This document shows positions 1 through 64,000 of a DNA stretch of 64,000 nucleotides, piece after piece. The notes under the pieces were generated by a model. It was not told the DNA's origin, did no database searches, and worked only from the letters and a program-made list of their open reading frames with translations. How positions within the stretch are numbered: the stretch's first letter is position 1; every line of letters starts with the position of its first letter. The position numbers and the translations under genes are program-made. Where the stretch lies: assembly GCF_003018255.1 (NCBI RefSeq), contig NZ_CP027440.1; one strand, 5' to 3'. The DNA is from Escherichia coli (GTDB taxonomy: Bacteria > Pseudomonadota > Gammaproteobacteria > Enterobacterales > Enterobacteriaceae).

Positions 1-257
1 AGCGGGGTGGCGTGATGCATTCCGTCTCCTTTTCCTGGTGGTTATTGTCCATTTTTGGCCGGGAAAACCAAAATTACAGGTAATAGTTTATGACAATTTC
101 ATTGATGATGTTTATGAATAATTGTTGAATTTTGCAGAAAAATGGAATTAGCTGCAAAAAAAGCACGGATCGGAAAACTGAAGGCGGTTTAACAGAGGAA
201 AGGCTTATAGCGACTGTAAAACGATGCAGCCAAAGTTTGCCTTTGGCTGCAATGAAA

Positions 258-1478
258 TCAGTCTTTATGCCGGTTATCAGGCAGGAATATGGTCAACATC
301 CCCAATAGTGGCAGGAAAGCACAGATTTTATAGACTAACTCTATGCTGGTGTGGTCGGCGATAAGCCCCAGAACTGCCGCCCCCAGACCTCCCATGCCAA
401 AAGCAAAACCGAAAAAGAGTCCAGAAACCATACCGATACGTCCCGGAAGTAGCTCCTGAGCGTAGACCAGAATGGCAGAGAATGCCGAAGCGAGGATAAA
501 TCCAATAATCACCGTTAAAACCCCCGTCCAGTGCAGGCTGGCGTAGGGTAAAATCAGCGTAAACGGCGCAACGCCGAGGATAGAGCCCCAAATCACATAT
601 TTTCGCCCAATTTTATCCCCTACAGGCCCGCCGATCACCGTACCTGCCGCAACGGCAAACAGGAAGGCAAACAGATGAAGCTGGGCATTCTGGATAGATA
701 ATCCGAATTTTTGCATCAGATAAAAGGTGTAATAGCTGCTGATGCTCGCCATATAGAAATATTTCGAGAAAATGAGGATTAACAGAATGCTGACCGCCAG
801 TACCACTTTGTTGCGCGGCAGTGGATTGATAATCGTCGCTTTGGGTTTTCCTTTATTCATTCGGTGCTGTGCCGAGTACCAACGGCTAATTTGCGCCAGC
901 ACCACGATCGCCAGCAGTGCCGCAAGCACAAACCAGGCAACGTTGCCTTTGCCATAAGGCGCGATAATCACCGCCGCCAGCAAGGGGCCCAGGGAACTGC
1001 CAAAGTTGCCGCCGACCTGAAAGATAGATTGTGCCAGGCCATGCCGCCCGCCGGACGCCATACGGGCCACGCGAGAAGATTCCGGATGAAAGACCGATGA
1101 ACCGGTACCGACCAGCGCCGCCGCCAGCAGAACTGCGCCAAAACTGCCCGCCAGCGCAAGCAGCACCAGACCACTTAAGGTAAAGCACATGCCAATTGGC
1201 AACGACCACGGCATCGGATATTTATCGGTCCAGTAACCGACCACCGGTTGCAGTAGCGAAGAGGCGAGCTGGAAGGTGAGGGTTATCATGCCAATCTGCA
1301 TAAATGTCAGAGAAAACTCTGACTGAAGCAGCGGATAAATCGCCAGAATCAGCGATTGGATCATGTCGTTCAGCAGATGTGAGAGGCTGATAGCACCTAA
1401 AATACCAAACGATGTTCGGGCCTTGGTCGTTGACGCAGCCGCGCCCGCCACAGGCTGGGTTTGTTCACTCATTGCCAT
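258..1478 (-). CDS. fsr: MFS transporter, fosmidomycin resistance protein
   Basis: 406 aa ORF, multi-TM MFS-like sequence, lies upstream of ushA as in E. coli. Confidence 0.85.
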   Translation of the reverse strand: MAMSEQTQPVAGAAASTTKARTSFGILGAISLSHLLNDMIQSLILAIYPLLQSEFSLTFMQIGMITLTFQLASSLLQPVVGYWTDKYPMPWSLPIGMCFTLSGLVLLALAGSFGAVLLAAALVGTGSSVFHPESSRVARMASGGRHGLAQSIFQVGGNFGSSLGPLLAAVIIAPYGKGNVAWFVLAALLAIVVLAQISRWYSAQHRMNKGKPKATIINPLPRNKVVLAVSILLILIFSKYFYMASISSYYTFYLMQKFGLSIQNAQLHLFAFLFAVAAGTVIGGPVGDKIGRKYVIWGSILGVAPFTLILPYASLHWTGVLTVIIGFILASAFSAILVYAQELLPGRIGMVSGLFFGFAFGMGGLGAAVLGLIADHTSIELVYKICAFLPLLGMLTIFLPDNRHKD

Positions 1479-1695
1479 AGGAAAGTCACTTTTTCAGGGT
1501 TGCGATGTAAAGAATGATCTTATTTGTGATTATTACCCGACTAACATACCTGTATGCGTCGCCTGAAGGAAGTCTCAACGCTGAATACAGAATTTCTAAT
1601 CTGGATGCAGATTTATCTTCACCGGACGCAGACTTGTCTATGATGTCGCGTCATACTATTTTTCAACACGTTGAAATCAGGTCAGGGAGAGAAGT

Positions 1696-3348
1696 ATGAA
1701 ATTATTGCAGCGGGGCGTGGCGTTAGCACTGTTAACCACATTTACACTGGCGAGTGAAGCTGCTCTGGCGTATGAGCAGGATAAAACCTACAAAATTACA
1801 GTTCTGCATACCAATGATCATCATGGGCATTTTTGGCGCAATGAATATGGCGAATATGGTCTGGCGGCGCAAAAAACGCTGGTGGATGGTATCCGCAAAG
1901 AGGTTGCGGCTGAAGGCGGTAGCGTGCTGCTACTTTCCGGTGGCGACATTAACACTGGCGTGCCCGAGTCTGACTTACAGGATGCCGAACCTGATTTTCG
2001 CGGCATGAATCTGGTGGGCTACGATGCGATGGCAATCGGTAATCATGAATTTGATAACCCGCTCACCGTATTACGCCAGCAGGAAAAGTGGGCAAAGTTC
2101 CCGTTACTTTCTGCCAATATCTACCAGAAAAGTACCGGCGAGCGCCTGTTTAAACCATGGGCGCTGTTTAAGCGTCAGGATCTGAAAATTGCCGTTATTG
2201 GCCTGACGACGGATGACACAGCGAAGTTAGGCAACCCAGAAAACTTCACCGATATTGAGTTCCGTAAGCCCGCCGATGAAGCGAAGCTGGTGATTCAGGA
2301 GCTGCAACAGACAGAAAAGCCAGACATTATTATCGCGGCGACCCATATGGGGCATTACGACAATGGTGAGCACGGCTCTAATGCACCGGGCGATGTGGAG
2401 ATGGCACGCGCGCTGCCTGCCGGATCGCTGGCGATGATCGTCGGTGGTCACTCGCAAGATCCGGTCTGCATGGCGGCAGAAAACAAAAAACAGGTCGATT
2501 ACGTGCCGGGTACGCCATGTAAACCGGATCAACAAAACGGCATCTGGATTGTGCAGGCGCATGAGTGGGGCAAATACGTGGGGCGGGCCGACTTTGAGTT
2601 TCGTAATGGCGAAATGAAAATGGTTAACTACCAGCTGATTCCGGTGAACCTGAAGAAGAAAGTGACCTGGGAAGACGGGAAAAGCGAGCGTGTGCTTTAT
2701 ACCCCTGAAATCGCTGAAAACCAGCAAATGATCTCGCTGTTATCGCCGTTCCAGAACAAAGGCAAAGCGCAGCTGGAAGTGAAAATAGGCGAAACCAATG
2801 GTCGTCTGGAAGGCGATCGTGACAAAGTACGTTTTGTACAGACCAATATGGGGCGGTTGATTCTGGCAGCACAAATGGATCGCACTGGTGCCGACTTTGC
2901 GGTGATGAGCGGAGGCGGAATTCGTGATTCTATCGAAGCAGGTGATATCAGCTATAAAAACGTACTGAAAGTGCAGCCATTCGGCAATGTGGTGGTGTAT
3001 GCCGACATGACCGGTAAAGAGGTGATTGATTACCTGACCGCCGTCGCACAAATGAAGCCAGATTCAGGTGCCTACCCGCAATTTGCCAACGTTAGCTTTG
3101 TGGCGAAAGACGGCAAACTCAACGACCTGAAAATCAAAGGCGAACCGGTCGATCCGGCGAAAACTTACCGCATGGCGACATTAAACTTCAATGCCACCGG
3201 CGGGGATGGCTATCCGCGCCTTGATAACAAACCGGGCTATGTGAATACCGGCTTTATTGATGCCGAAGTGCTGAAAGCGTATATCCAGAAAAGCTCGCCG
3301 CTGGATGTGAGTGTTTATGAACCGAAAGGTGAGGTGAGCTGGCAGTAA
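1696..3348 (+). CDS. ushA: UDP-sugar hydrolase / 5'-nucleotidase (periplasmic)
   Basis: 550 aa, signal peptide, metallophosphoesterase motifs (DHHG, GNHEFD). Confidence 0.95.
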   Translation: MKLLQRGVALALLTTFTLASEAALAYEQDKTYKITVLHTNDHHGHFWRNEYGEYGLAAQKTLVDGIRKEVAAEGGSVLLLSGGDINTGVPESDLQDAEPDFRGMNLVGYDAMAIGNHEFDNPLTVLRQQEKWAKFPLLSANIYQKSTGERLFKPWALFKRQDLKIAVIGLTTDDTAKLGNPENFTDIEFRKPADEAKLVIQELQQTEKPDIIIAATHMGHYDNGEHGSNAPGDVEMARALPAGSLAMIVGGHSQDPVCMAAENKKQVDYVPGTPCKPDQQNGIWIVQAHEWGKYVGRADFEFRNGEMKMVNYQLIPVNLKKKVTWEDGKSERVLYTPEIAENQQMISLLSPFQNKGKAQLEVKIGETNGRLEGDRDKVRFVQTNMGRLILAAQMDRTGADFAVMSGGGIRDSIEAGDISYKNVLKVQPFGNVVVYADMTGKEVIDYLTAVAQMKPDSGAYPQFANVSFVAKDGKLNDLKIKGEPVDPAKTYRMATLNFNATGGDGYPRLDNKPGYVNTGFIDAEVLKAYIQKSSPLDVSVYEPKGEVSWQ

Positions 3349-3355
3349 TCCGAAA

Positions 3356-3379
3356 GTGCCGGATGTTCGCATCCGGCAC
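3356..3379. terminator. GC-rich hairpin between convergent ushA and ybaK, likely bidirectional terminator
   Basis: inverted repeat gtgccggatg-ttcg-catccggcac read directly. Confidence 0.45.
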
Positions 3380-3384
3380 AATGC

Positions 3385-3879
<495 letters not shown>

Positions 3880-4067
3880 TTAAACAAAAAAACGAAGCAA
3901 GCATACGCCTGATGGCGGTCCAAAAAAAAGAGTCATCTTGCCTAAGAGTATTGGCAGGATGGTGAGATTGAGCGACAATCGAGTTACACCGTCGCTTAAA
4001 GTGACGGCATAATAATAAAAATATGAAATTCCTCTTTGACGGGCCAATAGCGATATTGGCCATTTTT

Positions 4068-4862
4068 TTAGCGCAACATCTGCGGCAAATTCCCTTCTCC
4101 ATACAGGTGTAGTGCACCGACCGCGACCACATATCGCCCCGGCGGCATGGCGCGTAATTTGTCCCGCCAGGCGAGATTTCGCTGATGCATCAGCACATCG
4201 TACAGCGACTGACTGAACGTATTAGGCAGCGTTATTTCATTATTTTGTGGCGGTGTATTCAGCCACCAGCTCATCATTTGTTGCAGCAACCGTGCGTTGG
4301 TGTGCCAGTGGGTCAGCGTATCGTCCAGCAGCGCCAGTCCGTTGTCAGGGAGCTGGAGCAACATGGCAATCTGGTTTTCTGCCCCTTCCAGTTCAATCAC
4401 GGGTTTATGTTGTTGCTTCGCCGCCTGCAATAGCTGGTAATCGATACCGTATTCTGCCCGCAGCCCCAGTTTTTGTGCCTGCGTCGCCTGAAGAACCATC
4501 GCGATTTGCCACAGCGGTTGAGTAGAAAAGAGCGACGGAGAAATGCCCATCTCCTGGCTAATATGCTGCAGATTTTGGAGTTGCTCCTCGCTAATGCGCT
4601 CTTCCAGCGTCTCGCAGGCAGGCAAATTAGCAAAAGGCGTATCGCTGGTGGAAACATCCGCCTCGACGATCAGCGCATCGGCGTTTTTGAGCTTTTTGAG
4701 CAAACGGGTGGGCAGGGGAGCCATATCGTGGCTACCCATATGAATACTGCCAATCAGATGAAAATGGCGATTGCCGGGAAGAGAGATATCGATAGCAGGC
4801 CAGGTGTAATGATTACCGCGCAGCGCGGCCCAAAGCGTTTTTACCCGGTACAACAGATCCAT
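4068..4862 (-). CDS. ybaP: TraB/GumN-family protein
   Basis: 264 aa ORF, conserved position. Confidence 0.8.
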   Translation of the reverse strand: MDLLYRVKTLWAALRGNHYTWPAIDISLPGNRHFHLIGSIHMGSHDMAPLPTRLLKKLKNADALIVEADVSTSDTPFANLPACETLEERISEEQLQNLQHISQEMGISPSLFSTQPLWQIAMVLQATQAQKLGLRAEYGIDYQLLQAAKQQHKPVIELEGAENQIAMLLQLPDNGLALLDDTLTHWHTNARLLQQMMSWWLNTPPQNNEITLPNTFSQSLYDVLMHQRNLAWRDKLRAMPPGRYVVAVGALHLYGEGNLPQMLR

Positions 4863-4994
4863 ACGACCTCCCTTTGTGAAATATCATGCTAGCGCGCGGG
4901 GAGGGATGGCGCAAATGGAGTTGATTGTTGCACTTGCGCACAGTGCTTGTGTGCATTACAATGATTAAATAATGGACAAGGAGATGAGAGAGGA

Positions 4995-5297
4995 ATGGCT
5001 CAAAAGAAAAATATAAGGAGTTTTCGTGATGCCTGGTTGGCTGATTTTTTTGTCCATTCAACGCCACATCGAAAGATCCCTGCTGAAATCCATACCACGT
5101 TATCACGAAAGTTGGACATCATTAATGCTGCCACTTCTCATCGGGATTTACGCTCCCCTCCGGGGAACCGATACGAAGAGTTATCCGGGAAATTACAGGA
5201 ATACTCCTCCATTAGAGTGAATAAACAGTACCGACTGATTTTTAAATGGGTTAATGGCAAGGCCGAAGAATTGTTTTTAGACCCACACAACTACTAA
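4995..5297 (+). CDS. HigB-like (RelE/ParE superfamily, plasmid-maintenance killer type) toxin
   Basis: 100 aa, C-terminal ...IFKWVNGKAEELFLDPHNY typical of HigB killer proteins, directly upstream of HigA-like gene, SD gagagg before ATG. Confidence 0.65.
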   Translation: MAQKKNIRSFRDAWLADFFVHSTPHRKIPAEIHTTLSRKLDIINAATSHRDLRSPPGNRYEELSGKLQEYSSIRVNKQYRLIFKWVNGKAEELFLDPHNY

Positions 5298-5332
5298 AAC
5301 ATAGCTGTCGTATTGACGAGAAAGGTAAAACT

Positions 5333-5674
5333 ATGAAACAGGCAACAAGAAAACCGACGACACCCGGAGATATTCTTCTCTATGAATATCTGGAACCGCT
5401 CGATTTGAAAATCAATGAGTTAGCAGAGTTGCTGCATGTTCATCGTAATAGCGTCAGTGCACTGATCAATAACAATCGTAAACTCACCACTGAGATGGCA
5501 TTCCGTCTGGCGAAAGTTTTTGATACCACAGTCGATTTTTGGCTAAACCTCCAGGCGGCAGTTGATCTTTGGGAAGTTGAAAACAACATGCGTACCCAGG
5601 AAGAATTGGGACGGATTGAAACAGTGGCTGAATATTTGGCACGCCGTGAAGAGCGTGCAAAAAAGGTCGCGTAG
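5333..5674 (+). CDS. ybaQ: HigA-like antitoxin, XRE-family HTH regulator
   Basis: 113 aa, HTH block ...ELAELLHVHRNSVSALINNNRKLTTEMAFRLAKVF..FWLNLQ. Confidence 0.8.
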   Translation: MKQATRKPTTPGDILLYEYLEPLDLKINELAELLHVHRNSVSALINNNRKLTTEMAFRLAKVFDTTVDFWLNLQAAVDLWEVENNMRTQEELGRIETVAEYLARREERAKKVA

Positions 5675-5731
5675 AATAATTTCCCTATAACGGATGCGCC
5701 ACCCTAAAGCAGTGCATCCGCAATGATGTAC

Positions 5732-8236
5732 TTATTCCTTCGGTTTAAACCGCAGCAACCGGTTGGCGTTACTCACTACGGTAATCGACGAGAGCGCCAT
5801 TGCCGCTCCGGCGACCACCGGGTTAAGCAGCGTACCGGTGAACGGCCACAAAATACCGGCGGCGACCGGAATACCAATGCTGTTGTAGATAAACGCACCG
5901 AGCAGGTTCTGCTTCATGTTGCGCAGCGTTGCGCGGGAAATTGCGAGCGCATCCGCAACACCCATCAGGCTATGGCGCATCAGGGTAATCGCCGCGGTTT
6001 CAATGGCAACATCACTGCCGCCACCCATCGCAATACCGACATCCGCCTGAGCCAGCGCTGGCGCATCGTTAATGCCGTCGCCCACCATTGCTACCTGACG
6101 TCCTTCACTTTGCAGACGTTTGATCGCTTCGGCTTTACCGTCTGGCAGCACGCCGGCTATCACCTCATCAATCCCTGCTTCTTTAGCGATCGCATTGGCG
6201 GTGGTCGGGTTATCCCCGGTTAGCATCACCAGGCGATATCCCGCTTTATGCAGGCGTTGCAGCGCCGCCACGCTATCACTACGCAACGGATCGCGTACAG
6301 CCAGCAGGGCTACCGCTTTCCCGTCAACCGCCAGCAGCACAGGCGTTGCCCCTTGCGATGCCTGAGCTGAAATATCTGCTTCAATTGCTTTGGTATCGAC
6401 CTGTTGGTCATTTAACAGCGCCTGATTACCCAGCAATACCGCATGACCTTCAGCTTCACCGCTCACACCCAGCCCGCGCAATGTGCGGAAACCGTTGACC
6501 TGCGGCAGCTGCATATCACCTGCTTTATCGAGGATCGCCCGTGCCAGCGGGTGGCTGGAACCTTGCTCCAGCGCCGCCGCCAGACGCAGCGCCTGCGCTT
6601 CATCAACATCAGCAAATGTTTTTACTGCGACAACCTGCGGCTTCCCTTCGGTCAGCGTCCCGGTTTTATCGAACACCACGGTGTCGAGCGTACTGGCGCG
6701 TTGCAGCGCGTCGGCGTCCCGCACCAGCACGCCAAACTCAGCCGCCCGCCCGACGCCCGAAATAATCGACATCGGCGTCGCCAGTCCCAGCGCACACGGA
6801 CAGGCGATAATCAGCACCGTGGTGGCAATCACCAGGGTATAAACAATTTGCGGTGCCGGGCCAAAGAAATACCAGATTGCCGCACTGACCAGCGCAATGA
6901 CTACCACCACCGGCACAAACACAGCGGAGATTTTATCCGCCAGTTGACCGATTTCTGGCTTGCTGCTCTGGGCCTGTCGCACCATGCGAATGATCCGTGA
7001 CAGCGTAGTATGGCTGCCGACCGCACTGGCGCGAAACAGCACACTGCCGTCCTGTACCACTGTCCCGGCATGGACGCTATCGCCTTCGCCTTTTTGCTGC
7101 GGGATTGGTTCGCCCGTCAGCATCGCTTCATCCAGCCACGCTTCGCCCTGGGTAATTTCACCATCTACCGGCACCCGATCACCCGTCGTCAGGCGCAGCA
7201 ACATACCTGGCTGAACATCTGCCAGCGGCACGTTTTTTTCACCTTCGTTGGTGACCAGGCGCGCCGTCGGTGGGGTTAAATCGAGTAATTTCTCCAGCGC
7301 CTTAGAAGAACGCTGACGTGCGCGCGCTTCCAGCATATGACCGAGATTAATCAGACCGATAATCATCGCACTGGCTTCATAGTAAAGATGTCGCGCTTCC
7401 ATCGGGAACCACTGCGGCCACAGGTTGACGCTCATTGAATAGAGCCACGCCACGCCCGTACCCAGCGCCACCAGCGTATCCATCGTCGCTGCACCGTTCA
7501 GCAGGCTTTTCCATGCGCTGCGGTAAAAATGGCCGCCGGCGAAAACCATTACCGCCAGGGTTATCAGGCCGATAACCAACCACAGGCTGCGGTTGTCGGC
7601 GGTGACCATCATGTTATCGCCGATCATCCCCCAGACCATCACCGGGATACCCACCGCCAGTGCGACAATCGCCTGCCAGCGGAAGCGCTTCATCGTAGCG
7701 ACGGCGGTTTCTTGCTGGCGCTCGCGGCGTTTAGCGTCATCTTCAATCGCTTCCGCGCCGTAGCCCGCTTTTTCCACCGCCTGCACTAAATCTTGTGGGG
7801 AGGCACTGCCCATCACCAGCGCAGTACGCTCCGCCAGGTTTACCCGTGCCTGAGTGACGCCCGGTACGCTTTGCAACGCATTTTGTACGCGGGTGACACA
7901 GCTGGCGCAGCTCATGCCGCTCAGCAGCAACTGCTGGCTGTCATCGTCATCGGCGGTCGCTGCCGGAAGCGCCTCAGAAACCGCTGTCAGTGCTTCCGAC
8001 GGGATTGATGACTCCGCCAGCGGTTTAGCCTTTGGGTGGCTTACAGATGCGTCATAACCCGCTTGTTTGATGGTTTCGATCAGCTGTTCTGCACTGGCAG
8101 TCCCGGTAACGTGCGCTTCAGTGACAGACACATCCGCCTGCTCAACATCCGGGCGCTGTTCGAGACTTTCTTTCACGCGTTTAACGCAGTGACCGCAGGA
8201 CAGGCCGTCCAGGGTCAGGTCGATAGTTTGTGACAT
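5732..8236 (-). CDS. copA: Cu(I)-exporting P-type ATPase
   Basis: 834 aa, two N-terminal GxxCxxC metal-binding domains, CPC motif, DKTGT phosphorylation motif. Confidence 0.97.
8030..8036 (-). other. slippery heptamer C_CCA_AAG at copA codons 67-69, site of programmed -1 frameshift giving the CopA(Z) chaperone
   Basis: heptamer located by frame arithmetic from the copA start; function from literature. Confidence 0.55.
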
Positions 8237-8284
8237 AAAACACTCCTTTTAAGACAGTTTTGACTGGCTGTGATAAAGGTTAAA

Positions 8285-8303
8285 CCTTCCAGCAAGGGGA
8301 AGG
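8285..8303 (-). promoter_or_regulatory. CueR operator inside MerR-type copA promoter (19-bp spacer)
   Basis: dyad ccttccagcaaggggaagg between ttgacc (-35) and taacct (-10) on the copA strand. Confidence 0.75.
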
Positions 8304-8498
8304 TCAAGAAATTAATAAACCAGGCGGGTAAAAGTCCGTAAAGATTAAAAAATCGGCTCGATTTGCATCAGGATTAGACATTTATCTCTTTGTTTTCCTG
8401 TAGTTAAGTTGCGGGTGCTAAGTTAAATCAGGATGCCTGAAAATTGGCACCGGGGTGAGGAATTACCTCCCGCATCTATAAAAAGGAGTTAACAAAAG

Positions 8499-9431
8499 AT
8501 GTTAGATGCAAACAAATTACAGCAGGCAGTGGATCAGGCTTACACCCAATTTCACTCACTTAACGGCGGACAAAATGCCGACTACATTCCCTTTCTGGCG
8601 AATGTACCTGGTCAACTGGCAGCAGTGGCTATTGTGACCTGCGATGGCAACATCTATCGCGCGGGTGATAGTGATTACCGCTTTGCGCTAGAATCCATCT
8701 CGAAAGTCTGTACGTTAGCCCTTGCGTTAGAAGATGTCGGCCCGCAGGCGGTACAGGACAAAGTTGGCGCTGACCCGACCGGATTGCCCTTTAACTCAGT
8801 TATCGCCTTAGAGTTGCATGGCGGCAAACCGCTGTCGCCACTGGTAAATGCTGGCGCTATTGCCACCACCAGCCTGATTAACGCTGAAAATGCCGAACAA
8901 CGCTGGCAGCGAATTTTACATATCCAACAACAACTGGCTGGTGAGCAGGTAGCGCTCTCTGATGAAGTCAACCAGTCGGAACAAACAACCAACTTCCATA
9001 ACCGGGCCATTGCCTGGCTGCTGTACTCCGCCGGATATCTCTATTGTGATGCAATGGAAGCCTGTGACGTGTACACCCGTCAGTGCTCCACGCTCATCAA
9101 TACTGTTGAACTGGCAACGCTTGGCGCGACGCTGGCGGCGGGTGGTGTGAATCCGCTGACGCATAAACGCGTTCTTCAGGCCGACAACGTGCCGTACATT
9201 CTGGCTGAAATGATGATGGAAGGGCTGTATGGTCGCTCCGGTGACTGGGCGTATCGCGTTGGTTTACCGGGCAAAAGCGGTGTAGGTGGCGGTATTCTGG
9301 CGGTCGTCCCTGGCGTGATGGGAATTGCCGCGTTCTCACCACCGCTGGACGAAGAAGGCAACAGTGTTCGCGGTCAAAAAATGGTGGCATCGGTCGCTAA
9401 GCAACTCGGCTATAACGTGTTTAAGGGCTGA
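8499..9431 (+). CDS. glsA: glutaminase 1
   Basis: 310 aa, serine-dependent glutaminase family, operon with ybaT. Confidence 0.9.
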   Translation: MLDANKLQQAVDQAYTQFHSLNGGQNADYIPFLANVPGQLAAVAIVTCDGNIYRAGDSDYRFALESISKVCTLALALEDVGPQAVQDKVGADPTGLPFNSVIALELHGGKPLSPLVNAGAIATTSLINAENAEQRWQRILHIQQQLAGEQVALSDEVNQSEQTTNFHNRAIAWLLYSAGYLYCDAMEACDVYTRQCSTLINTVELATLGATLAAGGVNPLTHKRVLQADNVPYILAEMMMEGLYGRSGDWAYRVGLPGKSGVGGGILAVVPGVMGIAAFSPPLDEEGNSVRGQKMVASVAKQLGYNVFKG

Positions 9432-9433
9432 TC

Positions 9434-10726
9434 ATGATGAACACGGAAGGTAATAACGATAACAAACCCCTCGGTCTATGGAACGTCGTTTCCATCGGTA
9501 TTGGGGCAATGGTGGGGGCGGGGATCTTCGCGCTGCTGGGGCAGGCTGCGTTGCTAATGGAAGCCTCGACCTGGGTCGCCTTTGCTTTTGGCGGTATTGT
9601 GGCGATGTTTTCCGGTTATGCCTATGCGCGCCTAGGGGCGAGCTATCCCAGCAATGGCGGTATTATCGACTTCTTTCGTCGCGGATTAGGCAACGGCGTC
9701 TTTTCGCTGGCACTCTCGTTATTGTACCTGTTGACGCTGGCGGTGAGCATCGCCATGGTCGCCCGTGCTTTTGGCGCTTATGCCGTGCAGTTTTTGCATG
9801 AAGGCAGTCAGGAGGAGCACCTTATATTGCTCTACGCGTTGGGGATCATTGCGGTGATGACGCTTTTCAACTCCTTAAGCAACCATGCGGTAGGGCGGCT
9901 GGAAGTGATCCTCGTCGGCATTAAAATGATGATCCTGTTATTGCTGATCATTGCCGGTGTCTGGTCGCTGCAACCGGCGCATATTTCCGTCTCTGCGCCC
10001 CCCAGCTCCGGTGCGTTCTTCTCCTGTATCGGGATAACCTTCCTTGCCTATGCGGGCTTTGGCATGATGGCGAACGCGGCGGATAAAGTGAAAGATCCGC
10101 AGGTCATTATGCCACGGGCGTTTCTGGTGGCGATTGGCGTTACCACGTTGCTTTATATCTCGCTGGCGCTGGTTTTGCTTAGCGATGTATCGGCATTAGA
10201 GTTAGAAAAATATGCCGATACCGCCGTAGCGCAGGCTGCTTCTCCGCTGCTCGGGCATGTGGGTTATGTGATCGTCGTCATCGGCGCTTTACTGGCGACG
10301 GCTTCAGCCATAAACGCGAACCTGTTCGCCGTGTTTAACATCATGGACAACATGGGCAGCGAACGCGAACTGCCGAAGCTAATGAATAAATCCCTGTGGC
10401 GGCAGAGTACCTGGGGCAACATCATTGTCGTGGTGCTGATTATGCTGATGACGGCGGCGCTGAATTTAGGCTCACTCGCCAGCGTTGCCAGCGCCACCTT
10501 TTTGATCTGCTATCTGGCGGTGTTTGTGGTGGCGATCCGCCTGCGTCATGATATTCACGCCTCGTTGCCGATTCTTATCGTTGGTACGTTGGTTATGTTG
10601 TTGGTGATCGTTGGCTTTATCTACAGTCTCTGGTCCCAGGGCAGCCGTGCGCTGATATGGATTATTGGCGCACTCTTACTCAGCCTTATTGTGGCAATGG
10701 TCATGAAGCGCAATAAAACTGTATAA
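9434..10726 (+). CDS. ybaT: APC-family amino acid permease
   Basis: 430 aa polytopic membrane protein. Confidence 0.85.
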   Translation: MMNTEGNNDNKPLGLWNVVSIGIGAMVGAGIFALLGQAALLMEASTWVAFAFGGIVAMFSGYAYARLGASYPSNGGIIDFFRRGLGNGVFSLALSLLYLLTLAVSIAMVARAFGAYAVQFLHEGSQEEHLILLYALGIIAVMTLFNSLSNHAVGRLEVILVGIKMMILLLLIIAGVWSLQPAHISVSAPPSSGAFFSCIGITFLAYAGFGMMANAADKVKDPQVIMPRAFLVAIGVTTLLYISLALVLLSDVSALELEKYADTAVAQAASPLLGHVGYVIVVIGALLATASAINANLFAVFNIMDNMGSERELPKLMNKSLWRQSTWGNIIVVVLIMLMTAALNLGSLASVASATFLICYLAVFVVAIRLRHDIHASLPILIVGTLVMLLVIVGFIYSLWSQGSRALIWIIGALLLSLIVAMVMKRNKTV

Positions 10727-10850
10727 CATCTCTCTGTGCGCAGTACCTCCTGTATTATTGTGGTGGCGGTCGATATTCGCACTGGCAAAAAAACGTGCTT
10801 GAATATCTGTTGAAACCCTTTAACAAAGCACAGGAGGCGTTGCGCGAACG

Positions 10851-11258
10851 ATGAACATTAGCGATGTAGCAAAAATTACCGGCCTGACCAGCAAAGCCAT
10901 TCGCTTCTATGAAGAGAAGGGGCTGGTGACGCCGCCGATGCGCAGCGAAAACGGTTATCGCACCTACACGCAGCAGCATCTCAACGAACTGACCTTACTG
11001 CGCCAGGCACGCCAGGTGGGCTTTAACCTGGAGGAGAGCGGCGAACTGGTGAATCTGTTTAACGATCCGCAGCGTCACAGCGCCGACGTCAAACGTCGTA
11101 CGCTGGAGAAAGTGGCGGAGATCGAACAGCATATCGAAGAACTGCAATCCATGCGTAACCAGCTGCTGGCGCTGGCGAATGCCTGCCCCGGTGATGACAG
11201 CGCCGACTGCCCGATTATCGAAAATCTCTCCGGCTGCTGTCATCATCGGGCGGGGTGA
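10851..11258 (+). CDS. cueR: MerR-family Cu-responsive regulator
   Basis: 135 aa, N-terminal MerR HTH, C-terminal Cys pair (CPGDDSADC). Confidence 0.95.
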
Positions 11259-11989
11259 TTAAGGCTTGCGAAAATAGTCGTCCATTATTTTCGTCAGCTC
11301 CGGACGTTCCCCGTCATCATTGATGGCAAAATCCAGAAAAAAAGCATCTGCTTGCGGCGTTCGGTTTTGCGCCATCAACCGGAAGGTGAGGGGGCCTGAC
11401 CAGGTTTCGGATGGGCTGATGTGCTTATCAGGGCCGAAACTCTCCCATGCGTTGGGCGGTAATGTTTTGCACGCGGTGAGTTTTGGTATGTGGTATTGCA
11501 GCTCTGTTTTGTGCAGACATTCCCCGCCAGGAAATACCAGGGTTTGTTGCTCATCATTAAAATGGGTTGCCGTGCTGAGCACCAGTGTTTTGAGCGGTCG
11601 CCCTTCCAGCGCGGCGGCAGTAGCCTTATGGTGTCCGTCGAGCAGAACGCAGAGATAGGAATCAGGGAGATACCAGGCCAGAGCGCGGGCGATTCCAGTT
11701 TTCGAGAGCAGACAAAAACCGGGCGGCTCCCTGTTCACCCTCCGCAAAACCGCTGTAGACAAATTCCGCACAGGTAGGGCAACCAGCCTCGGACCAGAAA
11801 CGTATTAACGGGACATCCTTGCCAGCAGAGCGAATGGATAAGACCGTGCGAGTGCGGATCGTAAATCACACATTGACGCAGAAATCCTTTCCCGGACTTC
11901 ACCGAAAAAATGACGCCCGCAGCGGTATTTTTCAGCAGACGTACTTCAGGTTTTCGAAAGGGGAAAAAGCATGGCCACTCCTTAGCCAA
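11259..11989 (-). pseudogene. degenerate, frame-split ORF pair with weak calcineurin-like phosphoesterase resemblance
   Basis: 84 aa and 170 aa ORFs overlap in different frames; motifs DPHSHG, LLDGHH, VFPGGE resemble PrpA/PrpB-type phosphatases but are degraded. Confidence 0.2.
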
Positions 11990-12060
11990 AATTTCAGTTC
12001 CCTGAACTGTGCCAGAAAATTACGCTGGTGACTATTGCTCTGGAAATGGAAACAGTGTCC

Positions 12061-12267
12061 TTACCCATTAATCCCCGTTTGTACCGAAAGAATATGTTGC
12101 AAACTTTCTACCATAATGCGCCCCGACTGAAATAAGCCTTCCTGGATTTCATTGTTAACATTCACAGCGTGAACCAGGGAGGCTAATAACACCACTTGCA
12201 AGAAGGCAAAAATAAACGCACCGATAATCATAATATGCGTCAGGGGGATTTTCCTTTGCTCCTTCAT
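12061..12267 (-). CDS. small single-TM membrane protein (hypothetical)
   Basis: 68 aa, hydrophobic helix IMIIGAFIFAFLQVVLLASLV, start overlaps stop of upstream lipoprotein gene. Confidence 0.4.
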   Translation of the reverse strand: MKEQRKIPLTHIMIIGAFIFAFLQVVLLASLVHAVNVNNEIQEGLFQSGRIMVESLQHILSVQTGING

Positions 12268-12686
12268 TTTAAATAACCCACAAACTGGCCTTCTTTCATT
12301 AAGGCGACTTTTCCTGTGTGATGATAAACAATGACATTATACAGACCCGACTGATAAACCGTGGCATCGGCATTATCTTCATCTATGGCACATAATGAAT
12401 CATTGAGATAAGCAAAATTCTTACTACTCATTCTAAAGGTCATGCCAAATCCTTTATAAATGGCTTTTTTTGCCGCCTGGGCATGTTGTGCGGCTTCTGC
12501 ATTTTTAAATGCCTGCGCTTCAGAAGCACTTAAAATAGCCGTCTGGCGCTGCTGTTCTGCGAGATAACAGGTGTCATGGCTGACGCCCTGCGCCTGACAA
12601 TCTGCGATGCGGGAAGCGGGTGAGCTACAGCCAGCCAGTAATATAACCGCCAGCAGGGAAAAGGATTTAATGGAGCTATTCATCAT
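12264..12686 (-). CDS. lipoprotein (hypothetical)
   Basis: 140 aa, signal peptide with lipobox LLAGC. Confidence 0.6.
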   Translation of the reverse strand: MMNSSIKSFSLLAVILLAGCSSPASRIADCQAQGVSHDTCYLAEQQRQTAILSASEAQAFKNAEAAQHAQAAKKAIYKGFGMTFRMSSKNFAYLNDSLCAIDEDNADATVYQSGLYNVIVYHHTGKVALMKEGQFVGYLK

Positions 12687-12771
12687 TGTTAACCTTAAAT
12701 AATGTGCGAATTAATGAAGAGGTGAAACCCGGCAAGCTTCCTTGCTCTTATTTATATTGAGGATTGAAATA

Positions 12772-13788
12772 TTAGAACGAATATCCTACGCCGACACCTG
12801 CGCCGAAATCAGATTGCGTATCCGCAGAAATACCGGCTTTAAGTACCGTATGCGTTCCGGCATTAAAAGATGTTCCGACAGACACCGCAGATTCACCGTT
12901 GAAGGTTCCCGCTCCCGCTGACACCATCATCACGTCACCGGTTTTAACCTGTGGTTGTGAGGCGATAGCGATGGCAGATGCAGTTCCCGCATTGGCTTCT
13001 TTACGGTTGTCCTCAACTTCGTTTTTCAGCGAACTGTAATGGTTATTGAGCGTGTTAATTTGTTGGCTGTTATCTGCGACCCGTTTTTGCGTGTTGCTTA
13101 ACTGTTGCTGCGTTTGTGCGGAATCTTGTCTCAGACTTTCAATTTGCTCATGTGCCTGGACAGACTTCTGCGCCAGACTTTGCATTTGTTTATCGTATTG
13201 AGCCCTTTCTTTTTGCTGTTGTGCTGCCACATCGGTTGTCAGTGCATTCATTTTCTGCCCTTGTTCCGTGGTAGTGCGCTGATTAGCCTCATTTTGAGCC
13301 GCCAGTCTGGCATTAATCATCTCCTGATAATGCGCAGTATTTTGCGTATCTCCAGTCGCGGCGAGCGTTTTTTGTGTGGCTACGATCTGCGCCTGTTGCT
13401 CTGTAATTTGCGTTTGCTGGGCATCAGTTACCGCAGACTGTCGGGCGTTGATCATGCTCTGATAACGGGCAGGTGTCTGTGTATCACCTGTAGCGGCAAC
13501 GGTTTTTTGTCCTGCGTCAGGATCTGTCTGGACAGTGGGAGTCTGAGTGGTATCAGGTGTTTCAGAAGGGATGTAGTGATGTTCAGTCAAATAGGTATAC
13601 GCAGCGGGGCTGTTGTCTGTGCGTTCTAAAAAGCGGGTAATCTTCTGCTCAATCTCCGATTGCGACATGCCAGAGTTAATGGCTGAAAGCTCTGTTGCCG
13701 CCGCTTCAATGGTATCACCAGCTAAAACAACAGGGCTGGATGTTGCTGAAATTATGAGTGCCAGTAAAGCTACGTTTACAGTTTTCAT
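12772..13788 (-). CDS. short trimeric-autotransporter-like protein (YadA-type C-terminal anchor, coiled-coil stalk)
   Basis: 338 aa; signal peptide; Q/A-rich internal repeats; C-terminus NAGTASAIAIASQPQ...GAGVGVGYSF fits YadA-anchor pattern. Confidence 0.65.
   Translation of the reverse strand: MKTVNVALLALIISATSSPVVLAGDTIEAAATELSAINSGMSQSEIEQKITRFLERTDNSPAAYTYLTEHHYIPSETPDTTQTPTVQTDPDAGQKTVAATGDTQTPARYQSMINARQSAVTDAQQTQITEQQAQIVATQKTLAATGDTQNTAHYQEMINARLAAQNEANQRTTTEQGQKMNALTTDVAAQQQKERAQYDKQMQSLAQKSVQAHEQIESLRQDSAQTQQQLSNTQKRVADNSQQINTLNNHYSSLKNEVEDNRKEANAGTASAIAIASQPQVKTGDVMMVSAGAGTFNGESAVSVGTSFNAGTHTVLKAGISADTQSDFGAGVGVGYSF
13310..13510 (-). repeat. imperfect tandem repeat (~100-120 bp units) inside adhesin-like gene (approximate bounds)
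   Basis: two near-identical DNA blocks encoding ...AATGDTQ(T/N)(P/T)A(R/H)YQ(S/E)MINAR... Confidence 0.4.
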
Positions 13789-14154
13789 TCATTTTCTCTT
13801 GTTCAAAATAAGTCGCATTAATGTTTCTATAAGAAACAAATAATATTATTTTAAGAAATAAACTGCGTTGCAATTTAATCGAAATCTACGCCGCCATTTG
13901 TGTGATGTAAAGCGCATTTTTGTCTGGTGTAAGCGTAAACACCACCAATAAGAAACAAAAAATGTTTCTTATATAAATAAAATCGAAAATCATTTTGTGC
14001 TCTTTCAATGTAAAAAAGAGTAAAGACTTGTTTTGATAAGCGAAATAAATTCTGTTTCTGGACTAAACGTGAAGCGGTTCCTGATGTGTGCTAAAATGCG
14101 TTTCTTTGATAAATCTCAATTTTTAAGAGGTTTACGCCAGGCAGGAAAATTTAA

Positions 14155-14517
14155 ATGAATGAATTTGAGAAGATTTTTAATGAAATGAATCTGGACCGGG
14201 CATTGTTACCGATCCTTTTTCGTTCGAACCGGTCGACAGTGTGGAAGTATTTAAGCGGCGATAGTACGGCTCCTGCCTCTGCCATGTCGCTGATCATGCT
14301 GTTGCAGTTGATCCAGAAACGAAACCCCGATCTGTTAGCCGAATGGTTAACGCTTTCTGATTTCACCATTCCGCCAGAAGTTTACCTGGACCAACCTGAT
14401 TACTGGAAAGGGTGGGTGTATACCCAACACAAGGTCAATAAAAACGTCCTGGAATATCTAAAAAAACACTATCCGGATGAAGACCAAAAAAGTATGGGTA
14501 AAGGCCGGGAAGAGTAA
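14155..14517 (+). CDS. hypothetical protein, divergent from adhesin-like operon
   Basis: 120 aa ORF after AT-rich intergenic region; possible HTH-like segment. Confidence 0.35.
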   Translation: MNEFEKIFNEMNLDRALLPILFRSNRSTVWKYLSGDSTAPASAMSLIMLLQLIQKRNPDLLAEWLTLSDFTIPPEVYLDQPDYWKGWVYTQHKVNKNVLEYLKKHYPDEDQKSMGKGREE

Positions 14518-14539
14518 TTTTGCCTCTACTCGGCTATAT

Positions 14540-14626
14540 GCCGGATGCGGCGCAAGCGCCTTATCTGGCCTACGATTCGGGCATATTTTGTAGGCATGAT
14601 AAGACGCGCCAGCGTCGCATCAGGCG
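14540..14626. repeat. REP/BIME palindromic unit pair
   Basis: gccggatgcggcgcaagcgccttatctggcctac and inverted copy gtaggcatgataagacgcgccagcgtcgcatcaggc. Confidence 0.6.
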
Positions 14627-15078
14627 ATGACCGCACGGATAATCAGCGTTATCCCTTCTATCGCAATCACCTCAACATGCGTACCTGCACTGAGATCCTC
14701 GCTGGCGCTGACAGGCCATGAACTGTCACCGACGCGCATATGACCACGCCCGTTGACCAGCGGAGATTCCAGAACAAAACGTCGGCCAATCAACTGCTGC
14801 CCGCGCTGGTTTAAATGACTGTCGCTGTGCTTTTGTTCGCGCACCCGCCGCGACAACCATTTCCACCACAGCCAGGCGGCGAGCAGCGTCAGGACGGCAA
14901 ACATTACCCCTTGCCACTCCCAACCCAGCGGCAGCAACCAGACCACCAGACCGGTAATCACCGCTGCCACGCCGCTCCACAACAGATAACCATTGCCGCC
15001 CAACATCTCGGCTGCCAGCAGCAAACCGCCGAGACTTAGCCAGAAAATATGTGGATGAACGACCATTAACTCCATCAT
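14620..15078 (-). CDS. ybbJ: NfeD-like membrane protein
   Basis: 152 aa, start overlaps qmcA stop. Confidence 0.85.
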
Positions 15079-15992
15079 GGCTGAGTCCGTTTGTTGGCGC
15101 TGTCTTTCACCAGCTCAGCAATCCCGGCAATCGACCCCATCAGGCTGCTGGCCTCTAATGGCATCATCACCACTTTGCTGTTACTGGACGAACCGATCTG
15201 CTGTAACGCTTCGGTGTATTTCTGTGCGACGAAGTAGTTCACCGCCTGAATATCACCGGAGGCAATGGCTTCAGACACCATTTTAGTGGCGCGGGCTTCT
15301 GCTTCAGCGGAACGTTCACGCGCTTCAGCCTGTAAAAACGCCGACTGACGTTCGCCTTCCGCTTTCAGGATTTGCGACTGTTTTTCACCTTCGGCTTTGA
15401 GGATTTCCGCCTGACGGATCCCTTCCGCTTCAAGGATGTAAGCGCGTTTGGTACGTTCCGCTTTCATCTGCGCGTTCATTGAAGAGATAAGCTCTGCCGG
15501 TGGGCGCACGTCGCGAATTTCAATACGGGTGACTTTAATCCCCCACGGGTTGGTGGCCTCATCGACAATACGCAGCAGGCGTGAGTTGATGCTGTCGCGC
15601 TGAGAGAGCATTTCGTCAAGTTCCATTGAACCCAGCACGGTACGGATGTTAGTCATGGTCAGGTTGATGATCGCCAGCTCCAGATTGCTGACTTCATAAG
15701 CCGCGCGCGGCGCGTCAATCACCTGAATAAAGCACACGGCGTCGATGGTAACGTTGGCGTTATCTTTCGAGATAACTTCCTGGGAAGGGATATCGAGCAC
15801 TTGCTCCATCATATTGATCTTGCGACCAATGCGATCCATAAACGGCACCACCAGACTGAGCCCCGGCTGTAACGTTTTGGTATAGCGACCAAAACGTTCT
15901 ACTGTCCACTGATAGCCCTGCGGCACGATTTTGACGCCCGCGCCGACAATGACCAGCGCGACAAAAATGAGAATCGGGATAAAGATAAGCAT
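15075..15992 (-). CDS. qmcA: SPFH/stomatin-family membrane protein
   Basis: 305 aa, N-terminal TM helix plus SPFH domain. Confidence 0.9.
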
Positions 15993-16137
15993 CGGAAAAA
16001 CCTCCTGTTGTACCGTCCATAATCAGCAAAATTGCTGCTTGATTAAACAAATTATACCTGATTACTGAAAGAGAGTTCCCCCTTATTCCTGCGAAGGATA
16101 AACTGTTTTTAGTAAAAATCAGAAAAAGGGAACAGTG

Positions 16138-16815
16138 ATGCAGGAAAATAGTCCTTTGCTTCAGCTACAAAACGTAGGATATCTGGCGGGTGATGCGAAG
16201 ATTCTTAATAACATCAATTTTTCGCTGCGTGCTGGCGAATTTAAGTTAATTACCGGTCCTTCTGGTTGTGGCAAAAGTACGCTGCTAAAAATAGTTGCTT
16301 CATTGATCAGCCCAACCAGCGGAACGTTACTGTTTGAAGGTGAGGATGTCAGCACACTAAAGCCAGAAATCTACCGCCAGCAAGTCTCTTATTGCGCCCA
16401 GACGCCGACGCTGTTTGGCGACACGGTATACGATAATCTGATCTTTCCCTGGCAGATCCGTAACCAGCAGCCTGACCCAGCCATTTTTCTCGATTTTCTC
16501 GAACGCTTCGCCTTACCGGACACCATTTTGACGAAGAATATCGCCGAGCTATCTGGTGGTGAAAAACAACGCATCTCATTGATTCGTAACCTGCAATTTA
16601 TGCCGAAGGTTTTATTGCTGGATGAAATAACCAGTGCGCTGGACGAAAGTAATAAACATAACGTTAATGAGATGATCCACCGTTATGTGCGCGAGCAAAA
16701 TATTGCCGTGCTGTGGGTGACACACGATAAAGACGAAATTAATCATGCGGATAAAGTGATTACACTGCAACCGCATGCCGGAGAAATGCAGGAAGCACGC
16801 TATGAACTCGCATAA
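16138..16815 (+). CDS. fetA: ABC transporter ATP-binding protein (iron export)
   Basis: Walker A GPSGCGKST, ABC signature LSGGEKQR; start moved to MQENS. Confidence 0.85.
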   Translation: MQENSPLLQLQNVGYLAGDAKILNNINFSLRAGEFKLITGPSGCGKSTLLKIVASLISPTSGTLLFEGEDVSTLKPEIYRQQVSYCAQTPTLFGDTVYDNLIFPWQIRNQQPDPAIFLDFLERFALPDTILTKNIAELSGGEKQRISLIRNLQFMPKVLLLDEITSALDESNKHNVNEMIHRYVREQNIAVLWVTHDKDEINHADKVITLQPHAGEMQEARYELA

Positions 16816-17581
16816 TATTACTAACGAATCATTAGCACTGGCATTGATGCTGGTGGTGGTGGCAATCTTAATTAGCCATAAAGAAAAACTGGCGCTGGAG
16901 AAAGATATTCTCTGGAGCGTCGGGCGCGCGATAATCCAGCTGATTATTGTCGGCTATGTGCTGAAGTATATTTTCAGCGTGGATGATGCCAGCCTGACAT
17001 TATTGATGGTGTTATTTATCTGCTTTAATGCGGCGTGGAACGCGCAAAAACGCAGTAAATATATTGCTAAAGCTTTTATCTCATCGTTTATTGCCATTAC
17101 GGTCGGGGCGGGAATTACCCTGGCGGTGCTGATTCTCTCAGGGTCGATTGAATTTATCCCGATGCAGGTGATCCCTATCGCCGGGATGATAGCCGGCAAC
17201 GCCATGGTAGCGGTGGGGTTGTGTTACAACAATTTAGGGCAACGGGTCATTAGCGAACAGCAACAGATTCAGGAGAAACTGAGTCTTGGCGCGACGCCGA
17301 AACAGGCTTCAGCGATATTGATTCGCGACAGTATTCGCGCGGCTTTAATTCCGACGGTCGATTCAGCAAAAACGGTAGGCTTAGTGAGTTTACCAGGAAT
17401 GATGTCCGGGCTGATATTTGCCGGGATTGATCCGGTGAAGGCGATTAAATATCAGATTATGGTGACCTTTATGCTGCTCTCAACCGCCAGCTTGTCGACC
17501 ATTATTGCCTGCTATTTAACCTATCGTAAGTTTTACAATTCGCGCCACCAATTGGTGGTGACGCAATTGAAGAAGAAATGA
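16802..17581 (+). CDS. fetB: ABC-type iron export permease
   Basis: polytopic membrane protein overlapping fetA; start moved to MNSHNIT. Confidence 0.8.
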   Translation: MNSHNITNESLALALMLVVVAILISHKEKLALEKDILWSVGRAIIQLIIVGYVLKYIFSVDDASLTLLMVLFICFNAAWNAQKRSKYIAKAFISSFIAITVGAGITLAVLILSGSIEFIPMQVIPIAGMIAGNAMVAVGLCYNNLGQRVISEQQQIQEKLSLGATPKQASAILIRDSIRAALIPTVDSAKTVGLVSLPGMMSGLIFAGIDPVKAIKYQIMVTFMLLSTASLSTIIACYLTYRKFYNSRHQLVVTQLKKK

Positions 17582-17643
17582 TGCGATGCCGGACGCGCAG
17601 CATCGCATCCGGCGTTGTGGTTCATGTGCCGATCAACGGAAAC

Positions 17644-18540
<897 letters not shown>

Positions 18541-18558
18541 TTAAGCGCGCGCTTCAAC

Positions 18559-19368
18559 TCACCCCTGCAATATTTTGTCCATCACGCGCCCCGGCAGCAG
18601 GCGCTTAAGCACCATTACCGCCCAGGTCACCAGCGTTACCGGATAGCGCATCTTCGGCTTCTCGCTAATAAAAGCATGGCGTACTTTGTCCACCACCGCT
18701 TCCGGTCCCAACGTAAAGCGGGCGGCGATGCCGGGATTTTCGACTGGTTTATCACTTTGCGTCTGGTTGACGTTGTCGGTGAAGCGAGTACGAATGGGAC
18801 CGGGTTCGATCAGGCTGACTTTAATTCCACAGTGGCGTAGCTCCATGCGCAGCGCGTCTGACCACGCCTCCAGCGCATATTTACTGGCCGCGTAAGCACC
18901 ACGACCCGGCGTGGAGATTAATCCCATCACCGATGAGGTCATCACAATACGCCCTTCACCGTGCGGTAACATCGCGGGTAACAGGCGCATGGTGAGCTGG
19001 TGTGCGCCGAAAAAGTTGGCGGAAAACTGCTGTTCCATCTGCGCACGGCTGATGGTGGAAAGGGGGCCATACATGCCGAATCCGGCATTGTTAAAGATCC
19101 CATACAGACAATTATCGGTCAGGGCGATCACCTCGTTGGCTGCGCGATCAACACTTTCTGGTGAATCCAGATCGATCAACACGCCGGTAAATCCCATGCT
19201 GTTCATGCGCTCAACATCATCCGGTTTCCGGCAACCTGCCAGCACATGAAAACCCTGGCGTTTTAATTCGAGCGCGCTTTCCAGGCCAATTCCACTGGAA
19301 CATCCGGTAATTAAGACCGATTTTTGCATAACTTTACCTGTCAGGATCTCCGTTGCTTTATGAGTCAT
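18559..19368 (-). CDS. ybbO: short-chain dehydrogenase/reductase
   Basis: 269 aa, Rossmann motif TGCSSGIG, YAASK catalytic motif. Confidence 0.85.
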   Translation of the reverse strand: MTHKATEILTGKVMQKSVLITGCSSGIGLESALELKRQGFHVLAGCRKPDDVERMNSMGFTGVLIDLDSPESVDRAANEVIALTDNCLYGIFNNAGFGMYGPLSTISRAQMEQQFSANFFGAHQLTMRLLPAMLPHGEGRIVMTSSVMGLISTPGRGAYAASKYALEAWSDALRMELRHCGIKVSLIEPGPIRTRFTDNVNQTQSDKPVENPGIAARFTLGPEAVVDKVRHAFISEKPKMRYPVTLVTWAVMVLKRLLPGRVMDKILQG

Positions 19369-19984
19369 GATTTACTAAAGGCTGCAACTGCTTCGCCATC
19401 CAGTCGGCAATAAACGGCTGGGCGTCGCGGTTGGGATGAATACCGTCATCCTGCATCCATTGTGGTTTGAGGTAGACCTCTTCCATAAAAAAGGGCAGCA
19501 GCGGAACATCAAACTCTTTGGCGAGTTTGGGGTAAATGGCGCTAAAGGCTTCATTATAACGGCGACCATAGTTTGCAGGCAGACGTATTTGCATTAACAA
19601 TGGTTCAGCGTTGGCGGCTTTGACATCCTGCAATATCTGGCGCAGCGTTTGCTCGGTTTGTTGTGGCTGAAAACCACGCAAACCGTCATTGCCGCCCAGT
19701 TCTACCAGCACCCAGCGCGGCTGATGCTGTTTCAGCAGAGCCGGAAGGCGCGCCAGCCCTTGTTGCGAGGTGTCGCCGCTGATGCTGGCATTGACTACCG
19801 ACGTTTTACTCTGCCACTTATCGTTCAACAAGGCAGGCCAGGCCGCGCTGGCAGACATTCGATACCCGGCGCTCAGGCTATCACCCAGAATCAATAACGT
19901 GTCCGCTGCGGCGGCACGGAAGGTTAACAGGACCAGGAACAGGAAGGGCAAATGCCAGCGGAAAACATTGTTGAAGTTCATCAT
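19358..19984 (-). CDS. tesA: acyl-CoA thioesterase I / lysophospholipase L1 (SGNH hydrolase)
   Basis: signal peptide, GDSLS motif; start moved to MMNFNN. Confidence 0.9.
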   Translation of the reverse strand: MMNFNNVFRWHLPFLFLVLLTFRAAAADTLLILGDSLSAGYRMSASAAWPALLNDKWQSKTSVVNASISGDTSQQGLARLPALLKQHQPRWVLVELGGNDGLRGFQPQQTEQTLRQILQDVKAANAEPLLMQIRLPANYGRRYNEAFSAIYPKLAKEFDVPLLPFFMEEVYLKPQWMQDDGIHPNRDAQPFIADWMAKQLQPLVNHDS

Positions 19985-20638
19985 CTTAAGAAGTCCGTCG
20001 GTCAGGGGGAGCATGAACTCTCCATCCTCACCGGAGTTGAGCTGGTTGTCAAACGTGGCGAGACCATCGCACTGGTGGGCGAGTCGGGATCGGGTAAGTC
20101 AACTTTGCTGGCGATCCTCGCCGGGCTGGATGACGGCAGCAGTGGCGAAGTGAGTCTGGTGGGACAACCGCTACATAATATGGACGAAGAAGCGCGGGCA
20201 AAGTTGCGCGCGAAGCACGTCGGCTTTGTTTTTCAGTCATTTATGTTAATTCCTACCCTTAACGCGCTGGAAAACGTCGAGCTTCCGGCGCTGCTGCGCG
20301 GTGAGAGTAGCGCGGAAAGTCGTAACGGGGCGAAAGCGTTGCTCGAACAGTTAGGGCTGGGTAAACGTCTGGATCATCTTCCGGCACAGCTTTCCGGCGG
20401 TGAACAGCAACGAGTGGCGCTGGCACGAGCCTTTAACGGTCGACCTGATGTGCTGTTTGCCGACGAACCCACCGGCAATCTTGACCGACAGACGGGCGAT
20501 AAAATTGCCGACCTGCTATTTTCCCTCAACCGTGAGCATGGCACCACGTTGATTATGGTGACCCACGACCTGCAACTGGCGGCACGCTGCGACCGCTGCT
20601 TACGGCTGGTGAACGGGCAATTGCAGGAGGAAGCATGA
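19952..20638 (+). CDS. ybbA: ABC transporter ATP-binding protein
   Basis: Walker A GESGSGKST, LSGGEQQR, divergent from tesA. Confidence 0.85.
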   Translation: MPAENIVEVHHLKKSVGQGEHELSILTGVELVVKRGETIALVGESGSGKSTLLAILAGLDDGSSGEVSLVGQPLHNMDEEARAKLRAKHVGFVFQSFMLIPTLNALENVELPALLRGESSAESRNGAKALLEQLGLGKRLDHLPAQLSGGEQQRVALARAFNGRPDVLFADEPTGNLDRQTGDKIADLLFSLNREHGTTLIMVTHDLQLAARCDRCLRLVNGQLQEEA

Positions 20639-23049
20639 TTGCACGTTGGTTCTGGCGCGAATGGCGCTCGCCGTCGCTATTAATTGTCTGGCTGGCGCTA
20701 AGCCTGGCGGTGGCCTGCGTGCTGGCGCTGGGCAATATCAGCGATCGCATGGAGAAGGGCTTAAGCCAGCAAAGCCGGGAGTTTATGGCGGGCGATCGGG
20801 CGTTGCGCAGTTCACGCGAAGTGCCACAAGCGTGGCTGGAGGAAGCGCAAAAGCGCGGCCTGAAAGTCGGCAAGCAGCTGACTTTCGCCACAATGACCTT
20901 TGCAGGCGACACACCGCAGCTGGCGAACGTCAAAGCGGTGGATGATATCTACCCGATGTATGGCGATCTGCAAACTAATCCCCCTGGCCTGAAACCGCAG
21001 GCGGGCAGCGTATTGCTGGCCCCACGCCTGATGGCACTGCTTAACCTGAAAACAGGCGACACCATCGACGTGGGTGATGCCACCTTGCGGATTGCCGGAG
21101 AAGTGATTCAGGAACCGGATTCCGGTTTTAACCCCTTCCAGATGGCTCCGCGTCTGATGATGAATCTGGCGGATGTCGATAAAACCGGAGCCGTGCAGCC
21201 GGGGAGTCGGGTCACCTGGCGCTATAAATTCGGCGGCAGCGAGAACCAGCTCGACGGCTATGAGAAATGGTTGTTACCCCAGCTTAAACCTGAACAACGC
21301 TGGTACGGTCTGGAACAGGACGAAGGCGCGCTGGGGCGATCGATAGAACGTTCGCAACAGTTCCTGCTGCTTTCGGCGCTTCTGACCTTGCTGCTGGCGG
21401 TGGCGGCGGTTGCGGTGGCGATGAATCATTACTGTCGCAGTCGCTACGACTTGGTGGCGATCCTCAAGACGCTGGGGGCAGGGCGAGCGCAACTGCGTAA
21501 GTTAATCGTCGGTCAGTGGTTGATGGTGCTGGCGCTTTCAGCCGTTACCGGTGGTGCGATAGGCCTGTTGTTCGAAAACGTGTTGATGGTGCTGCTCAAG
21601 CCCGTTTTGCCTGCTGCACTACCGCCAGCCAGCCTCTGGCCGTGGTTGTGGGCGCTGGGCACCATGACGGTCATCTCGCTGCTGGTGGGGCTACGACCGT
21701 ACCGCTTGTTGCTGGCAACGCAGCCTTTACGCGTATTACGTAATGATGTGGTCGCGAACGTCTGGCCGCTGAAGTTTTATCTGCCGATTGTCAGTGTGGT
21801 GGTTGTGCTGCTGCTCGCCGGATTAATGGGTGGCAGCATGCTGCTTTGGGCGGTGCTGGCGGGCGCGGTAGTACTGGCTTTGCTGTGCGGTGTGCTGGGC
21901 TGGATGCTGCTGAATGTACTTCGCCGCATGACGCTGAAATCGCTACCTCTGCGCCTGGCGGTTAGCCGCCTGTTACGTCAGCCGTGGTCAACGTTAAGCC
22001 AGCTTTCGGCATTTTCGCTCTCCTTTATGCTGCTGGCGCTGTTGCTGGTATTGCGTGGCGATCTGCTCGACCGCTGGCAGCAGCAGCTACCTCCAGAAAG
22101 CCCGAACTACTTTTTAATTAACATCGCCACAGAACAGGTAGCACCGCTAAAAGCGTTCCTCGCGGAACATCAGATAGTCCCGGAATCGTTTTATCCGGTG
22201 GTGCGGGCGCGGCTGACGGCGATTAACGATAAGCCGACAGAAGGCAATGAAGATGAGGCGCTCAATCGCGAACTCAATCTTACCTGGCAAAATACGCGGC
22301 CCGATCATAATCCGATTGTCGCCGGTAACTGGCCGCCAAAAGCCGATGAAGTGTCGATGGAAGAGGGGCTGGCGAAACGCTTAAACGTTGCCCTCGGTGA
22401 TACCGTGACTTTTATGGGCGATACCCAGGAGTTCCGCGCTAAAGTGACCAGCCTGCGCAAAGTGGACTGGGAAAGTCTGCGGCCTAATTTCTATTTTATT
22501 TTCCCTGAAGGGGCATTAGACGGGCAACCGCAGAGCTGGCTTACCAGTTTCCGCTGGGAGAATGGCAACGGCATGTTGACGCAACTCAACCGCCAGTTCC
22601 CTACTATTAGCCTGTTAGACATTGGCGCGATTTTAAAACAGGTCGGTCAGGTGCTGGAGCAGGTAAGTCGGGCGCTGGAGGTGATGGTGGTGCTGGTCAC
22701 CGCCTGCGGTATGTTGCTGTTGCTGGCACAGGTGCAGGTGGGAATGCGTCAGCGTCATCAGGAGCTGGTGGTGTGGCGCACACTCGGTGCGGGGAAAAAA
22801 CTGCTGCGTACCACGTTGTGGTGTGAGTTCGCCATGCTTGGGTTTGTTTCTGGCCTGGTAGCCGCAATTGGTGCGGAAACGGCGCTGGCAGTGTTGCAGG
22901 CGAAAGTGTTTGATTTTCCGTGGGAGCCAGACTGGCGATTGTGGATTGTGCTGCCGTGCAGCGGTGCACTGCTGCTGTCGCTTTTCGGCGGCTGGCTGGG
23001 TGCGCGACTGGTTAAGGGTAAGGCGCTGTTCAGGCAGTTTGCGGGATGA
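20635..23049 (+). CDS. ybbP: FtsX-like ABC transporter permease
   Basis: 804 aa, two FtsX-like membrane modules, start overlaps ybbA stop. Confidence 0.85.
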   Translation: MIARWFWREWRSPSLLIVWLALSLAVACVLALGNISDRMEKGLSQQSREFMAGDRALRSSREVPQAWLEEAQKRGLKVGKQLTFATMTFAGDTPQLANVKAVDDIYPMYGDLQTNPPGLKPQAGSVLLAPRLMALLNLKTGDTIDVGDATLRIAGEVIQEPDSGFNPFQMAPRLMMNLADVDKTGAVQPGSRVTWRYKFGGSENQLDGYEKWLLPQLKPEQRWYGLEQDEGALGRSIERSQQFLLLSALLTLLLAVAAVAVAMNHYCRSRYDLVAILKTLGAGRAQLRKLIVGQWLMVLALSAVTGGAIGLLFENVLMVLLKPVLPAALPPASLWPWLWALGTMTVISLLVGLRPYRLLLATQPLRVLRNDVVANVWPLKFYLPIVSVVVVLLLAGLMGGSMLLWAVLAGAVVLALLCGVLGWMLLNVLRRMTLKSLPLRLAVSRLLRQPWSTLSQLSAFSLSFMLLALLLVLRGDLLDRWQQQLPPESPNYFLINIATEQVAPLKAFLAEHQIVPESFYPVVRARLTAINDKPTEGNEDEALNRELNLTWQNTRPDHNPIVAGNWPPKADEVSMEEGLAKRLNVALGDTVTFMGDTQEFRAKVTSLRKVDWESLRPNFYFIFPEGALDGQPQSWLTSFRWENGNGMLTQLNRQFPTISLLDIGAILKQVGQVLEQVSRALEVMVVLVTACGMLLLLAQVQVGMRQRHQELVVWRTLGAGKKLLRTTLWCEFAMLGFVSGLVAAIGAETALAVLQAKVFDFPWEPDWRLWIVLPCSGALLLSLFGGWLGARLVKGKALFRQFAG

Positions 23050-23062
23050 TGAGAGTAAATAA

Positions 23063-23094
23063 GGGGCGTTCTGGTTGAATGGAACGCCTTGTTT
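23063..23094 (+). terminator. rho-independent terminator after ybbP
   Basis: hairpin ggcgttc...gaacgcc followed by ttgttt. Confidence 0.45.
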
Positions 23095-23477
23095 AAATTA
23101 ATTCTACAATATGTTTCATTGATGATGTTATTGAATTGGTGATTTCCTATCTTTCTATTGCTGATATTAATCTGAATCGGTGGAGTTTAATGATTTTAAA
23201 TATAGCCCTACAAAAATAACTCAGACTAATAAAATCATAAATCATATGCGTTGAATGGATATTATCCATATAGTGAATTTGTTGATAATGAATTCATCTG
23301 TGCTAAAAATGTTAGTTTAATAAAATATTGAAAGTGACCTGTAATAACAGTTGTTGTTGATTGAGAACAAATAAGTTTATGTGAAAAATATATAAATACA
23401 TTAGCTGGTCTTGTGTGTCATTTTATTTTTTTGTTGCTAACACAGGGATATGAACAATAACTAAAAGGGCACTTTAT

Positions 23478-24971
23478 ATGAGCGGAAAACCAGCGGCGCG
23501 TCAGGGAGATATGACTCAGTATGGCGGTCCCATTGTCCAGGGTTCGGCAGGTGTAAGAATTGGCGCGCCCACCGGCGTGGCGTGCTCGGTGTGTCCGGGC
23601 GGGATGACCTCGGGCAACCCGGTAAATCCGCTGCTGGGGGCGAAGGTGCTGCCCGGCGAGACGGACCTTGCGCTGCCCGGCCCGCTGCCGTTCATTCTCT
23701 CCCGCACCTACAGCAGCTACCGGACGAAGACGCCTGCGCCGGTGGGGATTTTTGGCCCCGGCTGGAAAGCGCCTTCTGATATCCGCTTACAGATACGCGA
23801 TGATGTACTGGTACTCAACGACAACGGCGGACGGAGCATTCACTTTGAGCCGCTGCTGCCGGGTGAGGCGGTGTACAGCCGCAGCGAGTCCCTGTGGCTG
23901 GTGCGTGGCGGTAAGGCAACGCAGCCGGACGGCCACACGCTGGCACGGCTGTGGGCGTCGCTGCCGCCGGATATCCGGTTAAGCCCGCATCTTTACCTGG
24001 CGACCAGCAGCGCACAGGGGCCGTGGTGGATACTGGGGTGGTCTGAGCGGGTGCCGGGTGCTGAGGACGTACTGCCAGCGCCGCTGCCGCCGTACCGGAT
24101 GCTTACCGGGCTGGCGGACCGCTTCGGGCAGACGCTGACGTACCGGCGTGAGGCCGCCGGTGACCTGGCCGGGGAAATCACCGGCGTGACGGACGGTGCC
24201 GGGCGGGAGTTCCGTCTGGTGCTGACCACGCAGGCGCAGCGGGCGGAAGAGGCCCGTAAACAGCACACCGCTTCCTTATTTTCCCCTGACACCCCCCGCC
24301 CTCTTTCAGACTCTGCGTTCCCCGACACACTGCCCGGTACGGAATACGGCCCCGACAGGGGCATCCGTCTTTCGGCGGTGTGGCTGATGCACGACCCGGC
24401 ATACCCGGAAAGCCTGCCCGGTGCGCCACTGGCGCGGTACACGTATACGGAAGCCGGTGAACTGCTGGCGGTATATGACCGCAGCAATACGCAGGTGCGC
24501 GCTTTCACGTATGACGCGCAGCACCCGGGCCGGATGGTGGGGCACCGTTATGCGGGAAGGCCGGAGATGCGCTACCGCTACGACGATGCGGGGCGGGTGG
24601 TGGAGCAGCTGAACCCGACAGGCCTGAGTTACCGCTACCAGTATGAGCAGGACCGCATCACCATCACGGACAGCCTGAACCGGCGAGAGGTGCTGCATAC
24701 AGAAGGCGGGGCCGGGCTGAAGCGGGTGGTGAAAAAAGAACTGGCGGACGGCAGCGTCACGCACAGCGGGTATGACGCGGCAGGAAGGCTCACGGCACAG
24801 ACGGACGCGGCGGGACGGCGGACAGAGTACGGCCTGAATGTGGTGTCCGGCGATATCACGGATATCACCACGCCGGACGGGCGGGAGACGAAATTTTACT
24901 ATAACGACGGGAACCAGTTAACGGCGGTGGTGTCCTTGACCCACGATATTCAGACAGTCGTTGTATCTTAA
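23478..24971 (+). pseudogene. rhsD: rhs (RhsD-like) N-terminal portion, interrupted by IS insertion
   Basis: MSGKPAARQGDMTQYGGPIVQGSAGV... Rhs N-terminus and YD-repeat core; frame runs into IS end and stops at 24971. Confidence 0.85.
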
Positions 24972-25849
24972 GTTGACGTTACCCGCTGACGTCGATATTC
25001 CCTTGGTGAGAGATAACCTAACGCACTATGCGGATGGGTTTCATTGTAATGCTCGATCGCCACTGCAAGGTTATGCAATGCCGTTCTTACATTCGGTTTC
25101 GGCATGAACGCGATGTAGTCTTCTTTCATCGTTTTCACGAACCTTTCTGCCATTCCATTGCTCTGAGGGCTACTGACTGCCGTTGTGCAGGGCTCCAGAT
25201 TCAACTCTCTGGCGAACTGCCGTGTTTCATGAGCTGTATAAGCCGAACCGTTATCAGTCAGCCACTGGATTGGCCGTTCCGCTCCTTTATCGCCAAAGCG
25301 TTTTTCTATTGCTCCTAACATGACATCCTGCACCGTTGCTTTGTCATAACCTCCCGTGCTTGCGGCCCAGTCTATGGCTTCACGATCGCAACAGTCCAGT
25401 GCGAACGTGACACGCAGTTTTGCGCCATCATCACAACCGAACTCAAAGCCATCGGAACACCAGCGCTGGTCGCTTTCCTTCACCGATATTCGGCCTTTAT
25501 GTTCCCGCTGCGGCCGTGAAGGTTTGTCATGTAACAACAACAGGTTATTTTCGCTCATTATCCGATAAACGCGCTTTGCATTCACGAACGGCACTCCTTT
25601 GTTACGGGACTGTCGTCTGAGAATGGCCCAGACACGACGATAGCCATATGTCGGCATATCGCTGATGATATCAAGGATACGTGCTAACACTTCCGCATCC
25701 GCAGCCTCATCACATCTGCGACGACGTTTATTCGGCTTATTACCAGATGTTTTCATCCGTTGTGCCAGTTGCGCACGCGACACGCCCAGAATACGGCTTA
25801 CCAGGGTTATTCCTTGTCCGTTGGCAACAAGGGCGCATGCGCTATCCAT
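24968..25849 (-). CDS. IS3-family transposase OrfB (DDE integrase core)
   Basis: 293 aa, recognised as IS2 InsD-like (recalled similarity). Confidence 0.85.
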
Positions 25850-26232
25850 TTTCGCGACTGACCATACTCCACCGCTTCTTTGAGGATCTCAACTTCCATG
25901 GTTTTCTTACCCAGCAAGCGCTGTAACTCTTTTATTTGTTTTATAGCGGCAGCCAGTTCTGAGGCAGGAACGACATCCTCTCCGGCAGCAACAGCAGTGA
26001 GACTTCCTTCCAGATATTGTTTTTTCCACTTAAACAACAGGCTGGGCTGAATACCATGCAAACGCGCCACATGGGACACCGTCATACCGGGTTCCATTGT
26101 CTGCTGAATAATGGCGATTTTTTCCTGAGGAGTTTTACGTTTACGAAGCTCCTGCCCCAGCAAAATTCCAGTCATCTCAAAATTAGCACTAGTAGACATA
26201 TATCCAAGCCTATCTCTTATTTTAAGATACAT
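25807..26232 (-). CDS. IS3-family transposase OrfA (HTH)
   Basis: recognised as IS2 InsC-like (...[10 protein letters not shown]...[13 protein letters not shown]...); overlaps orfB. Confidence 0.8.
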
Positions 26233-26263
26233 CCACTGTCTGGCGTTTCAAGGGGCCGGTTCA

Positions 26264-29038
26264 CAGTTAACGGCGGTGGTGTACCCGGACGGGCTGGAGA
26301 GCAGCCGGGCATATGATGAGCTGGACAGACTGGTATCGGAGACATCGCGCAGCGGGGAGACAGTACGCTACCGCTACGATGACGTGCACAGTGAGTTACC
26401 GGCGACGACAACGGATGCGACGGGCAGCACCCGGCAGATGACCTGGAGCCGCTACGGGCAGTTGCTGGCCTTCACCGACTGCTCGGGCTACCAGACCCGC
26501 TATGAATACGACCACTTTGGTCAGATGACGGCGGTCCATCGTGAGGAAGGCATCAGCACGTACAATACCTATAACCCGCGCGGCCAGCTGGTCAGCCGGA
26601 AAGACGCACAGGGCCGTGAAACGCGGTATGAATACAACGCCGCAGGCGACCTGACTGCCGTTATCACCCCGGACGGCAACCGGAGCGAGACACAGTACGA
26701 TGCGTGGGGAAAGGCGGTCAGCACCACGCAGGGCGGGCTGACGCGCAGTATGGAGTACGATGCTGCCGGACGTGTCATCAGCCTGACCAACGAGAACGGC
26801 AGTCACAGCGACTTCAGCTACGATACGCTTGACCGGCTGGTACAGCAGCGCGGCTTTGACGGGCGGACGCAACGTTATCATTATGACCTGACCGGAAAAC
26901 TCACGCAGAGTGAAGATGAGGGGCTTGTCATCCTCTGGTACTACGATGAATCGGACCGTATCACTCACCGCACGGTGAACGGCGAACCGGCAGAGCAGTG
27001 GCAGTATGATGGCCACGGCTGGCTGAGAGAAATCAGCCACCTGAGCGAAGGCCACCGTGTTGCCGTCCACTATGGCTACGACGATAAGGGCCGTCTGACC
27101 GGGGAGCGCCAGACGGTGGAGAACCCGGAGACGGGGGAACTGCTGTGGCAGCATGAGACGAAACAGGCATACAACGAACAGGGGCTGGCAAACCGCGTCA
27201 CGCCGGACAGCCTGCCGCCGGTGGAGTGGCTGGCCTATGGCAGCGGTTATCTGGCGGGCATGAAGCTGGGCGGGACGCCGCTGCTGGAGTACACGCGCGA
27301 CCGCCTGCACCGGGAGACGGTGCGCAGCTTCGGCAGCATGGCAGGCAATACAGCCGCATATGAACTGACCAGCACTTACACCCCCGCAGGCCAGTTACAG
27401 AGCCGGCACCTGAACAGCCTGGTGTTTGATTGTGACTATAACTGGAATGACAACGGCGACCTGATGCGCATCAGCGGCCCGCGACAGACGCGGGAATACG
27501 GCTACAGCGCCACGGGCAGGCTGGAGAGCGTGCGCACCCTCGCACCGGACCTGGACATCCGCATCCCGTATGCCACCGACCCGGCGGGCAACCGGCTGCC
27601 GGACCCGGAGCTGCACCCGGACAGTACACTCACAGTGTGGCCGGATAACCGAATCACCGAAGACGCGCACTACCTGTACCGTTACGATGAATACGGCAGG
27701 CTGGCGGAGAAGACGGACCGCATCCCGGCGGGTGTGATACGGACGGACGACGAGCGGACCCACCACTACCACTACGACAGCCAGCACCGCCTGGTGTTCT
27801 ATACGCGGATACAGCATGGCGAGCCACTGGTCGAGAGCCGCTACCTTTACGACCCGCTGGGCCGCCGGACGGGTAAACGGGTGTGGCGTCGCGGGCGTGA
27901 CCTGACAGGATGGATGTCGCTGTCGCGTAAACCGGAGGAGACGTGGTACGGGTGGGACGGCGACAGGCTGACGACGGTGCAGACTGACAGCACGCGTATC
28001 CAGACGGTGTACCAGCCGGGAAGCTTCACACCGCTCATCCGCATCGAAACAGACGTGACCGAACTGGAGAAAGCGCAGCGGCGGAGCCTGGCGGAGAAGC
28101 TCCAGCAGGAAGGGAGCGAGGACGGACACGGCGTGGTGTTCCCGGCTGAACTGGTGCGGCTGCTGGACAGGCTGGAGGAAGAAATCCGGACAGACCGCGT
28201 GAGCAGTGAAAGCCGGGCGTGGCTTGCGCAGTGCGGGCTGACGGTGGAGCAACTGGAAAAACAGGTGGAGCCGGAATATACACCGGCGCGAAAAGTTCAT
28301 CTTTACCACTGCGACCACCGGGGCCTGCCGCTGGCGCTTATCAGCGAAGACGGCAATACGGTGTGGAGCGCGGAGTATGATGAATGGGGAAACCTGCTTA
28401 ATGAGGAGAACCCGCATCATGTGTATCAGTCATACCGTCTGCCGGGGCAGCAGCATGATGAGGAGTCGGGGCTGTACTACAACCGGAACCGGTACTACAA
28501 TCCGTTGCTGGGACGATATATTACTCAGGACCCGATTGGGCTGGCGGGGGGATGGAGTCTGTATGCGTATCCGCTGAATCCGGTGAATGGTATTGATCCA
28601 TTAGGATTAAGTCCTGCAGATGTAGCGTTAATGCGAAAAAAAGAACAATTAAACCATCAAAGAGCATGGGATATATTATCTGATACTTATGATGATATGA
28701 AGAGATTAAATTTAGGTGGGACTGATCAATTTTTCCATTGTATGGCATTTTGTCGAGTGTCTAAATTAAATGACGCTGGTGTTAGCCGATCAGCGAAAGG
28801 GCTGGGTTATGAAAAAGAGATTAGAGATTACGGGTTAAATATGTTCGGTATGTACGGCAGAAAAGTAAAGTTATCCCATTCTGAGATGATTGAAGATAAT
28901 AAAAAAGACTTGGCTGTAAATGAACATGGGTTGACATGTCCATTAACACAAGATTGCTCAAATAGATGTATTGATTATATTAATCCAGAGCATAAAAAAA
29001 CGATAAAGGCTTTACAAGATGCTGGCTATCTCAAGTAA
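26264..29038 (+). pseudogene. rhsD: rhs C-terminal portion: YD-repeat core, DPxGL boundary, variable toxin tip
   Basis: reading frame resumes ...[14 protein letters not shown]... immediately after the IS; no native start codon. Confidence 0.85.
28610..29038 (+). other. Rhs C-terminal variable (toxin) domain, unrecognised family
   Basis: begins just after DPLGL (about 28595-28609); sequence turns abruptly AT-rich; His/Cys-containing ...[10 protein letters not shown]...[11 protein letters not shown]... Confidence 0.5.
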
Positions 29039-29048
29039 CATCTCAAAG

Positions 29049-29510
29049 ATGGTAATATTTATTTTTGCTATTATAATCGTTGTTTTTTTATGCGTGACTA
29101 CTTATCTTTATTTACACAAAGATGAATCTCTTGTAAGTAAGCATTACATAAACTATATGGCAATACCAGAAAGTGATGGGGTTTTTACATGGCTCCCAGA
29201 TTTTTTTCCGCACGTAGCGGTGGATATATCAATATCCACAAATGTAGAAGATGATTATTTTTTTTCTTATTTTTCCCTAACAATCGATGATGGGGGGAGG
29301 TTTAAGAAAACATTGACTGTGAGGGCCAGGGAACAAGTGGCGAAAATCGTATCAGAGAATGATCCAGATACAAAAAAAGTGTGGTGTAAATATGGTAAAA
29401 TACCAGGGCAAGGGGATAGCGTAAACCTTTTTTTTGTTGGTGAAATTAATGTTACGCATTATTTTATAACAAATATTGGAGCTGGGTTACCTGATGCTTG
29501 TGCAGAGTAA
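29049..29510 (+). CDS. putative Rhs immunity protein (hypothetical, N-terminal TM helix)
   Basis: AT-rich ORF directly after rhs stop; start taken at MVIFIF. Confidence 0.5.
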   Translation: MVIFIFAIIIVVFLCVTTYLYLHKDESLVSKHYINYMAIPESDGVFTWLPDFFPHVAVDISISTNVEDDYFFSYFSLTIDDGGRFKKTLTVRAREQVAKIVSENDPDTKKVWCKYGKIPGQGDSVNLFFVGEINVTHYFITNIGAGLPDACAE

Positions 29511-29877
29511 TTGCTTGAATTAAGAGTCTATCCCATATCGAAGTCGTCAACTTCGTAGTGAGGAAAAGTATAATCCCTGACTGAGAAAAGACATGTCGGC
29601 TATTGTGTAAAGCCATATAGCTCAGACGATGAATATCTACTCGTATTCAGTTGTTTATTGAGGGTGAGTTCCGACCCTGAAACAACAAATAAAATGAACA
29701 GCCAGAGAGTTTACATAGAATTGCACTGGTCTTTTACGATATCTGACATTGTGTAATACATATTCAGCCATGCATTAATTAAAATGTTACGTGTTTAATG
29801 TGAGTCCCTATCTGAAAATAAATAATCCTTCCGGATTAAAATAAATTCTCGCCGGGAAAGAAAGAGGAAATAAACCA

Positions 29878-29975
29878 TTAGCGGAAAACCAGCGGCACGC
29901 CAGGGTGACATGCCCCAGTACGGCGGCCCGATAGTCCAGGGTTCAGCGGGGGTACTGATAGTCGCGCCGACTGCA
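29878..29975 (+). pseudogene. orphan Rhs N-terminal fragment
   Basis: DNA near-identical to rhs 5' end (encodes ..PAARQGDMPQYGGPIVQGSAGV..) but ATG mutated to att. Confidence 0.5.
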
Positions 29976-30024
29976 TCGAGAACTCCATACAACTTTTTAC
30001 GGAACGTCACCTGATAAAATTTGT

Positions 30025-30432
30025 TCAGTATCGTCTTTTGAGATTCTCAAGGTTATGGAGTAACCAGACAGAACGGACACCACTGTCGGAGATAAAAACC
30101 CCCTGTTTACGCAGCTCGTTGCTGGCCCGGTGCTGACCATGTGTCGGGAAAGCGACGGCGTAATCAACAACAGCCTGTTCAATTGCCTCATCGGTACGGT
30201 TCTTAAGGTTAGGAGCGCGGCGACTACGATTAATCTGCGCATCCACACCGCCTTCAGCGGCCAGTTCGCGGTAACGATAAAACGTATCACGCGAAACGCC
30301 CATGATTTTACAGGCTTTTGATACGTTGCTGAGTTCTTCAGCCAGATTGAGCAAACCGGCTTTGTGTTTGATGACGGGATTGGCAGTATGAAGCATGAGA
30401 GTTACCTCTTGTTTTGGATAAGGATTCGACAC
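30025..30432 (-). pseudogene. transposase N-terminal (HTH) remnant
   Basis: 135 aa ORF with HTH transposase-like N-terminus (..ACKIMGVSRDTFYRYREL..) and no catalytic domain. Confidence 0.5.
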
Positions 30433-30511
30433 TCATATCAAAACCGGTAACTCTCAACCTTTCAAGGCCATGTGTCAGATCAAGTCGCGACTAATACAAA
30501 TACGTCCCTCA

Positions 30512-31621
<1,110 letters not shown>

Positions 31622-31674
31622 TCAAATCAGCTTGCGCGCTATTTTACGCGCCAACGCGCAAGGAAACTTGATTT

Positions 31675-32601
31675 TTAACTGCGTGGGTTGCCGAAAATTT
31701 CTAAAAATCCGCTGATTTCCGGCCTGCGCTGGGTAAACAAGGTCACAATATCTTCTATCGCTTTGCCGCTGCCAAATTTGCGCCATGCCAGACTCAATGG
31801 TGAAGGAGGGCGCATCGTTGGGATTACCCGGCTGACCAGTTGTTGATTATCGATCATTGACTGGCAAAGTGATTTTGGCAAAAAACCAATGCCAACGCCC
31901 GCCAGATGGGCGGCGATTTTCGTTTCCATATCGGGAACAATAATCTCTTTTTGCCCCGGCAATCGCCAGGCGACGCGTTTGGTTAGTGTGCGGGCGCTGT
32001 CTTCAATATTAACCGCCGGAAAGCGCCGCAACTGTGCTTCTGTTAGCGGCTCTTCAACGTTCGCCAGCGGATGATCCGCCGCCATGACAAAGCGCCATTG
32101 CACCGATCCTAAGGGATCAAGACTAAAGGTATTTGCCAGCGCCTCGGTTCCCGTGACGCCGATAGCCAGTGAAAAACCTTCGTATAATAGCGAATCCCAG
32201 ACGCCCATATAGATTTGTCGGGAGATGTGAAATTGGGTAAACGGGTAACGTTCATTTAGCCACGCCAGCAGCCTGGCAACGGCCTGAGGGTTATAGAGCA
32301 GGTTGTTGATGACGATATTCACCTGGCGTTCCACGCCATCATTCACCTGTTGTAACTCGCTGGGCATACTTTCCAGCCAGCTCAGCCAGTCTCTGGCCTG
32401 ACAAAGTAGATGCTCGCCAGCCGCCGTCAACGTCACGCTACGAGTCGTACGGAAAAACAGCGCTACTCCGGTATTCTCTTCCAGAAGTTTAATGCGATAA
32501 CTGATCGTCGCCGTGGTTTTACATAATCGTTCTGCCGCTTTTGAAAAACTTCCTGTTTCAGCAACCGCAATGAAAGTCCGCAAGGTTTCTGGATCGAACA
32601 T
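31675..32601 (-). CDS. allS: LysR-family activator of allantoin genes
   Basis: 308 aa, N-terminal LysR HTH, divergent from allA. Confidence 0.9.
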
Positions 32602-32708
32602 CTTCAGGTATCCCCTTTTAAATCCGCAAGTTGCGTGATTTTCTTATCCTCTGATTTATCAGTATTTTTACATGATAACCCTGTTCAATTTGTGGACTAA
32701 ATCTAGTT

Positions 32709-32725
32709 TTGGAAAAATATTCCAA
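32709..32725. promoter_or_regulatory. candidate AllR operator in allS-allA intergenic region
   Basis: dyad ttggaaaaatattccaa. Confidence 0.5.
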
Positions 32726-32830
32726 CTTTTGTATTGATGTTGTTCTCTTAAGGTTTTAGATTGCCTGTTATTGAAACCAAGCTGACCGGTCGGCGGTGGT
32801 TGAACGGAATTATGTTACAAGGACAAAGAG

Positions 32831-33313
32831 ATGAAACTTCAGGTATTACCGTTAAGTCAGGAAGCCTTTAGTGCTTATGGCGACGTAATCGAAACGCAGC
32901 AACGGGATTTTTTCCATATTAACAATGGTCTGGTGGAGCGTTACCACGATTTGGCGCTGGTTGAGATTCTTGAGCAAGACCGTACGCTTATCAGCATTAA
33001 CCGCGCGCAACCGGCGAATCTGCCGCTGACCCTTCACGAACTCGAACGTCATCCGCTGGGTACTCAGGCCTTTATCCCGATGAAAGGTGAAGTGTTTGTG
33101 GTGGTCGTGGCGTTAGGTGACGACAAACCAGACCTGTCAACCCTGCGGGCGTTTATTACCAACGGTGAACAGGGAGTGAATTACCATCGTAACGTCTGGC
33201 ATCACCCACTTTTCGCCTGGCAGCGCGTCACCGATTTTCTGACCATCGATCGCGGCGGCAGTGACAACTGTGATGTTGAAAGTATTCCTGAACAGGAACT
33301 CTGTTTTTCGTGA
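32831..33313 (+). CDS. allA: ureidoglycolate lyase
   Basis: 160 aa, conserved position. Confidence 0.9.
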
Positions 33314-33390
33314 CGCCTGCAACCGACTTGCATAAGATAAACGAATTGTTCATTGTTTATGCTCATTTGTAGGTCGGAGTTAACGTAGGT

Positions 33391-34206
33391 ATGACGGAAG
33401 TTAGACGGCGCGGCAGGCCAGGACAGGCGGAGCCTGTGGCACAGAAGGGTGCACAGGCGTTAGAGCGGGGAATTGCGATTCTGCAATATCTGGAAAAAAG
33501 TGGGGGAAGTTCGTCGGTTAGCGATATCTCTCTCAATCTGGATTTGCCGCTCTCCACGACCTTTCGCTTGCTGAAGGTTTTACAGGCAGCGGATTTTGTC
33601 TATCAGGACAGTCAGTTAGGCTGGTGGCATATAGGATTAGGTGTCTTTAACGTCGGTGCAGCGTACATCCATAACCGCGATGTACTCTCCGTCGCCGGGC
33701 CGTTTATGCGCCGCCTGATGTTACTTTCCGGCGAAACGGTCAATGTCGCGATCCGTAACGGCAATGAAGCGGTATTAATTGGTCAGTTAGAGTGTAAATC
33801 GATGGTCAGGATGTGTGCGCCGCTGGGCAGTCGTCTGCCGCTGCATGCTTCCGGTGCGGGCAAGGCGCTGCTTTATCCGCTGGCGGAAGAGGAGTTGATG
33901 AGCATCATTCTGCAAACCGGTTTGCAGCAGTTTACGCCAACTACGCTTGTGGATATGCCCACCTTGCTGAAGGACCTGGAACAAGCGCGTGAACTGGGCT
34001 ATACCGTAGATAAAGAAGAGCATGTTGTAGGCCTGAATTGCATAGCTTCAGCAATTTACGATGATGTAGGTAGTGTTGTTGCCGCTATCTCCATCTCCGG
34101 GCCTTCATCAAGACTGACAGAAGATCGTTTTGTCAGTCAGGGTGAGCTGGTCAGAGACACCGCCCGCGATATCAGCACGGCGTTGGGACTGAAAGCACAT
34201 CCATAG
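33391..34206 (+). CDS. allR: IclR-family repressor of allantoin/glyoxylate regulon
   Basis: 271 aa, IclR HTH plus effector domain. Confidence 0.9.
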
Positions 34207-34216
34207 TGTCTGTCGC

Positions 34217-34243
34217 ATCCCGCTCTGCGGAGCGGGTTTTTTT
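34217..34243 (+). terminator. rho-independent terminator after allR
   Basis: hairpin cccgctctgcggagcggg followed by T-run. Confidence 0.5.
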
Positions 34244-34258
34244 GACAAAATTTGAAAG

Positions 34259-34275
34259 TTGGAAAATTTTTCCAA
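34259..34275. promoter_or_regulatory. candidate AllR operator in gcl promoter
   Basis: perfect dyad ttggaaaatttttccaa just upstream of gcl. Confidence 0.55.
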
Positions 34276-34295
34276 TTAATAGAGGTAGGAATAAA

Positions 34296-36077
34296 ATGGC
34301 AAAAATGAGAGCCGTTGACGCGGCAATGTATGTGCTGGAGAAAGAAGGTATCACCACCGCCTTCGGCGTTCCGGGAGCTGCAATCAATCCGTTCTACTCA
34401 GCGATGCGTAAGCACGGCGGTATTCGTCACATTCTGGCGCGTCATGTGGAAGGTGCTTCGCACATGGCGGAAGGTTATACCCGCGCAACGGCAGGGAATA
34501 TCGGCGTATGTCTGGGGACTTCCGGTCCTGCGGGCACGGACATGATCACCGCGCTCTATTCCGCTTCTGCTGATTCCATTCCTATTCTGTGCATTACCGG
34601 CCAGGCACCGCGCGCCCGTCTGCATAAAGAAGATTTTCAGGCCGTAGATATTGAAGCAATTGCTAAACCGGTCAGCAAAATGGCGGTTACAGTTCGTGAA
34701 GCGGCGCTGGTGCCTCGCGTGCTGCAACAGGCGTTTCACCTGATGCGTTCTGGTCGTCCGGGTCCGGTACTGGTGGATTTACCGTTCGACGTTCAGGTTG
34801 CGGAAATCGAGTTTGATCCTGACATGTACGAACCGCTGCCGGTCTACAAACCTGCTGCCAGCCGTATGCAGATCGAAAAAGCGGTAGAAATGTTAATTCA
34901 GGCCGAACGTCCGGTGATTGTTGCCGGGGGCGGGGTAATCAATGCTGACGCTGCTGCACTGTTACAACAGTTTGCTGAACTGACCAGCGTTCCGGTGATC
35001 CCAACGCTGATGGGCTGGGGCTGTATCCCGGATGACCACGAACTGATGGCCGGGATGGTGGGTCTGCAAACCGCGCATCGTTACGGTAACGCAACGTTGC
35101 TGGCGTCCGACATGGTGTTTGGTATCGGTAACCGTTTTGCGAACCGTCATACCGGTTCGGTAGAGAAATACACCGAAGGGCGCAAAATCGTTCATATCGA
35201 TATTGAGCCGACGCAAATTGGCCGCGTGCTGTGTCCGGATCTCGGCATTGTCTCTGATGCTAAAGCGGCGCTGACACTGCTGGTTGAAGTGGCGCAGGAG
35301 ATGCAAAAAGCGGGTCGTCTGCCGTGTCGTAAAGAATGGGTCGCCGACTGCCAGCAGCGCAAACGCACTTTGCTGCGCAAAACCCACTTCGACAATGTGC
35401 CGGTGAAACCGCAGCGCGTGTATGAAGAGATGAACAAAGCCTTTGGTCGCGATGTTTGTTATGTCACCACCATTGGTCTGTCACAAATCGCTGCGGCACA
35501 AATGCTGCATGTCTTTAAAGACCGCCACTGGATCAACTGTGGGCAGGCAGGCCCGTTGGGCTGGACCATTCCGGCGGCGCTGGGCGTGTGTGCCGCTGAT
35601 CCAGAGCGCAATGTGGTGGCGATTTCCGGTGACTTCGACTTCCAGTTCCTGATTGAAGAATTAGCCGTTGGCGCACAGTTCAACATTCCGTACATCCATG
35701 TACTGGTCAATAACGCCTATCTGGGGCTGATTCGCCAGTCGCAGCGCGCGTTTGATATGGATTACTGCGTACAGCTCGCGTTCGAAAATATTAACTCCAG
35801 TGAAGTGAACGGTTACGGCGTCGACCACGTAAAAGTAGCGGAAGGTTTAGGTTGTAAAGCGATTCGCGTTTTCAAACCGGAAGATATTGCACCAGCCTTT
35901 GAACAGGCGAAAGCCTTAATGGCGCAATATCGGGTACCGGTAGTCGTGGAAGTTATTCTCGAGCGTGTGACCAATATTTCGATGGGCAGCGAACTGGATA
36001 ACGTCATGGAATTTGAAGATATCGCCGATAACGCAGTGGACGCACCGACTGAAACCTGCTTCATGCACTATGAATAA
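34296..36077 (+). CDS. gcl: glyoxylate carboligase (ThDP enzyme)
   Basis: start moved to [18 protein letters not shown] giving 593 aa. Confidence 0.95.
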
Positions 36078-36089
36078 GGGAGATAAATA

Positions 36090-36866
36090 ATGTTACGTTT
36101 CTCTGCTAATTTATCGATGTTATTTGGTGAATATGATTTTCTCGCCCGTTTTGAGAAAGCTGCGCAGTGTGGTTTTCGCGGCGTTGAATTTATGTTCCCT
36201 TATGACTATGACATTGAAGAATTAAAACAGGTGCTGGCGAGTAATAAACTCGAACATACGTTGCACAATTTACCGGCAGGTGACTGGGCGGCGGGCGAGC
36301 GGGGTATTGCTTGTATTCCTGGTCGTGAAGAAGAGTTTCGGGATGGCGTAGCAGCAGCGATTCGTTATGCTCGTGCGCTGGGTAATAAAAAAATTAACTG
36401 TCTGGTTGGTAAAACGCCGGCTGGTTTCAGCAGTGAACAGATTCACACAACGCTTGTAGAAAACCTGCGTTATGCCGCGAATATGCTGATGAAAGAAGAT
36501 ATTTTATTACTGATTGAACCTATCAACCATTTTGATATTCCTGGTTTCCATCTCACCGGAACTCGCCAGGCACTGAAACTGATTGACGATGTTGGTTGCT
36601 GCAATTTGAAAATTCAGTATGACATTTATCACATGCAGCGGATGGAAGGTGAATTAACTAATACCATGACTCAGTGGGCCGATAAAATTGGTCACCTGCA
36701 AATTGCTGATAATCCGCATCGCGGCGAACCGGGAACCGGAGAAATTAATTATGATTATCTCTTTACGGTAATCGAAAATTCTGACTACAACGGTTGGGTT
36801 GGGTGTGAATATAAACCCCAAACCACCACGGAAGCCGGTTTACGCTGGATGGATCCGTACCGTTAA
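36090..36866 (+). CDS. hyi: hydroxypyruvate isomerase
   Basis: 258 aa TIM-barrel isomerase-like ORF. Confidence 0.9.
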   Translation: MLRFSANLSMLFGEYDFLARFEKAAQCGFRGVEFMFPYDYDIEELKQVLASNKLEHTLHNLPAGDWAAGERGIACIPGREEEFRDGVAAAIRYARALGNKKINCLVGKTPAGFSSEQIHTTLVENLRYAANMLMKEDILLLIEPINHFDIPGFHLTGTRQALKLIDDVGCCNLKIQYDIYHMQRMEGELTNTMTQWADKIGHLQIADNPHRGEPGTGEINYDYLFTVIENSDYNGWVGCEYKPQTTTEAGLRWMDPYR

Positions 36867-36965
36867 AACGTAACGCTATTCAGACAATGCTTTTTTAGGC
36901 CGCTAAGTTGGCAGGGGATCGTGTTGTCTGAATTCAGGAAAAGCGAAATTTAAAAGAGGTTAATT

Positions 36966-37844
36966 ATGAAACTGGGATTTATTGGCTTAGGCATTATGGG
37001 TACACCGATGGCCATTAATCTGGCGCGAGCCGGTCATCAACTGCATGTCACAACCATTGGTCCGGTTGCTGATGAATTACTGTCACTGGGTGCCGTCAGT
37101 GTTGAAACTGCGCGCCAGGTAACGGAAGCAGCGGACATCATTTTTATTATGGTGCCGGACACACCACAGGTTGAAGAAGTTCTGTTTGGTGAAAATGGTT
37201 GTACCAAAGCCTCGCTGAAGGGCAAAACCATTGTTGATATGAGCTCCATTTCCCCGATTGAAACTAAGCGTTTCGCTCGTCAGGTGAATGAACTGGGCGG
37301 CGATTATCTCGATGCGCCAGTCTCCGGCGGTGAAATCGGCGCGCGTGAAGGGACGTTGTCGATTATGGTTGGCGGTGACGAAGCGGTATTTGAACGTGTT
37401 AAACCGCTGTTTGAACTGCTCGGTAAAAATATCACCCTCGTGGGCGGTAACGGCGACGGTCAAACCTGCAAAGTGGCAAATCAGATTATCGTGGCGCTCA
37501 ATATTGAAGCGGTTTCTGAAGCCCTGCTGTTTGCTTCAAAAGCCGGTGCAGATCCGGTACGTGTGCGCCAGGCGCTGATGGGCGGCTTTGCTTCCTCACG
37601 TATTCTGGAAGTTCACGGTGAGCGCATGATTAAACGCACCTTTAATCCAGGTTTTAAAATTGCGCTGCACCAGAAAGATCTCAACCTGGCACTGCAAAGT
37701 GCGAAAGCACTGGCGCTGAACCTGCCAAACACCGCGACCTGCCAGGAATTGTTTAATACCTGTGCGGCAAACGGTGGCAGCCAGTTGGATCACTCTGCGT
37801 TAGTGCAGGCGCTGGAATTAATGGCTAACCATAAACTGGCCTGA
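36966..37844 (+). CDS. glxR: tartronate semialdehyde reductase
   Basis: 292 aa, NAD-binding GFIGLGIMG. Confidence 0.9.
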   Translation: MKLGFIGLGIMGTPMAINLARAGHQLHVTTIGPVADELLSLGAVSVETARQVTEAADIIFIMVPDTPQVEEVLFGENGCTKASLKGKTIVDMSSISPIETKRFARQVNELGGDYLDAPVSGGEIGAREGTLSIMVGGDEAVFERVKPLFELLGKNITLVGGNGDGQTCKVANQIIVALNIEAVSEALLFASKAGADPVRVRQALMGGFASSRILEVHGERMIKRTFNPGFKIALHQKDLNLALQSAKALALNLPNTATCQELFNTCAANGGSQLDHSALVQALELMANHKLA

Positions 37845-38013
37845 TACCCGCAATAAAAATGGCCGATATCAGAAAATGAATCGGCCAGCAATATTAAAAA
37901 AAGAAAGCAGCCAAAGATGTTGCTTCAGTATTAAAAATAATATTTTTATTTTATTTGTTCCTCATAGCTAGATTAAAAAGACGTTATTCGATACGTGAAA
38001 TTAAGAGGGATTT

Positions 38014-39468
38014 ATGGAACATCAGAGAAAACTATTCCAGCAACGCGGCTATAGCGAAGATCTATTGCCAAAAACGCAAAGCCAGCGGACCTGGAAAACA
38101 TTTAACTATTTTACCTTATGGATGGGTTCGGTTCATAACGTTCCCAATTATGTGATGGTCGGCGGCTTTTTTATTCTCGGCTTGTCTACCTTTAGTATTA
38201 TGCTGGCAATTATCCTCAGCGCCTTTTTCATTGCCGCGGTAATGGTATTAAACGGTGCTGCGGGCAGTAAATACGGTGTGCCTTTTGCCATGATCCTGCG
38301 TGCTTCTTACGGCGTACGTGGTGCACTGTTTCCCGGATTATTAAGAGGCGGGATTGCTGCCATTATGTGGTTTGGCCTGCAATGTTACGCTGGATCGCTG
38401 GCCTGCTTGATCCTGATTGGCAAAATCTGGCCGGGATTTTTAACTCTCGGTGGTGATTTCACGCTGTTAGGCCTTTCTCTACCGGGCTTAATTACTTTCT
38501 TACTCTTCTGGCTGGTCAACGTTGGTATTGGTTTTGGCGGTGGCAAAGTTTTAAATAAATTCACTGCCATTCTTAACCCGTGCATCTATATCGTTTTCGG
38601 CGGTATGGCGATTTGGGCGATTTCGCTGGTCGGGCTCGGTCCAATCTTTGACTACATTCCGAGCGGTATTCAGAAAGCAGAAAACAGTGGCTTCCTGTTC
38701 CTGGTGGTGATTAACGCGGTAGTTGCGGTCTGGGCGGCACCGGCGGTGAGCGCATCCGACTTTACGCAAAACGCCCACTCGTTTCGTGAGCAAGCGCTGG
38801 GGCAAACGCTGGGTTTAGTTGTGGCCTATATTCTGTTTGCGGTCGCCGGGGTATGTATTATTGCCGGAGCCAGTATTCACTACGGCGCTGATACCTGGAA
38901 CGTGCTGGATATTGTTCAGCGTTGGGACAGCCTGTTCGCCTCGTTCTTTGCGGTACTGGTTATTCTGATGACAACTATCTCCACTAACGCCACCGGTAAT
39001 ATTATTCCGGCCGGTTATCAGATTGCCGCTATTGCACCGACGAAACTGACCTATAAAAACGGCGTACTGATTGCCAGTATTATCAGCCTGCTGATCTGCC
39101 CGTGGAAATTAATGGAAAATCAGGACAGTATTTATCTGTTCCTCGATATTATCGGCGGGATGCTGGGTCCGGTAATTGGTGTCATGATGGCGCATTATTT
39201 TGTGGTGATGCGTGGGCAAATTAATCTTGATGAACTGTACACCGCACCTGGCGATTATAAATATTACGATAACGGTTTTAACCTCACTGCGTTTTCAGTA
39301 ACTCTGGTGGCCGTTATTTTATCTCTTGGCGGTAAGTTTATTTCCTTTATGGAACCGTTATCTCGTGTTTCATGGTTTGTCGGCGTCATCGTCGCCTTTG
39401 CGGCCTACGCCTTATTAAAGAAACGTACTACAGCAGAAAAAACAGGAGAACAAAAAGTCACAGGTTAA
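38014..39468 (+). CDS. ybbW: NCS1-family allantoin permease
   Basis: 484 aa polytopic transporter. Confidence 0.9.
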   Translation: MEHQRKLFQQRGYSEDLLPKTQSQRTWKTFNYFTLWMGSVHNVPNYVMVGGFFILGLSTFSIMLAIILSAFFIAAVMVLNGAAGSKYGVPFAMILRASYGVRGALFPGLLRGGIAAIMWFGLQCYAGSLACLILIGKIWPGFLTLGGDFTLLGLSLPGLITFLLFWLVNVGIGFGGGKVLNKFTAILNPCIYIVFGGMAIWAISLVGLGPIFDYIPSGIQKAENSGFLFLVVINAVVAVWAAPAVSASDFTQNAHSFREQALGQTLGLVVAYILFAVAGVCIIAGASIHYGADTWNVLDIVQRWDSLFASFFAVLVILMTTISTNATGNIIPAGYQIAAIAPTKLTYKNGVLIASIISLLICPWKLMENQDSIYLFLDIIGGMLGPVIGVMMAHYFVVMRGQINLDELYTAPGDYKYYDNGFNLTAFSVTLVAVILSLGGKFISFMEPLSRVSWFVGVIVAFAAYALLKKRTTAEKTGEQKVTG

Positions 39469-39528
39469 TTAATCCCGATATTGAACATTGAGTTAAAAAA
39501 CCAATCTGTATTTTACAAGGAGTTTGTT

Positions 39529-40890
39529 ATGTCTTTTGATTTAATCATTAAAAACGGCACTGTTATTTTAGAAAACGAAGCTCGCGTTGTAGATATCGCC
39601 GTTAAAGGCGGAAAAATTGCTGCTATCGGTCAGGATCTGGGCGATGCAAAAGAAGTTATGGATGCGTCTGGTCTGGTGGTTTCGCCAGGCATGGTTGATG
39701 CGCACATCCATATTTCTGAACCGGGTCGTAGCCACTGGGAAGGTTATGAAACTGGTACTCGCGCAGCGGCAAAAGGTGGTATCACCACCATGATCGAAAT
39801 GCCGCTCAACCAGCTGCCTGCAACGGTTGACCGCGCATCGATTGAACTGAAGTTTGATGCCGCCAAAGGCAAGCTGACTATCGATGCGGCGCAACTCGGT
39901 GGCCTGGTGTCTTACAACATCGACCGTCTGCATGAGCTGGATGAAGTGGGCGTTGTCGGCTTCAAATGCTTCGTTGCGACCTGTGGCGATCGCGGTATCG
40001 ACAACGACTTCCGTGACGTCAATGACTGGCAGTTCTTCAAAGGTGCGCAGAAGCTGGGCGAACTGGGTCAGCCGGTGCTGGTGCACTGCGAAAACGCGCT
40101 GATCTGTGACGAACTGGGCGAAGAAGCGAAGCGTGAAGGTCGCGTAACCGCTCATGACTATGTGGCTTCGCGTCCGGTATTTACCGAAGTGGAAGCGATT
40201 CGCCGCGTGCTGTACCTGGCGAAAGTTGCCGGTTGCCGTCTGCACGTTTGCCATATCAGCAGCCCGGAAGGCGTTGAGGAAGTGACTCGTGCACGTCAGG
40301 AAGGTCAGGACGTTACTTGTGAATCCTGCCCGCATTACTTGGTACTGGATACCGATCAGTTCGAAGAAATCGGTACTCTGGCGAAGTGTTCACCGCCGAT
40401 CCGCGATCTGGAAAACCAGAAAGGCATGTGGGAAAAACTGTTTAACGGTGAAATAGACTGCCTGGTTTCCGACCACTCTCCATGCCCGCCGGAAATGAAA
40501 GCCGGTAACATCATGAAAGCGTGGGGCGGTATCGCTGGTCTGCAAAGCTGCATGGACGTGATGTTCGATGAAGCGGTACAGAAACGCGGAATGTCTCTGC
40601 CAATGTTCGGCAAATTAATGGCGACTAACGCAGCAGATATTTTCGGTCTGCAGCAAAAAGGCCGTATCGCCCCAGGAAAAGATGCCGACTTCGTCTTCAT
40701 TCAGCCGAATAGCAGCTATGTTCTTACCAATGACGATCTGGAATATCGCCACAAAGTCAGCCCGTATGTTGGCCGTACTATTGGCGCGCGTATCACGAAA
40801 ACCATCTTACGTGGTGATGTGATTTACGATATCGAACAGGGCTTCCCTGTTGCGCCGAAAGGTCAATTTATCCTTAAACATCAGCAGTAA
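39529..40890 (+). CDS. allB: allantoinase
   Basis: amidohydrolase motif DAHIH; start moved to [10 protein letters not shown] giving 453 aa. Confidence 0.9.
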
Positions 40891-40939
40891 TCTGGCCCTG
40901 CAATGCCCGTCCTTGTGGCGGGCATTCTCCGGTTAAGGT

Positions 40940-42247
40940 GTGTTTATGTTCAATTTTGCAGTGGGCCGCGAAAGCCTGTTATCAGGATTTCAGTGGTTTT
41001 TCTTTATTTTTTGCAACACGGTTGTGGTTCCTCCTACGCTACTTTCTGCTTTTCAGTTGCCGCAAAGTAGCCTGCTTACGCTCACGCAATATGCTTTTCT
41101 TGCTACCGTACTGGCCTGCTTCGCTCAGGCGTTCTGCGGTCATCGTCGCGCTATTATGGAGGGGCCGGGCGGCCTGTGGTGGGGAACCATCCTGACTATC
41201 ACCCTTGGCGAAGCATCGCGCGGGACACCGATCAACGATATCGCTACCAGTCTGGCGGTGGGGATTGCGCTCTCCGGCGTGCTGACGATGTTGATTGGTT
41301 TTAGCGGATTAGGCCATCGCCTGGCACGGTTATTTACGCCGTCGGTGATGGTCTTGTTTATGTTGATGCTGGGTGCGCAACTGACCACTATCTTTTTCAA
41401 AGGTATGCTCGGGCTGCCGTTTGGCATAGCCGACCCGAATTTTAAAATTCAATTACCGCCGTTCGCGCTCTCGGTGGCGGTGATGTGCCTGGTACTGGCG
41501 ATGATTATTTTCCTGCCACAACGTTTTGCCCGTTACGGCCTGCTGGTCGGTACGATAACCGGCTGGTTGTTGTGGTACTTTTGCTTTCCTTCTTCGCATT
41601 CGCTCTCCGGTGAGTTGCACTGGCAGTGGTTCCCGCTCGGCAGTGGCGGTGCTTTGTCGCCGGGGATTATTCTGACGGCGGTGATTACAGGTCTGGTAAA
41701 TATCAGCAATACCTACGGTGCGATTCGGGGCACGGATGTTTTTTATCCGCAGCAGGGCGCGGGGAATACGCGTTATCGTCGCAGCTTTGTGGCGACCGGA
41801 TTTATGACACTGATAACCGTGCCGCTGGCAGTAATTCCATTTTCACCGTTTGTTTCATCCATTGGTTTATTAACCCAGACAGGCGATTACACGCGGCGTT
41901 CGTTTATTTATGGCAGCGTTATTTGCCTGCTGGTGGCACTGGTTCCGGCACTCACGCGACTGTTTTGCAGTATCCCTTTACCCGTGAGTAGTGCAGTCAT
42001 GCTGGTTTCTTATCTGCCTTTACTCTTTTCCGCGCTGGTGTTTAGCCAGCAAATAACCTTTACCGCTCGCAATATTTATCGACTCGCATTGCCGTTATTT
42101 GTCGGCATATTTTTAATGGCATTACCGCCTGTGTATCTGCAAGACCTTCCATTAACGCTGCGTCCTCTGCTCAGTAACGGCTTACTGGTCGGGATTTTAC
42201 TGGCTGTTCTTATGGATAATCTTATTCCGTGGGAACGCATCGAATAA
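40940..42247 (+). CDS. ybbY: NCS2-family purine permease
   Basis: 435 aa polytopic membrane protein. Confidence 0.85.
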   Translation: MFMFNFAVGRESLLSGFQWFFFIFCNTVVVPPTLLSAFQLPQSSLLTLTQYAFLATVLACFAQAFCGHRRAIMEGPGGLWWGTILTITLGEASRGTPINDIATSLAVGIALSGVLTMLIGFSGLGHRLARLFTPSVMVLFMLMLGAQLTTIFFKGMLGLPFGIADPNFKIQLPPFALSVAVMCLVLAMIIFLPQRFARYGLLVGTITGWLLWYFCFPSSHSLSGELHWQWFPLGSGGALSPGIILTAVITGLVNISNTYGAIRGTDVFYPQQGAGNTRYRRSFVATGFMTLITVPLAVIPFSPFVSSIGLLTQTGDYTRRSFIYGSVICLLVALVPALTRLFCSIPLPVSSAVMLVSYLPLLFSALVFSQQITFTARNIYRLALPLFVGIFLMALPPVYLQDLPLTLRPLLSNGLLVGILLAVLMDNLIPWERIE

Positions 42248-42268
42248 TTTGTTGAAAAAGGATTGATA

Positions 42269-43414
42269 ATGAAAATTGTCATTGCGCCAGACTCGTTTAA
42301 AGAGAGTTTAAGTGCAGAAAAATGTTGTCAGGCAATTAAAGCCGGGTTTTCGACCATATTTCCCGATGCGCACTATATCTGTTTGCCGATAGCGGATGGC
42401 GGCGAAGGGACGGTGGATGCGATGGTCGCCGCGACGGGCGGCAACATCGTGACGCTTGAAGTCTGCGGGCCGATGGGCGAAACAGTGAATGCTTTTTATG
42501 GCCTTACCGGCGACGGGAAAACGGCGGTGATTGAGATGGCGGCGGCAAGCGGCCTGATGCTGGTCGCGCCTGAAAAGCGTAATCCGTTGCTGGCGTCAAG
42601 TTTTGGCACCGGAGAGCTGATTCGTCATGCGCTGGATAACGGCATTCGCCATATTATTCTCGGCATTGGCGGCAGTGCGACGGTCGACGGCGGTATGGGC
42701 ATGGCGCAGGCGCTCGGTGTGCGTTTCCTTGATGCTGACGGTCAGGTGCTGGCGGCTAACGGCGGCAATTTAGCGCGCGTGGCAAGCATTGAGATGGATG
42801 AATTCGATCCGCGTCTGGCGAACTGCCATATTGAAGTCGCATGTGATGTTGATAACCCGCTGGTAGGGGCACGCGGCGCGGCGGCGGTGTTTGGTCCGCA
42901 AAAAGGGGCAACGCCGGAAATGGTCGAAGAACTGGAACAGGGGCTGCAAAATTACGCCCGTGTTTTACAACAGCAAACTGAAATCAACGTCTGCCAGATG
43001 GCGGGCGGCGGCGCTGCGGGCGGTATGGGCATTGCGGCGGCGGTATTCCTCAATGCGGATATTAAACCGGGTATTGAGATTGTGTTGAATGCGGTCAATC
43101 TGGCGCAGGCGGTGCAGGGTGCAGCACTGGTGATCACCGGGGAAGGGCGCATCGACTCGCAAACGGCAGGCGGTAAAGCTCCGCTGGGCGTGGCGTCGGT
43201 GGCGAAGCAGTTTAATGTCCCGGTGATTGGGATTGCTGGCGTATTGGGTGATGGCGTGGAAGTGGTGCACCAGTACGGCATTGATGCGGTATTCAGCATT
43301 TTGCCACGTCTGGCACCTTTAGCCGAAGTGCTCGCCAGCGGTGAAACCAATCTCTTCAACAGTGCGCGAAATATTGCCTGCGCCATTAAAATAGGTCAGG
43401 GAATTAAAAACTGA
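42269..43414 (+). CDS. glxK: glycerate kinase II
   Basis: start moved to [11 protein letters not shown] giving 381 aa. Confidence 0.9.
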
Positions 43415-43429
43415 CTATTACCTTTAAAG

Positions 43430-43458
43430 CGGATGCGATTTATATCGCATCTTTTTTT
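43430..43458 (+). terminator. rho-independent terminator after glxK
   Basis: hairpin gatgcgat..atcgcatc then T7 run. Confidence 0.55.
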
Positions 43459-43473
43459 ACCTGAATTGACTAC

Positions 43474-43500
43474 AAAAAAAGCCACGGAATAAACCGTGGC
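43474..43500 (-). terminator. rho-independent terminator after allE
   Basis: hairpin gccacgg..ccgtggc with U-run on minus strand. Confidence 0.55.
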
Positions 43501-43542
43501 AAAATCCAACATAGCTAAAAATAATCAGGCGAGTGGTATGAC

Positions 43543-44326
43543 TTAAATCTCTACGTCGCGGTTGCAATCTTTCGAGTAAATATAGCTGAACGCTTCACCA
43601 CGCCCTACGCCATAACCAGCCTGTAAAGAATAAGCGCCCATAAAGATGTAATCGCCTTTTTTCACCGGGATCCAGTTATTGTCGAGGTTATAAACCCCCT
43701 GACCGGAAAGAATATAGGCACCGTGTTCCTGAACGTGGGTTTCGATATAACCGTGGCTGGCACCTGGTGCAAAAGAGAGGATATGCATGTTCATATCAAA
43801 ACCTAACTCTTTGGGCAGAAAATCCAGCAGAATAACATCGTCCATGCCTTCATAATGAATGCGTTCCAGTTCGCTGGCATTGCCAGAAACCAGCCACGGC
43901 GCATGACCTTCTACCGGAATATAGCGACGCTTATATAAAAAGATTTGGCTGTCTTCGGCCTGGGCGTTAACAAACGTCATTAAGGAGCCTGGCGGGCAAT
44001 AAAGATAGCCACCTTCACTTAAGGTAAATGTTTTCCCTTCGGCTTTGGCAGTGATATTTCCAGAGATCACATACAGGAACGTTTCAATGCCTTCGCCACC
44101 GAAGCCCTGTTGGTTGCCGCCGTTTTGATGCAGTGTGACCAGATAATCAACAAAAGAGGCACCCAGCTTTGGCGTGGAGAGGATTGTCGCGTCACAATTT
44201 TCAAAGCCCGGAATAATATTTTTTACCAGACCGTCTGGTGTTAACAGTGCGAAATTACCGTGTTTCACAATCGCACGGTTAGCCAGTAAATCTTCGCGGT
44301 AACCGGTGACGTTATTTAAATATCCC
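43543..44326 (-). pseudogene. allE: S-ureidoglycine aminohydrolase gene separated from its start codon/RBS by island insertion
   Basis: cupin ORF; in-frame upstream codons ..KGYLNNVTGYREDLLANRAIVKHG.. preceded by a stop and no ATG; matching GGAG-N8-ATGGGATAT found 14 kb away at 58513-58530. Confidence 0.75.
44320..44326. repeat. attL core (ATATCCC)
   Basis: identical 7-mer at 58513-58519; outer flanks reconstitute intact allC-allE junction. Confidence 0.6.
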
Positions 44327-44453
44327 TTTTATCAAATAGTGTTTTTTGCTGTTTCATAATGTTTCAGGTCGTTCATTATGTTTTTGATTATCAACGGATT
44401 TGCCATTTTTCTTGTTTCAGCTTGTTTCACGTTGTAGCGCTTTGTGCAACGAT

Positions 44454-44479
44454 CGGTGTAGTTAATGGTGTAGTCAATT
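44454..44479 (+). repeat. 26-bp direct repeat cggtgtagttaatggtgtagtcaatt, left copy (candidate Int arm-type site)
   Basis: perfect copy at 58414-58439; flanked by TGTTTCA-like motif clusters. Confidence 0.55.
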
Positions 44480-44500
44480 GTGATGACCGGAATCAAAATT

Positions 44501-45730
44501 ATGAGCAGAGCACTTAACAAACTGAGTGACACACAGCTAAGGAAAATCAACGGCACACCCGCCCAAAAAACAGCCTTTCTTAATGACGGTGGAAACCTGA
44601 GCGTCAGGCATTCAACCAGCGGCCTTTTAACCTGGTATTTCACATACAGGGCCGGAACGGGAAGAGGGACACAACCTGAACGCGTTAAGCTGGGAAATTA
44701 TCCCGATCTGAGCCTGAAAGCAGCCAGGGAAAAAGCCGCACAGTGTCGCGCATGGCTGGCTGAGGGGAAAAATCCACGCTATGAACTGAATTACACCATG
44801 CAGGAAGCGTTAAAGCCTGCAACGGTTGGCGATGCGCTCACCTACTGGCTTGAGTCGTACGCAAAGGAAAAGCGCACAGATTACGAATCACTGAAAAGCC
44901 GGATCAATAAAAACATAATCATCAAAATTGGTGCTATGCCGCTGGATAAATGCGAGCTACGGCACTGGCTGGCCTGTTTTGATCAGGTGGCAAAGCGAAC
45001 ACCTGTTACTGCCGGATTCTTGCTACAGACATGCAAACAGGCGCTTAAATTCTGCCGTAGGCGGCGCTATGCAATCAGCAACGTTCTGGACGATCTGAAC
45101 GTGGCGGACGTTGGGAAAAAACCGGATATAAGCGAACGTGTCTTAAGCACCAAAGAACTGGGCGAGTTATTGCAGGCGCTGGATAAAAAAATATTTTCTC
45201 CTTACTACGTCGCGTTAATCCGCCTCCTGATTGTCTTCGGAGCCAGGACGGTAGAACTGAGGTTATCGGAGATCAGCGAGTGGGATTTTACCGAAATGCT
45301 ATGGACCGTTCCGAAGGAGCACAGCAAAACGAAGGTTGCAATATTCCGGCCCATACCGGAAGCGATCCTGCCGTTCGTCACGCGGCTGGTGGAGCAGAAC
45401 AGGCACACGGGCTTATTACTGGGGGAAGTGAAACAGGAGGCTAGCGTATCGCAGTACGGCAGATTAGCGCACAGGAGGCTAAAACACCTTCAATGGTCAT
45501 TGCATGACATCCGGCGCACCTTTACAACGATGCTGAATGATTTGGGCGTGGATCCTCACGTCGTGGAGCAGCTTACAGGTCATCAGATGCCAGGGATGCA
45601 ACGAGTCTATAACCACTCCCGTTATCTCGATGCGAAACGTGATGCGCTGGATATGTGGACGGAGCGGTTAGGGATACTGGCGGGAGCACATGAAAACGTA
45701 ACCACGCTACCAGTAACCAGAATAAAATAA
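44501..45730 (+). CDS. int: tyrosine integrase (P4-like)
   Basis: P4-type N-terminal arm-binding region and C-terminal catalytic residues (..HDIRRTF.., ..RVYNHSRY..); adjacent to attL; start taken at MSRALNKL (ORF opens at 44480). Confidence 0.9.
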   Translation: MSRALNKLSDTQLRKINGTPAQKTAFLNDGGNLSVRHSTSGLLTWYFTYRAGTGRGTQPERVKLGNYPDLSLKAAREKAAQCRAWLAEGKNPRYELNYTMQEALKPATVGDALTYWLESYAKEKRTDYESLKSRINKNIIIKIGAMPLDKCELRHWLACFDQVAKRTPVTAGFLLQTCKQALKFCRRRRYAISNVLDDLNVADVGKKPDISERVLSTKELGELLQALDKKIFSPYYVALIRLLIVFGARTVELRLSEISEWDFTEMLWTVPKEHSKTKVAIFRPIPEAILPFVTRLVEQNRHTGLLLGEVKQEASVSQYGRLAHRRLKHLQWSLHDIRRTFTTMLNDLGVDPHVVEQLTGHQMPGMQRVYNHSRYLDAKRDALDMWTERLGILAGAHENVTTLPVTRIK

Positions 45731-46094
45731 TTTTTTTCGTGTTTTTTCAGTATGCGCATACTGGATAAGTGCACAGATACAACGTGAAACAATGTGCAAC
45801 AACGTGACACAATCATGAACAAGAGGCCAAAAAGAATACAGATTTATAAGTTACTGATTTTTATTGCTCAACTGGTTTTTTATACATTAGCGAATTACGC
45901 GTTAAAGCGTGCGAAAAAAGGCATAAAACAAGATTTTATGCCTTTGTATTAACATGAATTTAAATGATTTTATCCTGATTATTCCTCTTTCTGTAAACCA
46001 TACGACATCAACATTTGCCATTCACCACACTAGCGGGAACAATACGACACAATAAGACACCTGATGACTCTTTAAGAAACGAAAGGGGGCAATA

Positions 46095-46283
46095 GTGTTA
46101 AGCACTGATCGGTTTATACGTGAAAAAGAATGCGAAAAGCTAACAGGCCTTAGCCGCTCATGCCGCTACCGCCTGGAAAAGGCCGGACAATTCCCATCAC
46201 GTCGTAAACTTGGCGGGCGTTCTGTTGGCTGGTCTTTATCTGAGGTTTTGGCCTGGAAGGATAGCTGCAAGGCAGTTCACTAA
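46095..46283 (+). CDS. alpA: AlpA-family transcriptional regulator / excisionase-like
   Basis: 62 aa, GTG start after SD aaggggg; ..KLTGLSRSCRYRLEKAGQFP..LGGRSVGWSLSEVLAW.. fits AlpA/MerR-type HTH. Confidence 0.7.
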   Translation: MLSTDRFIREKECEKLTGLSRSCRYRLEKAGQFPSRRKLGGRSVGWSLSEVLAWKDSCKAVH

Positions 46284-46526
46284 AAAGACTGGCGGCACAC
46301 AGTCGCCACACATCCACTAATACAGAGATATAACTATGAAGATTGAATATGCGCCCGAACGTGGGCGGGGATTCGTTCGCCCTGGTGAAACTGAAAAACA
46401 ACAAAATTGGGGTTTTTCAGGCATAAAAAAAGCGGCCCCGATATGGAGCCGCCTTTCTGAACAATTAACCTGCTGCGCCTTATGTGTATGTGATCCCAAA
46501 CATAAGCACGGGGATGATAGCCGCTA

Positions 46527-46724
46527 TCAGGCTGGTGGGCAATTCCTGTTTTGTCCGTATTGCGCCGCCATTTTCGCTCGTTCAGAGCGCGAATATTTTT
46601 TTAGAAACTCATCAAGGACAAAAGCGCATGGTGCGAATCTTTCTGATTCATGCTCGAGCGCCATATTTTCGTGCTCTCTGTTCGTTTTTTGCGATGGTGT
46701 ATCGCTTGATTCTTTGTTGGTCAT
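46527..46724 (-). CDS. hypothetical small protein downstream of Arc-like gene
   Basis: 65 aa hydrophilic ORF, same strand as Arc-like gene. Confidence 0.2.
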   Translation of the reverse strand: MTNKESSDTPSQKTNREHENMALEHESERFAPCAFVLDEFLKKYSRSERAKMAAQYGQNRNCPPA

Positions 46725-46781
46725 TGTGTGTACCTGTAAAGCAATGCGCCGTAGTACCTCACACCACGGCGCTGATAGTTT

Positions 46782-46973
46782 TTATCCTTTGGGGTCTATG
46801 CCGCGCCGCTTTAGTTCAGTGCGCCCCAACTCTTTAAGCCAGTTGGCTAGGCTTATGCCGTCGCTCTGTGCTTCTTTGTCGAATTGCTCTTTTAGCTCTG
46901 GAGAAATTCGCATTCTGAATTGTGGGGATTGCCCGTCCCCTTTAGGGCTTTTATCGCGTTTGATTGTTGACAA
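46782..46973 (-). CDS. Arc/MetJ-type ribbon-helix-helix protein (candidate repressor), antisense to neighbouring island genes
   Basis: ..SPQFRMRISPELKEQFDKEAQSDGISLANWLKELGRTEL.. matches Arc N-terminal strand plus helices; start codon uncertain (TTG with SD aggtgg). Confidence 0.4.
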   Translation of the reverse strand: MSTIKRDKSPKGDGQSPQFRMRISPELKEQFDKEAQSDGISLANWLKELGRTELKRRGIDPKG

Positions 46974-47107
46974 GTGGCCACCTATTAAATTAGCCTTTCT
47001 ATTGTTAGGTGGCCACCTTAACACAAGAGCACTTAAAAAAGCAAAGCCCCGCAAGTGCCATTACCACTCGCAGGGCTTCTAACCAACAACGTAAACGAGG
47101 AGCCGTT

Positions 47108-47308
47108 ATGGTTGCCGTAAATCATATACCACACCTTGTACACACACAAACTGCCTTTGTGTGGCGTTTTCTGGCCCTGAGTGCCGGAGAATCTCAAATC
47201 ATCCACGTAACCGCCTGGACGGAACGCGAAGCGCGTAACCGTTGCCCGTCCGGTTGTGTTGCTGTATTTGCCGCCCGTATTCGTCAGGGGGAAACCTATG
47301 CACAATAA
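47108..47308 (+). CDS. small protein resembling Icd-like cell-division inhibitors of P4-type satellites
   Basis: 66 aa from ATG with SD aggag; ..FVWRFLALSAGESQIIHVTAWTEREARNRCP.. (recalled family resemblance). Confidence 0.4.
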   Translation: MVAVNHIPHLVHTQTAFVWRFLALSAGESQIIHVTAWTEREARNRCPSGCVAVFAARIRQGETYAQ

Positions 47309-47528
47309 AACCACACCGGACGCAGCAGAAGAAGCAATGCAAATACTGATACGTGCGCTCGTTGATGTTACCCACATGGTGGAGATTATGGAGAGAAAAT
47401 CACAGTCGGAGCACGACAAAAGAAAACTTAAAACAATAAAAATAATTGCCAAAAACTCGCTGATAAAAGTTACAGACATCCTTAATGAGGACATTAAAAG
47501 AATAAGGGAGAAAATTTGTGATGCATAA
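47298..47528 (+). CDS. hypothetical protein (island accessory)
   Basis: 76 aa, AT-rich, SD ggggga, overlaps neighbours. Confidence 0.4.
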   Translation: MHNKTTPDAAEEAMQILIRALVDVTHMVEIMERKSQSEHDKRKLKTIKIIAKNSLIKVTDILNEDIKRIREKICDA

Positions 47529-47748
47529 AATCCCTTTTGAAGTATTAATCCACTCTGAAAACGCATTAATTAAAGCACGCGAAATGAATGCGTTGTTAAT
47601 TAAATTAATTGAAGTGCCGGAAGGTGGTGAGGAATCAGGTGTATTAATGTTTGCAGCCATTCAGACATTACTATCGCCTGTTATTGATGAACTGGATAAG
47701 GCAATGGCAATTCACGAAAATAATAACGCGCCCCACACCGGAGAATAA
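47518..47748 (+). CDS. hypothetical protein (island accessory)
   Basis: 76 aa, AT-rich, start overlaps previous stop. Confidence 0.4.
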   Translation: MMHKIPFEVLIHSENALIKAREMNALLIKLIEVPEGGEESGVLMFAAIQTLLSPVIDELDKAMAIHENNNAPHTGE

Positions 47749-47753
47749 AAATA

Positions 47754-48053
47754 ATGAAACTTAAATATTCTGGCTTAACTGCCAGTGGCAAAACTCGCAC
47801 TAAATTCATGCGCGGTGATATTTACCGCGACCAGTACGGCGGCACGGTAATGATTAAGGGCGTGGAGGAACGGCGCGTAACTTACCGCCGTGAAGGTTAC
47901 GAATATGATTGCGTGATGCCCGTTTATCAGTTCGACCGTGATTTTTCTCTGGTGCAGGCAGCGCAACGCAGCAAGCCCACCAGCAGGGAGAAAGCACGCG
48001 CCAATATTCAGGAAATAAAAAAGATGCTTAACGTATTCAGGGGTAAAAAATGA
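47754..48053 (+). CDS. hypothetical protein (island accessory)
   Basis: 99 aa basic protein, stop overlaps primase start. Confidence 0.4.
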   Translation: MKLKYSGLTASGKTRTKFMRGDIYRDQYGGTVMIKGVEERRVTYRREGYEYDCVMPVYQFDRDFSLVQAAQRSKPTSREKARANIQEIKKMLNVFRGKK

Positions 48054-49804
48054 AACTGGCACCGAACGTAAAACAGCAGTCACGCGGCATAAAACACAAA
48101 GAAACAGAAGTCATTATTTTTGCGGGTAGTGATGCCTGGTCACACGCAAAACAATGGCAGGAACATGACGCGCGTATGGCCGGAGATAATGAGCCTCCTG
48201 TGTGGCTTGGGGAGCAGCAGTTATCAGAACTGGATAAGCTGCAAATTGTGCCGGAAGGCAGAAAATCCGTGCGCATATTCAGGGCCGGATATCTTGCACC
48301 AGTAATGATAAAGGCGATTGGTCAAAAGCTGGCGGCGGCTGGTGTACAGGATGCAAATTTTTATCCTGAGGGTATGCACGGCAAGGAGGTGCAGAACTGG
48401 CGCGAATACCTGGCCCGTGAACGCCAGAATCTTTCTGATGGTCTGGTCATTGAGCTTCCGGTAAAGCAAAAGGCGCAACTTTCGCAGATGGCGGACAGTG
48501 AGCGCGCGCAGCTGCTTGCCGATCGCTTTGATGGCGTTTGCGTACATCCTGAAAGTGAAATTGTTCACGTATGGCGCGGCGGGGTATGGTGTCCGGTCAG
48601 CACAATGGAACTTAGCCGCGAAATGGTGGCGATCTATTCAGAGCACAGGGCCACTTTCAGCAAGCGCGTAATCAATAACGCCGTGGAAGCGTTAAAAGTT
48701 ATTGCCGAACCAATGGGCGAGCCGTCCGGCGATTTGCTGCCGTTCGCCAATGGTGCGCTTGACCTGAAAACGGGGGAATTTTCCCCGCACACGCCGGAGA
48801 ACTGGATCACCACGCACAACGGCATTGAGTACACGCCACCAGCACCAGGGGAGAATATCCGCGACAACGCGCCAAACTTTCATAAATGGCTTGAGCACGC
48901 AGCCGGAAAAGACCCGCGCAAGATGATGCGTATATGTGCCGCGCTGTACATGATTATGGCGAACCGGTACGACTGGCAGATGTTTATTGAGGCCACCGGA
49001 GACGGCGGGAGCGGTAAAAGTACATTCACACACATAGCCAGCCTTCTGGCAGGGAAACAGAACACGGTAAGCGCTGAAATGACATCGCTTGATGATGCTG
49101 GTGGACGTGCGCAGGTTGTCGGGAGTCGTCTTATCGTCCTGGCTGACCAGCCGAAATATACAGGCGAAGGAACGGGCATCAAGAAAATCACGGGCGGCGA
49201 CCCCGTGGAAATTAACCCGAAATATGAGAAGCGTTTTACGGCGGTAATCAGGGCGGTGGTGCTGGCTACCAACAATAACCCGATGATATTCACCGAACGG
49301 GCCGGAGGTGTGTCACGTCGTCGCGTAATTTTCCGTTTCGACAATATCGTCAGTGAGGCCGAAAAAGACAGGGAGCTACCGGAAAAGATTGCGGCTGAAA
49401 TCCCTGTCATTATCCGCCGATTGCTGGCGAACTTTACCGACCCTGAGAAGGCACGGGCTTTACTACTGGAACAGCGTGACGGTGATGAAGCTCTGGCAAT
49501 AAAGCAACAGACGGATCCGGTTATTGAGTTTTGCCAGTTCCTGAATTTTCTGGAGGAAGCACGCGGCCTGATGATGGGCGGCGGTGGCGATTCAGTGAAG
49601 TACACGACCAGGAACAGCCTTTACCGCGTCTATCTGGCGTTTATGGCATACGCAGGCAGGAGCAAACCGCTAAACGTGGCTGAGTTCAGCAAGGCCATGA
49701 AGCCAGCGGCGAAAGTTTACGGGCATGAATATATTACGCGAAAAGTTAAGGGAGTAACGCAGACCAACGCAATTACAACAGACGATTGCGACGCGTTTTT
49801 ATAA
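48050..49804 (+). CDS. primase-helicase replication protein (P4 alpha-like C-terminal NTPase)
   Basis: 584 aa, Walker A GDGGSGKST, Walker B-like LIVLAD. Confidence 0.85.
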   Translation: MKLAPNVKQQSRGIKHKETEVIIFAGSDAWSHAKQWQEHDARMAGDNEPPVWLGEQQLSELDKLQIVPEGRKSVRIFRAGYLAPVMIKAIGQKLAAAGVQDANFYPEGMHGKEVQNWREYLARERQNLSDGLVIELPVKQKAQLSQMADSERAQLLADRFDGVCVHPESEIVHVWRGGVWCPVSTMELSREMVAIYSEHRATFSKRVINNAVEALKVIAEPMGEPSGDLLPFANGALDLKTGEFSPHTPENWITTHNGIEYTPPAPGENIRDNAPNFHKWLEHAAGKDPRKMMRICAALYMIMANRYDWQMFIEATGDGGSGKSTFTHIASLLAGKQNTVSAEMTSLDDAGGRAQVVGSRLIVLADQPKYTGEGTGIKKITGGDPVEINPKYEKRFTAVIRAVVLATNNNPMIFTERAGGVSRRRVIFRFDNIVSEAEKDRELPEKIAAEIPVIIRRLLANFTDPEKARALLLEQRDGDEALAIKQQTDPVIEFCQFLNFLEEARGLMMGGGGDSVKYTTRNSLYRVYLAFMAYAGRSKPLNVAEFSKAMKPAAKVYGHEYITRKVKGVTQTNAITTDDCDAFL

Positions 49805-49809
49805 TTTTT

Positions 49810-50050
49810 TGTAAAAGCCCTCTACCCCATCTACCTGAATGAAGTAAACGCATATTATTCAACATGATAAGTGGGTAGAGGGCTAGGTAGAAGGCTAATA
49901 AAAGCTCTCTACCCCTTCTACCTGATTTTATCAGTTTCAGGTAGCAGGGTAGACGGCAGGTAGAGGAGCCCAAAAAGCTATCTACCCGCTGAAAGCCGCG
50001 CCATTACTGACATGATGAGCATTCGGGTAGATGGGTAGAGGGGGGGGAGG
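49810..50050. repeat. iteron cluster, putative island origin of replication
   Basis: at least 10 copies of GGTAGA/TCTACC-containing units in both orientations, e.g. cctctaccccatctacctga, ctctctaccccttctacctga, gggtagatgggtagaggg. Confidence 0.6.
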
Positions 50051-50082
50051 CACAACTAAAAACTTTTTAAACGAGGGGGGGG
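50040..50082 (+). repeat. two G8 homopolymer tracts just upstream of ORF 50090
   Basis: G8 at 50040-50047 and 50075-50082, the second 7 nt before the ATG. Confidence 0.4.
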
Positions 50083-50089
50083 AAAATAA

Positions 50090-50404
50090 ATGCGCATACA
50101 TCAAAATCACTTAACAAATATGCCAGCCGAAAACATGAATCAGGGGCGACAAATGACCAAAATTCGCAGAGACAGAACACAGGCAAAATATAAAGCGTTA
50201 GACATGACAGAGCTTTCCTTAAAGGTGGCAATCAAAGCGATAGACCACCACACACGGGCAGGATACGCGAAGGAACATCCCGACCTGATAAGCGCATTCA
50301 TGACCACGGCGGCGGCAAACTTTGCCACGTTGACAGAACGTGAGATTGCCGAAGCGGAACAGGTAACAACCATCAACGTTAAAACCGGAGAGGTGGAATC
50401 ATGA
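50090..50404 (+). CDS. hypothetical protein (island accessory)
   Basis: 104 aa ORF, stop overlaps SSB-like start. Confidence 0.35.
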   Translation: MRIHQNHLTNMPAENMNQGRQMTKIRRDRTQAKYKALDMTELSLKVAIKAIDHHTRAGYAKEHPDLISAFMTTAAANFATLTEREIAEAEQVTTINVKTGEVES

Positions 50405-50811
50405 CAGCACAGATAGCCGCTTACGGGCGGCTGGTGGACGACCCGCAGGTAAAACAGACCAGCAAGGGCACACCGATGACGCTGGTTCGTATGGCGGTAT
50501 CGCTGCCATGCAGCCAGGCACATGACGGACAGGCGACGTTATGGTTATCGGTTATCGCATTTGGCAAACAGGCCGATTTCCTGGCTAAACATCAAAAAGG
50601 CGATGTTGCCAGCGTATCCGGCACGATGCAGGTAAGCCAGTGGACCGGACAGAACGGGGAAACGCGGCGGGGGTATCAGGTTATTGCAGACAGCGTAATC
50701 AGTGCCCGCGCGGCACGTCCAGGCGGGAACAGACGCAAAACCACAGGCACACAGGGTAATCAGCCACCAGCGGGAGGCGATGACCCTTACGGTGACGGTA
50801 TTCCGTTCTGA
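50401..50811 (+). CDS. SSB-like single-stranded DNA-binding protein
   Basis: 136 aa, OB-fold-like N-terminus, Gly-rich linker, acidic tail ..DDPYGDGIPF like SSB DDDIPF. Confidence 0.55.
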   Translation: MTAQIAAYGRLVDDPQVKQTSKGTPMTLVRMAVSLPCSQAHDGQATLWLSVIAFGKQADFLAKHQKGDVASVSGTMQVSQWTGQNGETRRGYQVIADSVISARAARPGGNRRKTTGTQGNQPPAGGDDPYGDGIPF

Positions 50812-50821
50812 GGGGGTGACG

Positions 50822-51070
50822 ATGGTACATGACCGCATAGCGGAGGAACTCGAGGCAAAAGGCTTTTACCGGAGGGCGTCGGCGCGATGGGGTGAAGTCA
50901 TGCAACTGGTGGAGACAGACAAGGAACGGCATCAGGTTACGATGCGACGGCTGGAATGTTCCAGGAAGGCACAGAGGCCACCGGAGCCGCCAACGGAGAA
51001 CTACGCAGACCTGAGAAATGCAGTAAATCGCACTTACGCAGACATGGGGCTGAGCAAATTAGCAGAGTAG
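50822..51070 (+). CDS. PerC-family-like transcriptional regulator
   Basis: 82 aa from internal ATG with SD gaggggg; ..LEAKGFYRRASARWGEVM..TDKERHQVTMRRLEC.. (recalled PerC-like pattern). Confidence 0.4.
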   Translation: MVHDRIAEELEAKGFYRRASARWGEVMQLVETDKERHQVTMRRLECSRKAQRPPEPPTENYADLRNAVNRTYADMGLSKLAE

Positions 51071-51141
51071 GAATATCAGAACCACACCACGCAGCCGGAG
51101 CAATCCGGCTTTTTGTTATTTTTTGTAAATTATTTGTTCGT

Positions 51142-51158
51142 GGTTGTTCCACGTTGTT
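51142..51158 (+). promoter_or_regulatory. copy of TTGTT(C/T)CACGTTGT motif upstream of capsid operon
   Basis: gttgttccacgttgttcac; similar motifs near 44423, 45782 (inverted) and 58385. Confidence 0.35.
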
Positions 51159-51374
51159 CACTGAGCGGATCGGCATATTTTACCCGAACTGAATCATGAT
51201 TATTCTCGCCCGTGGTGCCAGGACGCTGGGGCCACTTTCCCGCCTGTTAATGTGCTCGCCAATATTCATTACCAGGCGGGAAAACGATCGGTGCGATTGC
51301 TGATTTCCTTATGAAAAACGGTTGAGTGTTTGCCGCGTCCTGGAGTTCCTTACTTAACCCCAGGACTTTTTTTT

Positions 51375-52532
51375 ATGCCGAGAATAATCGAATTACGCCA
51401 GCAGAAAACCGCCATTAAAAATCAGATGCGCGACATGCTGGAGAACGCTGAAAAAGAAAACCGCAGTCTTAACGATGCTGAGGGCGCAAAATTTGACGAA
51501 TTACGCGCTAAAGCTGAATCCCTCGATAAAGACATTTCCCGCCTTGAAGCCATTGCAGACGAAGAGCGCAGCAAGCCAGGTAAAAGCAGCCAGACCACTG
51601 ACCCCGCAGAACTACGCAGCTACATTCTGACAGGTGAAACCCGCGCATTAAGTACAGGCGTTCCCGCTGATGGTGGTTATACCGTTATCCCCGAACTGAA
51701 CACCGAAATCATGCGAATGCTGGCGGATGAATCCACCATGCGCCGCATCTGTACCGTGAAAAAAATCAGCAGCAACGAGTTTAAGCAGCTTGTTTCCGCT
51801 GGCGGTGCGACCGTTAACCACGGTGAAGAGGGTAAGGCACGCGAACAGACCAGCACCCCGCAGATTAACGAGGTGAGCATTAAGCTGTATCCGGTCTATG
51901 CGTACCCGCGCACCACACAGGAAATCGTGGATTTTTCCGATGTGGACATCCTTTCATGGCTGACGGGTGAGATTGGCGACACCTTCACGGAAACCGAAGA
52001 AAGCGATCTGGTTGTGGGCGACGGTGACAAAAAAGCAAAAGGTTTTTTATCCGTACCCCGTGCAGAGAAGAACGACAAAGAGCGTGATTTTGGTACGTTG
52101 CAGGTAATTAAACCTTCCGAATCTCTGGCGTGGACATCTGCGGACCCGCTGATCGACCTGAAATTTGCATTACGTAAAAAATACCGCAAAAACGCGGTCT
52201 GGGTGGTTAACTCCACGACGGCGGCAAAACTCCAGAAGGTGAAGAACGCGAACGGTGATTACATCTGGCGTGACCGTTTACAGGCGGGTGATCCTGATAC
52301 GTTGCTGGGCCTTCCGGTCGAATATCTGGAGTTTATGCCTGATAACGTTATTGCCCTGGGTGACTTCAAACGCGGTTACTACATTGTTGATCACGAAACA
52401 GGTGTTCGCACCAGACCGGACAACCTCACAGAGCCGGGCTTCATCAAAATTTTCACGCAGAAATATTTAGGCGGTGGCGTGGTGGATTCGAACGCGATCA
52501 AGATTCTGGAACTGCCACAGGACGACGATTAA
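51375..52532 (+). CDS. major capsid protein, HK97 fold, coiled-coil N-terminal delta domain
   Basis: coiled-coil N-terminus then HK97-like capsid core; start taken at MPRIIELRQQK. Confidence 0.85.
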   Translation: MPRIIELRQQKTAIKNQMRDMLENAEKENRSLNDAEGAKFDELRAKAESLDKDISRLEAIADEERSKPGKSSQTTDPAELRSYILTGETRALSTGVPADGGYTVIPELNTEIMRMLADESTMRRICTVKKISSNEFKQLVSAGGATVNHGEEGKAREQTSTPQINEVSIKLYPVYAYPRTTQEIVDFSDVDILSWLTGEIGDTFTETEESDLVVGDGDKKAKGFLSVPRAEKNDKERDFGTLQVIKPSESLAWTSADPLIDLKFALRKKYRKNAVWVVNSTTAAKLQKVKNANGDYIWRDRLQAGDPDTLLGLPVEYLEFMPDNVIALGDFKRGYYIVDHETGVRTRPDNLTEPGFIKIFTQKYLGGGVVDSNAIKILELPQDDD

Positions 52533-52571
52533 CAGCATACAGAAGGGGCTTAAAAGCCCCTTTAGTGTTTT

Positions 52572-53144
52572 ATGGGTGAAAAAATTATGAAGAGTATGGA
52601 AATCCGGTCATCGGAAATCACCACCAGCGGAGCCGGTACGCTGACGGGCTACGTTGTTCGCTGGGATAAGCTTTCAGAACTGTTATGGGGTGAGTTTTAC
52701 GAAAAATTCCAGCGGGGGGCGTTTACTGAATGGCTTGCGGCGGGTAATGACGTTCGCGGCCTGTATGAGCATGACCACAGCATGTTACTGGGGCGCACCC
52801 GTTCCGGCACGCTGAAACTGGAAGAGGACGAAACAGGGTTACGCTTTGAACTGACCCCACCGGATACCAGTACAGGGCGCGACGTTATCGAACTGGTTAA
52901 GCGTGGGGACATCTCGGGGATGAGCTTTGGCTTTCGCTCCCGTAAGGATGTATGGGATACCACAACAGATCCATGCGTGCGCACCGTGCTGGTGGCGGAA
53001 CTGTACGAAATTACCGTTACATCGGTACCGGCTTACCCCGATTCCGGCGTGGAGCTGGCCCGCCGTTCCCTGTATGAGCAGCACCCCGAAAAAATGCCGC
53101 GTGCGGATAATCGCCGCTGGTGGGTGGATTTAGCGGGGGTGTGA
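52572..53144 (+). CDS. prohead protease (HK97 gp4 family)
   Basis: 190 aa, ..LYEHDHSMLLGRT.. and ..ISGMSFGF.. Confidence 0.8.
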   Translation: MGEKIMKSMEIRSSEITTSGAGTLTGYVVRWDKLSELLWGEFYEKFQRGAFTEWLAAGNDVRGLYEHDHSMLLGRTRSGTLKLEEDETGLRFELTPPDTSTGRDVIELVKRGDISGMSFGFRSRKDVWDTTTDPCVRTVLVAELYEITVTSVPAYPDSGVELARRSLYEQHPEKMPRADNRRWWVDLAGV

Positions 53145-53145
53145 T

Positions 53146-54357
53146 ATGTGGCCTTTCAGAAGAAAAAAAGAGCAGCGCAGCATGACGCTTGATAAGTTTA
53201 TGGCGCTGGCTGGCACATCGAACACGGGGGCGGGTGAGTACGTATCATCGGGGACAGCGGAATCACTGCCCGCCGTCATGAACGCCGTGACGGTCATCTC
53301 TGAGGCGGTGGCTACCATGCCGTGTTACCTGTACCTGGTACGCAATGAGAAGGGGAAGGAGGCCCGCGAGTGGCTTGATTCTCATCCGGTCGATCACATC
53401 CTCAACGAGCGCCCGAACGCGTGGCAGACTCCCTACCAGTTTAAGCGAATGATGATCCGCCACTGCCTGTTAAACGGTAATGCTTATGCGGTGATTCAGT
53501 GGGGGCGTGATGGTTTTCCGGTGGCTTTACATCCTTACCCGCCGCAGTCGGTGAACGTGGAGCAGACAGGTGATCATAACTGGCGCTACTGCATCACTGA
53601 CGCCTACACCGGAAACACCCGCAACTATTTACCGTGGGAGGTTCTCCACCTTCGTTACTCCACGGATGACGGTTTTATGGGGCGCTCACCTGTAACCATC
53701 TGCCGCGAATCGCTGGGGCTTGGGCTGGCCCAACAACGCCACGGCGCGAGCGTGATGCGTGATGGCATGATGGCGGCAGGGGTTATCACGTCAGGCGAAT
53801 GGCTGGACGGCGTGAAGGGCAAACAGGCATTAGCCGCACTGGAACGCTACAAAGGGGCCAGAAACGCCGGAAAAACGCCCATCCTTGAAGGGGGGATGAG
53901 CTATCAGCAGCTGGGCATGAGTAATCAGGATGCCGAATGGCTGGCCTCCCGTCGCTTCACCATTGAAGACATCGCCCGAATGTTCAACGTCTCGCCGATT
54001 TTTTTGCAGGAATACAGCAACAGCACCTACAGCAACTTCAGCGAGGCAAGCCGCGCATTTCTCACCATGACGATGCGCCCGTGGCTGGCGAACTTTGAGC
54101 AGCAGATAAAAAACGCCCTGCTGGTGGCCTCGCCTGTACCTGGTATCCGGTATCAGGTGGAGTTTGACAGCGCGGACCTGTTACGGGCCACACCTGGCGA
54201 ACGCTTTGCCACCTATGAACGCGGCATCAAATCCGGCGTTATGTGCCCGAACGAAGCCCGCGAACGTGAAGGGCTGTCCCCGCGTGATGGTGGTGATGAG
54301 TTCAGCCAGGCATGGAAACAGGAAGTAAAAATCAGCGAGGGAGAAAAACCGGAATGA
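53146..54357 (+). CDS. portal protein (HK97 family)
   Basis: 403 aa, follows protease, precedes head-completion genes. Confidence 0.8.
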   Translation: MWPFRRKKEQRSMTLDKFMALAGTSNTGAGEYVSSGTAESLPAVMNAVTVISEAVATMPCYLYLVRNEKGKEAREWLDSHPVDHILNERPNAWQTPYQFKRMMIRHCLLNGNAYAVIQWGRDGFPVALHPYPPQSVNVEQTGDHNWRYCITDAYTGNTRNYLPWEVLHLRYSTDDGFMGRSPVTICRESLGLGLAQQRHGASVMRDGMMAAGVITSGEWLDGVKGKQALAALERYKGARNAGKTPILEGGMSYQQLGMSNQDAEWLASRRFTIEDIARMFNVSPIFLQEYSNSTYSNFSEASRAFLTMTMRPWLANFEQQIKNALLVASPVPGIRYQVEFDSADLLRATPGERFATYERGIKSGVMCPNEAREREGLSPRDGGDEFSQAWKQEVKISEGEKPE

Positions 54358-54692
54358 ACATAGGGCGACTGCGTGACAGGATAACGATTCAGACCCTGAA
54401 ACAGACCAGGGATATAACCGGCGAAATACTCGAAACGTGGGAGGACGGTCACACACTCTGGGCAAGCGTGAACATGGTCAGCAGCAAGGAGGCCATTTCA
54501 TCGGGCGCAGAGCTGGCGATTGGTACCGTAAGGATCTGGATACGGTACCGGAAGGACATCAACGCCACCTGCCGGATAAAGGTCAGTACGGGGCCGCTGG
54601 CGGGGCGTGTACTGAATATCATCGGGCAGCCGCTGCCGGATGCCGCCAGGACACGCCTTGAAATTCTTTGTCGTGAGGGCGCGGAAAAATGA
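54354..54692 (+). CDS. head-tail adaptor / head closure protein
   Basis: start MNIGRLRDRITIQ overlaps portal stop; ..IWIRYR.DI.. pattern. Confidence 0.65.
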   Translation: MNIGRLRDRITIQTLKQTRDITGEILETWEDGHTLWASVNMVSSKEAISSGAELAIGTVRIWIRYRKDINATCRIKVSTGPLAGRVLNIIGQPLPDAARTRLEILCREGAEK

Positions 54693-54985
54693 CAGAAGAA
54701 CTTATCACCCTGGAAGAAGTGAAACTCCATTGCCGCATCGATGGCGACGATGAAGACCAGTTAATCAGCGGATACATTGCCGCATCGCTTGAGGCGTGCC
54801 AGATACACATAGGCAGGCGCTTTGATGACGGGCTGGAGTTCACGCCAGCCATAAAGATTGGCTGCATGATGTTTATCGCTCACCTGTATGAAAATCGCCA
54901 GATTGTCGCGGATAACGCAAAAACACGCGTACCCATGACGATAGGCGCACTCTGGACGGCTTACCGTGATGTGGGGGTGTACTGA
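54689..54985 (+). CDS. gp6-like head-tail connector protein
   Basis: 98 aa; ..ITLEEVKLHCRIDGDDEDQLISGYIAAS.. Confidence 0.65.
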   Translation: MTEELITLEEVKLHCRIDGDDEDQLISGYIAASLEACQIHIGRRFDDGLEFTPAIKIGCMMFIAHLYENRQIVADNAKTRVPMTIGALWTAYRDVGVY

Positions 54986-55425
54986 TGCCGTGGCAACCAT
55001 TAAGACGATGCACAGAACCAGGCTGTAACAGGCGCGTTAAATCCGGCAAGTGTGAGGAGCACAGGCGGGCGGCATGGCGTGCAGAGGATGCCAGACGAGG
55101 ACACCGCCGCGCGCGTGGATATTCCAGACAGTGGGACAAATACCGCGCCATGTATCTGAGTAAAAACCCGTTATGCGTGCGATGCCTTGAGAAGGGGATA
55201 TATACGCCCGCCGTGGTGGTGGATCACATTATCCCGATTAATGGCGGTGATGATGTTCTCTTCTGGCCCGAATGGAACCATCAACCATTGTGCCAGGCGT
55301 GTCATAACCAGAAAACGAAATGGCTTGATCCGGCAACAAAAAGCAAGCGTGCCGCAGGTGGATTTCGTGAAGAGGAAGAACGGGCTGCTAACCGCAATAA
55401 CTGGATGTATGACGCTGATGAATGA
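54985..55425 (+). CDS. HNH endonuclease (packaging-associated)
   Basis: Cys-rich zinc motifs and ..VVDHIIPINGG..NHQPLCQACHNQKT.. HNH core, next to terminase. Confidence 0.85.
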   Translation: MPWQPLRRCTEPGCNRRVKSGKCEEHRRAAWRAEDARRGHRRARGYSRQWDKYRAMYLSKNPLCVRCLEKGIYTPAVVVDHIIPINGGDDVLFWPEWNHQPLCQACHNQKTKWLDPATKSKRAAGGFREEEERAANRNNWMYDADE

Positions 55426-55591
55426 GCGGGAACAAAACCGCCTTATCCGTGGACTTATAAGGCAGCGTGACGCATGGAAGACACAGGAAACAGGGCATAA
55501 AGATAAAGCGTCAGGACGCGCAGAACGCATCACAGCGAAGCGATTAACCGACCGTGACCGCGAGGTTATGGAATGTTTCCGCAATCGCTGA
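55409..55591 (+). CDS. possible small ORF overlapping HNH 3' end
   Basis: 60 aa basic peptide (MTLMNEREQNRLIRGL...), no recognisable domain. Confidence 0.2.
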   Translation: MTLMNEREQNRLIRGLIRQRDAWKTQETGHKDKASGRAERITAKRLTDRDREVMECFRNR

Positions 55592-55713
55592 TGAGGCTGT
55601 ATGACGGGGTGGGGGGCGTTTTCAGGACAAACCCGACCCCGCCGGGCACCGAACGCCTCCTCAAATTTTTATGCACGGGAATTTTTTGAAAAATAATCTG
55701 GCGAAAAATAAGC

Positions 55714-56070
55714 ATGGCAAGACCACCGAAAGCCCCCGCCTACCTGGATGATATCGCCGTGAAGCAGTGGCGGGAAAAATCTAGGCAGCTTGCGGAACGG
55801 GGAGACCTGACCCCCGCCGACTGGAGCAATCTGGAACTGTATTGTGTCAACTACTCCATTTACCGGAAAGCCGTTGCAGACCTTGCGGCGCGCGGGTTCA
55901 GCATTGTTAACAGTCAGGGCGGCGAGAGCAGAAACCCCGCATTAAGCGCAAAATCCGACGCTGAAAGAGTGATGATAAAAATGGCCTCTTTGCTCGGTTT
56001 TGACCCGATAAGCCGCCGTAAAAATCCACCGGAAACAGAAGAAGAGGACGAGCTTGACCGCCTGGAATAA
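55714..56070 (+). CDS. terminase small subunit (P27-like)
   Basis: 118 aa; ..DLTPADWSNLELYCVNYSIY..LLGFDPISRRK.. fits P27-family TerS. Confidence 0.7.
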   Translation: MARPPKAPAYLDDIAVKQWREKSRQLAERGDLTPADWSNLELYCVNYSIYRKAVADLAARGFSIVNSQGGESRNPALSAKSDAERVMIKMASLLGFDPISRRKNPPETEEEDELDRLE

Positions 56071-57715
56071 GTACGCAGAAGACGTAAAAACGGGCAAAAT
56101 TCCGGCCTGTAAACGGCTGAAACAGGCCGTTAAACGGTACTTTTCGGACCTTGAAAGCCCCCTTTACACGTTCGATCGTGAGGTTGTGGAGCGGTTTATT
56201 GCCTTTTCCAGGGTGTGCCCGCACGTAAAAGGGCCGATGCGTGGCAGACCCATTGAGCTGGAGCCGTGGCAGCAGTTCGCCTTTGCGTGCATCCTCGGCT
56301 TTAAGGTTAAGGCCACCGGACGGCGCAAATACACGAGCGCCTTTATCGAAGTGCCGCGCAAAAATGCGAAATCCACGACCGCCGCGATTCTGGCTAACTG
56401 GTTTCTGATTATGGAGAACGGGCAGCAGGATATTTACACCGCAGCGGTGAGCCGTGACCAGGCGCGGATCGTTTTTGATGATGCGCGTCAGATGTGCCTT
56501 TTATCCCGACCGTTACGCAGGCGGGTGAATATTCAGGCCCACAAGGTGATGCACCCGAAAAGCAACAGCCTGTTAAAGCCGCTGGCAGCAAAAGCGGCAA
56601 CCATCGAGGGAACAAACCCCAGCCTTTCCATCGTGGACGAATACCACCTACACCCCGATAACGGCGTTTATTCCGCGCTTGAGCTGGGGATGGGCGCACG
56701 TCCCGAAGGGCTGTTATTTGCCATTACCACATCGGGCAGTAACGTCGTTTCAACCTGTAAACAGCACTATGATTATTGCTGCCAGATCCTGGACGGCGAA
56801 GAGGTCAACGATTCAATTTTTGTGCTGATTTACGAGCTGGACGACGAAAACGAGGTTGATGATCCGGCGATGTGGATAAAGGCTAACCCTAACATCGATG
56901 TTTCCGTGGATCGTGAAAAACTGGCCTCAACCATCCAGAAAGCGCGGGGTATTCCGTCGCAATGGGTGGAGATGATGACAAAGCGATTTAATATCTGGTG
57001 CCAGGGGGCTACCCCGTGGATGGGTAACGGCGCATGGGCTGAGTGTGCCGGAACGTTCACGGAGGAAGATTTACACGGGCAGGAGTGTTACGCGGGGCTG
57101 GACTTATCATCAACCAGCGATATTTCCAGCGTGTGCTATGCCTTTCCGGTCGGTAAAAATATCATGCTGGTTTCCCGTCATTATCTGCCGGAGTTCCAGC
57201 TACAGAACCCCGCCAATAAAAACCGCGCTGTCTATCGCCAGTGGGCTAAAGCGGGCTGGATACGCACAACGCCAGGTGACTGCATTGATTACGACCGGAT
57301 CAGAGATGACATCATGCAGGATGCGGAGAAATTTAATATCAGGCTGGTGGGCTTTGATACGTGGAACGCCACGCATCTCAGGACGCAATTACAGGGGGCT
57401 GGTTTTGAGGTGGAGCCGTTCCCGCAAACCTACCTCAGATTCAGTCCGGCGGCGAAATCGTTCGAAGTTTTTGTTAACCGCAGGGTGATTGTGCATCGTG
57501 GCGATCCGGTGTTGTCCTGGTCGATGAGTAACGTCGTGATGCAGAGTGACGCGAACGCCAATATCAAGCCGAACAAGAAAAAATCACCGAACAAGATAGA
57601 CCCGAGCGTAGCGGCGCTGATGGCGTTTGGTACATTCCAGGCAGAGCATGAGGATTTTGCTTTTGATATAAGCGACAGCCACCGCCAGAAACTGGAAGAA
57701 TTTAGCGGGGTGTAA
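56054..57715 (+). CDS. terminase large subunit
   Basis: 553 aa, ATPase N-terminus and nuclease C-terminus, overlaps terS. Confidence 0.9.
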   Translation: MTAWNKYAEDVKTGKIPACKRLKQAVKRYFSDLESPLYTFDREVVERFIAFSRVCPHVKGPMRGRPIELEPWQQFAFACILGFKVKATGRRKYTSAFIEVPRKNAKSTTAAILANWFLIMENGQQDIYTAAVSRDQARIVFDDARQMCLLSRPLRRRVNIQAHKVMHPKSNSLLKPLAAKAATIEGTNPSLSIVDEYHLHPDNGVYSALELGMGARPEGLLFAITTSGSNVVSTCKQHYDYCCQILDGEEVNDSIFVLIYELDDENEVDDPAMWIKANPNIDVSVDREKLASTIQKARGIPSQWVEMMTKRFNIWCQGATPWMGNGAWAECAGTFTEEDLHGQECYAGLDLSSTSDISSVCYAFPVGKNIMLVSRHYLPEFQLQNPANKNRAVYRQWAKAGWIRTTPGDCIDYDRIRDDIMQDAEKFNIRLVGFDTWNATHLRTQLQGAGFEVEPFPQTYLRFSPAAKSFEVFVNRRVIVHRGDPVLSWSMSNVVMQSDANANIKPNKKKSPNKIDPSVAALMAFGTFQAEHEDFAFDISDSHRQKLEEFSGV

Positions 57716-57728
57716 TGAGGTCAGCAGC

Positions 57729-58010
57729 ATGACAGAAGCCGAAATACTGCGATTAATCCGCCGCGTCTCTGGAATCAGCCAGCAGGCTGACGAACAGACC
57801 ACGCAGCCGGACAGCGTGACAGCCGAAAATTATGCGCGTGTTGTTGCTGAGGTGATGCGCCGTGATGGTATCCAGCTTAATGATGCGGATATGCGCGACA
57901 TACGGATCCGCGTTCTTGAAATGCTGGCCTACAATCGCCGTGTAGAGATGTACAGGGAGAAAGAGAAAATTACGTACAACTGGAAGAAGCCGGAGCGGTT
58001 ACGGCGGTAA
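57729..58010 (+). CDS. hypothetical protein, last gene of island
   Basis: 93 aa ORF right after terL. Confidence 0.35.
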   Translation: MTEAEILRLIRRVSGISQQADEQTTQPDSVTAENYARVVAEVMRRDGIQLNDADMRDIRIRVLEMLAYNRRVEMYREKEKITYNWKKPERLRR

Positions 58011-58413
58011 CGTGTTGATTTAAAGGCGGCTCAATTTTGAGCCTCGTAACTGGTTGATATTTCCGGCAACCTCAATTTGAGGAGAGCGGAAACATCATCC
58101 CTCACATTCTGAATGGTCATAATGACCACGCAGGCCATCGAGGCAACCATAGCGATCATCGTTACGGTTGGAGCTTTCCGCCATTGGTGGAAAAGGTGCA
58201 CATCTGGATCATCATTACGGTGATCAAGGGTATGTAAAACCCACCAGCCTGATTAAAGGTTAACCGGAAAAAAAATCCGGTAGCCCCGTTATGGGGATCC
58301 CCATATCGACATTAACGCCCCTCATGAATTGGTGCGCTTCCCCCTGGAAAGATTACCCGCCTGTATATTTCTTGTGTCTATTTGTTCCACGTTGTTTCAT
58401 ACAGTGCACCGAA

Positions 58414-58439
58414 CGGTGTAGTTAATGGTGTAGTCAATT
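58414..58439 (+). repeat. 26-bp direct repeat, right copy (candidate Int arm-type site)
   Basis: identical to 44454-44479. Confidence 0.55.
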
Positions 58440-58512
58440 TGCGATTTTTGGCACTTTTTGTAGTGCGGGTTATTTAATTAAATCAATGTGTTATTGAAAA
58501 TAAGTTATAGAT

Positions 58513-58519
58513 ATATCCC
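58513..58519. repeat. attR core (ATATCCC) carrying native allE RBS and ATG
   Basis: minus strand reads TAA(allC stop)-GGAG-N8-ATG GGA TAT then island sequence. Confidence 0.6.
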
Positions 58520-58531
58520 ATTTATAACTCC

Positions 58532-59767
58532 TTATTTCTGCCAGGCAAGTTGATAAAGCATGAGTGCCAACGTTTTGACCCCTTCGGCAAGGTCGGTAAT
58601 ATTGGTGCGTTCCGCCGGGTTATGGCTGATCCCGTTGATGCTGGGAATGAAAATCATGCAGGTCGGCACGCGAGGCGCGAAAATTTGCGCGTCGTGCCCG
58701 GCACCACTGTGCATTACCCGGTAGTTCTGTTTTTCACTTTCACACAATTCTGTCAGGGTGGCGACCAGCTCCTTATTCATCGGCACGGGTTCTTCGTCCA
58801 TCCATAAATCGATATCAATACCAATGTCCATTTCATCGCAAATCGCCCGCATGTCGTTTTCTAACTGCTGGGTGAAATCGCGCAGCACGGCAGCGTCGGT
58901 ATGACGACAATCAATGGTGAACGTGGTTTTACCCGGTACCACATTCACCGTATTCGGACGCGGCTCCACCTTGCCAAAGGTAAGCACCAGCGGGTCGCCC
59001 ATCTTTTTCGCTTTTTCGATCGACTGATGGCAAATGCGACTGAAAGCGTAAACCGTATCACGACGATAACCCATCGGCGTGGTGCCTGCATGGTTTGATT
59101 CGCCGTTCAGCGTCACCGTATAACGACGCTGCCCGACAATTGCATTCACCACGCCAATTGACTGCCCATTACTTTCCAGCACACAGCCCTGTTCGATATG
59201 CAGTTCGACAAAGGCTTTAATATCCTGACGCGGAGTTAGTGGGGCGTTCGGCAGAGTAAATCCGCAAGCCTTCATCGCATCGACAAAACTATTTCCTTTG
59301 GCATCACAGATATTCCGCACGTCGTCAGGATTCGCCAGCCCAAAGATATTTTTACTGCCCCAGAAGACATACGGGAAGCGGCTGCCTTCTTCTTCTGCCA
59401 TCGCCACCACTTCGACCGTACGTAACGGCGCGCCGTATTGCGTTTTCAGCCAGTCAATTGCCAGCCACGCCGCCAGCGCACCGAATTGCCCGTCGAGGTT
59501 ACCGCCGTTAACCACGGTATCGATATGCGAACCGCTCAGAACCACTTCCTGTGGATATTCGGTGCCACTCAGGCGACCGTATAAATTCCCCACTTCATCG
59601 AAACGTGTTTCCAGCCCGCTTGCTGCCATTCTTTTTTTAAACTGCTGCTGAGTTTCCAGCCATTCCGGCGAATAAAGTAAACGGGTCATCCCACCCGCTG
59701 GGTCAGCGCCAAAAGAGGAAAGCCAGGGCAGCGTTTCTTCTATGGCTTGACGGAAATGTGTAATCAT
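58532..59767 (-). CDS. allC: allantoate amidohydrolase
   Basis: M20-family peptidase-like; start moved to MITHFRQ giving 411 aa. Confidence 0.9.
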   Translation of the reverse strand: MITHFRQAIEETLPWLSSFGADPAGGMTRLLYSPEWLETQQQFKKRMAASGLETRFDEVGNLYGRLSGTEYPQEVVLSGSHIDTVVNGGNLDGQFGALAAWLAIDWLKTQYGAPLRTVEVVAMAEEEGSRFPYVFWGSKNIFGLANPDDVRNICDAKGNSFVDAMKACGFTLPNAPLTPRQDIKAFVELHIEQGCVLESNGQSIGVVNAIVGQRRYTVTLNGESNHAGTTPMGYRRDTVYAFSRICHQSIEKAKKMGDPLVLTFGKVEPRPNTVNVVPGKTTFTIDCRHTDAAVLRDFTQQLENDMRAICDEMDIGIDIDLWMDEEPVPMNKELVATLTELCESEKQNYRVMHSGAGHDAQIFAPRVPTCMIFIPSINGISHNPAERTNITDLAEGVKTLALMLYQLAWQK

Positions 59768-59788
59768 AAGAAAGTCCTGTCTCAATAA

Positions 59789-60838
59789 TTATTGCGCAAA
59801 GGGATTTTTCGTTTCGTATGACGTGTTATAAAGCGCGTCGGAAATTAAATACTGGTAAATATCATCAACAATTTCGATGCCTTCGACGGCGGCTTTGCGT
59901 TGTTTAATATCCTGATCCTGTCCGGGATAATAAACCTGATTAAAACCGGGCGCGGGGGTAATGGCATTTAATTCGCGCATGGTCTGGCTAAGATGTTGAC
60001 GGAATAATTCGCTGGAGGAGAAAAAGTTCGGATTAATAACGATATGTAATTGCCCCAAATTACGCCCGGCGTGTAAATCGTCATACATCGAACTAACCTG
60101 TCGCCCGAACGGTAAGCCGAGTAAGACGCCTGAGAGGACGTCAATCATCATCATCAGGCCATACCCTTTCGGTCCGGCGGCAGGGAGCAGGGCGTTAACT
60201 GCAAATGGATCGGTTGTTGGTGCTCCGTTTTTATCGACCGCCCAGGTATCCGGGATAGACATATTACGCGAGCGGGCGTCGAGCACTTTTCCCCATGCCT
60301 GTACGGTAGTCGCCATATCAAAGGTAAGGATCTCGTCGCCTTCTCCCGGCGCGGCAAAGGTCAGTGGGTTAGTACCGTAGTAAATTTCCGCGCCGCCAAA
60401 CGGCACCACCATTGGATCGGACTGGCACATCGAAATGCCAATTAACCCGGCGCGAGCTGCCTGCTGCACAAAATAAGAGATTGCGCCGCTGTGACCCATC
60501 CGGCTGATACCGACCACCGCAACGCCATTTTGCTGGGCGGTTTTGATGGCATGTTCCATACCCATTTTCGCCGCGACCTGTCCGGCGGCATTGTCGGCAT
60601 GTAAAATTGCCGAGCACGGCCCGGTTTCCTCAAGACGAAACTCCGGTTCGCGGTTGGTGCCGCCTTTTGAAATGCGTTCCGCGTAGTATTCCACGCGCAC
60701 CGCGCCATGAGAGTGGATCCCTCTGGCATCGGCGTAAACCAATACTTCAGCCACGGTTGCAGCGTGCTCACGTTTTAACCCAGCCTGGCAGAGTTTATTC
60801 TCAATTAGCTGGTGGAGTGTTTCCCGACTGATTTTCAT
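59789..60838 (-). CDS. allD: ureidoglycolate dehydrogenase
   Basis: 349 aa, upstream of allC in same operon. Confidence 0.9.
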   Translation of the reverse strand: MKISRETLHQLIENKLCQAGLKREHAATVAEVLVYADARGIHSHGAVRVEYYAERISKGGTNREPEFRLEETGPCSAILHADNAAGQVAAKMGMEHAIKTAQQNGVAVVGISRMGHSGAISYFVQQAARAGLIGISMCQSDPMVVPFGGAEIYYGTNPLTFAAPGEGDEILTFDMATTVQAWGKVLDARSRNMSIPDTWAVDKNGAPTTDPFAVNALLPAAGPKGYGLMMMIDVLSGVLLGLPFGRQVSSMYDDLHAGRNLGQLHIVINPNFFSSSELFRQHLSQTMRELNAITPAPGFNQVYYPGQDQDIKQRKAAVEGIEIVDDIYQYLISDALYNTSYETKNPFAQ

Positions 60839-61154
60839 CTGTCTTCCTTTTTAACGACGGTGTGAAGCATGACTGCAATTAACATACAGGGAAAATATCT
60901 GGATTATGTGATCCAGACAGGCAAAAAAATATAGTTAGAATTTATTTGATAATCCGCTCGCTTTTAACCTAGTTTTTAAAACAACCACGCTTATTAAAAA
61001 ATAACACGTAATAGCATGGCGGTTATTTGAATTCTTTTGTTAATAATCCCTGTGTGATATTCATCACCTTATTTACTCGTTGTCATCGATACCGTAATCG
61101 CCACATTAACACTGCTCGTGCAATTGCCATGGGTGCAATTTTTAAGGAGTTGTT

Positions 61155-62822
61155 ATGATCCACGCCTTTATTAAAAAAGGGTGTTTTCAGGATTCGGTCA
61201 GTTTAATGATTATTTCACGAAAACTCAGCGAATCAGAAAATGTTGATGATGTTTCCGTAATGATGGGTACGCCCGCCAATAAAGCGTTATTAGATACCAC
61301 AGGTTTCTGGCATGACGATTTTAATAACGCCACGCCGAACGATATTTGCGTGGCAATTCGTAGCGAAGCGGCGGATGCGGGGATCGCGCAGGCGATTATG
61401 CAGCAGCTTGAAGAGGCGCTAAAACAACTGGCGCAGGGGTCAGCCAGCAGCCAGGCGTTGACGCAGGTGCGCCGCTGGGACAGTGCCTGTCAGAAATTAC
61501 CCGATGCCAATCTGGCGCTGATTTCAGTGGCTGGTGAGTATGCGGCGGAGCTGGCGAACCAGGCGCTGGATCGCAACCTCAACGTGATGATGTTCTCCGA
61601 TAACGTCACGCTGGAAGATGAAATCCAACTTAAAACCCGCGCGCGGGAAAAAGGCTTGCTGGTGATGGGGCCGGACTGCGGTACGTCGATGATTGCCGGC
61701 ACGCCGCTGGCTTTTGCTAACGTGATACCGGAAGGCAACATTGGCGTCATTGGCGCTTCCGGTACCGGGATTCAGGAGCTGTGCTCACAGATTGCGCTGG
61801 CAGGGGAGGGAATTACTCACGCGATTGGCCTTGGCGGGCGCGACCTCAGCCGTGAAGTGGGCGGCATCAGTGCGCTGACGGCGCTGGAAATGCTCAGTGC
61901 AGACGAGAAAAGCGAAGTGCTGGCATTTGTTTCAAAACCACCTGCCGAAGCGGTGCGTCTGAAAATTGTTAATGCCATGAAAGCAACTGGCAAACCGACG
62001 GTGGCGCTGTTTTTAGGTTATACCCCGGCGGTGGCCCGCGACGAGAATGTCTGGTTTGCCTCCTCGCTGGATGAGGCCGCTCGTCTGGCTTGTCTGCTTT
62101 CACGCGTCACTGCGCGACGTAACGCGATAGCGCCTGTCAGCAGCGGATTTATTTGCGGTTTGTATACCGGCGGTACGCTGGCTGCTGAAGCTGCGGGATT
62201 ACTTGCCGGACACCTTGGCGTGGAAGCCGACGATACCCATCAACATGGCATGATGCTGGACGCCGACGGACATCAGATCCTCGACCTGGGCGATGATTTT
62301 TACACCGTCGGGCGTCCCCATCCGATGATCGACCCGACCTTACGCAACCTGTTAATTGCCGATCTCGGCGCTAAACCGCAAGTGCGCGTGTTGCTGCTTG
62401 ATGTCGTGATTGGCTTCGGTGCGACCGCCGATCCTGCCGCCTCGCTGGTGAGCGCCTGGCAAAAAGCCTGTGCCGCGCGTTCAGACAATCAACCACTGTA
62501 TGCCATTGCCACGGTGACAGGCACTGAACGTGACCCGCAATGCCGCGCGCAGCAAATCGCCACGCTGGAAGATGCGGGGATCGCGGTAGTGAGTTCGCTA
62601 CCGGAAGCCACCTTGCTGGCTGCGGCGTTAATTCATCCGCTCTCGTCAGCCACACAGCAACACACACCGTCATTACTGGAAAACGTCGCCGTGATTAACA
62701 TCGGATTATGCAGCTTTGCGCTGGAGCTACAAAGCGCCAGCAAACCGGTTGTGCATTACCAATGGTCGCCAGTCGCCGGCGGCAATAAAAAACTGGCTCG
62801 TTTATTAGAACGTTTGCAATAA
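61155..62822 (+). CDS. fdrA: FdrA protein (acyl-CoA synthetase-like fold)
   Basis: 555 aa, conserved position after allD. Confidence 0.85.
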   Translation: MIHAFIKKGCFQDSVSLMIISRKLSESENVDDVSVMMGTPANKALLDTTGFWHDDFNNATPNDICVAIRSEAADAGIAQAIMQQLEEALKQLAQGSASSQALTQVRRWDSACQKLPDANLALISVAGEYAAELANQALDRNLNVMMFSDNVTLEDEIQLKTRAREKGLLVMGPDCGTSMIAGTPLAFANVIPEGNIGVIGASGTGIQELCSQIALAGEGITHAIGLGGRDLSREVGGISALTALEMLSADEKSEVLAFVSKPPAEAVRLKIVNAMKATGKPTVALFLGYTPAVARDENVWFASSLDEAARLACLLSRVTARRNAIAPVSSGFICGLYTGGTLAAEAAGLLAGHLGVEADDTHQHGMMLDADGHQILDLGDDFYTVGRPHPMIDPTLRNLLIADLGAKPQVRVLLLDVVIGFGATADPAASLVSAWQKACAARSDNQPLYAIATVTGTERDPQCRAQQIATLEDAGIAVVSSLPEATLLAAALIHPLSSATQQHTPSLLENVAVINIGLCSFALELQSASKPVVHYQWSPVAGGNKKLARLLERLQ

Positions 62823-62831
62823 GGGGTTCCC

Positions 62832-64000
62832 ATGTTTACATCAGTGGCGCAAGCCAATGCTGCGGTTATCGAACAAATTCGTCGCGCTCGTCCACACTGG
62901 CTGGATGTGCAACCGGCTTCTTCACTTATCAGCGAACTAAACGAGGGCAAAACACTGCTTCACGCCGGGCCGCCAATGCGCTGGCAGGAGATGACCGGAC
63001 CCATGAAAGGGGCATGTGTGGGCGCATGTCTGTTTGAAGGCTGGGCGAAAGATGAAGCGCAGGCGCTGGCAATGCTGGATCAGGGGGAAGTGAACTTCAT
63101 TCCTTGTCACCATGTGAATGCCGTCGGGCCAATGGGCGGCATTACTTCTGCCAGTATGCCGATGCTGGTGGTCGAGAACGTGACCGACGGCAACCGGGCG
63201 TACTGCAACCTCAACGAAGGTATCGGCAAAGTGATGCGTTTTGGCGCTTACGGCGAAGATGTTCTGACTCGCCATCGCTGGATGCGCGATGTGTTAATGC
63301 CAGTATTAAGCGCGGCGCTGGGGCGCATGGAGCGCGGTATCGATCTCACCGCGATGATGGCGCAGGGCATTACCATGGGCGATGAGTTCCATCAACGCAA
63401 TATTGCTTCCTCAGCACTGTTAATGCGTGCGCTGGCCCCACACATTGCTCGCCTCGATCATGATAAACAGCACATCGCGGAAGTGATGGATTTCCTCAGC
63501 GTGACCGATCAGTTCTTCCTTAACCTCGCGATGGCTTACTGCAAGGCGGCGATGGATGCTGGTGCGATGATCCGCGCAGGCAGCATCGTCACGGCTATGA
63601 CCCGCAACGGCAATATGTTCGGGATTCGGGTAAGCGGGCTGGGCGAACGCTGGTTTACTGCGCCTGTAAACACTCCCCAAGGGCTGTTTTTCACCGGCTT
63701 CTCGCAGGAGCAGGCGAACCCGGATATGGGCGATAGCGCAATTACCGAAACCTTTGGTATTGGCGGTGCGGCGATGATCGCAGCGCCTGGCGTAACGCGC
63801 TTTGTCGGTGCGGGTGGCATGGAAGCGGCCAGAGCGGTATCTGAAGAGATGGCGGAAATCTTCCTTGAACGCAATATGCAGTTGCAGATCCCCGGCTGGG
63901 ATTTCCAGGGCGCGTGCCTGGGGCTGGATATTCGTCGCGTGGTAGAAACCGGCATTACGCCGCTCATCAATACCGGAATCGCCCATAAAGAGGCGGGGAT
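62832..64000 (+). CDS. ylbE: DUF1116-family protein, 3'-truncated by window edge
   Basis: open frame from ATG at about 62832 runs without stop to window end. Confidence 0.75.
   Translation, partial: MFTSVAQANAAVIEQIRRARPHWLDVQPASSLISELNEGKTLLHAGPPMRWQEMTGPMKGACVGACLFEGWAKDEAQALAMLDQGEVNFIPCHHVNAVGPMGGITSASMPMLVVENVTDGNRAYCNLNEGIGKVMRFGAYGEDVLTRHRWMRDVLMPVLSAALGRMERGIDLTAMMAQGITMGDEFHQRNIASSALLMRALAPHIARLDHDKQHIAEVMDFLSVTDQFFLNLAMAYCKAAMDAGAMIRAGSIVTAMTRNGNMFGIRVSGLGERWFTAPVNTPQGLFFTGFSQEQANPDMGDSAITETFGIGGAAMIAAPGVTRFVGAGGMEAARAVSEEMAEIFLERNMQLQIPGWDFQGACLGLDIRRVVETGITPLINTGIAHKEAG

Follow-up and report, generated by a model that had tools for sequence, protein, structure and literature searches.

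The gene pair between ybaP and copA in the stretch of Escherichia coli DNA analysed here (64,000 nucleotides, hereafter the window) very probably constitutes an intact, working type II toxin-antitoxin operon, the chromosomal HigBA-type system higB-1/ybaQ. The pair is already known and is not new, having been both annotated by PGAP and described in the literature. An earlier note on this DNA, made from the sequence alone, had placed a 100-aa ORF directly upstream of an XRE-HTH gene at the ybaQ position near copA, and both ORFs lie where it put them, within the E. coli chromosomal order ushA, ybaK, ybaP, toxin, ybaQ, copA, glsA, ybaT, cueR. The genes and the ribosome binding site of the pair, with its flanks, are as follows.

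4068-4862, minus strand: ybaP, one flank of the toxin/ybaQ pair.
4995-5297, plus strand: higB-1-type toxin gene, intact, encoding 100 aa with an ATG start and a TAA stop (WP_000057523.1).
5318-5325, plus strand: Shine-Dalgarno-like sequence GAGAAAGG, 7 nt 5' of the ybaQ start codon, read from the sequence.
5333-5674, plus strand: ybaQ, encoding a HigA-family XRE-HTH antitoxin and repressor of 113 aa.
5732-8236, minus strand: copA, the other flank of the pair.

Toxin and ybaQ are both transcribed from the plus strand and are separated by a gap of 35 nt. PGAP predicts both genes with the boundaries given above in strain 104, whose sequence is 100% identical across the stretch; the products assigned are 'type II toxin-antitoxin system RelE/ParE family toxin' and 'HigA family addiction module antitoxin', respectively. 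The G+C content of the toxin gene is 42% and that of the module 42-45%, as against 53-59% for the neighbouring genes. An out-of-frame ATG at 4984 that follows AAGGAG was considered as a start and rejected, since it opens an ORF of only 10 codons that is unconserved in other species.

Several other features of the window were noted from the annotation of the identical strain. A short, frameshifted, partial pseudogene lies at approximately 10757-10853 between ybaT and cueR. A strain-variable islet occupies approximately 11258-14516 between cueR and ybbJ (annotation transferred from strain 104) and contains a frameshifted hypothetical gene, several further hypothetical genes and a YadA-family autotransporter adhesin (about 12771-13787). 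PGAP also predicts a 27-aa 'DinQ' type I toxin at approximately 23266-23349, between mnmH and ybbP, near which K-12 has the rhsD element.

The identification of the upstream ORF as a HigB-type toxin, as proposed in the earlier note, is borne out by family, profile and predicted structure. Pfam HigB-like_toxin (PF05015) matches the entire protein with an E value of 2.7e-32 and a score of 111.6 bits (cut-off 27), covering profile positions 2-91 of 91, and the same domain is present in all 164 of the toxin homologues. Among proteins of solved structure, Pseudomonas putida GraT (6F8S_B, E 2.8e-15) is the nearest in sequence. A profile built from an alignment of 33 homologues retrieves GraT at 7.8e-20 and HigB of Proteus vulgaris (4MCX, 4MCT, 5IXL, 4PX8 and 4YPB) at about 3e-5, and reaches YoeB weakly. 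An AlphaFold2 model made on the same alignment (pLDDT 80.3, pTM 0.73) consists of three helices followed by three strands. The model is weak at the N-terminus, where residues 1-6 have pLDDT values below 50 and the first three blocks of 10 residues average 43, 68 and 71. When the model was compared with the PDB using Foldseek, the best 16 matches were all HigB or GraT, with a probability of 1.00 and TM scores of 0.59-0.85. Against P. vulgaris HigB the TM score was 0.72-0.85 with an rmsd of 1.8 Å, and the model superposes on ribosome-bound HigB (4YPB/4W4G) at TM 0.77-0.85. YoeB, RelJK and YafQ were the next structural matches. The RelE/HigB microbial-RNase fold, whose absence would count against the toxin reading, is thus present in the predicted structure.

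The PGAP name for the toxin is ambiguous between RelE and ParE and the superfamily fold is common to both, so that gyrase poisoning of the ParE type had to be considered as an alternative to mRNA cleavage. However, the Pfam match is to the HigB-like family, no match to PF05016 was obtained at E <= 0.01, and the model resembles ParE2 only at a TM score of 0.37 with a probability of about 0.5, compared with 0.72-0.85 for HigB and GraT. Furthermore, members of PF05015 are described as ribosome-dependent mRNA-degrading toxins. Membership of the ParE gyrase-poison family (PF05016) was ruled out on profile and fold, and gyrase poisoning by this protein appears improbable in the extreme. By analogy with its relatives, the toxin is most likely a ribosome-dependent mRNA endonuclease.

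In the alignment of 33 homologues E61, R74, R80, W85 and Y100 are invariant, H98 is nearly so, and the C-terminus of the clade reads LDPHxY. The catalytic residues of P. vulgaris HigB are H54, D90, Y91 and H92. In the profile alignment H92 of that protein corresponds to H98 of the window toxin, D90 to D96 and R73 to R80, while H54 is replaced by E61 and Y91 by P97. These two replacements, together with the LDPHxY terminus in place of EDYH, suggest that the chemistry and codon preference of the toxin may differ from those of P. vulgaris HigB. The candidate catalytic set of E61, R80, H98 and Y100, i.e. Glu/Arg/His/Tyr, would instead resemble that of YoeB. From its conserved residues the toxin looks catalytically competent, though not necessarily by the chemistry of Rts1 HigB.

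Several characterised systems bear comparison with the pair. GraT/GraA of P. putida (6F8S, 6F8H) is the closest relative of solved structure by sequence, GraT being 41% identical to the window toxin in the structural alignment with a common core of DLRSPPGNR-E-LSG ... SIRVN-Q-RL-F. The profile match to 6F8S_B ends short of the C-terminus; GraT terminates in ...DYH, in contrast to the LDPHxY of the window toxin clade, and is a mild, temperature-dependent toxin. GraA is likewise of the HigA type, but is only distantly similar to YbaQ (E about 1e-10). The Rts1 HigB/HigA pair of P. vulgaris (4MCT, 4PX8, 4YPB) shares the fold, the PF05015 family and a toxin-first operon, and like the window it has palindromic operators over the promoter, with HigBA-operator complexes available as PDB 9CHL/9CHN; however, Rts1 HigB is only 23-24% identical to the window toxin, ends in EDYH rather than LDPHxY, and belongs to a plasmid-borne pair. 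HigB-1/HigA-1 of Vibrio cholerae (Q9KMG5) also combines PF05015 with the toxin-first order, and its toxin cleaves only translated mRNA when expressed in E. coli. Unlike the window pair, it is set in a superintegron cassette. HigB/HigA of E. coli K-12 (YgjN/YgjM) has the same name and gene order and cleaves mRNA in a ribosome-dependent manner, but K-12 HigB belongs to PF09907 and is encoded at another chromosomal locus, and it is therefore no orthologue of the window toxin.

The downstream gene, which the earlier note had read as an XRE-HTH antitoxin, encodes YbaQ of the HigA family. YbaQ matches the equivalog model antidote_HigA (TIGR02607) with an E value of 1.1e-30 and 105.3 bits (cut-off 47.7), and its helix-turn-helix domain matches Pfam HTH_3 at 3e-11. 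The protein is identical at 113 of 113 residues to PDB 2EBY, and its relatives in the structural database include GraA (6F8S_A) and HigA (4MCX_A). K-12 and the toxin-carrying strains encode YbaQ under one and the same protein accession. In K-12, YbaQ was listed as a solitary antitoxin in RASTA-Bacteria (2007), and ChIP-exo peaks and a palindromic motif have been determined for it (Gao et al. 2018).

The inverted repeats tgcac..gtgca ahead of the toxin gene, which the earlier note had put forward as a possible autoregulatory operator, proved to be the outer arms (tgcac at 4929-4933, gtgca at 4951-4955) of a conserved composite palindrome over the likely promoter.

4929-4955, no strand: putative YbaQ operator, a composite palindrome of 27 bp, TGCACTTGCGCACAGTGCTTGTGTGCA.
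4934-4962, plus strand: inferred sigma-70 promoter, read from the sequence, with -35 TTGCGC at 4934-4939, a 17-nt spacer and -10 TACAAT at 4957-4962.

The architecture of the palindrome is TGCAC-N4-GCAC-N-GTGC-N4-GTGCA, which may be viewed as a pair of GCAC-N9-GTGC sites (4930-4946 and 4938-4954) that overlap with an offset of 8 bp. The interval 4915-4994 contains six perfect inverted repeats with arms of 5 nt or more, compared with 1.07 ± 1.07 in 500 shuffles, of which 0.2% reached six. The 5-nt arms were found by a custom scan, a repeat search with a 6-nt seed missing them. The composite palindrome is unique within the 64-kb window even when two mismatches are allowed, where none is expected by chance. 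In other species, all 46 loci whose antitoxin is YbaQ-like (identity of 55% or more) have the GCAC-N9-GTGC site no further than 160 bp upstream of the toxin gene; the inner GCAC-N-GTGC was found in 38 of these loci and the outer pair in 41, giving a cross-species consensus of aaatGCACTTGcGCACaGTGCangaGTGCatTAnnaT. A consensus promoter scan upstream of the toxin gene gave no call, the -35 element matching the consensus at only three of six positions; TTG of the -35 and TAnnaT of the -10 element are conserved in the cross-species alignment. Since operator and inferred promoter overlap, a bound repressor would be expected to block the promoter. Rousset et al. (bioRxiv 10.1101/2020.05.25.114553) reported that the higB-1 promoter contains a YbaQ binding motif and that knock-down of ybaQ by CRISPRi in strain S88 causes strong over-expression of higB-1. 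The conserved palindrome and this published de-repression together argue for autoregulation by the antitoxin at the putative operator.

Among HigB-like loci at a greater distance (antitoxin identity 36-49%), two operator groups were distinguished. The first has a single TTGACGCACAA-N5-TTGTGCATA site (GCAC-N9-GTGC) between TTGAC and the -10 box, and the second a different palindrome, TTGTAACATGTATCGATACA. At nine distant loci the operator lies about 32 bp upstream of the toxin gene. The difference in palindrome indicates that the type of operator co-varies with the type of antitoxin.

Taken together, these features are consistent with an operon in which a single promoter, overlapped by the palindromic operator, would drive first the toxin and then the antitoxin gene. 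The toxin would, most likely and by homology, enter the ribosomal A site and cleave translated mRNA, whereupon growth would stop. YbaQ, a dimeric XRE-HTH protein, would neutralise the toxin by direct binding and also repress the operon by binding to the GCAC/GTGC palindrome, its dimers presumably occupying the two overlapping GCAC-N9-GTGC sites.

The distribution of the pair was determined across 5426 complete E. coli genomes. The toxin was found in 1265 genomes, roughly one in four, always as a single chromosomal copy adjoining ybaQ, and no genome carried it without ybaQ. The antitoxin gene was far more widespread (4833 genomes), which leaves ybaQ as an orphan in approximately 3570 genomes (about 66%), including K-12, and both genes missing from about 590. 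Comparison with K-12, proposed earlier as a check, thus found the toxin absent and ybaQ retained. Alignment of the window with K-12 and strain PK8275 defined the exchange that distinguishes the two arrangements.

4924-5332, plus strand: toxin-region segment of 409 bp comprising operator, promoter, toxin gene and spacer, in place of which K-12-type genomes have an unrelated 76 bp.

The 76-bp segment was considered as a remnant of the toxin region and rejected: its local similarity score against the 409-bp segment was 15 compared with a shuffle mean of 16.2, with nothing significant. As this similarity is at chance level, the 76 bp represent a replacement, with no recognisable deletion scar. A search of the segment (1562-1637 of the K-12 extract) for the GCAC motif found none. 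The orphan ybaQ of K-12 thus lies behind unrelated sequence with no GCAC/GTGC operator, and has presumably lost its ancestral autoregulation. By sequence comparison, PK8275-type genomes stem from the K-12-type arrangement, from which ybaQ was then lost through a further deletion. Tandem REP/BIME-like repeats, composed of GCCGGATAAGGCGTT...GCATCCGGC units, also occupy about 260 bp between ybaQ and copA in K-12 (1980-2294 of the K-12 extract); they are absent from the window (5675-5731) and from PK8275.

The prevalence of orphan ybaQ with an identical protein raises the question of whether the toxin gene is a decaying, inert relic and YbaQ mainly an ordinary transcription factor unrelated to toxin neutralisation. 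The ChIP-exo peaks and palindromic motif of K-12 YbaQ elsewhere in the genome would accord with such a role, as would the disrupted toxin copies found in some strains, one of which maps to a homopolymer.

5045-5051, plus strand: T7 homopolymer in the toxin gene, at which a 1-bp deletion frameshifts the toxin in some strains.

Strain UPEC 26-1 has T6 at this position and its toxin gene is flagged as frameshifted by PGAP; T6 is probably common to four more 302-bp toxin matches among those listed. Either the T7 run is a hot spot where slippage inactivates the toxin, or T6 is an error of homopolymer assembly. A stop codon interrupts higB-1 in CFT073 (Rousset et al., bioRxiv 10.1101/2020.05.25.114553). 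The existence of such frameshifted or truncated copies indicates that the toxin is dispensable. Against decay, however, the window carries an intact toxin gene of the commonest allele, found on at least 1000 contigs; this gene differs from a 98.3%-identical allele by four synonymous changes and one non-synonymous change, and the candidate catalytic residues are conserved across genera. As indirect evidence for a harmful toxin that YbaQ neutralises, ybaQ is essential exactly in those strains with an intact toxin: it was essential in five of 18 strains, these being the B2/F strains with higB-1 upstream, and was not essential in CFT073 with its truncated higB-1 (Rousset et al., bioRxiv 10.1101/2020.05.25.114553). 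An inert relic is therefore very unlikely, and the intact pair is probably active as a toxin-antitoxin operon. The higB-1/ybaQ system of those authors (B2/F strains, S88) occupies the same locus, with the toxin upstream of ybaQ between ybaP and copA, and as here it lacks the toxin in K-12 and has lost both genes in some strains. The present analysis adds the distribution in 5426 genomes, the dissection of the operator, the fold comparison and a phage-plasmid paralogue; otherwise nothing substantive differs.

A scan of one genome per species yielded 80 related loci, 79 of which have a HigA/YbaQ gene directly 3' of the toxin, so that the toxin-first order noted earlier for the window is also widely kept; the exception has no detectable YbaQ relative and its locus ends about 120 bp past the toxin match. 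Synteny with ybaP and copA around the toxin homologues was found at none of the 80 loci, indicating that the module moves between contexts.

One such context is the phage-plasmid D6. A toxin with 80-81% identity to that of the window is encoded by D6 and by about 92 Salmonella and E. coli plasmids; among the top matches listed, the plasmids are about 75-95 kb in size, except for one Citrobacter plasmid of 425 kb. In D6 (MF356679.1, 1400-2628 of the extract) the module consists of orf70, encoding the toxin (80%), and orf71, encoding an antitoxin 78% identical to YbaQ, and its promoter carries the operator ATGCACTTGCGCACAGTGCAACGGTGCGCTATAGT, the same as the operator sequence of the window. One similar plasmid has the paralogous module at 3001-3712 of the plasmid extract. 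The D6 module sits between tail genes of the P1-like plasmid prophage, and a second HigA-family gene, orf72, follows orf70/orf71. In their upstream region the loci of E. albertii and Escherichia sp. E1V33 hardly differ from D6, and they may therefore be D6-type copies.

With about 80% identity and an identical operator, the D6-type paralogues might engage in cross-talk with chromosomal YbaQ. It is tentatively suggested that chromosomal YbaQ, the orphan copy included, might cross-repress and cross-neutralise a HigB-like module of this type. If true, ybaQ would be an anti-addiction or compatibility determinant for D6-like P1-type plasmid prophages, which would explain how the antitoxin has outlived the toxin with an unchanged protein sequence. 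Extended to the chromosomal pair itself, the mechanism would be the same, but the selected role would concern mobile elements, through cross-reaction of YbaQ with the D6-type module in anti-addiction, exclusion or abortive infection. The similarity of toxin, antitoxin and operator and the retention of orphan ybaQ in most E. coli point in this direction. On the other hand, toxin-antitoxin pairs at 78-80% identity are often insulated from each other, PADLOC gives no known defence-system match for either protein, and K-12 expressing YbaQ is still killed by over-expressed V. cholerae HigB-1, though this is a more distant toxin. Such a selected role is considered unlikely; it is in any case compatible with, and not exclusive of, the reading of the locus as a toxin-antitoxin operon of the HigBA type.

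As a discovery the pair carries little weight, being routinely annotated and its conditional essentiality published. It does provide a clean natural case of a core-genome antitoxin whose essentiality is set by an accessory toxin, and this matters when essentiality or drug-target data are passed between K-12 and pathogens of the B2/F groups, for example ST131 and APEC.

Follow-up and report, generated by a model that had tools for sequence, protein, structure and literature searches.

In the dnaX gene of E. coli, the source of tau and gamma, the slippery heptamer A_AAA_AAG is preceded by a Shine-Dalgarno-like element and accompanied by a simple stem-loop. In copA of E. coli K-12, the described system closest to the locus analysed here, -1 frameshifting reportedly yields a protein named CopA(Z) (Meydan et al. 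2017, Mol Cell 65:207), and the same outcome of frameshifting in copA is said to have been obtained by Drees et al. 2017 (Mol Microbiol 106:635). Experiments have demonstrated the frameshift in E. coli copA, and independent work has confirmed it (PMC9548414, PMC5009743, PMC7558416, PMC6771820); ribosome profiling and an independent study back the E. coli result, whereas the parallel claim made for human ATP7B has lost favour (PMC9548414). The same paper describes an artefact of fused dual-luciferase reporters, which StopGo separation avoids. The efficient -1 shift gives a product of 70 amino acids (PMC5009743), and it is the premature termination following the programmed shift that produces CopA(Z), a copper chaperone (PMC6771820, PMC6747150). 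In copA, the shift depends on the joint action of the slippery sequence, a pseudoknot and the nascent chain (PMC7558416), and single-molecule studies have employed the copA pseudoknot as a model stimulator of frameshifting (PMC6182138). Both dnaX and copA are chromosomal genes in which a heptamer of the form X_XXA_AAG and a downstream RNA structure direct a -1 shift (PMC10861913, PMC6771820), and in both a stop codon is reached almost at once after the shift, so that one gene specifies a second, shorter protein. Unlike dnaX, copA has C_CCA_AAG and a pseudoknot, and no Shine-Dalgarno-like element is seen in the 20 nt before its heptamer. The copZ genes adjoining copA in Bacillus and Enterococcus lead to the same outcome, namely, a pump accompanied by a chaperone of about 70 amino acids with the HMA fold (PMC7558416, PMC10187127), but a stand-alone copZ is a separate gene with its own stop codon and involves no recoding, unlike E. 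coli copA.

We analysed a window of 64 kb of E. coli DNA, the whole stretch presented above, whose plus strand reads CTTTGGG at 8030–8036 and whose minus strand accordingly reads CCCAAAG; copA and the elements of its cassette and promoter are all on the minus strand. We are highly confident that what lies here is the cassette for programmed -1 ribosomal frameshifting in E. coli copA, through which both the pump and the 70-aa CopA(Z) chaperone are made. The site has been described before (Meydan et al. 2017; Drees et al. 2017) and is carried here by an ordinary E. coli allele. In comparison with K-12 copA, the gene, the heptamer, its phase, the -1 stop codon, the 70-aa product and the promoter with its operator are all the same, and only strain-level differences are found. 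The first-pass annotation had relied on the reported early termination of copA translation by -1 frameshifting to give CopA(Z), on which the literature agrees with it (PMC5009743, PMC6771820).

According to the list of open reading frames, the only long frame over the site runs from ATG to TAA at 8236–5732 and encodes 834 amino acids. It is the zero-frame coding sequence of a copper-exporting P-type ATPase (5732–8236), as identified from its translation, its Pfam domains (two N-terminal HMA domains followed by E1-E2 ATPase and HAD hydrolase) and its annotation as copA in all matching E. coli genomes, the region being present in 5422 of 5426 complete genomes. The heptamer C_CCA_AAG (8030–8036) starts at nucleotide 201 of copA and occupies nucleotides 201–207, that is, the third base of codon 67 followed by codons 68 and 69, CA[C CCA AAG], which specify H67, P68 and K69. 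Frame arithmetic thus bears out the earlier placement of the heptamer at codons 67–69 in coordinates, strand, phase and codon numbers, and the sequence conforms to X_XXY_YYZ in the correct phase just past the first metal-binding domain (MBD1). No Shine-Dalgarno-like element was seen on reading the 20 nt upstream of the heptamer. The bare string CCCAAAG is uninformative on its own, because it occurs eight times on both strands of the window, about as often as expected for any 7-mer. In-phase occurrence is more telling: CCCAAAG appears in phase anywhere in copA in 1.9% of 5000 synonymous-codon shuffles, and both CCA (8 of 35 Pro codons) and AAG (7 of 28 Lys codons) are minority codons in the gene. 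Among the open reading frames of at least 150 amino acids in the window, an in-phase X_XXA_AAG is found twice, at the copA site and as G_GGA_AAG in an Rhs core frame, where the -1 stop codon is 39 codons off.

After a -1 slip, copA would be read as CCC AAA GGC TAA. The TAA (8025–8027) lies one codon past the slip, following GGC (8030–8028), and the search for a nearby -1 frame stop that the first-pass annotation had proposed therefore has a positive answer. The predicted coding span of CopA(Z) is 8025–8236, comprising codons 1–69 in frame 0 and then, in the -1 frame, GGC (Gly) with the stop codon TAA; its translation is a product of 70 amino acids and about 7.5 kDa that ends in ...SHPKG, the Gly being diagnostic of the -1 frame. 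Residues 8–62 of this product match positions 3–62 of the 62-position Pfam HMA profile (E=8e-14), and the motif CGHC is present at residues 14–17, so that CopA(Z) comprises a complete CxxC-containing HMA (ferredoxin-like) domain. Moreover, its sequence matches CopZ-type chaperones and metal-binding domains of ATPases with solved structures. Given the coverage of the profile and these matches, CopA(Z) corresponds to a whole folded domain and not to a fragment. The 70-aa protein is nonetheless missing from gene tables, since standard pipelines give only the 834-aa coding sequence.

Downstream of the heptamer, the copA mRNA is predicted to be capable of forming an H-type pseudoknot that starts after a 6-nt spacer, GCUAAA (8024–8029). 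In this model, stem S1 is formed by CCGCUG (8018–8023) and CAGCGG (7981–7986), with 8023–8018 pairing with 7986–7981, whereas the 5' arm of stem S2, GUCGGAAGC (7992–8000), lies within the loop closed by S1 and pairs with the 3' arm, GCUUCCGGC (7962–7970), 8000–7992 being opposite 7970–7962. S1 has six Watson-Crick pairs and S2 has seven, or nine pairs once a G-U and another G-C are counted. With the stems as derived here, the element would represent a stimulatory pseudoknot located a few nucleotides past the heptamer. A copA-like pseudoknot, defined by two stems of no fewer than 6 and 7 Watson-Crick pairs and by a spacer of 4–9 nt, was found in only 5 of 3000 dinucleotide-preserving shuffles. 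By contrast, RNAfold run without pseudoknots found the region downstream of the heptamer to be no stabler than shuffles (z = -1.1), which is expected because the program cannot represent a pseudoknot; with the nested fold at the level of shuffles, it is the pseudoknot model, together with the comparative data given below, that speaks for a structure.

Within E. coli, the cassette shows little variation. Its 73 nt (8036–7964) are 100% identical in 5348 of the 5422 complete genomes that carry it, K-12 MG1655 included, and the 34-nt core with the heptamer and the stop codon is matched in 5412 of 5426 genomes. In the one variant that was inspected, from strain GN4738, GCG is replaced synonymously by GCT within pseudoknot loop 1, at a position that also varies between genera. 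The copA gene of the window differs from K-12-type copA at 101 of 2505 nucleotides, yet no difference falls between gene nucleotides 113 and 360. I38V is the sole amino-acid change with respect to K-12 in CopA residues 1–329, residues 39–69 being identical, and ten further changes are found beyond residue 329. Upstream of copA, the sole difference from K-12 is one extra A in the 5' UTR, before the Shine-Dalgarno sequence. I38V or the 5'-UTR variant could tune the ratio of pump to chaperone in this strain.

To extend the comparison beyond E. coli, copA sequences from 12 Enterobacteriaceae and Erwiniaceae were collected by a contig search and by protein matches with contig look-ups, representing Citrobacter, Enterobacter (two), a Klebsiella-like sequence, Salmonella, Cronobacter, Erwinia, Buttiauxella, Pantoea, Mixta, E. 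coli and one further taxon; several of these loci come from low-quality assemblies with fragmented gene calls. The contig search itself was dominated by MVGDGIND, a universal motif of P-type ATPases, and the 80 loci that it returned included three from Enterobacterales (Citrobacter, Enterobacter and Photorhabdus). C_CCA_AAG is present in phase in all 12 taxa, even though residue 67 varies (H, S or R), and in all 12 a -1 stop codon, TAA or TGA, is located exactly one codon past the heptamer. The residues encoded in the zero frame over this stop differ among the taxa (AK, AN, PD, SD, PE and AE), and an invariant -1 stop under changing zero-frame residues is the pattern that selection on the -1 frame would be predicted to leave. 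The stems are maintained as well: S1 is paired in 100% of alignment cells, with one G-U pair, and S2 in 95%, compared with 23–50% in slid controls, although deriving the stems from the E. coli sequence favours such pair counts across taxa. Furthermore, S1 has undergone two compensatory double changes, from C-G to A-U in Erwinia and from C-G to U-A in Pantoea, whereas most pairs of S1 and S2 are invariant and do not covary. The proposal of the first-pass annotation to look for a downstream structure thus led to a candidate pseudoknot that is rare in shuffles and kept across genera with compensatory changes.

The full-length copA genes of E. coli, Citrobacter and Enterobacter were compared pairwise at the codon level; their mean synonymous divergence is 0.436 over the whole gene and 0.435 in the part encoding MBD1 upstream of the heptamer, but drops to 0.0 in codons 65–84. 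Indeed, the lowest 15-codon windows of synonymous divergence in the entire gene are all found at codons 66–92, a stretch that opens with the heptamer and closes with the S2 3' arm. These comparative results constitute independent support, obtained from sequences only, for the published copA mechanism.

Alternatively, most of the short MBD1 protein might stem from a truncated copA transcript of its own, frameshifting playing a minor part. We regard this as unlikely, although the title of Drees et al. 2017, as it appears in the reference lists of PMC7558416 and PMC10187127, names 'differential transcript formation' beside frameshifting; the papers retrieved in our literature search give no detail of the short transcript. 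In E. coli the S1 hairpin is followed by UUUCU, but this U-rich sequence is not conserved in other genera, and a terminator scan detected nothing terminator-like past the heptamer on the copA strand. Moreover, translation of such a transcript would still depend on the -1 stop codon to release a defined 70-aa product, and the two mechanisms have been reported as coordinated and not as exclusive.

A second alternative accepts the synonymous conservation of codons 66–92 and attributes it to an overlapping RNA function other than frameshift stimulation, such as a translational pause for membrane targeting, a site for an sRNA or an RNase, or mRNA stability. Loop 1 of the pseudoknot (8017–8001) is nearly invariant in Enterobacteriaceae, an invariance for which a simple pseudoknot model has no need, and a search of Rfam found no family over the copA element, only chance matches far under the gathering scores, which leaves some room for such a function. 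Nevertheless, the bounds of the conserved block coincide with the start of the heptamer and with the S2 3' arm, the pairing of S1 is preserved by the compensatory changes, a spacer of 6 nt is what -1 frameshift stimulators typically have, and stimulation has been ascribed to the pseudoknot in the copA literature (PMC7558416, PMC6182138), all of which makes this explanation very improbable. Finally, that the heptamer is a mere by-product of coding for His-Pro-Lys, without meaningful frameshifting, is hardly credible: these residues can be so encoded without any recoding function and the string occurs at a chance rate in the window, but its two codons are minority choices in copA, frameshifting has been demonstrated experimentally in E. 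coli (PMC9548414, PMC5009743), and this reading is excluded for practical purposes by the heptamer that stays invariant where residue 67 changes, by the -1 stop kept in all 12 taxa and by a synonymous divergence of zero against 0.44 gene-wide.

Under programmed frameshifting, most ribosomes would read through the heptamer and synthesize the 834-aa copper pump, whereas a fraction would stall over C_CCA_AAG as the pseudoknot 6 nt downstream resists unwinding. With CCA in the P site and AAG in the A site, the Pro and Lys tRNAs could then slide back by one base and pair with CCC and AAA. The slipped ribosome would read GGC, meet TAA and release the first HMA domain as a 70-aa protein, which would act as a soluble copper chaperone for the CopA pump. 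For the strain studied here, the sequences show the elements of the cassette and their conservation, whereas slippage, its efficiency, participation of the nascent peptide and action of the product as a chaperone are inferred. Since the stop codon, the pseudoknot and a cassette identical to that of K-12 are all in place, and in view of the published E. coli experiments, the strain probably makes both CopA and CopA(Z), as had been proposed at the outset.

The surroundings of the gene are those of a K-12-type locus. The putative copA promoter and CueR operator (8277–8307), read from the sequence, are the same as in K-12-type copA: TTGACC (8307–8302) and TAACCT (8282–8277) are separated by a 19-nt spacer, and the dyad ACCTTCC-N7-GGAAGGT (8304–8284) sits within the spacer region. 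We take this dyad to be the binding site of CueR, PcopA being a MerR-type promoter with a 19-bp spacer. A simple sigma-70 scan made no call at the copA promoter; its spacer limit was 16–18 nt, as against the 19 nt present here. The promoter and operator would provide the context for copper-induced expression of both the pump and the short product. In the K-12-type locus cueR is found near copA, and a 135-aa open reading frame (10851–11258) is at the corresponding place in the window; indeed, the frames upstream of copA, of 310, 430 and 135 amino acids, have the size and order of glsA, ybaT and cueR as annotated in the K-12-type locus. Domains, annotation and promoter all fit a CueR-regulated Cu(I) P1B-type ATPase as the host gene of the frameshift cassette. 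Overall, the strain has a normal cue/copA copper-defence locus, from which both pump and chaperone are to be expected.

As regards the wider distribution of the device, the taxa that retain the cassette range from Escherichia to Erwinia, Pantoea and Mixta, and S1 covaries among them. The copA gene of Photorhabdus has neither the inter-domain linker nor the heptamer, and 30 distant homologues of CopA, all with HMA at the N terminus, gave no comparable combination of a heptamer and an immediate -1 stop codon. A Bacillus sp. locus (L029), where copA comes after a 68-aa copZ and a terminator-like hairpin that has a T-run, gave the appearance of a heptamer; the candidate was rejected, as the apparent heptamer is the T-run of the hairpin after the separate copZ. 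It is conceivable, although we consider it doubtful, that the recoding cassette of copA is no peculiarity of E. coli but a module evolving across the whole order, which has moved and changed in lineages with more metal-binding domains.

Several observations, made on poor assemblies or on protein sequences only, concern such lineages and hint at variants of the same frameshift device in Plesiomonas and in multi-domain relatives. In a poorly assembled Plesiomonas sequence, a run of five A's is found at the junction of two frames, and a second Plesiomonas protein reads ...TVKKPDPEG... across this junction, which together imply A_AAA_AAG CCT GAT with TGA in the -1 frame (GCC TGA). Plesiomonas copA thus probably carries A_AAA_AAG and a -1 TGA after the third HMA domain. 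A different hairpin, CCGGAG/CUCCGG, would lie there at the same 6-nt spacing. If this reading is correct, Plesiomonas would make a soluble chaperone of three domains. In the protein sequences of other relatives, [Y/H]-P-K-[S/T]-E-P-L is found after two domains and, should the same device operate there, these relatives would make two-domain chaperones.

The region that encodes the N-terminus of CopA is nearly universal in E. coli, and we found no match to the 5' region of copA in only four of 5426 complete genomes of the species. Two of the matches in this collection are located on plasmids, and the chromosome of strain TW10590 (H29) carries two copies of the region. Moreover, about 10 E. coli genomes contain the 73-nt cassette (window positions 8036-7964, minus strand) but differ within the 34-nt core that encompasses the heptamer and the -1 stop. 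The 70-aa frameshift product, CopA(Z), is absent from the annotation of all three RefSeq (PGAP) E. coli records inspected, including a K-12 MG1655 assembly, the sole annotated copA product in these records being the 834-aa CDS. Within the cassette, loop 1 of the pseudoknot (8001-8017, minus strand; GCGGAGUCAUCAAUCCC) comprises the 17 nt between the 5' arms of S1 and S2. Its synonymous sites display nearly no variation among Enterobacteriaceae. Such invariance is not required by a simple two-stem pseudoknot model, and loop 1 may make additional contacts or hold another signal.

Among CopA relatives, three N-terminal fragments (P0071, P0052 and P0122) have two HMA domains followed by the motif [Y/H]-P-K-[S/T]-E-P-L. 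Judged from the protein sequence, this motif could be encoded by C_CCA_AAG NCT GAA with a TGA in the -1 frame, and because of this fit it suggests that the source genes would give rise to frameshift products carrying two metal-binding domains. In copA of Plesiomonas shigelloides (GCA_027622815.1), two reading frames meet at GTAAAAAGCCTGAT (positions 1469-1482 of locus L091); copA has many further frame breaks in this assembly. Since the Plesiomonas protein P0121 runs through the junction as TVKKPDPEG, the true sequence at this point is probably GTA AAA AAG CCT GAT. The corrected gene would then probably possess an A_AAA_AAG heptamer, with GCC TGA in the -1 frame, located after the third HMA domain; a putative stem, CCGGAG/CUCCGG, probably follows 3' of these elements after a 6-nt spacer. 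In copA of Photorhabdus caribbeanensis (L004, 1501-1830), the first HMA domain almost abuts the second, and this stretch has neither a PKAKPL-type linker nor a slippery heptamer. Thus, the frameshift cassette is missing in at least this member of Enterobacterales.

Two of the differences between the window and K-12-type copA concern the 5' UTR and codon 38 (minus strand). In the 5' UTR, the A-run directly 5' of the GGAG Shine-Dalgarno sequence consists of four A's (8247-8250; CTTAAAAGGAG), compared with three in the K-12-type gene (CTTAAAGGAG). Codon 38 (8123-8125) is GTC (Val) instead of the ATC (Ile) of K-12-type CopA, which is the sole amino-acid difference across residues 1-329. Residue 38 belongs to the part of the nascent chain that would lie close to the distal end of the exit tunnel once the ribosome is at the slip site.

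Among window ORFs of at least 150 aa, the only in-phase X_XXA_AAG besides that of copA is G_GGA_AAG at 26707-26713 (plus strand). It lies inside a 920-aa ORF for an Rhs core protein (26276-29038, plus strand), and the -1 stop is found 39 codons 3' of the heptamer. The ORF matches the NCBIfam profile RHS_core with a score of 1657 bits, under the curated cut-off of 2000 bits, and the match includes only the part of the 1261-position profile from position 486 onwards. This Rhs gene may lack its N-terminal part, be interrupted by a frame break or have its start further 5' in a different frame.

What the first reader, a model, noticed from the sequence alone, without database searches (positions are those of the whole stretch)
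11259..14538. AT-rich ~3.3 kb island between cueR and ybbJ encoding a miniature trimeric-autotransporter-like protein
cueR and ybbJ are adjacent in K-12 (from memory of the gene order). Here they are separated by an AT-rich insert with a 338-aa protein carrying a signal peptide, coiled-coil repeats and a C-terminus that matches the YadA-type anchor pattern, then a lipobox lipoprotein and a 68-aa single-TM protein in an overlapping operon, plus a divergent 120-aa ORF. A stalk-only adhesin with a dedicated lipoprotein partner is not something I can place in a described E. coli locus.
Basis: partly seen in the sequence, partly recalled or inferred. Interest (0 to 1): 0.6.

Follow-up and report, generated by a model that had tools for sequence, protein, structure and literature searches.

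The report
Small YadA-type adhesin operon (OI-29, gmrA)
The insert between cueR and ybbJ is the known E. coli O-island 29, and its 338-aa gene has every sequence feature of a small surface-anchored trimeric autotransporter even though it was published as "GmrA", a DNA-binding activator of flagellar genes.

Summary
K-12 has cueR and ybbJ stop-to-stop; this window has 3,361 bp between them. The insert is composite. One part is a 0.7-kb frameshifted pseudogene with normal GC. The other is a 2.6-kb AT-rich module that matches O-island 29 (OI-29) of O157:H7, also called S-loop 43.

The 338-aa ORF has a Sec signal peptide, a coiled coil and a complete YadA_anchor domain (Pfam E 2.6e-11; PDB matches to the AtaA, Hia and YadA anchors). 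RefSeq calls it "YadA family autotransporter adhesin" and the Sakai genome calls it "adhesin".

Published primers map exactly onto this ORF. It is z0639/gmrA, reported in 2018 as a transcriptional activator that binds the fliA promoter. That mechanism conflicts with the predicted export to the outer membrane, and both tagged constructs would have disturbed export.

The module (Xre-like 120-aa gene, divergent promoter, adhesin, lipoprotein, small membrane protein) recurs in other Enterobacterales. Conserved GTTTCT/AGAAAC palindromes lie in the divergent promoter region. The lipoprotein is unrelated to SadB or TpgA and accompanies an adhesin gene in only about half of the contexts seen.

The gene is in 1,381 of 5,426 complete E. 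coli genomes. Interest is moderate; the locus itself is already known.

The parts
12772..13788 (-). 338-aa YadA-family trimeric autotransporter (= z0639 / gmrA / ECs_0548). By residue: signal peptide 1-23; conserved N-terminal helical domain about 24-77; P/T/Q-rich linker; two ~45-aa repeats 93-182; heptad coiled coil about 190-266; membrane anchor 279-338 ending in ...GYSF.
   Evidence: ORF. Pfam YadA_anchor E 2.6e-11 over the full model. PDB anchors of AtaA, Hia and YadA. Hydrophobic N-terminus, 3.5-residue periodicity at 190-266 and 2-residue periodicity at 295-338, mature pI 4.9. RefSeq name. Identity with gmrA from primer mapping.
12775..12954 (-). Sub-feature: YadA-type beta-barrel anchor (residues 279-338).
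   Evidence: No non-synonymous and 3 synonymous differences from the O157 allele over residues 267-338.
12264..12686 (-). 140-aa lipoprotein (= z0638 / ECs_0546). Lipobox LLAG|C20 with Ser at +2. Conserved Cys30 and Cys40. N-terminal helices followed by a C-terminal 8-stranded small beta domain.
12061..12267 (-). 68-aa single-pass membrane protein. Basic N-terminus, TM at about residues 11-33. Its start overlaps the lipoprotein stop (ATGA).
   Evidence: A 43%-identical homologue sits in the same position in Pseudocitrobacter. Annotated in RefSeq.
13883..13911 (-). Conserved sigma-70-like promoter for the adhesin operon: TTTACA, 17 nt, TAGATT.
   Evidence: Consensus scan. The -35 block and the TAnnnT of the -10 are conserved in all six aligned loci from different genera.
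13823..13837 (.). Palindrome GTTTCT-ATA-AGAAAC; candidate operator.
13951..13969 (.). Palindrome AGAAACA-N5-TGTTTCT; candidate operator. Further half-sites at 14054 and 14100.
   Evidence: I13, 10-nt arms, 100% complementary. The hexamer occurs 6 times in 366 nt against 0.28 expected, reached by 0 of 5000 shuffles. The same motif is present in L010, L012 and L013.
14089..14097 (+). Conserved TGnTAAAAT (extended -10-like) upstream of the 120-aa gene, followed directly by a GTTTCT half-site.
   Evidence: Invariant columns in the six-locus alignment. Reading it as a promoter is inference.
14155..14517 (+). 120-aa protein (= z0640 / ECs_0549); probable Xre-type helix-turn-helix protein, divergent from the adhesin operon.
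   Evidence: Pfam MqsA_antitoxin and Xre-like-HTH below threshold (E 0.012-0.12). AF2 model is all-helical, pLDDT 78. The best Foldseek PDB matches are mostly Xre-type HTH proteins (HigA2, Aca2, P2 C, MqsA, C-proteins), with probability up to 0.87 but E about 1. The family profile hits the HigA-2 HTH at E 0.59. A homologue sits divergently next to a YadA-anchor gene in L003, L012 and L013. dN/dS 0.05.
11259..11938 (-). Frameshifted remnant of a ~409-aa gene of unknown function. It is a separate indel and not part of OI-29.
   Evidence: RefSeq marks it 'frameshifted'. Intact ORF in strain DSM 103246. Present without the adhesin module in strain C7 and absent from O157. No family match.
14503..14662 (.). 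REP-type repeats at the right border of the insert, running into the 3' end of ybbJ.
   Evidence: Sub-threshold Rfam naRNA4 (REP-derived) matches. This also explains the many extra BLAST places per genome.

Best explanation
The AT-rich 2.6-kb module is O-island 29, a horizontally moving four-gene cassette of Enterobacterales.

Its main product (z0639/gmrA) is a short, head-less type Vc (trimeric) autotransporter. The steps I infer for it, from established knowledge of how YadA and Hia are assembled, are:
- The precursor is exported by Sec and cleaved after VLA at residue 23.
- Three C-terminal 4-strand segments assemble through BAM into a 12-strand outer-membrane barrel.
- The acidic, Q-rich passenger of about 255 residues is threaded out. 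It forms a coiled-coil fibre that carries a conserved N-terminal domain of about 55 residues at its tip.
- Stalk length varies between strains (338, 471 or 594 aa) through gain or loss of ~123-aa repeat modules.

Shown here by sequence: the signal peptide, the coiled coil, the anchor, the C-terminal Phe, purifying selection and the allele series. Inferred and not shown: trimerisation, surface display and the ligand.

The operon also encodes a lipoprotein predicted to go to the outer membrane and a translationally coupled inner-membrane mini-protein. I propose these are periplasmic accessory factors for the adhesin (weak inference, about 0.4).

I propose that the divergent 120-aa Xre-like protein controls both promoters through the conserved GTTTCT/AGAAAC palindromes (inference, about 0.5).

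The published motility phenotype of gmrA is most likely an indirect consequence of producing or lacking this envelope protein. It is unlikely to reflect promoter binding by the native protein.
For: TAA identity:
- Full-length YadA_anchor match, E 2.6e-11.
- phmmer matches to the solved AtaA, Hia and YadA anchors, including the helix that enters the barrel.
- N-terminus MKTVNVALLALIISATSSPVVLA|G has a basic n-region, a hydrophobic core and a small-x-small cleavage site.
- Heptad periodicity at residues 190-266 and beta periodicity at 295-338.
- The C-terminal aromatic residue is conserved in 8 orthologues.
- RefSeq and Sakai annotations read 'YadA family autotransporter adhesin' and 'adhesin'; Ogura 2007 lists it as 'Saa-like protein'.

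Functional genes:
- dN/dS against O157 is 0.30 for the TAA (0 in the anchor), 0.045 for the lipoprotein and 0.05 for z0640.
- All three genes are transcribed in DMEM (RPKM 96, 20 and 44).

Cassette:
- The same gene order occurs in Pseudocitrobacter (L003) and in the metagenomic loci L012 and L013; a TAA plus lipoprotein pair occurs at a different chromosomal site in Enterobacter asburiae (L004) and in L020.

Regulatory region:
- The promoter block and the palindromes are conserved.

Against the transcription-factor reading:
- No DNA-binding family passes threshold. There are only coiled-coil look-alikes: TMF_DNA_bd at E 0.074, and SMC, Rad50, DndD and JetC.
- The mature protein has pI 4.9.
- The pET28a construct starts at the native ATG, so the His tag precedes the signal peptide.
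- The 3xFLAG tag is fused directly after the terminal Phe of the anchor.
Against: - Yang et al. 2018 (PMC5826968) report a specific gel shift of the fliA promoter and 7.75-fold ChIP enrichment. They also report loss of motility in gmrA mutants of eight strains, complementation by gmrA alone, and increased motility of K-12 carrying gmrA. I cannot re-examine these data.
- The same paper found no adherence defect of the OI-29 deletion on HeLa or Caco-2 cells, and OI-29 transcripts fall to zero on attached bacteria. A role as an epithelial adhesin is therefore not supported.
- No head or neck domain is detectable.
- Trimerisation and surface exposure are untested.
- The lipoprotein lies away from any TAA gene in 4 of 9 contexts.
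- The z0640 HTH assignment rests only on sub-threshold hits that agree with each other.
Confidence: 0.75

Rival explanations
1. [not shown]
For: - EMSA with competition, ChIP-qPCR (7.75-fold), and epistasis with fliA.
- Complementation by gmrA alone, with the effect conserved in eight strains and in K-12 (PMC5826968).
- The claim is repeated in reviews.
Against: - The protein has an intact Sec signal peptide and a full YadA anchor. The anchor is under strict purifying selection, with 0 non-synonymous changes against O157.
- No HTH or other DNA-binding family passes threshold. Only coiled-coil noise is found, which is probably the source of the 'putative DNA-binding domain' from CDD. That last point is my inference, because the figure is not held in the library.
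- The protein is acidic, pI 4.9.
- The purified protein had a His tag in front of the signal peptide.
- The ChIP protein had 3xFLAG after the C-terminal Phe and was expressed from pTrc99A. Both changes would be expected to keep an abnormal coiled-coil protein in the cytoplasm (this rests on established knowledge of Sec signal peptides and of the C-terminal beta-signal of outer-membrane proteins).
Confidence: 0.08
2. The cassette is a decaying remnant. The 338-aa protein would be a truncated, non-functional leftover of the longer 471/594-aa adhesin, and its neighbours would be unrelated hitch-hikers.
For: - It is the shortest allele of a length series.
- It has no head domain.
- There is no adherence phenotype.
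- A clearly degraded copy exists in Symbiopectobacterium: the TAA is reduced to 174 aa and the lipoprotein is split.
- A true pseudogene lies next door.
Against: - The reading frame is intact, with the signal peptide, N-terminal domain and anchor retained.
- 1,027 genomes carry the full-length 338-aa form at 95-100% identity.
- dN/dS is 0.30 overall and 0 in the anchor, and the neighbours are at 0.05.
- The genes are transcribed.
- The length differences are clean in-frame module indels.
- A deletion phenotype has been published.
Confidence: 0.07
3. The lipoprotein and small TM protein are not adhesin accessories. They form an independent envelope module, for example a PliC/MliC-like inhibitor of a host or competitor enzyme, that merely shares the island.
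For: - Relatives occur without any TAA gene in L005, L017, L021 and L022, twice beside TolA-domain proteins.
- Deletion of z0638 gave no motility phenotype.
Against: - A relative lies immediately downstream of a YadA-anchor gene at four or more different chromosomal sites or taxa.
- The gap to the adhesin stop is only 85 bp, with no convincing intervening promoter.
- There is no sequence match to lysozyme inhibitors.
Confidence: 0.35

Closest known systems
O-island 29 of E. coli O157:H7 EDL933 (z0638-z0639/gmrA-z0640), also S-loop 43 of Sakai (ECs_0546, ECs_0548, ECs_0549)
   Same: Same locus, same junction between cueR and ybbJ, and same gene order. The TAA is 95% identical at the protein level (96.3% at the DNA level). 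Published primers match with 0-2 mismatches.
   Different: This window also carries the 0.7-kb pseudogene block next to cueR (162 genomes hold at least 80% of the 3.8-kb query that spans the whole insert). It has ybaT upstream of cueR rather than the O157 type I secretion island.
Short or head-less trimeric autotransporters such as NadA (Neisseria), HadA and DsrA (Haemophilus), and the Eib and Saa proteins of E. coli. This comparison is from my own knowledge and I did not align against them here.
   Same: A signal peptide, a mostly coiled-coil passenger and a YadA-type 4-strand anchor. Small size. Allelic stalk-length variation through repeat modules.
   Different: No detectable YadA head, neck or stalk Pfam domains. 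The N-terminal ~55-residue domain and the 45-aa 'KTVAATGD..YQxMINAR' repeats match nothing described. No adhesive, aggregative or serum-resistance function has been shown.
The TAA helper proteins SadB (Salmonella/Enterobacterales) and TpgA (Acinetobacter), the only helpers described (bioRxiv 10.64898/2026.01.22.700529)
   Same: A small envelope protein encoded in one operon with a TAA. SadB is also a lipoprotein.
   Different: - No sequence or fold similarity to either helper.
- The gene is downstream rather than upstream of the TAA gene.
- Ser at +2 predicts outer-membrane sorting, whereas SadB is an inner-membrane lipoprotein (the SadB location is from my own knowledge).
- It is coupled to an extra 68-aa TM protein.
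- That survey only analysed TAAs that have a YadA head domain, so this operon type was outside its scope.
Xre-family HTH regulators and antitoxins (HigA2, MqsA C-terminal domain, Aca2, phage P2 C)
   Same: The predicted fold of z0640 residues about 3-60. Small size. Divergent arrangement with palindromic sites in the shared promoter region.
   Different: All matches are below significance. There is no toxin partner. The C-terminal ~55 residues (conserved 'PPEVYLxQPDYWKGW' motif) have no counterpart.

Membership tests
Trimeric autotransporter adhesins (type Vc secretion) | C-terminal YadA-type membrane anchor (4 beta-strands per monomer) at the extreme C-terminus | tested here: met
   Pfam PF03895 E 2.6e-11 over residues 279-338 and model positions 1-60 of 60. 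AtaA, Hia and YadA anchor structures matched at E 1.5e-6 to 0.054. Beta periodicity at 295-338.
Trimeric autotransporter adhesins (type Vc secretion) | N-terminal Sec signal peptide | tested here: met
   MK, then a 20-residue hydrophobic stretch, then VLA|GD. Conserved in 8 orthologues. No dedicated predictor was available, so this was judged by the n/h/c-region and -3/-1 rules.
Trimeric autotransporter adhesins (type Vc secretion) | Coiled-coil stalk running into the barrel, and a C-terminal aromatic residue | tested here: met
   Strong 3.5-residue periodicity at residues 190-266. Alignment to the pre-anchor helices of AtaA and Hia. Terminal F, W or Y in all orthologues.
Trimeric autotransporter adhesins (type Vc secretion) | Head and neck domains (YadA-like head, Trp-ring, GIN and similar) | tested here: not met
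   No such Pfam domain in the 338-aa allele or the 594-aa allele. This is typical of the family but not obligatory, since head-less members exist (own knowledge).
Trimeric autotransporter adhesins (type Vc secretion) | Trimerisation, surface exposure and adhesive function | not testable with these tools
   Needs experiments. The published OI-29 deletion showed no HeLa or Caco-2 adherence defect.
DNA-binding transcriptional activators (the published 'GmrA' assignment) | A recognisable DNA-binding domain | tested here: not met
   Pfam, NCBIfam and PADLOC give only sub-threshold coiled-coil matches: TMF_DNA_bd at E 0.074, and SMC, Rad50, DndD and JetC. Mature pI is 4.9.
DNA-binding transcriptional activators (the published 'GmrA' assignment) | Cytoplasmic location of the native protein | tested here: not met
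   The signal peptide plus outer-membrane anchor predict export. This is a prediction from sequence only.
DNA-binding transcriptional activators (the published 'GmrA' assignment) | Specific promoter binding in vitro and in vivo | not testable with these tools
   Reported in PMC5826968. The protein used for EMSA had a His tag ahead of the signal peptide, and the ChIP protein had 3xFLAG after the terminal Phe.
SadB-type or TpgA-type TAA helper proteins | Homology to SadB, or to the BamE/OmpA-like domains of TpgA | tested here: not met
   [not shown]
SadB-type or TpgA-type TAA helper proteins | Consistent genomic linkage to a TAA gene | tested here: inconclusive
   Linked in L003, L004, L013 and L020, with a degraded copy in L010. 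Not linked in L005, L017, L021 and L022.
MliC/PliC-type periplasmic lysozyme inhibitors | 8-stranded small beta-barrel fold with the family's conserved loops | tested here: inconclusive
   [not shown]
Xre-family helix-turn-helix proteins (z0640) | Xre/Cro-type HTH domain | tested here: inconclusive
   Pfam MqsA_antitoxin and Xre-like-HTH at E 0.012-0.12. Most of the best Foldseek hits are Xre-type HTH proteins, but at E about 1 and probability up to 0.87. The HigA-2 HTH is hit at E 0.59. The hits agree with each other but all are below threshold.

The most novel reading that the evidence does not exclude
The published data and the sequence are both right. Under this reading the YadA-anchored protein, or a non-exported fraction of its precursor, directly activates the fliA promoter. 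An outer-membrane adhesin would then double as a transcription factor that couples adhesin production to flagellar synthesis.

A milder novel reading is that the z0638 lipoprotein plus the 68-aa TM protein form a third, undescribed class of TAA accessory system, specific to head-less TAAs of Enterobacterales. I put that at about 0.2-0.3.
Probability: 0.07. Interest if true: 0.85.

Novelty: already known. Interest (0 to 1): 0.4.

Why it matters
The locus is catalogued as OI-29 / S-loop 43, and RefSeq already names the gene a YadA-family adhesin. The discovery as first framed is therefore ordinary.

What matters is the mismatch with the literature. A protein cited in several reviews as a genomic-island-encoded transcription factor ('GmrA') is, by every sequence criterion, an exported outer-membrane trimeric autotransporter. 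None of the 8 million papers searched connects the two descriptions.

If the sequence reading is right, three things follow:
- The mechanism of motility control by OI-29 needs re-examination.
- About a quarter of complete E. coli genomes (O157:H7, O55:H7, O145:H28, many ExPEC and APEC) carry an uncharacterised surface fibre with strain-specific length.
- The real DNA-binding protein of the island is more likely z0640.

The conserved lipoprotein and mini-TM pair is also a testable candidate for a TAA accessory system. The only systematic survey missed this operon type by design, because it required a YadA head domain.

Tried and rejected
- SadB or TpgA homology of the lipoprotein: none by sequence, profile or fold.
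- TraV: an NCBIfam hit at E 0.0032 and 18 bits against a 44.75-bit cut-off, covering only the signal peptide and lipobox region. I treated it as noise.
- Anti-phage defence system: PADLOC gave nothing except coiled-coil noise on the TAA.
- Structured RNA in the insert: only sub-threshold REP-derived naRNA4 matches at the right border.
- Function for the 409-aa ancestor of the pseudogene: no Pfam, NCBIfam or PADLOC match.
- Head, neck or stalk domains in the longer 594-aa allele: none.
- Remote homologues of the lipoprotein: the profile against 1.84 billion representatives gave only 143 hits, about 20 of them full-length and none annotated. AFDB50 returned only uncharacterised Enterobacterales lipoproteins.
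- Literature linking GmrA to an autotransporter: two reviews contain both words, but not in connection.
- Terminator and promoter scans over the whole insert were no richer than shuffles. Only the sites supported by cross-genus conservation were kept.
- I could not see the paper's Figure S3B, so the identity of its 'DNA-binding domain' remains my inference.


Full report
**1. What is in the sequence**

Between cueR (10851-11258, +) and ybbJ (14620-15078, -) the window carries 3,361 bp. K-12 lacks this stretch; there the two stop codons abut.
- a 338-aa ORF at 12772-13788(-)
- a 140-aa lipobox protein at 12264-12686(-)
- a 68-aa single-TM ORF at 12061-12267(-), whose ATG overlaps the lipoprotein stop (ATGA)
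- a divergent 120-aa ORF at 14155-14517(+)

The insert is composite.
- Positions 11259-11938 are a frameshifted remnant of a ~409-aa gene. Its GC is 0.53. It is intact in strain DSM 103246, present on its own in strain C7, and absent from O157.
- Only 11991-14540 is AT-rich, with GC 0.435 against 0.516 for the window. The 366-bp divergent intergenic region is at 0.306.
- REP-type repeats lie at the right border.

**2. The 338-aa protein is a trimeric-autotransporter-type protein**

- Pfam YadA_anchor matches residues 279-338 over the whole model at E 2.6e-11, and it is the only significant domain.
- phmmer finds the solved anchors of AtaA, Hia and YadA. The alignments include the helix that enters the barrel.
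- The N-terminus (MKTVNVALLALIISATSSPVVLA|GD) has the layout of a Sec signal peptide.
- Residues 190-266 show strong heptad periodicity and residues 295-338 show beta periodicity.
- The mature protein is acidic (pI 4.9), Q-rich and has no cysteines.
- No head, neck or stalk Pfam domain is present, even in the longest allele.
- RefSeq calls it 'YadA family autotransporter adhesin'.

**3. It is a known locus**

The O157:H7 genomes carry the same module at the same junction. In Sakai the genes are ECs_0546 'putative lipoprotein', ECs_0548 'adhesin' and ECs_0549. Ogura et al. 2007 list ECs0548 as 'Saa-like protein' in S-loop 43 (PMC2323221).

In EDL933 it is O-island 29, 2,643 bp, with z0638, z0639 and z0640 (PMC5826968). 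I mapped that paper's primers onto the window.
- The gmrA deletion primers flank 12772-13785 exactly.
- The z0638 primers flank the lipoprotein gene.
- The z0640 forward primer ends at 14154.
- The cloning primers start at the ATG at 13788 and end at the stop codon.

So z0639/gmrA is the YadA-anchor protein.

**4. The conflict with the literature**

Yang et al. 2018 name this protein GmrA and call it a 'transcriptional activator'. Their evidence:
- a CDD 'putative DNA-binding domain'
- a gel shift of the fliA promoter
- 7.75-fold ChIP enrichment
- reduced motility of deletion mutants in eight strains
- complementation by gmrA alone

Two later reviews repeat this. I found no paper in the library that connects GmrA with a YadA anchor or an autotransporter.

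My searches find no DNA-binding family above threshold. They return only the sub-threshold matches that coiled coils usually give: TMF_DNA_bd at E 0.074, and SMC, Rad50, DndD and JetC. I infer that the CDD hit was of this kind, but I could not see the figure.

The constructs matter.
- The His6 protein was cloned from the native ATG in pET28a, so the tag sits in front of the signal peptide.
- The ChIP protein carries 3xFLAG directly after the C-terminal Phe.

From established knowledge of Sec signal peptides and of the C-terminal beta-signal of outer-membrane proteins, both changes should hinder export and assembly and leave an abnormal coiled-coil protein in the cytoplasm.

The genetic link between gmrA and motility may well be real. 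What is doubtful is direct promoter binding by the native protein. The same paper found no adherence defect of the OI-29 deletion on HeLa or Caco-2 cells, and OI-29 transcripts dropped to zero on attached bacteria. A role as an epithelial adhesin is therefore also unproven.

**5. The cassette and its neighbours**

*The lipoprotein.* Its family is tiny and confined to Enterobacterales. It has no Pfam domain, and only 143 of 1.84 billion representatives matched, about 20 of them full-length. Conserved features are the lipobox LLAGC, Ser at +2, a Cys30/Cys40 pair and a C-terminal 'YQSGLYxVIxYxxTGKVALM' motif.

Relatives of the lipoprotein lie directly downstream of a YadA-anchor gene in Pseudocitrobacter (L003), Enterobacter asburiae (L004, at a different chromosomal site), L013 and L020, plus a degraded copy in Symbiopectobacterium (L010). 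They lie away from any such gene in L005, L017, L021 and L022.

*The 120-aa protein (z0640).* It is the most faithful neighbour. Homologues at 45-63% identity sit divergently upstream of YadA-anchor genes in L003, L012 and L013.

It gives sub-threshold MqsA and Xre-like HTH Pfam matches. Its all-helical model has mostly Xre-type HTH proteins among its best PDB neighbours (HigA2, Aca2, P2 C, MqsA-C, controller proteins), though at E about 1. Its family profile picks out the HigA-2 HTH. I read it as a probable local regulator.

*The shared intergenic region.* It holds the hexamer GTTTCT/AGAAAC six times, against 0.28 expected; none of 5000 shuffles reached that. The hexamers are arranged as palindromes at 13823-13837 and 13951-13969.

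The motif, a sigma-70-like promoter for the adhesin operon (TTTACA, 17 nt, TAGATT at 13911-13883) and a TGnTAAAAT element before z0640 are conserved across the loci from different genera.

**6. Population picture**

- The adhesin gene is in 1,381 of 5,426 complete E. coli genomes, always chromosomal. 1,027 of them carry the full-length form at 95-100% identity.
- The other matching genomes carry divergent alleles. The two I examined are longer, at 471 and 594 aa, and differ by in-frame ~123-aa repeat modules. The signal peptide, N-terminal domain and anchor are kept.
- RefSeq truncates these long alleles to 349 aa by choosing an internal start.
- Against the O157 allele, dN/dS is 0.30 for the adhesin (0 in the anchor, 0.34 in the coiled coil), 0.045 for the lipoprotein and 0.05 for z0640. 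The genes are maintained by selection.

**7. Verdict**

The locus is already catalogued and the gene already named, so the finding as framed is not new.

The lasting points are three:
- a published regulator identity that contradicts the protein's predicted topology
- a plausible alternative DNA-binding protein (z0640) with candidate operators
- a lipoprotein and mini-TM pair that might be a new kind of TAA accessory system, though linkage holds in only about half of the contexts

All functional statements beyond domain content are inference and need the experiments listed.

Noticed in passing
window 11259-11938 (-); intact copy at L009 478-1707 (-): Frameshifted remnant of a ~409-aa gene of unknown function, directly after the cueR stop. 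It is an independent presence/absence polymorphism: alone in strain C7, intact in DSM 103246, absent from O157 and K-12. It matches no Pfam, NCBIfam or PADLOC family.
   Followed up: partly
L007 1439-2488, L008 1471-2520, L009 2501-3550: RefSeq annotates the longer adhesin alleles as 349-aa 'YadA-like family protein' from an internal start, leaving 0.7-1.1 kb apparently non-coding. In L008 and L009, the two I checked, the full ORFs are 471 and 594 aa counted from the MNTVKL start and include the signal peptide. This looks like a systematic start-site misannotation.
   Followed up: yes
window 10757-10854 (+), just upstream of and overlapping the cueR start: RefSeq marks a 98-bp 'frameshifted, missing N-terminus' pseudo-CDS here. 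In O157 the same position is the 3' end of a HlyD-family type I secretion gene that overlaps cueR. K-12-like genomes may therefore retain a scar of a deleted RTX/T1SS island (OI-28). This is judged from annotation coordinates only.
   Followed up: no
window 14503-14662: Three sub-threshold matches to Rfam naRNA4 (REP-derived) between z0640 and ybbJ, running into the 3' end of ybbJ. This REP cluster probably explains the median of 8 BLAST places per genome for the island query.
   Followed up: partly
L003 3766-5532 and 8050-9936: In Pseudocitrobacter faecalis a 588-aa ORF with no Pfam hit sits between the 633-aa TAA and the lipoprotein. A large serine recombinase lies 1.5 kb downstream of the module, which suggests the cassette rides on a mobile element there.
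   Followed up: no
L017 304-2055; L021 945-2027: Distant relatives of the lipoprotein's C-terminal beta domain occur in small-gene clusters together with TolA-domain (PF06519) proteins and no TAA gene. In L021 the two domains are fused in one 229-aa protein.
   Followed up: no
window 13789-14154 and the aligned loci in A5: Besides the promoter blocks and palindromes, a third block (window about 14020-14036, 'G-TAAAGACTTGTTTTG') is conserved across genera in the divergent intergenic region. I have no explanation for it.
   Followed up: no

Follow-up and report, generated by a model that had tools for sequence, protein, structure and literature searches.

An ISEc48-like IS3-family element in rhsD of Escherichia coli and the 15- to 16-bp target duplications of its clade

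The 64-kb stretch of Escherichia coli DNA analyzed here (the window) carries an rhs gene split by an insertion sequence (IS), and the direct repeat around this IS is 16 bp long and perfect. We consider it very likely that the element inserted into rhsD with an ordinary 16-bp target duplication, that 15 to 16 bp is the norm for the clade to which it belongs, and that these duplications arise by the mechanism proposed below. A previous reading of the window, made from the sequence alone, had taken the long repeat as a sign that something atypical had happened, for example that two IS-bearing rhs copies had recombined. A survey of 34 insertion sites, the sequences of empty sites, and the rhs ORF restored by removing the IS all speak against that explanation.

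The element and its insertion site

The ends of the IS were set by comparison with independent E. coli copies (99.1 to 99.7% identity) lying in unrelated contexts. These copies start with TGTCCTTGACCC and end with GGCCGGTTCA, placing the boundaries of the window IS at 24931 and 26263 (Table 1), exactly where the sequence-only reading had put them. The termini, TGAACCGG... and ...AAGGACA, belong to imperfect terminal inverted repeats of 41 to 42 bp that could be aligned over approximately 42 bp and that carry the TG...CA tips of the IS3 family.

Table 1. Features of the interrupted rhs gene and of the IS, in window coordinates
Feature	Position	Strand	Remarks
rhsD-type RHS core gene, 5' part	23478-24930	+	Interrupted
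Left 16-bp target-site duplication, CAGTTAACGGCGGTGG	24915-24930		Adjoins IRR end
IS3-family element, complete, ISEc48-like IS2 relative	24931-26263	-	1333 bp
IRR, ~41 bp	24931-24971	-	Tip in transposase orientation ...GGGTCAAGGACA-3'; from IRL/IRR alignment
orfB, 293 aa	24968-25849	-	DDE catalytic part; HTH_21, rve, and rve_3
Presumed -1 frameshift site, CGA AAA TGG (A AAA slip)	25846-25854	-	Positional homologue of A AAA AAG in IS2
orfA, 122 aa from MTGILLGQ...	25807-26175	-	DNA-binding/regulatory, HTH_Tnp_1; start is the RefSeq start in identical copies
IRL, ~42 bp	26222-26263	-	Tip 5'-TGAACCGGCCCCTTGAAAC; from IRL/IRR alignment
Right 16-bp target-site duplication	26264-26279		Adjoins IRL end
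RHS core gene, 3' part	26280-29038	+	Interrupted; with 23478-24930 forms one 1403-codon ORF

With both strands checked, CAGTTAACGGCGGTGGTGT was found twice in the window, at 24915-24933 and 26264-26282, and nowhere else. The flanking rhs repeat had been described as 16 to 19 bp in length; it is real and exact, and its proper length is 16 bp. The 3 bp beyond the repeat (TGT) are native rhs bases (codons GTG GTG TAC), and the match extends to 19 bp only because these bases coincidentally equal the first three of the IS. A 19-bp duplication was ruled out, since all other copies of the element have TGT as part of the IS. The earlier description of the repeat would have failed had correctly placed ends left only a 5-bp duplication, but alignment of the ends gave a genuine 16-bp repeat. 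An exact match of 16 nt at the two junctions would arise by chance with a probability of about 2e-10.

When the IS and one copy of the repeat were excised in silico, an intact rhs ORF of 1403 codons was obtained. The reconstructed empty site was colinear with uninterrupted E. coli RHS core genes (1200/1200 aligned, without gaps), and the 16-mer is present once in these uninterrupted genes, at the position of the insertion. The locus order around the insertion is ybbP-rhs...mnmH-allS-allA-allR-gcl. RHS cores in E. coli are highly similar and multi-copy, occupying a median of three places per genome; the window holds a single copy of the IS and one full rhs. Weaker relatives of a 14-mer were also seen near the insertion, including a third copy with 86% identity. 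The insertion into rhsD of the E. coli chromosome was very likely simple and recent, and the element is probably still active today. The biology of the window itself is ordinary, with rhsD inactivated by a recent IS insertion.

Two transposase ORFs, both on the minus strand, are arranged in 0/-1 frames with an overlap of 43 nt, and the element as a whole contains the Pfam domains HTH_Tnp_1, HTH_21, rve, and rve_3. An alternative start for orfA, an in-frame ATG, lies upstream at 26232. The catalytic residues of OrfB are D133, D199, and E235, with 35 residues separating the second D from the E, i.e., DD(35)E. As had been pointed out from the sequence, the orfA/orfB overlap is without an A-rich slippery heptamer: at the homologous site, the canonical A AAA AAG is replaced by a conserved CGA AAA T, in which the slip motif is only the tetranucleotide A AAA. 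RefSeq annotates a "programmed frameshift" in copies identical to the window IS. A -1 slip would yield the fusion ...GQSRK/MDSACALV, and we infer an OrfAB protein from the conserved frame arrangement together with the RefSeq annotation.

Relatives of the element and the lengths of their duplications

The description of the IS as an IS2-like member of the IS3 family splitting an rhs core held up. The NCBIfam IS3-family equivalog NF033516 matched with 278.6 bits (cut-off 160), and the best subfamily matches were IS2 TnpB (410 versus a cut-off of 597) and IS2 TnpA (171 versus 229). The PGAP label on copies of the window IS is the generic "IS3 family transposase", and a look-up of the exact-protein cluster of the window transposase returned generic names only and no ISfinder name.

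IS2, which is 1331 bp long, is the closest characterized prototype. It has the same orfA/orfB layout, a similar size, and 63% OrfB identity to the window IS, and the two elements have in common 41/42-bp inverted repeats with the inner motif CCAGACA. They differ at the IRL tip, which is TAGACTGG in IS2 and IS2-type relatives and TGA... in the window IS. In addition, IS2 and IS2-type relatives have the canonical A AAA AAG/A heptamer, which the window IS lacks, and they duplicate 5 bp, unlike the window clade. A much closer relative is ISEc48, a name taken from plasmid annotations (PGAP "IS3-like element ISEc48 family transposase"), with ~88% nucleotide and ~88% OrfB identity. ISEc48 resembles the window IS in length (1336 versus 1333 bp), inverted repeat architecture, TG...CA tips, and the CGA AAA T frameshift region, and it had 15/16-bp duplications in our sample. 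Roughly 389 E. coli genomes and 1390 plasmids contained a copy that covered at least 80% of the query. We would nevertheless class the window IS as a relative of ISEc48 and not as an isoform, given that a full-length identity of ~88% is too low for the same IS.

The window IS and ISEc48 form a clade with elements from Yersinia, Pantoea, Enterobacter, and Ca. Sodalis, in which OrfB identities are 72 to 100%. In a midpoint-rooted NJ tree of this clade and the IS2-type elements, the two groups were sisters, and the long-duplication elements were, on this comparison, shown to be monophyletic. Clade-specific indels in OrfB are located in the linker between HTH_21 and rve, namely, a 2-aa deletion that precedes the first catalytic D by ~15 residues and a 2-aa insertion upstream.

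Perfect repeats pooled from 34 independent sites of the window IS and its relatives were 15 bp (n = 19), 16 bp (n = 13), or 14 bp (n = 2) in length. For the window IS in E. coli, 7 of 13 independent sites had 16 bp and 6 had 15 bp. The repeats of ISEc48 were 15, 15, 15, 15, 16, and 14/15 bp, those of the other relatives were 16 bp in Yersinia, 15 bp in Pantoea, and 16 bp in Enterobacter, and approximately 15 sites in Ca. Sodalis had repeats of 14 to 16 bp. Most of the long-repeat insertion sites lie in single-copy plasmid or prophage genes. Three empty sites were found in all (rhs and two more), and because each of them carries the repeat sequence once, the repeats represent true target duplication. 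The two empty sites outside rhs had the 15-mer once, and each matched in a single unbroken alignment with 100% identity and full (100%) coverage. A target motif was sought over 29 duplication sites and none was found; the consensus of these sites had a weak W|S...S|W tendency at the duplication borders.

Some copies were without any repeat (about half of those in Ca. Sodalis and a few in E. coli), which we attribute to IS-IS recombination or decay. Two E. coli copies, L003 and L084, had one junction in common and differed at the other, a pattern indicating that IS copies in this family do recombine with one another.

The 3- to 5-bp duplication described for the IS3 family was thus found neither in the window (16 bp) nor at the 34 sites (14 to 16 bp). 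This trait is characteristic of the family and not defining, so membership in IS3, as judged by sequence, stands. Likewise, the 5-bp duplication of the IS2 subgroup was not seen as the main class in the clade, which predominantly has 15 to 16 bp. Among the IS2-type relatives in this data set (62 to 66% OrfB identity), 10 of 13 copies were flanked by 5-bp duplications, a result that bears out, as does the literature (PMC10045372), the earlier statement that IS2-group elements make 5-bp duplications.

Proposed mechanism and alternative explanations

Movement of the element is probably by copy-out/paste-in, as in other IS3-family members. OrfAB, produced by a -1 slip on A AAA, would give rise to a figure-eight and then a minicircle that integrates. 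During integration, both 3'-OH ends would attack target phosphates 15 to 16 nt apart, not 5, a stagger that we deduce from the duplications. This spacing would exceed the ancestral stagger of IS2 by one B-DNA turn (~10.5 bp), so that the attacks would take place on one face of the helix, and gap repair of the wide stagger would produce the long duplication. Candidate determinants are the indels of the HTH_21-rve linker, the changed helix-turn-helix of OrfA, and the changed tips of the inverted repeats. Head-to-tail IRR-IRL junctions (tandem or minicircle) were sought in E. coli genomes and none were found; the top "joined" places in this search spanned 0.9 to 1.1 kb and were internally deleted copies, not junctions. 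Scans of metagenomes for IRR-N(0-30)-IRL gave 0 matches, absence from assemblies being uninformative, and a scan of viral contigs for the IRR tip also gave 0 matches.

The ancestral 5-nt geometry may still be reachable at low frequency. An ISEc48 copy in p3R-1 has a 5-bp duplication, verified by the empty site in >500 plasmids, and its annotated transposase, WP_085948175.1, is the very protein annotated in a copy that duplicated 15 bp. For another copy with a 4-bp duplication (L101), an empty site was searched for and not found. From the verified 5-bp case and the unverified 4-bp one, ISEc48 appears to use either of two discrete stagger lengths, which differ by about one turn of the helix. We lean slightly toward the view that a monophyletic IS2-like branch switched its main stagger from 5 to 15-16 nt and that the same enzyme still produces a 5-nt stagger from time to time.

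That the same element leaves 5 or 15/16 bp, and that the long repeats vary from 14 to 16 bp, could also be accommodated if the duplications were genuine and typical of the clade and yet did not reflect a wider concerted stagger. One IS end could be joined to the target first and the second joining or nick occur about one turn further on, the outer and not the inner subunits of a transposase tetramer could be used, or a small loop could form in the target; the sequence data fit all of these submodels alike. Alternative complexes or subunit usage have been speculated for IS481EU (PMC10045372). The narrow range of lengths and the perfect identity of the repeat copies point instead to a geometrically fixed spacing set by the transposase and not to an untemplated host process, and we regard the alternative without a wider concerted stagger as rather unlikely.

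Recombination was the second alternative weighed. Two IS insertions ~11 to 16 bp apart, in rhs copies or sister chromosomes, followed by IS-IS recombination, would give an apparent long duplication. Substrates for such an event exist, given the multi-copy rhs cores of E. coli, and the copies that agree at one junction only (L003 and L084) point to recombination of this type within the family. However, the same rare double event would be needed at 34 unrelated sites, mostly within single-copy genes of plasmids or prophages, and would have to leave 14 to 16 bp each time. The window, moreover, has a single IS and a single full rhs, and the site obtained by excision lines up with intact rhs in perfect colinearity. 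The survey of insertion sites effectively refutes this explanation, which we consider highly improbable. We give practically no credence to a repeat unrelated to transposition, whether intrinsic to the YD-repeat-rich rhs, which is internally repetitive and has weaker relatives of the 14-mer nearby (third copy, 86%), or an assembly artifact at the IS borders, as the exact 16-mer is confined to the two junctions and occurs once in uninterrupted rhs, and repeats of equal length recur in many independent finished assemblies from different species.

Duplication classes in the IS3 family and beyond

Duplication length serves as a family or subgroup diagnostic for ISs and reports on the geometry of the strand-transfer complex. 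In the IS3 family, these lengths have been described as conserved, with 5 bp for the IS2 subgroup (Kojima 2023, PMC10045372). Discrete classes ~10 bp apart have been reported for IS481, IS1202, and IS481EU (PMC10045372; IS1202 family paper, PMC10132070). Like the clade described here, these elements have related DDE (integrase-like) transposases and TG...CA ends, and their classes of ~4 to 6, 15 to 17, and 24 to 29 bp are roughly one helical turn apart; no 24- to 29-bp class was present in our clade data. A single enzyme of IS481EU-7_TV makes duplications of both the short and the long class, as is the case for ISEc48 here. Unlike the window IS, the elements with these classes belong to other families and have single-ORF transposases, and PMC10045372 sets them apart from the IS3 family with its conserved lengths. 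A literature search, with ISfinder records outside its scope, found no report that ISEc48, the IS2 group, or any other part of the IS3 family duplicates 15/16 bp. The papers on IS481EU and IS1202 were the useful ones that it yielded; the PluTI paper does describe 16-bp repeats, but for IS982.

Duplications in the IS3 family are taken to be fixed at 3 to 5 bp, and a clade common in E. coli and on plasmids departs from this with 15 to 16 bp. Annotation and IS-detection tools that expect short duplications will mis-call the ends of these elements or flag them as artifacts, and the long repeats flanking them should not be taken for rearrangement scars. If our reading is correct, the quantized duplication lengths of IS481, IS1202, and IS481EU would extend into the IS3 family, and a genetically tractable E. 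coli element would be at hand, with a 63%-identical, 5-bp comparator in IS2 and a short list of candidate determinants. The clade also represents a natural experiment on the question raised in PMC10045372, namely, how integrase-like transposases make duplication classes spaced by a helical turn.

Ends of the element and repair of rhsD

The 19-mer CAGTTAACGGCGGTGGTGT was found in only two places in the whole window, both strands included, one at each junction of the IS, which confirmed the long direct repeat noted in an earlier sequence-only reading. The junctions read ...AAC CAGTTAACGGCGGTGG / TGTCCTTGACCCACG ... GGGGCCGGTTCA / CAGTTAACGGCGGTGG TGTACCC... (slashes, IS ends). A megablast search of 5426 complete genomes of E. 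coli recovered copies with 99.1-99.7% identity and at least 80% query coverage in 389 genomes, and the rhs flanks were absent from all of these copies. In unrelated contexts, similarity began at TGTCCTTGACCC and stopped at GGCCGGTTCA, and these limits, shared by independent copies, define the IS exactly as that reading had delimited it. Of the 16-19 bp it had given for the repeat, 16 bp are the repeat proper; the TGT that follows the 16-mer belongs to rhs (codons GTG GTG TAC) and matches the first three IS bases by coincidence. Nor did setting the true ends reduce the duplication to 5 bp, since the ends taken from independent copies leave 16 bp.

Removal of the IS together with one 16-mer gave an ungapped, one-piece alignment (1200/1200) to uninterrupted E. 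coli RHS core genes (best 97.8%), and restored a single 1403-codon ORF. The locus is E. coli rhsD (ybbP-rhs...mnmH-allS-allA-allR-gcl; 99.4% identity to the best genome). Two further empty sites, both plasmid-borne, were recovered for a DUF4198 gene and a carbohydrate porin gene, each containing the 15-mer once and matching in one piece at 100% identity and 100% coverage. In the window, the IS inserted recently and in the ordinary way, inactivating rhsD. Separately, a 95-nt stretch located downstream of the rhs immunity-like ORF matched the opening 95 nt of the rhs ORF at 79% identity, and may be an orphan rhs fragment.

The window holds one copy of the IS, bounded by imperfect inverted repeats of 41-42 bp with TG...CA tips. 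Its orfA and orfB overlap by 43 nt in frames 0/-1, and the conceptual OrfAB fusion contains HTH_Tnp_1, HTH_21, rve, and rve_3 domains, with D133, D199, and E235 as the OrfB catalytic residues. It passed the NCBIfam IS3-family equivalog (278.6 bits against a cut-off of 160); the top-scoring subfamily models were IS2 TnpB and TnpA, both under cut-off.

Features of the IS and its surroundings (window coordinates)
Feature	Position	Strand	Remark
IS	24931-26263		
19-mer, two copies	24915-24933; 26264-26282		
orfA	26175-25807	minus	
orfB	25849-24968	minus	
CGA AAA TGG in place of A AAA AAG	25846-25854	minus	homologous sites in L004, L009, L016, L021, L039, L098
rhs-like stretch	29877-29971		
L numbers denote fetched loci holding copies of the IS or its relatives.

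Duplication lengths in the clade and in IS2-type relatives

The first two E. coli copies to be read from independent sites each had a perfect repeat of 16 bp on their flanks, unrelated in sequence, and similar lengths were found across the relatives. Pooled over 34 independent sites, the repeats measured 15 bp (19 sites), 16 bp (13 sites), or 14 bp (2 sites). This IS and its clade normally duplicate 15-16 bp, and the proposal that the long repeat reflected an atypical event, such as recombination between IS-bearing rhs copies, was rejected because the same lengths recur at all these sites.

Flanking repeats of the IS and its relatives
Element or host	Repeat length	Remark
Window IS, independent E. 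coli sites	16 bp x7, 15 bp x6	no repeat at 3 loci, one of which has a junction in common with a copy that carries a repeat
ISEc48	15, 15, 15, 15, 16, 14/15 bp	~88% identical to the window IS; name from PGAP annotation
Yersinia artesiana	16 bp	72-80% OrfB identity group
Pantoea stewartii	15 bp	
Enterobacter asburiae	16 bp	
Ca. Sodalis endolongispinus, ~50 copies	14-16 bp at ~15 sites	rest without repeats

As a control, we used relatives with 62-66% OrfB identity from the same locus set, namely IS2 itself (Klebsiella, Enterobacter) and IS2-type elements of Aeromonas, Lonsdalea, and Pluralibacter. These have the IRL tip TAGAYTGG, and 10 of 13 copies had 5-bp repeats, in line with the length expected of IS2-group elements in the earlier reading. 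In a midpoint-rooted neighbor-joining tree of OrfB, the long-duplication elements formed one clade.

Among 29 pooled sites no strong target motif was found. There was a weak, roughly symmetrical border preference, W|S...S|W, with A/T as the flanking base in 22/29 and G/C as the first duplicated base in 21/29, and, on the other side, G/C as the last duplicated base in 18/29 and A/T next to it in 19/29.

A short mode also exists. The ISEc48 copy in plasmid p3R-1 (L097; NZ_CP049349.1 88311-90226, IS at locus 301-1636) had GTATC as its only flank repeat, and the empty site rebuilt with a single GTATC matched >500 plasmids in one piece (100%/100%), showing that this 5-bp duplication is genuine. WP_085948175.1, the transposase annotated in this copy, is also that of a copy whose duplication measures 15 bp; thus, one element makes two discrete staggers, 10-11 nt or one B-DNA turn apart. 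An ISEc48-like copy in L101 (CP098976.1 12397-14132, IS at locus 201-1536) had a flank repeat of just 4 bp, ATAG; its empty site was not found in the plasmid collection, and the repeat may have arisen by chance or be another case of the short mode.

Variant and rearranged copies

A relative with 74% identity was present in >50 copies in the genome of the endosymbiont Ca. Sodalis endolongispinus (L010-L077, NZ_JAFJYC01000000x contigs), about half of them without a flanking repeat. Missing repeats are to be expected in a genome flooded with IS copies and rearranging, and they suggest decay or extensive recombination between IS copies. In one of these copies (L012, locus 1584-1595), the IRL tip was TGATCTTGCCCC where TGATTTATCCCC is usual; this is the exact inverse of GGGGCAAGATCA at the IRR tip, making both ends symmetrical. 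L003 and L084/L086 (STEC plasmids pRM7190-2 and pRM10042-2) had the IRL-side junction TCGGTTAAAAGGGCC... in common but different IRR-side flanks, and the 15-bp duplication was retained in L084 and lost in L003, which indicates that the IS mediated a rearrangement within the O91 lineage of plasmids.

The IS occurred in two sizes differing by a 3-bp indel, 1333 bp (window, L002, L091, L096) and 1336 bp (L001, L085, L088-L090, and others). An apparent 1325-bp variant without flanking repeat adjoined a phage-type integrase gene (L107/L108/L111/L112). Many E. coli chromosomes carried, at similar positions, an internally deleted relative of ~1.14 kb and ~90.6% identity (H112-H122, e.g., NZ_CP029164.1 930054-931190), annotated "DDE-type integrase/transposase/recombinase".

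Frameshift site and possible basis of the longer stagger

The A-rich slippery heptamer was rightly reported missing: where IS2-type elements have A AAA AAG/A, TCR CGA AAA TGG is conserved among the long-duplication elements, as is the downstream sequence. If a single tRNA slipped on A AAA, the product would read ...GQSRK/MDSACALV, parallel to the IS2 fusion, and RefSeq annotates these genes with programmed frameshifts. The downstream GGATAGCGCAYGCGCCCTTGTTGCC, kept in both clades, may be a stimulatory structure.

IS3-family elements transpose by copy-out/paste-in via figure-eight and minicircle intermediates. While the duplication lengths, empty sites, and clade distribution are observed, the stagger at integration is what we infer from IS3-family biology: the two 3'-OH ends would attack phosphates of the target that lie 15-16 nt from each other instead of 5, a spacing that would stay on the same helical face but reach one turn further. 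Circle or tandem junctions giving the end-to-end spacing were found neither in E. coli genomes nor in a metagenome scan. Judging from sequence comparison, three clade-specific features of the proteins could cause the longer stagger. The linker that joins HTH_21 to the rve core has a 2-aa deletion and an insertion of 1 aa just ahead of the first catalytic Asp, another 2 aa are inserted farther upstream, and the recognition helix of OrfA carries substitutions that match the changed IR tips.

Duplication length in the IS3 family has been described as relatively conserved and following subgroup (IS407, 4 bp; IS2, 5 bp; others, 3 bp), in contrast to IS481, IS1202, and IS481EU, with classes of ~4-6, 15-17, and 24-29 bp, "close to 10 bps apart" and sometimes in one element; for the origin of the longer ones there was "no clue" (Kojima 2023, PMC10045372), and the IS1202-family paper makes the same point on long duplications (PMC10132070). 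Our full-text literature search turned up no account of an IS3-family element, ISEc48 included, that duplicates 15/16 bp, although ISfinder may record the length. Among the relatives of IS2, a widespread ISEc48-like branch duplicates 15-16 bp and, rarely, 5 bp. The interest of the rhsD insertion lies in this property, which it exposed, and the branch offers a tractable system for what sets duplication length.

Follow-up and report, generated by a model that had tools for sequence, protein, structure and literature searches.

The pseudogenes ylbI and ylbG at the right-hand end of the Escherichia coli RhsD island as probable debris of a second rhs gene and IS481-type elements

Gene content of the locus

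The sequence analyzed here, referred to as the window, is a 64,000-nt stretch of Escherichia coli DNA (contig NZ_CP027440.1, RefSeq assembly GCF_003018255.1). It represents the ybbP–rhsD–mnmH(selU)–all region, with the gene order ybbA-ybbP-rhs-ybbD-(pseudogene)-ylbG-mnmH-allS-allA-allR-gcl. A preliminary description had singled out positions 29878–30432 as an rhs start fragment lying beside a transposase remnant. The segment around them (29000–31000) was matched in 5,409 of the 5,426 complete E. coli genomes, at 100% identity in strain JNE23-011, and contains most of the features considered below (window coordinates).

23478–23572, plus strand: start of the resident rhs gene and other copy of the direct repeat; matches the RHS_core model NF041261 from position 1
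29511–29860 (to 29876), no strand: AT-rich single-copy spacer from ybbD to the rhs stub; present in 2,874 genomes, only at the RhsD locus
29861–29876, plus strand: ribosome-binding region still preserved ahead of the dead rhs start, with AAGAGGAA 9 nt upstream of ATT
29877–29971, plus strand: rhs stub (ylbI), codons 1–32 with a PAAR-like N-terminus, ATG changed to ATT; defined by alignment to the resident rhs start
29877–29972, plus strand: ylbI as annotated in K-12 (b4632, a 96-bp pseudogene); 96/96 identical to the K-12 sequence
29972–30040, minus strand: 69-bp scrap of an IS481-family transposase, codons 277–299, integrase-core region; 56/69 (81%) to CP056609 locus 3329–3397
30031–30396, minus strand: ylbG (b0502 in K-12, matched by position and order), IS481-family transposase codons 1–122, HTH region; NF033577 and HTH_29
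30397–30498, minus strand: IS481-type 5′ untranslated end with terminal inverted repeat (~30473–30498); CP056609 locus 2399–2500

In sequence and in position between ybbD and mnmH/selU, the two remnants coincide with those of K-12, whose RhsD locus is annotated as rhsD-ybbC-ylbH-ybbD-ylbI-ylbG-selU and whose locus segment 7952–13001 is colinear with window 28330–33380 at 97%. By these matches, the flagged stretch is the long-annotated K-12 pseudogene pair ylbI/ylbG, which closes the RhsD island on the right, and is in that sense already known. The pair is alike in MG1655 and in the window strain in locus, order, orientation and junctions, with ylbI 100% identical; the feature itself does not differ between the two strains, whereas its neighborhood does, in the tip of the main rhs gene, in ybbD and in the IS2-like element that splits rhs here. 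PGAP labels the ylbI stub of JNE23-011 a partial pseudogene and calls both remnants pseudogenes in other strains; K-12 RefSeq now lists ylbG as a CDS, ‘putative DNA-binding transcriptional regulator’.

The main rhs gene (23478–29038) is split by an IS2-like element of the IS3 family (24934–26263), whose minus-strand ORFs at 24968–25849 and 25807–26232 match the NCBIfam IS2 TnpA/TnpB subfamily models below their cut-offs. The insertion is not found in JNE23-011, which has an intact rhs of 1,400 codons and is 98.8–99.2% identical over the locus. Flanking the element is a 19-bp direct duplication, CAGTTAACGGCGGTGGTGT (24915–24933 and 26264–26282), which is unusually long, the IS ends being approximate.

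At its 3′ end (28330–29038), the main rhs gene carries the toxin tip that K-12 has only as the orphan pseudogene ylbH. The YbbD-family ORF is intact in the window (163 aa), whereas K-12 ybbD is a pseudogene, and a further module of ~945 bp, made up of an rhsD tip and ybbC, is inserted between the two in K-12 (window 28330–29510 vs K-12 locus 7008–9131). The difference in tip arrangement between K-12 and the window is textbook C-terminal displacement, or its reversal by core recombination.

The ylbI stub derives from a diverged rhs lineage

Aligning the resident rhs start with the fragment, a check that the preliminary description had proposed, gives a clear repeat. The two copies (23478–23572 and 29877–29971) lie on the same strand, 6.4 kb apart, and align over 95–96 nt without gaps, in phase with each other from the start codon onwards. 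BLAST of the stub from another genome against the rhs start returned E-values of about 1e-16/1e-17, which places the similarity beyond chance, and the start codon is indeed mutated, reading ATT instead of ATG. The location given for the fragment, downstream of a presumed immunity gene, is likewise accurate (366 bp past the YbbD-family ORF at 29019–29510). The copy of the rhs 5′ end is therefore real, but the near-identity first reported for it is not: the stub agrees with 23478–23573 at 75 of 96 nt (78%; 79% across 95 nt), and the longest exact run shared with the resident rhs start is 17 nt.

Third codon positions hold 17 of the 21 nucleotide differences between the two copies. Eighteen codons differ, 14 of them synonymously, and 28 of 32 amino acids of the stub peptide are identical to the resident Rhs N-terminus. 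This predominance of synonymous change indicates that the stub comes from a different rhs lineage, which diverged under protein-level constraint before truncation. The earlier view of the fragment as a footprint of past rhs rearrangement survives in part: it is a relic of rearrangement at this locus, but the third-position bias indicates that it was not derived from the resident rhs.

To the left of the start codon, the stub and the resident rhs share no similarity. The rhs gene in the tRNA-Asn island of ATCC 8739 remains similar to the stub for ~16 nt upstream of the start codon, through the Shine-Dalgarno-like AAGAGGAA, indicating that a genuine gene start is part of the stub. At the other end, rhs similarity reached 29971 and no further in all comparisons made. 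What is left of an rhs gene is the N-terminal PAAR-like region from the start codon (codons 2–32), with a weak PAAR_motif match (E 1.9e-4, under the Pfam cut-off). The stub has neither an intact start nor a long ORF with DUF6531, the YD-repeat shell and the RHS core motif, and in the place of a C-terminal toxin tip and then an immunity gene it is followed by the IS481 remnant and then mnmH.

Comparison with other strains, also suggested at the outset, was informative. The fragment occurs at an identity of at least 95% in about 2,793 of 5,426 genomes (~half of E. coli), and the structure as a whole in ~2,800. Across the 5,426 genomes, the next best rhs start is that of ATCC 8739 (84%), with most at 79–82%, and a blastn search of all complete E. 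coli genomes with the 99-nt fragment returned no match between 95% and 84%.

Wider searches returned little else. Among 100,044 species-representative genomes, exact 26-mer matching hit one contig only, binned as Alistipes. A protein search with the 45-aa read-through ORF recovered the ORF itself at 98% and otherwise ordinary Rhs N-termini at ≤93%; it yielded no full-length Rhs with the P13/L27/V29 residues of the stub. No full-length rhs sharing the 5′ end of the stub was found in the genome collections searched, the best reaching 84%. The ylbI stub thus descends from another, once-functional rhs lineage, ~20% diverged from the resident rhs, and this lineage has no intact representative in the collections searched.

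The contig hit by the 26-mer scan, CASFSC010000074.1 (3,995 bp, ‘uncultured Alistipes sp.’), matches the E. coli rhsD–ylbI–ylbG–mnmH region at 96%, and its Alistipes label is almost certainly a binning error.

Two IS481-type pieces adjoin the stub

The neighboring ORF had been described as a truncated, HTH-only transposase, and this holds. It runs from an ATG at 30396 to a stop codon at 30031–30033 (122 codons), matches Pfam HTH_29 (E 6e-20) and aligns with positions 2–112 only of the 284 in the NCBIfam IS481 transposase model NF033577 (87.9 bits; cut-off 224). The end previously assigned to the ORF, 30432, reflects a GTG upstream extension in the mechanical ORF call; ylbG proper begins with the ATG at 30396.

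As a reference for the complete element, we used the full-length IS481 copy on the IncF plasmid pRHBSTW-00320_2 (CP056609), whose transposase has 346 codons. Window 30498–30032 corresponds to the IRL, leader and codons 1–122 of this copy at 95% nucleotide identity, and the outermost 26–30 nt of the remnant also align, inverted, with the other end of the plasmid IS. Between this proximal piece and the distal 69-bp scrap, ~463 bp of IS481 are absent, and everything after codon 299 is also gone.

The alignments of the proximal and distal pieces overlap by 9 nt, CAAAAGACG, a junction microhomology (~30032–30040), and the frame shift at this internal junction creates the stop codon of ylbG. At its other end the scrap meets the rhs stub at 29971/29972; since the end of one coincides with the end of the other, rhs and IS material are directly fused. 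The outer IS end (30498) lies 14 bp from the mnmH stop codon (30512–30514).

The two pieces have diverged from the plasmid copy in unlike ways. In ylbG, 11 codons differ nonsynonymously and 4 synonymously from the plasmid transposase, and the changes are spread evenly over the codon positions (5, 6, 4), a pattern of neutral decay. In the distal scrap, 9 of the 13 differences fall at codon position 3, and the scrap is more diverged than the adjacent piece (Fisher p = 1.3e-4). These contrasting patterns point to two source elements, and we infer that the two pieces come from different members of the IS481 family. The searched collections contained no close relative of the 69-bp scrap (best ≤84%), and the second IS481 end or the missing half of the element was absent throughout the window, including next to ybbP.

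Relative to the plasmid IS481, the remnant retains the first 122 codons at 95% DNA identity and one of two terminal inverted repeats (at about 30473–30498), but the DDE (rve) catalytic core that should accompany the HTH region is gone, save for the 23-codon integrase-core scrap of a more distant family member. The remnant cannot transpose.

Two further IS481-type sequences came to light in these comparisons. The transposase gene in CP056609.1 (locus 2501–3541) lies between aar and aap (dispersin), with aggR further downstream; aar, aap and aggR are markers of enteroaggregative E. coli virulence plasmids. Window 30334–30495 also resembles, at 72–77%, a second IS481-type 5′-end remnant next to betA (e.g. 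NC_013654.1 326110–326271), which is present in many E. coli genomes, some of them without the RhsD island.

The spacer and the boundaries of the island

The only other relative of the spacer places it with the preceding genes. Its segment 29646–29828 has a counterpart, at 86.5% similarity, that follows an immunity-like ORF at the rhsE/vgrG locus of strain LR-28; the spacer therefore belongs to the toxin-tip/immunity module, as its tail, and not to the dead rhs gene. An alternative assignment of the spacer as an rhs upstream region was rejected on the same match.

The whole of 23056–30516 is missing from 1,854 of the 5,426 complete genomes, which have an unrelated ybbP–mnmH interval of ~710 bp in its place. 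In E. coli strain 104 (locus 1807–2517), REP-like repeats and a gene annotated as a dinQ-like type I toxin lie in this interval. Neither rhs nor IS481 sequence was present in the ybbP–mnmH interval of island-free genomes, and the 710-bp interval shows no similarity to 23056–30516.

Backbone identity is lost on the left 6 bp past the stop codon of ybbP and is again unambiguous from 30517, within the final codons of mnmH, on the right. The 18 bp from the IS end (30498) to 30517 have only loose similarity to the empty-site sequence, and the right edge of the island therefore coincides with the outer IS481 end to within 18 bp. At this boundary, the two mnmH alleles differ in the last sense and stop codons (CGA TAA vs CAG TGA).

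Origin of the debris

Three pieces are thus joined at the right edge of the island, namely rhs codons 1–32, IS481 codons 277–299 and an IS481 end with codons 1–122, through non-homologous junctions that are invariant in ~half of E. coli. Very probably they are non-functional debris: three truncated pieces brought together by illegitimate junctions, with a second rhs gene lost through deletions. Under this scenario, the rhs–ybbD module would once have been followed by a second rhs gene, whether at the present site or in a foreign donor. Deletions would then have removed nearly all of this second rhs together with most of the IS material, with probable end points at the 29971/29972 junction and at the 9-nt microhomology junction at roughly 30032–30040.

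For the route by which the pieces reached the locus, we lean towards a joint arrival of the stub and the IS scrap with the island, which is favored by the mainly synonymous differences combined with the lack of close relatives in E. coli. A more specific version is that the stub and the 69-bp scrap are fossils of a tandem rhs array in a foreign donor, with an IS481 relative of its own; this we advance tentatively, and the further suggestion that the stub is translated from AUU into a 45-residue PAAR-like peptide is less likely still.

Rhs loci are known to expand upstream, new modules being added ahead of the older ones that they displace (Jackson et al. 2009, PMC2935791). The stub could be an older, native rhs that an incoming rhs module pushed downstream and that an IS481 insertion and a deletion then wrecked, or alternatively the broken edge of an imported tandem rhs array. 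The retention of its own ribosome-binding site by the stub would fit displacement of a native gene, but the genomes free of the island have no rhs or IS481 sequence between ybbP and mnmH, and one and the same stub–IS junction recurs in all 2,700–2,800 genomes that carry the island, leaving no intermediate. Nor does the spacer in front of the stub help to distinguish the two, as it belongs to the ybbD module and equally fits a tandem array in a donor. We regard the account of a displaced native gene as possible but rather unlikely.

Expression and possible function

Searches for signals of expression gave little. No Rfam families were found in the region, promoter-like sites in 29400–30600 showed neither an excess nor a consensus, and the one terminator-like hairpin inside the stub equals the shuffle expectation. 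Published data place an RpoD holoenzyme site from genomic SELEX between ybbD and ylbI (PMC3946193) and an FNR-associated fragment from ChIP-chip under the label ylbI (PMC1802558), because of which some low-level transcription of the stub is conceivable. Most likely, the remnant has no function at present.

In some strains, the pair has been removed by a deletion mediated by IS3. Strain MSHS 472, which has ylbG and no ylbI, was considered as an ancestral form of the locus; this was rejected in favor of a derived, IS3-mediated deletion. In K-12, the ybbD–ylbG interval serves as a neutral landing pad for chromosomal integration (bioRxiv 10.1101/2020.01.04.894907).

Domestication of the remnants, with ylbG acting as an HTH-only regulator or transposition inhibitor and/or ylbI encoding a 45-residue peptide started at AUU, could account for the intact 122-codon ORF of ylbG and its CDS status in K-12 RefSeq. 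It would also find a place for the good Shine-Dalgarno sequence 9 nt upstream of ylbI, the RNA polymerase and FNR binding reported nearby and a 45-aa ‘hypothetical protein’ entry in nr. Against it, ylbG has accumulated 11 nonsynonymous and 4 synonymous changes evenly over codon positions, as in neutral decay; PGAP calls both remnants pseudogenes in other strains; IS3-mediated deletion removes them from some strains; and the interval is in use as a neutral integration site and has no promoter-like consensus across 29400–30600. A domesticated role is therefore very improbable.

The stub is an unsuitable recombination partner for the main rhs gene

The preliminary description further held that the fragment might remain able to drive recombination with the main rhs gene. 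Since the copies are direct repeats, such an event would delete the whole rhs locus, and none of the 3,209 complete genomes having these sequences shows the deletion product, in which the IS remnant would lie no more than 700 bp from the rhs upstream region. For RecA recombination to be efficient in E. coli, roughly 23–27 nt is usually cited as the minimum; with 78% identity and a 17-nt exact run below this minimum, efficient recombination between stub and rhs is unsupported. The fragment is identical in K-12, O157:H7 and the window strain, with no sign of gene conversion towards the resident rhs. From the alignments, the stub appears too short and too diverged to recombine with the main rhs at an appreciable rate, and is probably not an active partner.

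The sequences that actually serve as recombination substrates in Rhs loci are orphan fragments with long core homology (Jackson et al. 2009, PMC2935791). K-12 ylbH, whose counterpart in the window is the 3′ end of the main rhs (28330–29038), is one such core-homologous orphan. A search of the same paper for 5′ fragments or for a discussion of the RhsD locus found none.

Like the orphan modules, which Jackson et al. (2009, PMC2935791) explain by a model of C-terminal displacement and which include ylbH–ybbD in K-12 and the orphan rhs of Salmonella Typhimurium, ylbI is an rhs leftover in the same orientation downstream of a main rhs. Those modules, however, consist of a 3′ core fragment, a toxin tip and a cognate immunity gene, and it is the long, high-identity core shared with the main gene that permits recombination, whereas ylbI comprises just the first 32 codons at the 5′ end, lacks repeats, toxin tip and immunity gene, and has an identity of only 78%. 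Calling the fragment an ‘orphan’ Rhs was accordingly a misnomer, as it represents the wrong end of the gene, with no 3′ core and no toxin/immunity pair.

That the stub arose recently by duplication of the resident rhs 5′ end, when that gene was rearranged, and is still a live recombination substrate would suit two direct repeats on one strand, 6.4 kb apart and in phase from the start codon onwards, but it is close to untenable in the face of 78% identity with overwhelmingly synonymous differences (a sign of long divergence under selection), a longest exact run of only 17 nt, the expected deletion product in 0/3,209 genomes and an identical fragment in K-12, O157:H7 and the window strain, with no sign of conversion towards the resident rhs.

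Implications for the RhsD island

The question raised by the preliminary description is closed by these results: the fragment is a fixed, ancient and catalogued pseudogene and not a hidden destabilizer of the rhs locus. To the existing annotation, our analysis adds a distinct rhs lineage for the stub, the likely make-up of the ylbG remnant from two IS481-type scraps, and a boundary marker. The stub and IS scraps mark the right-hand boundary of an island that ~half of E. coli carry, while a third have the dinQ-like interval, and this boundary could help to reconstruct how Rhs islands were acquired.
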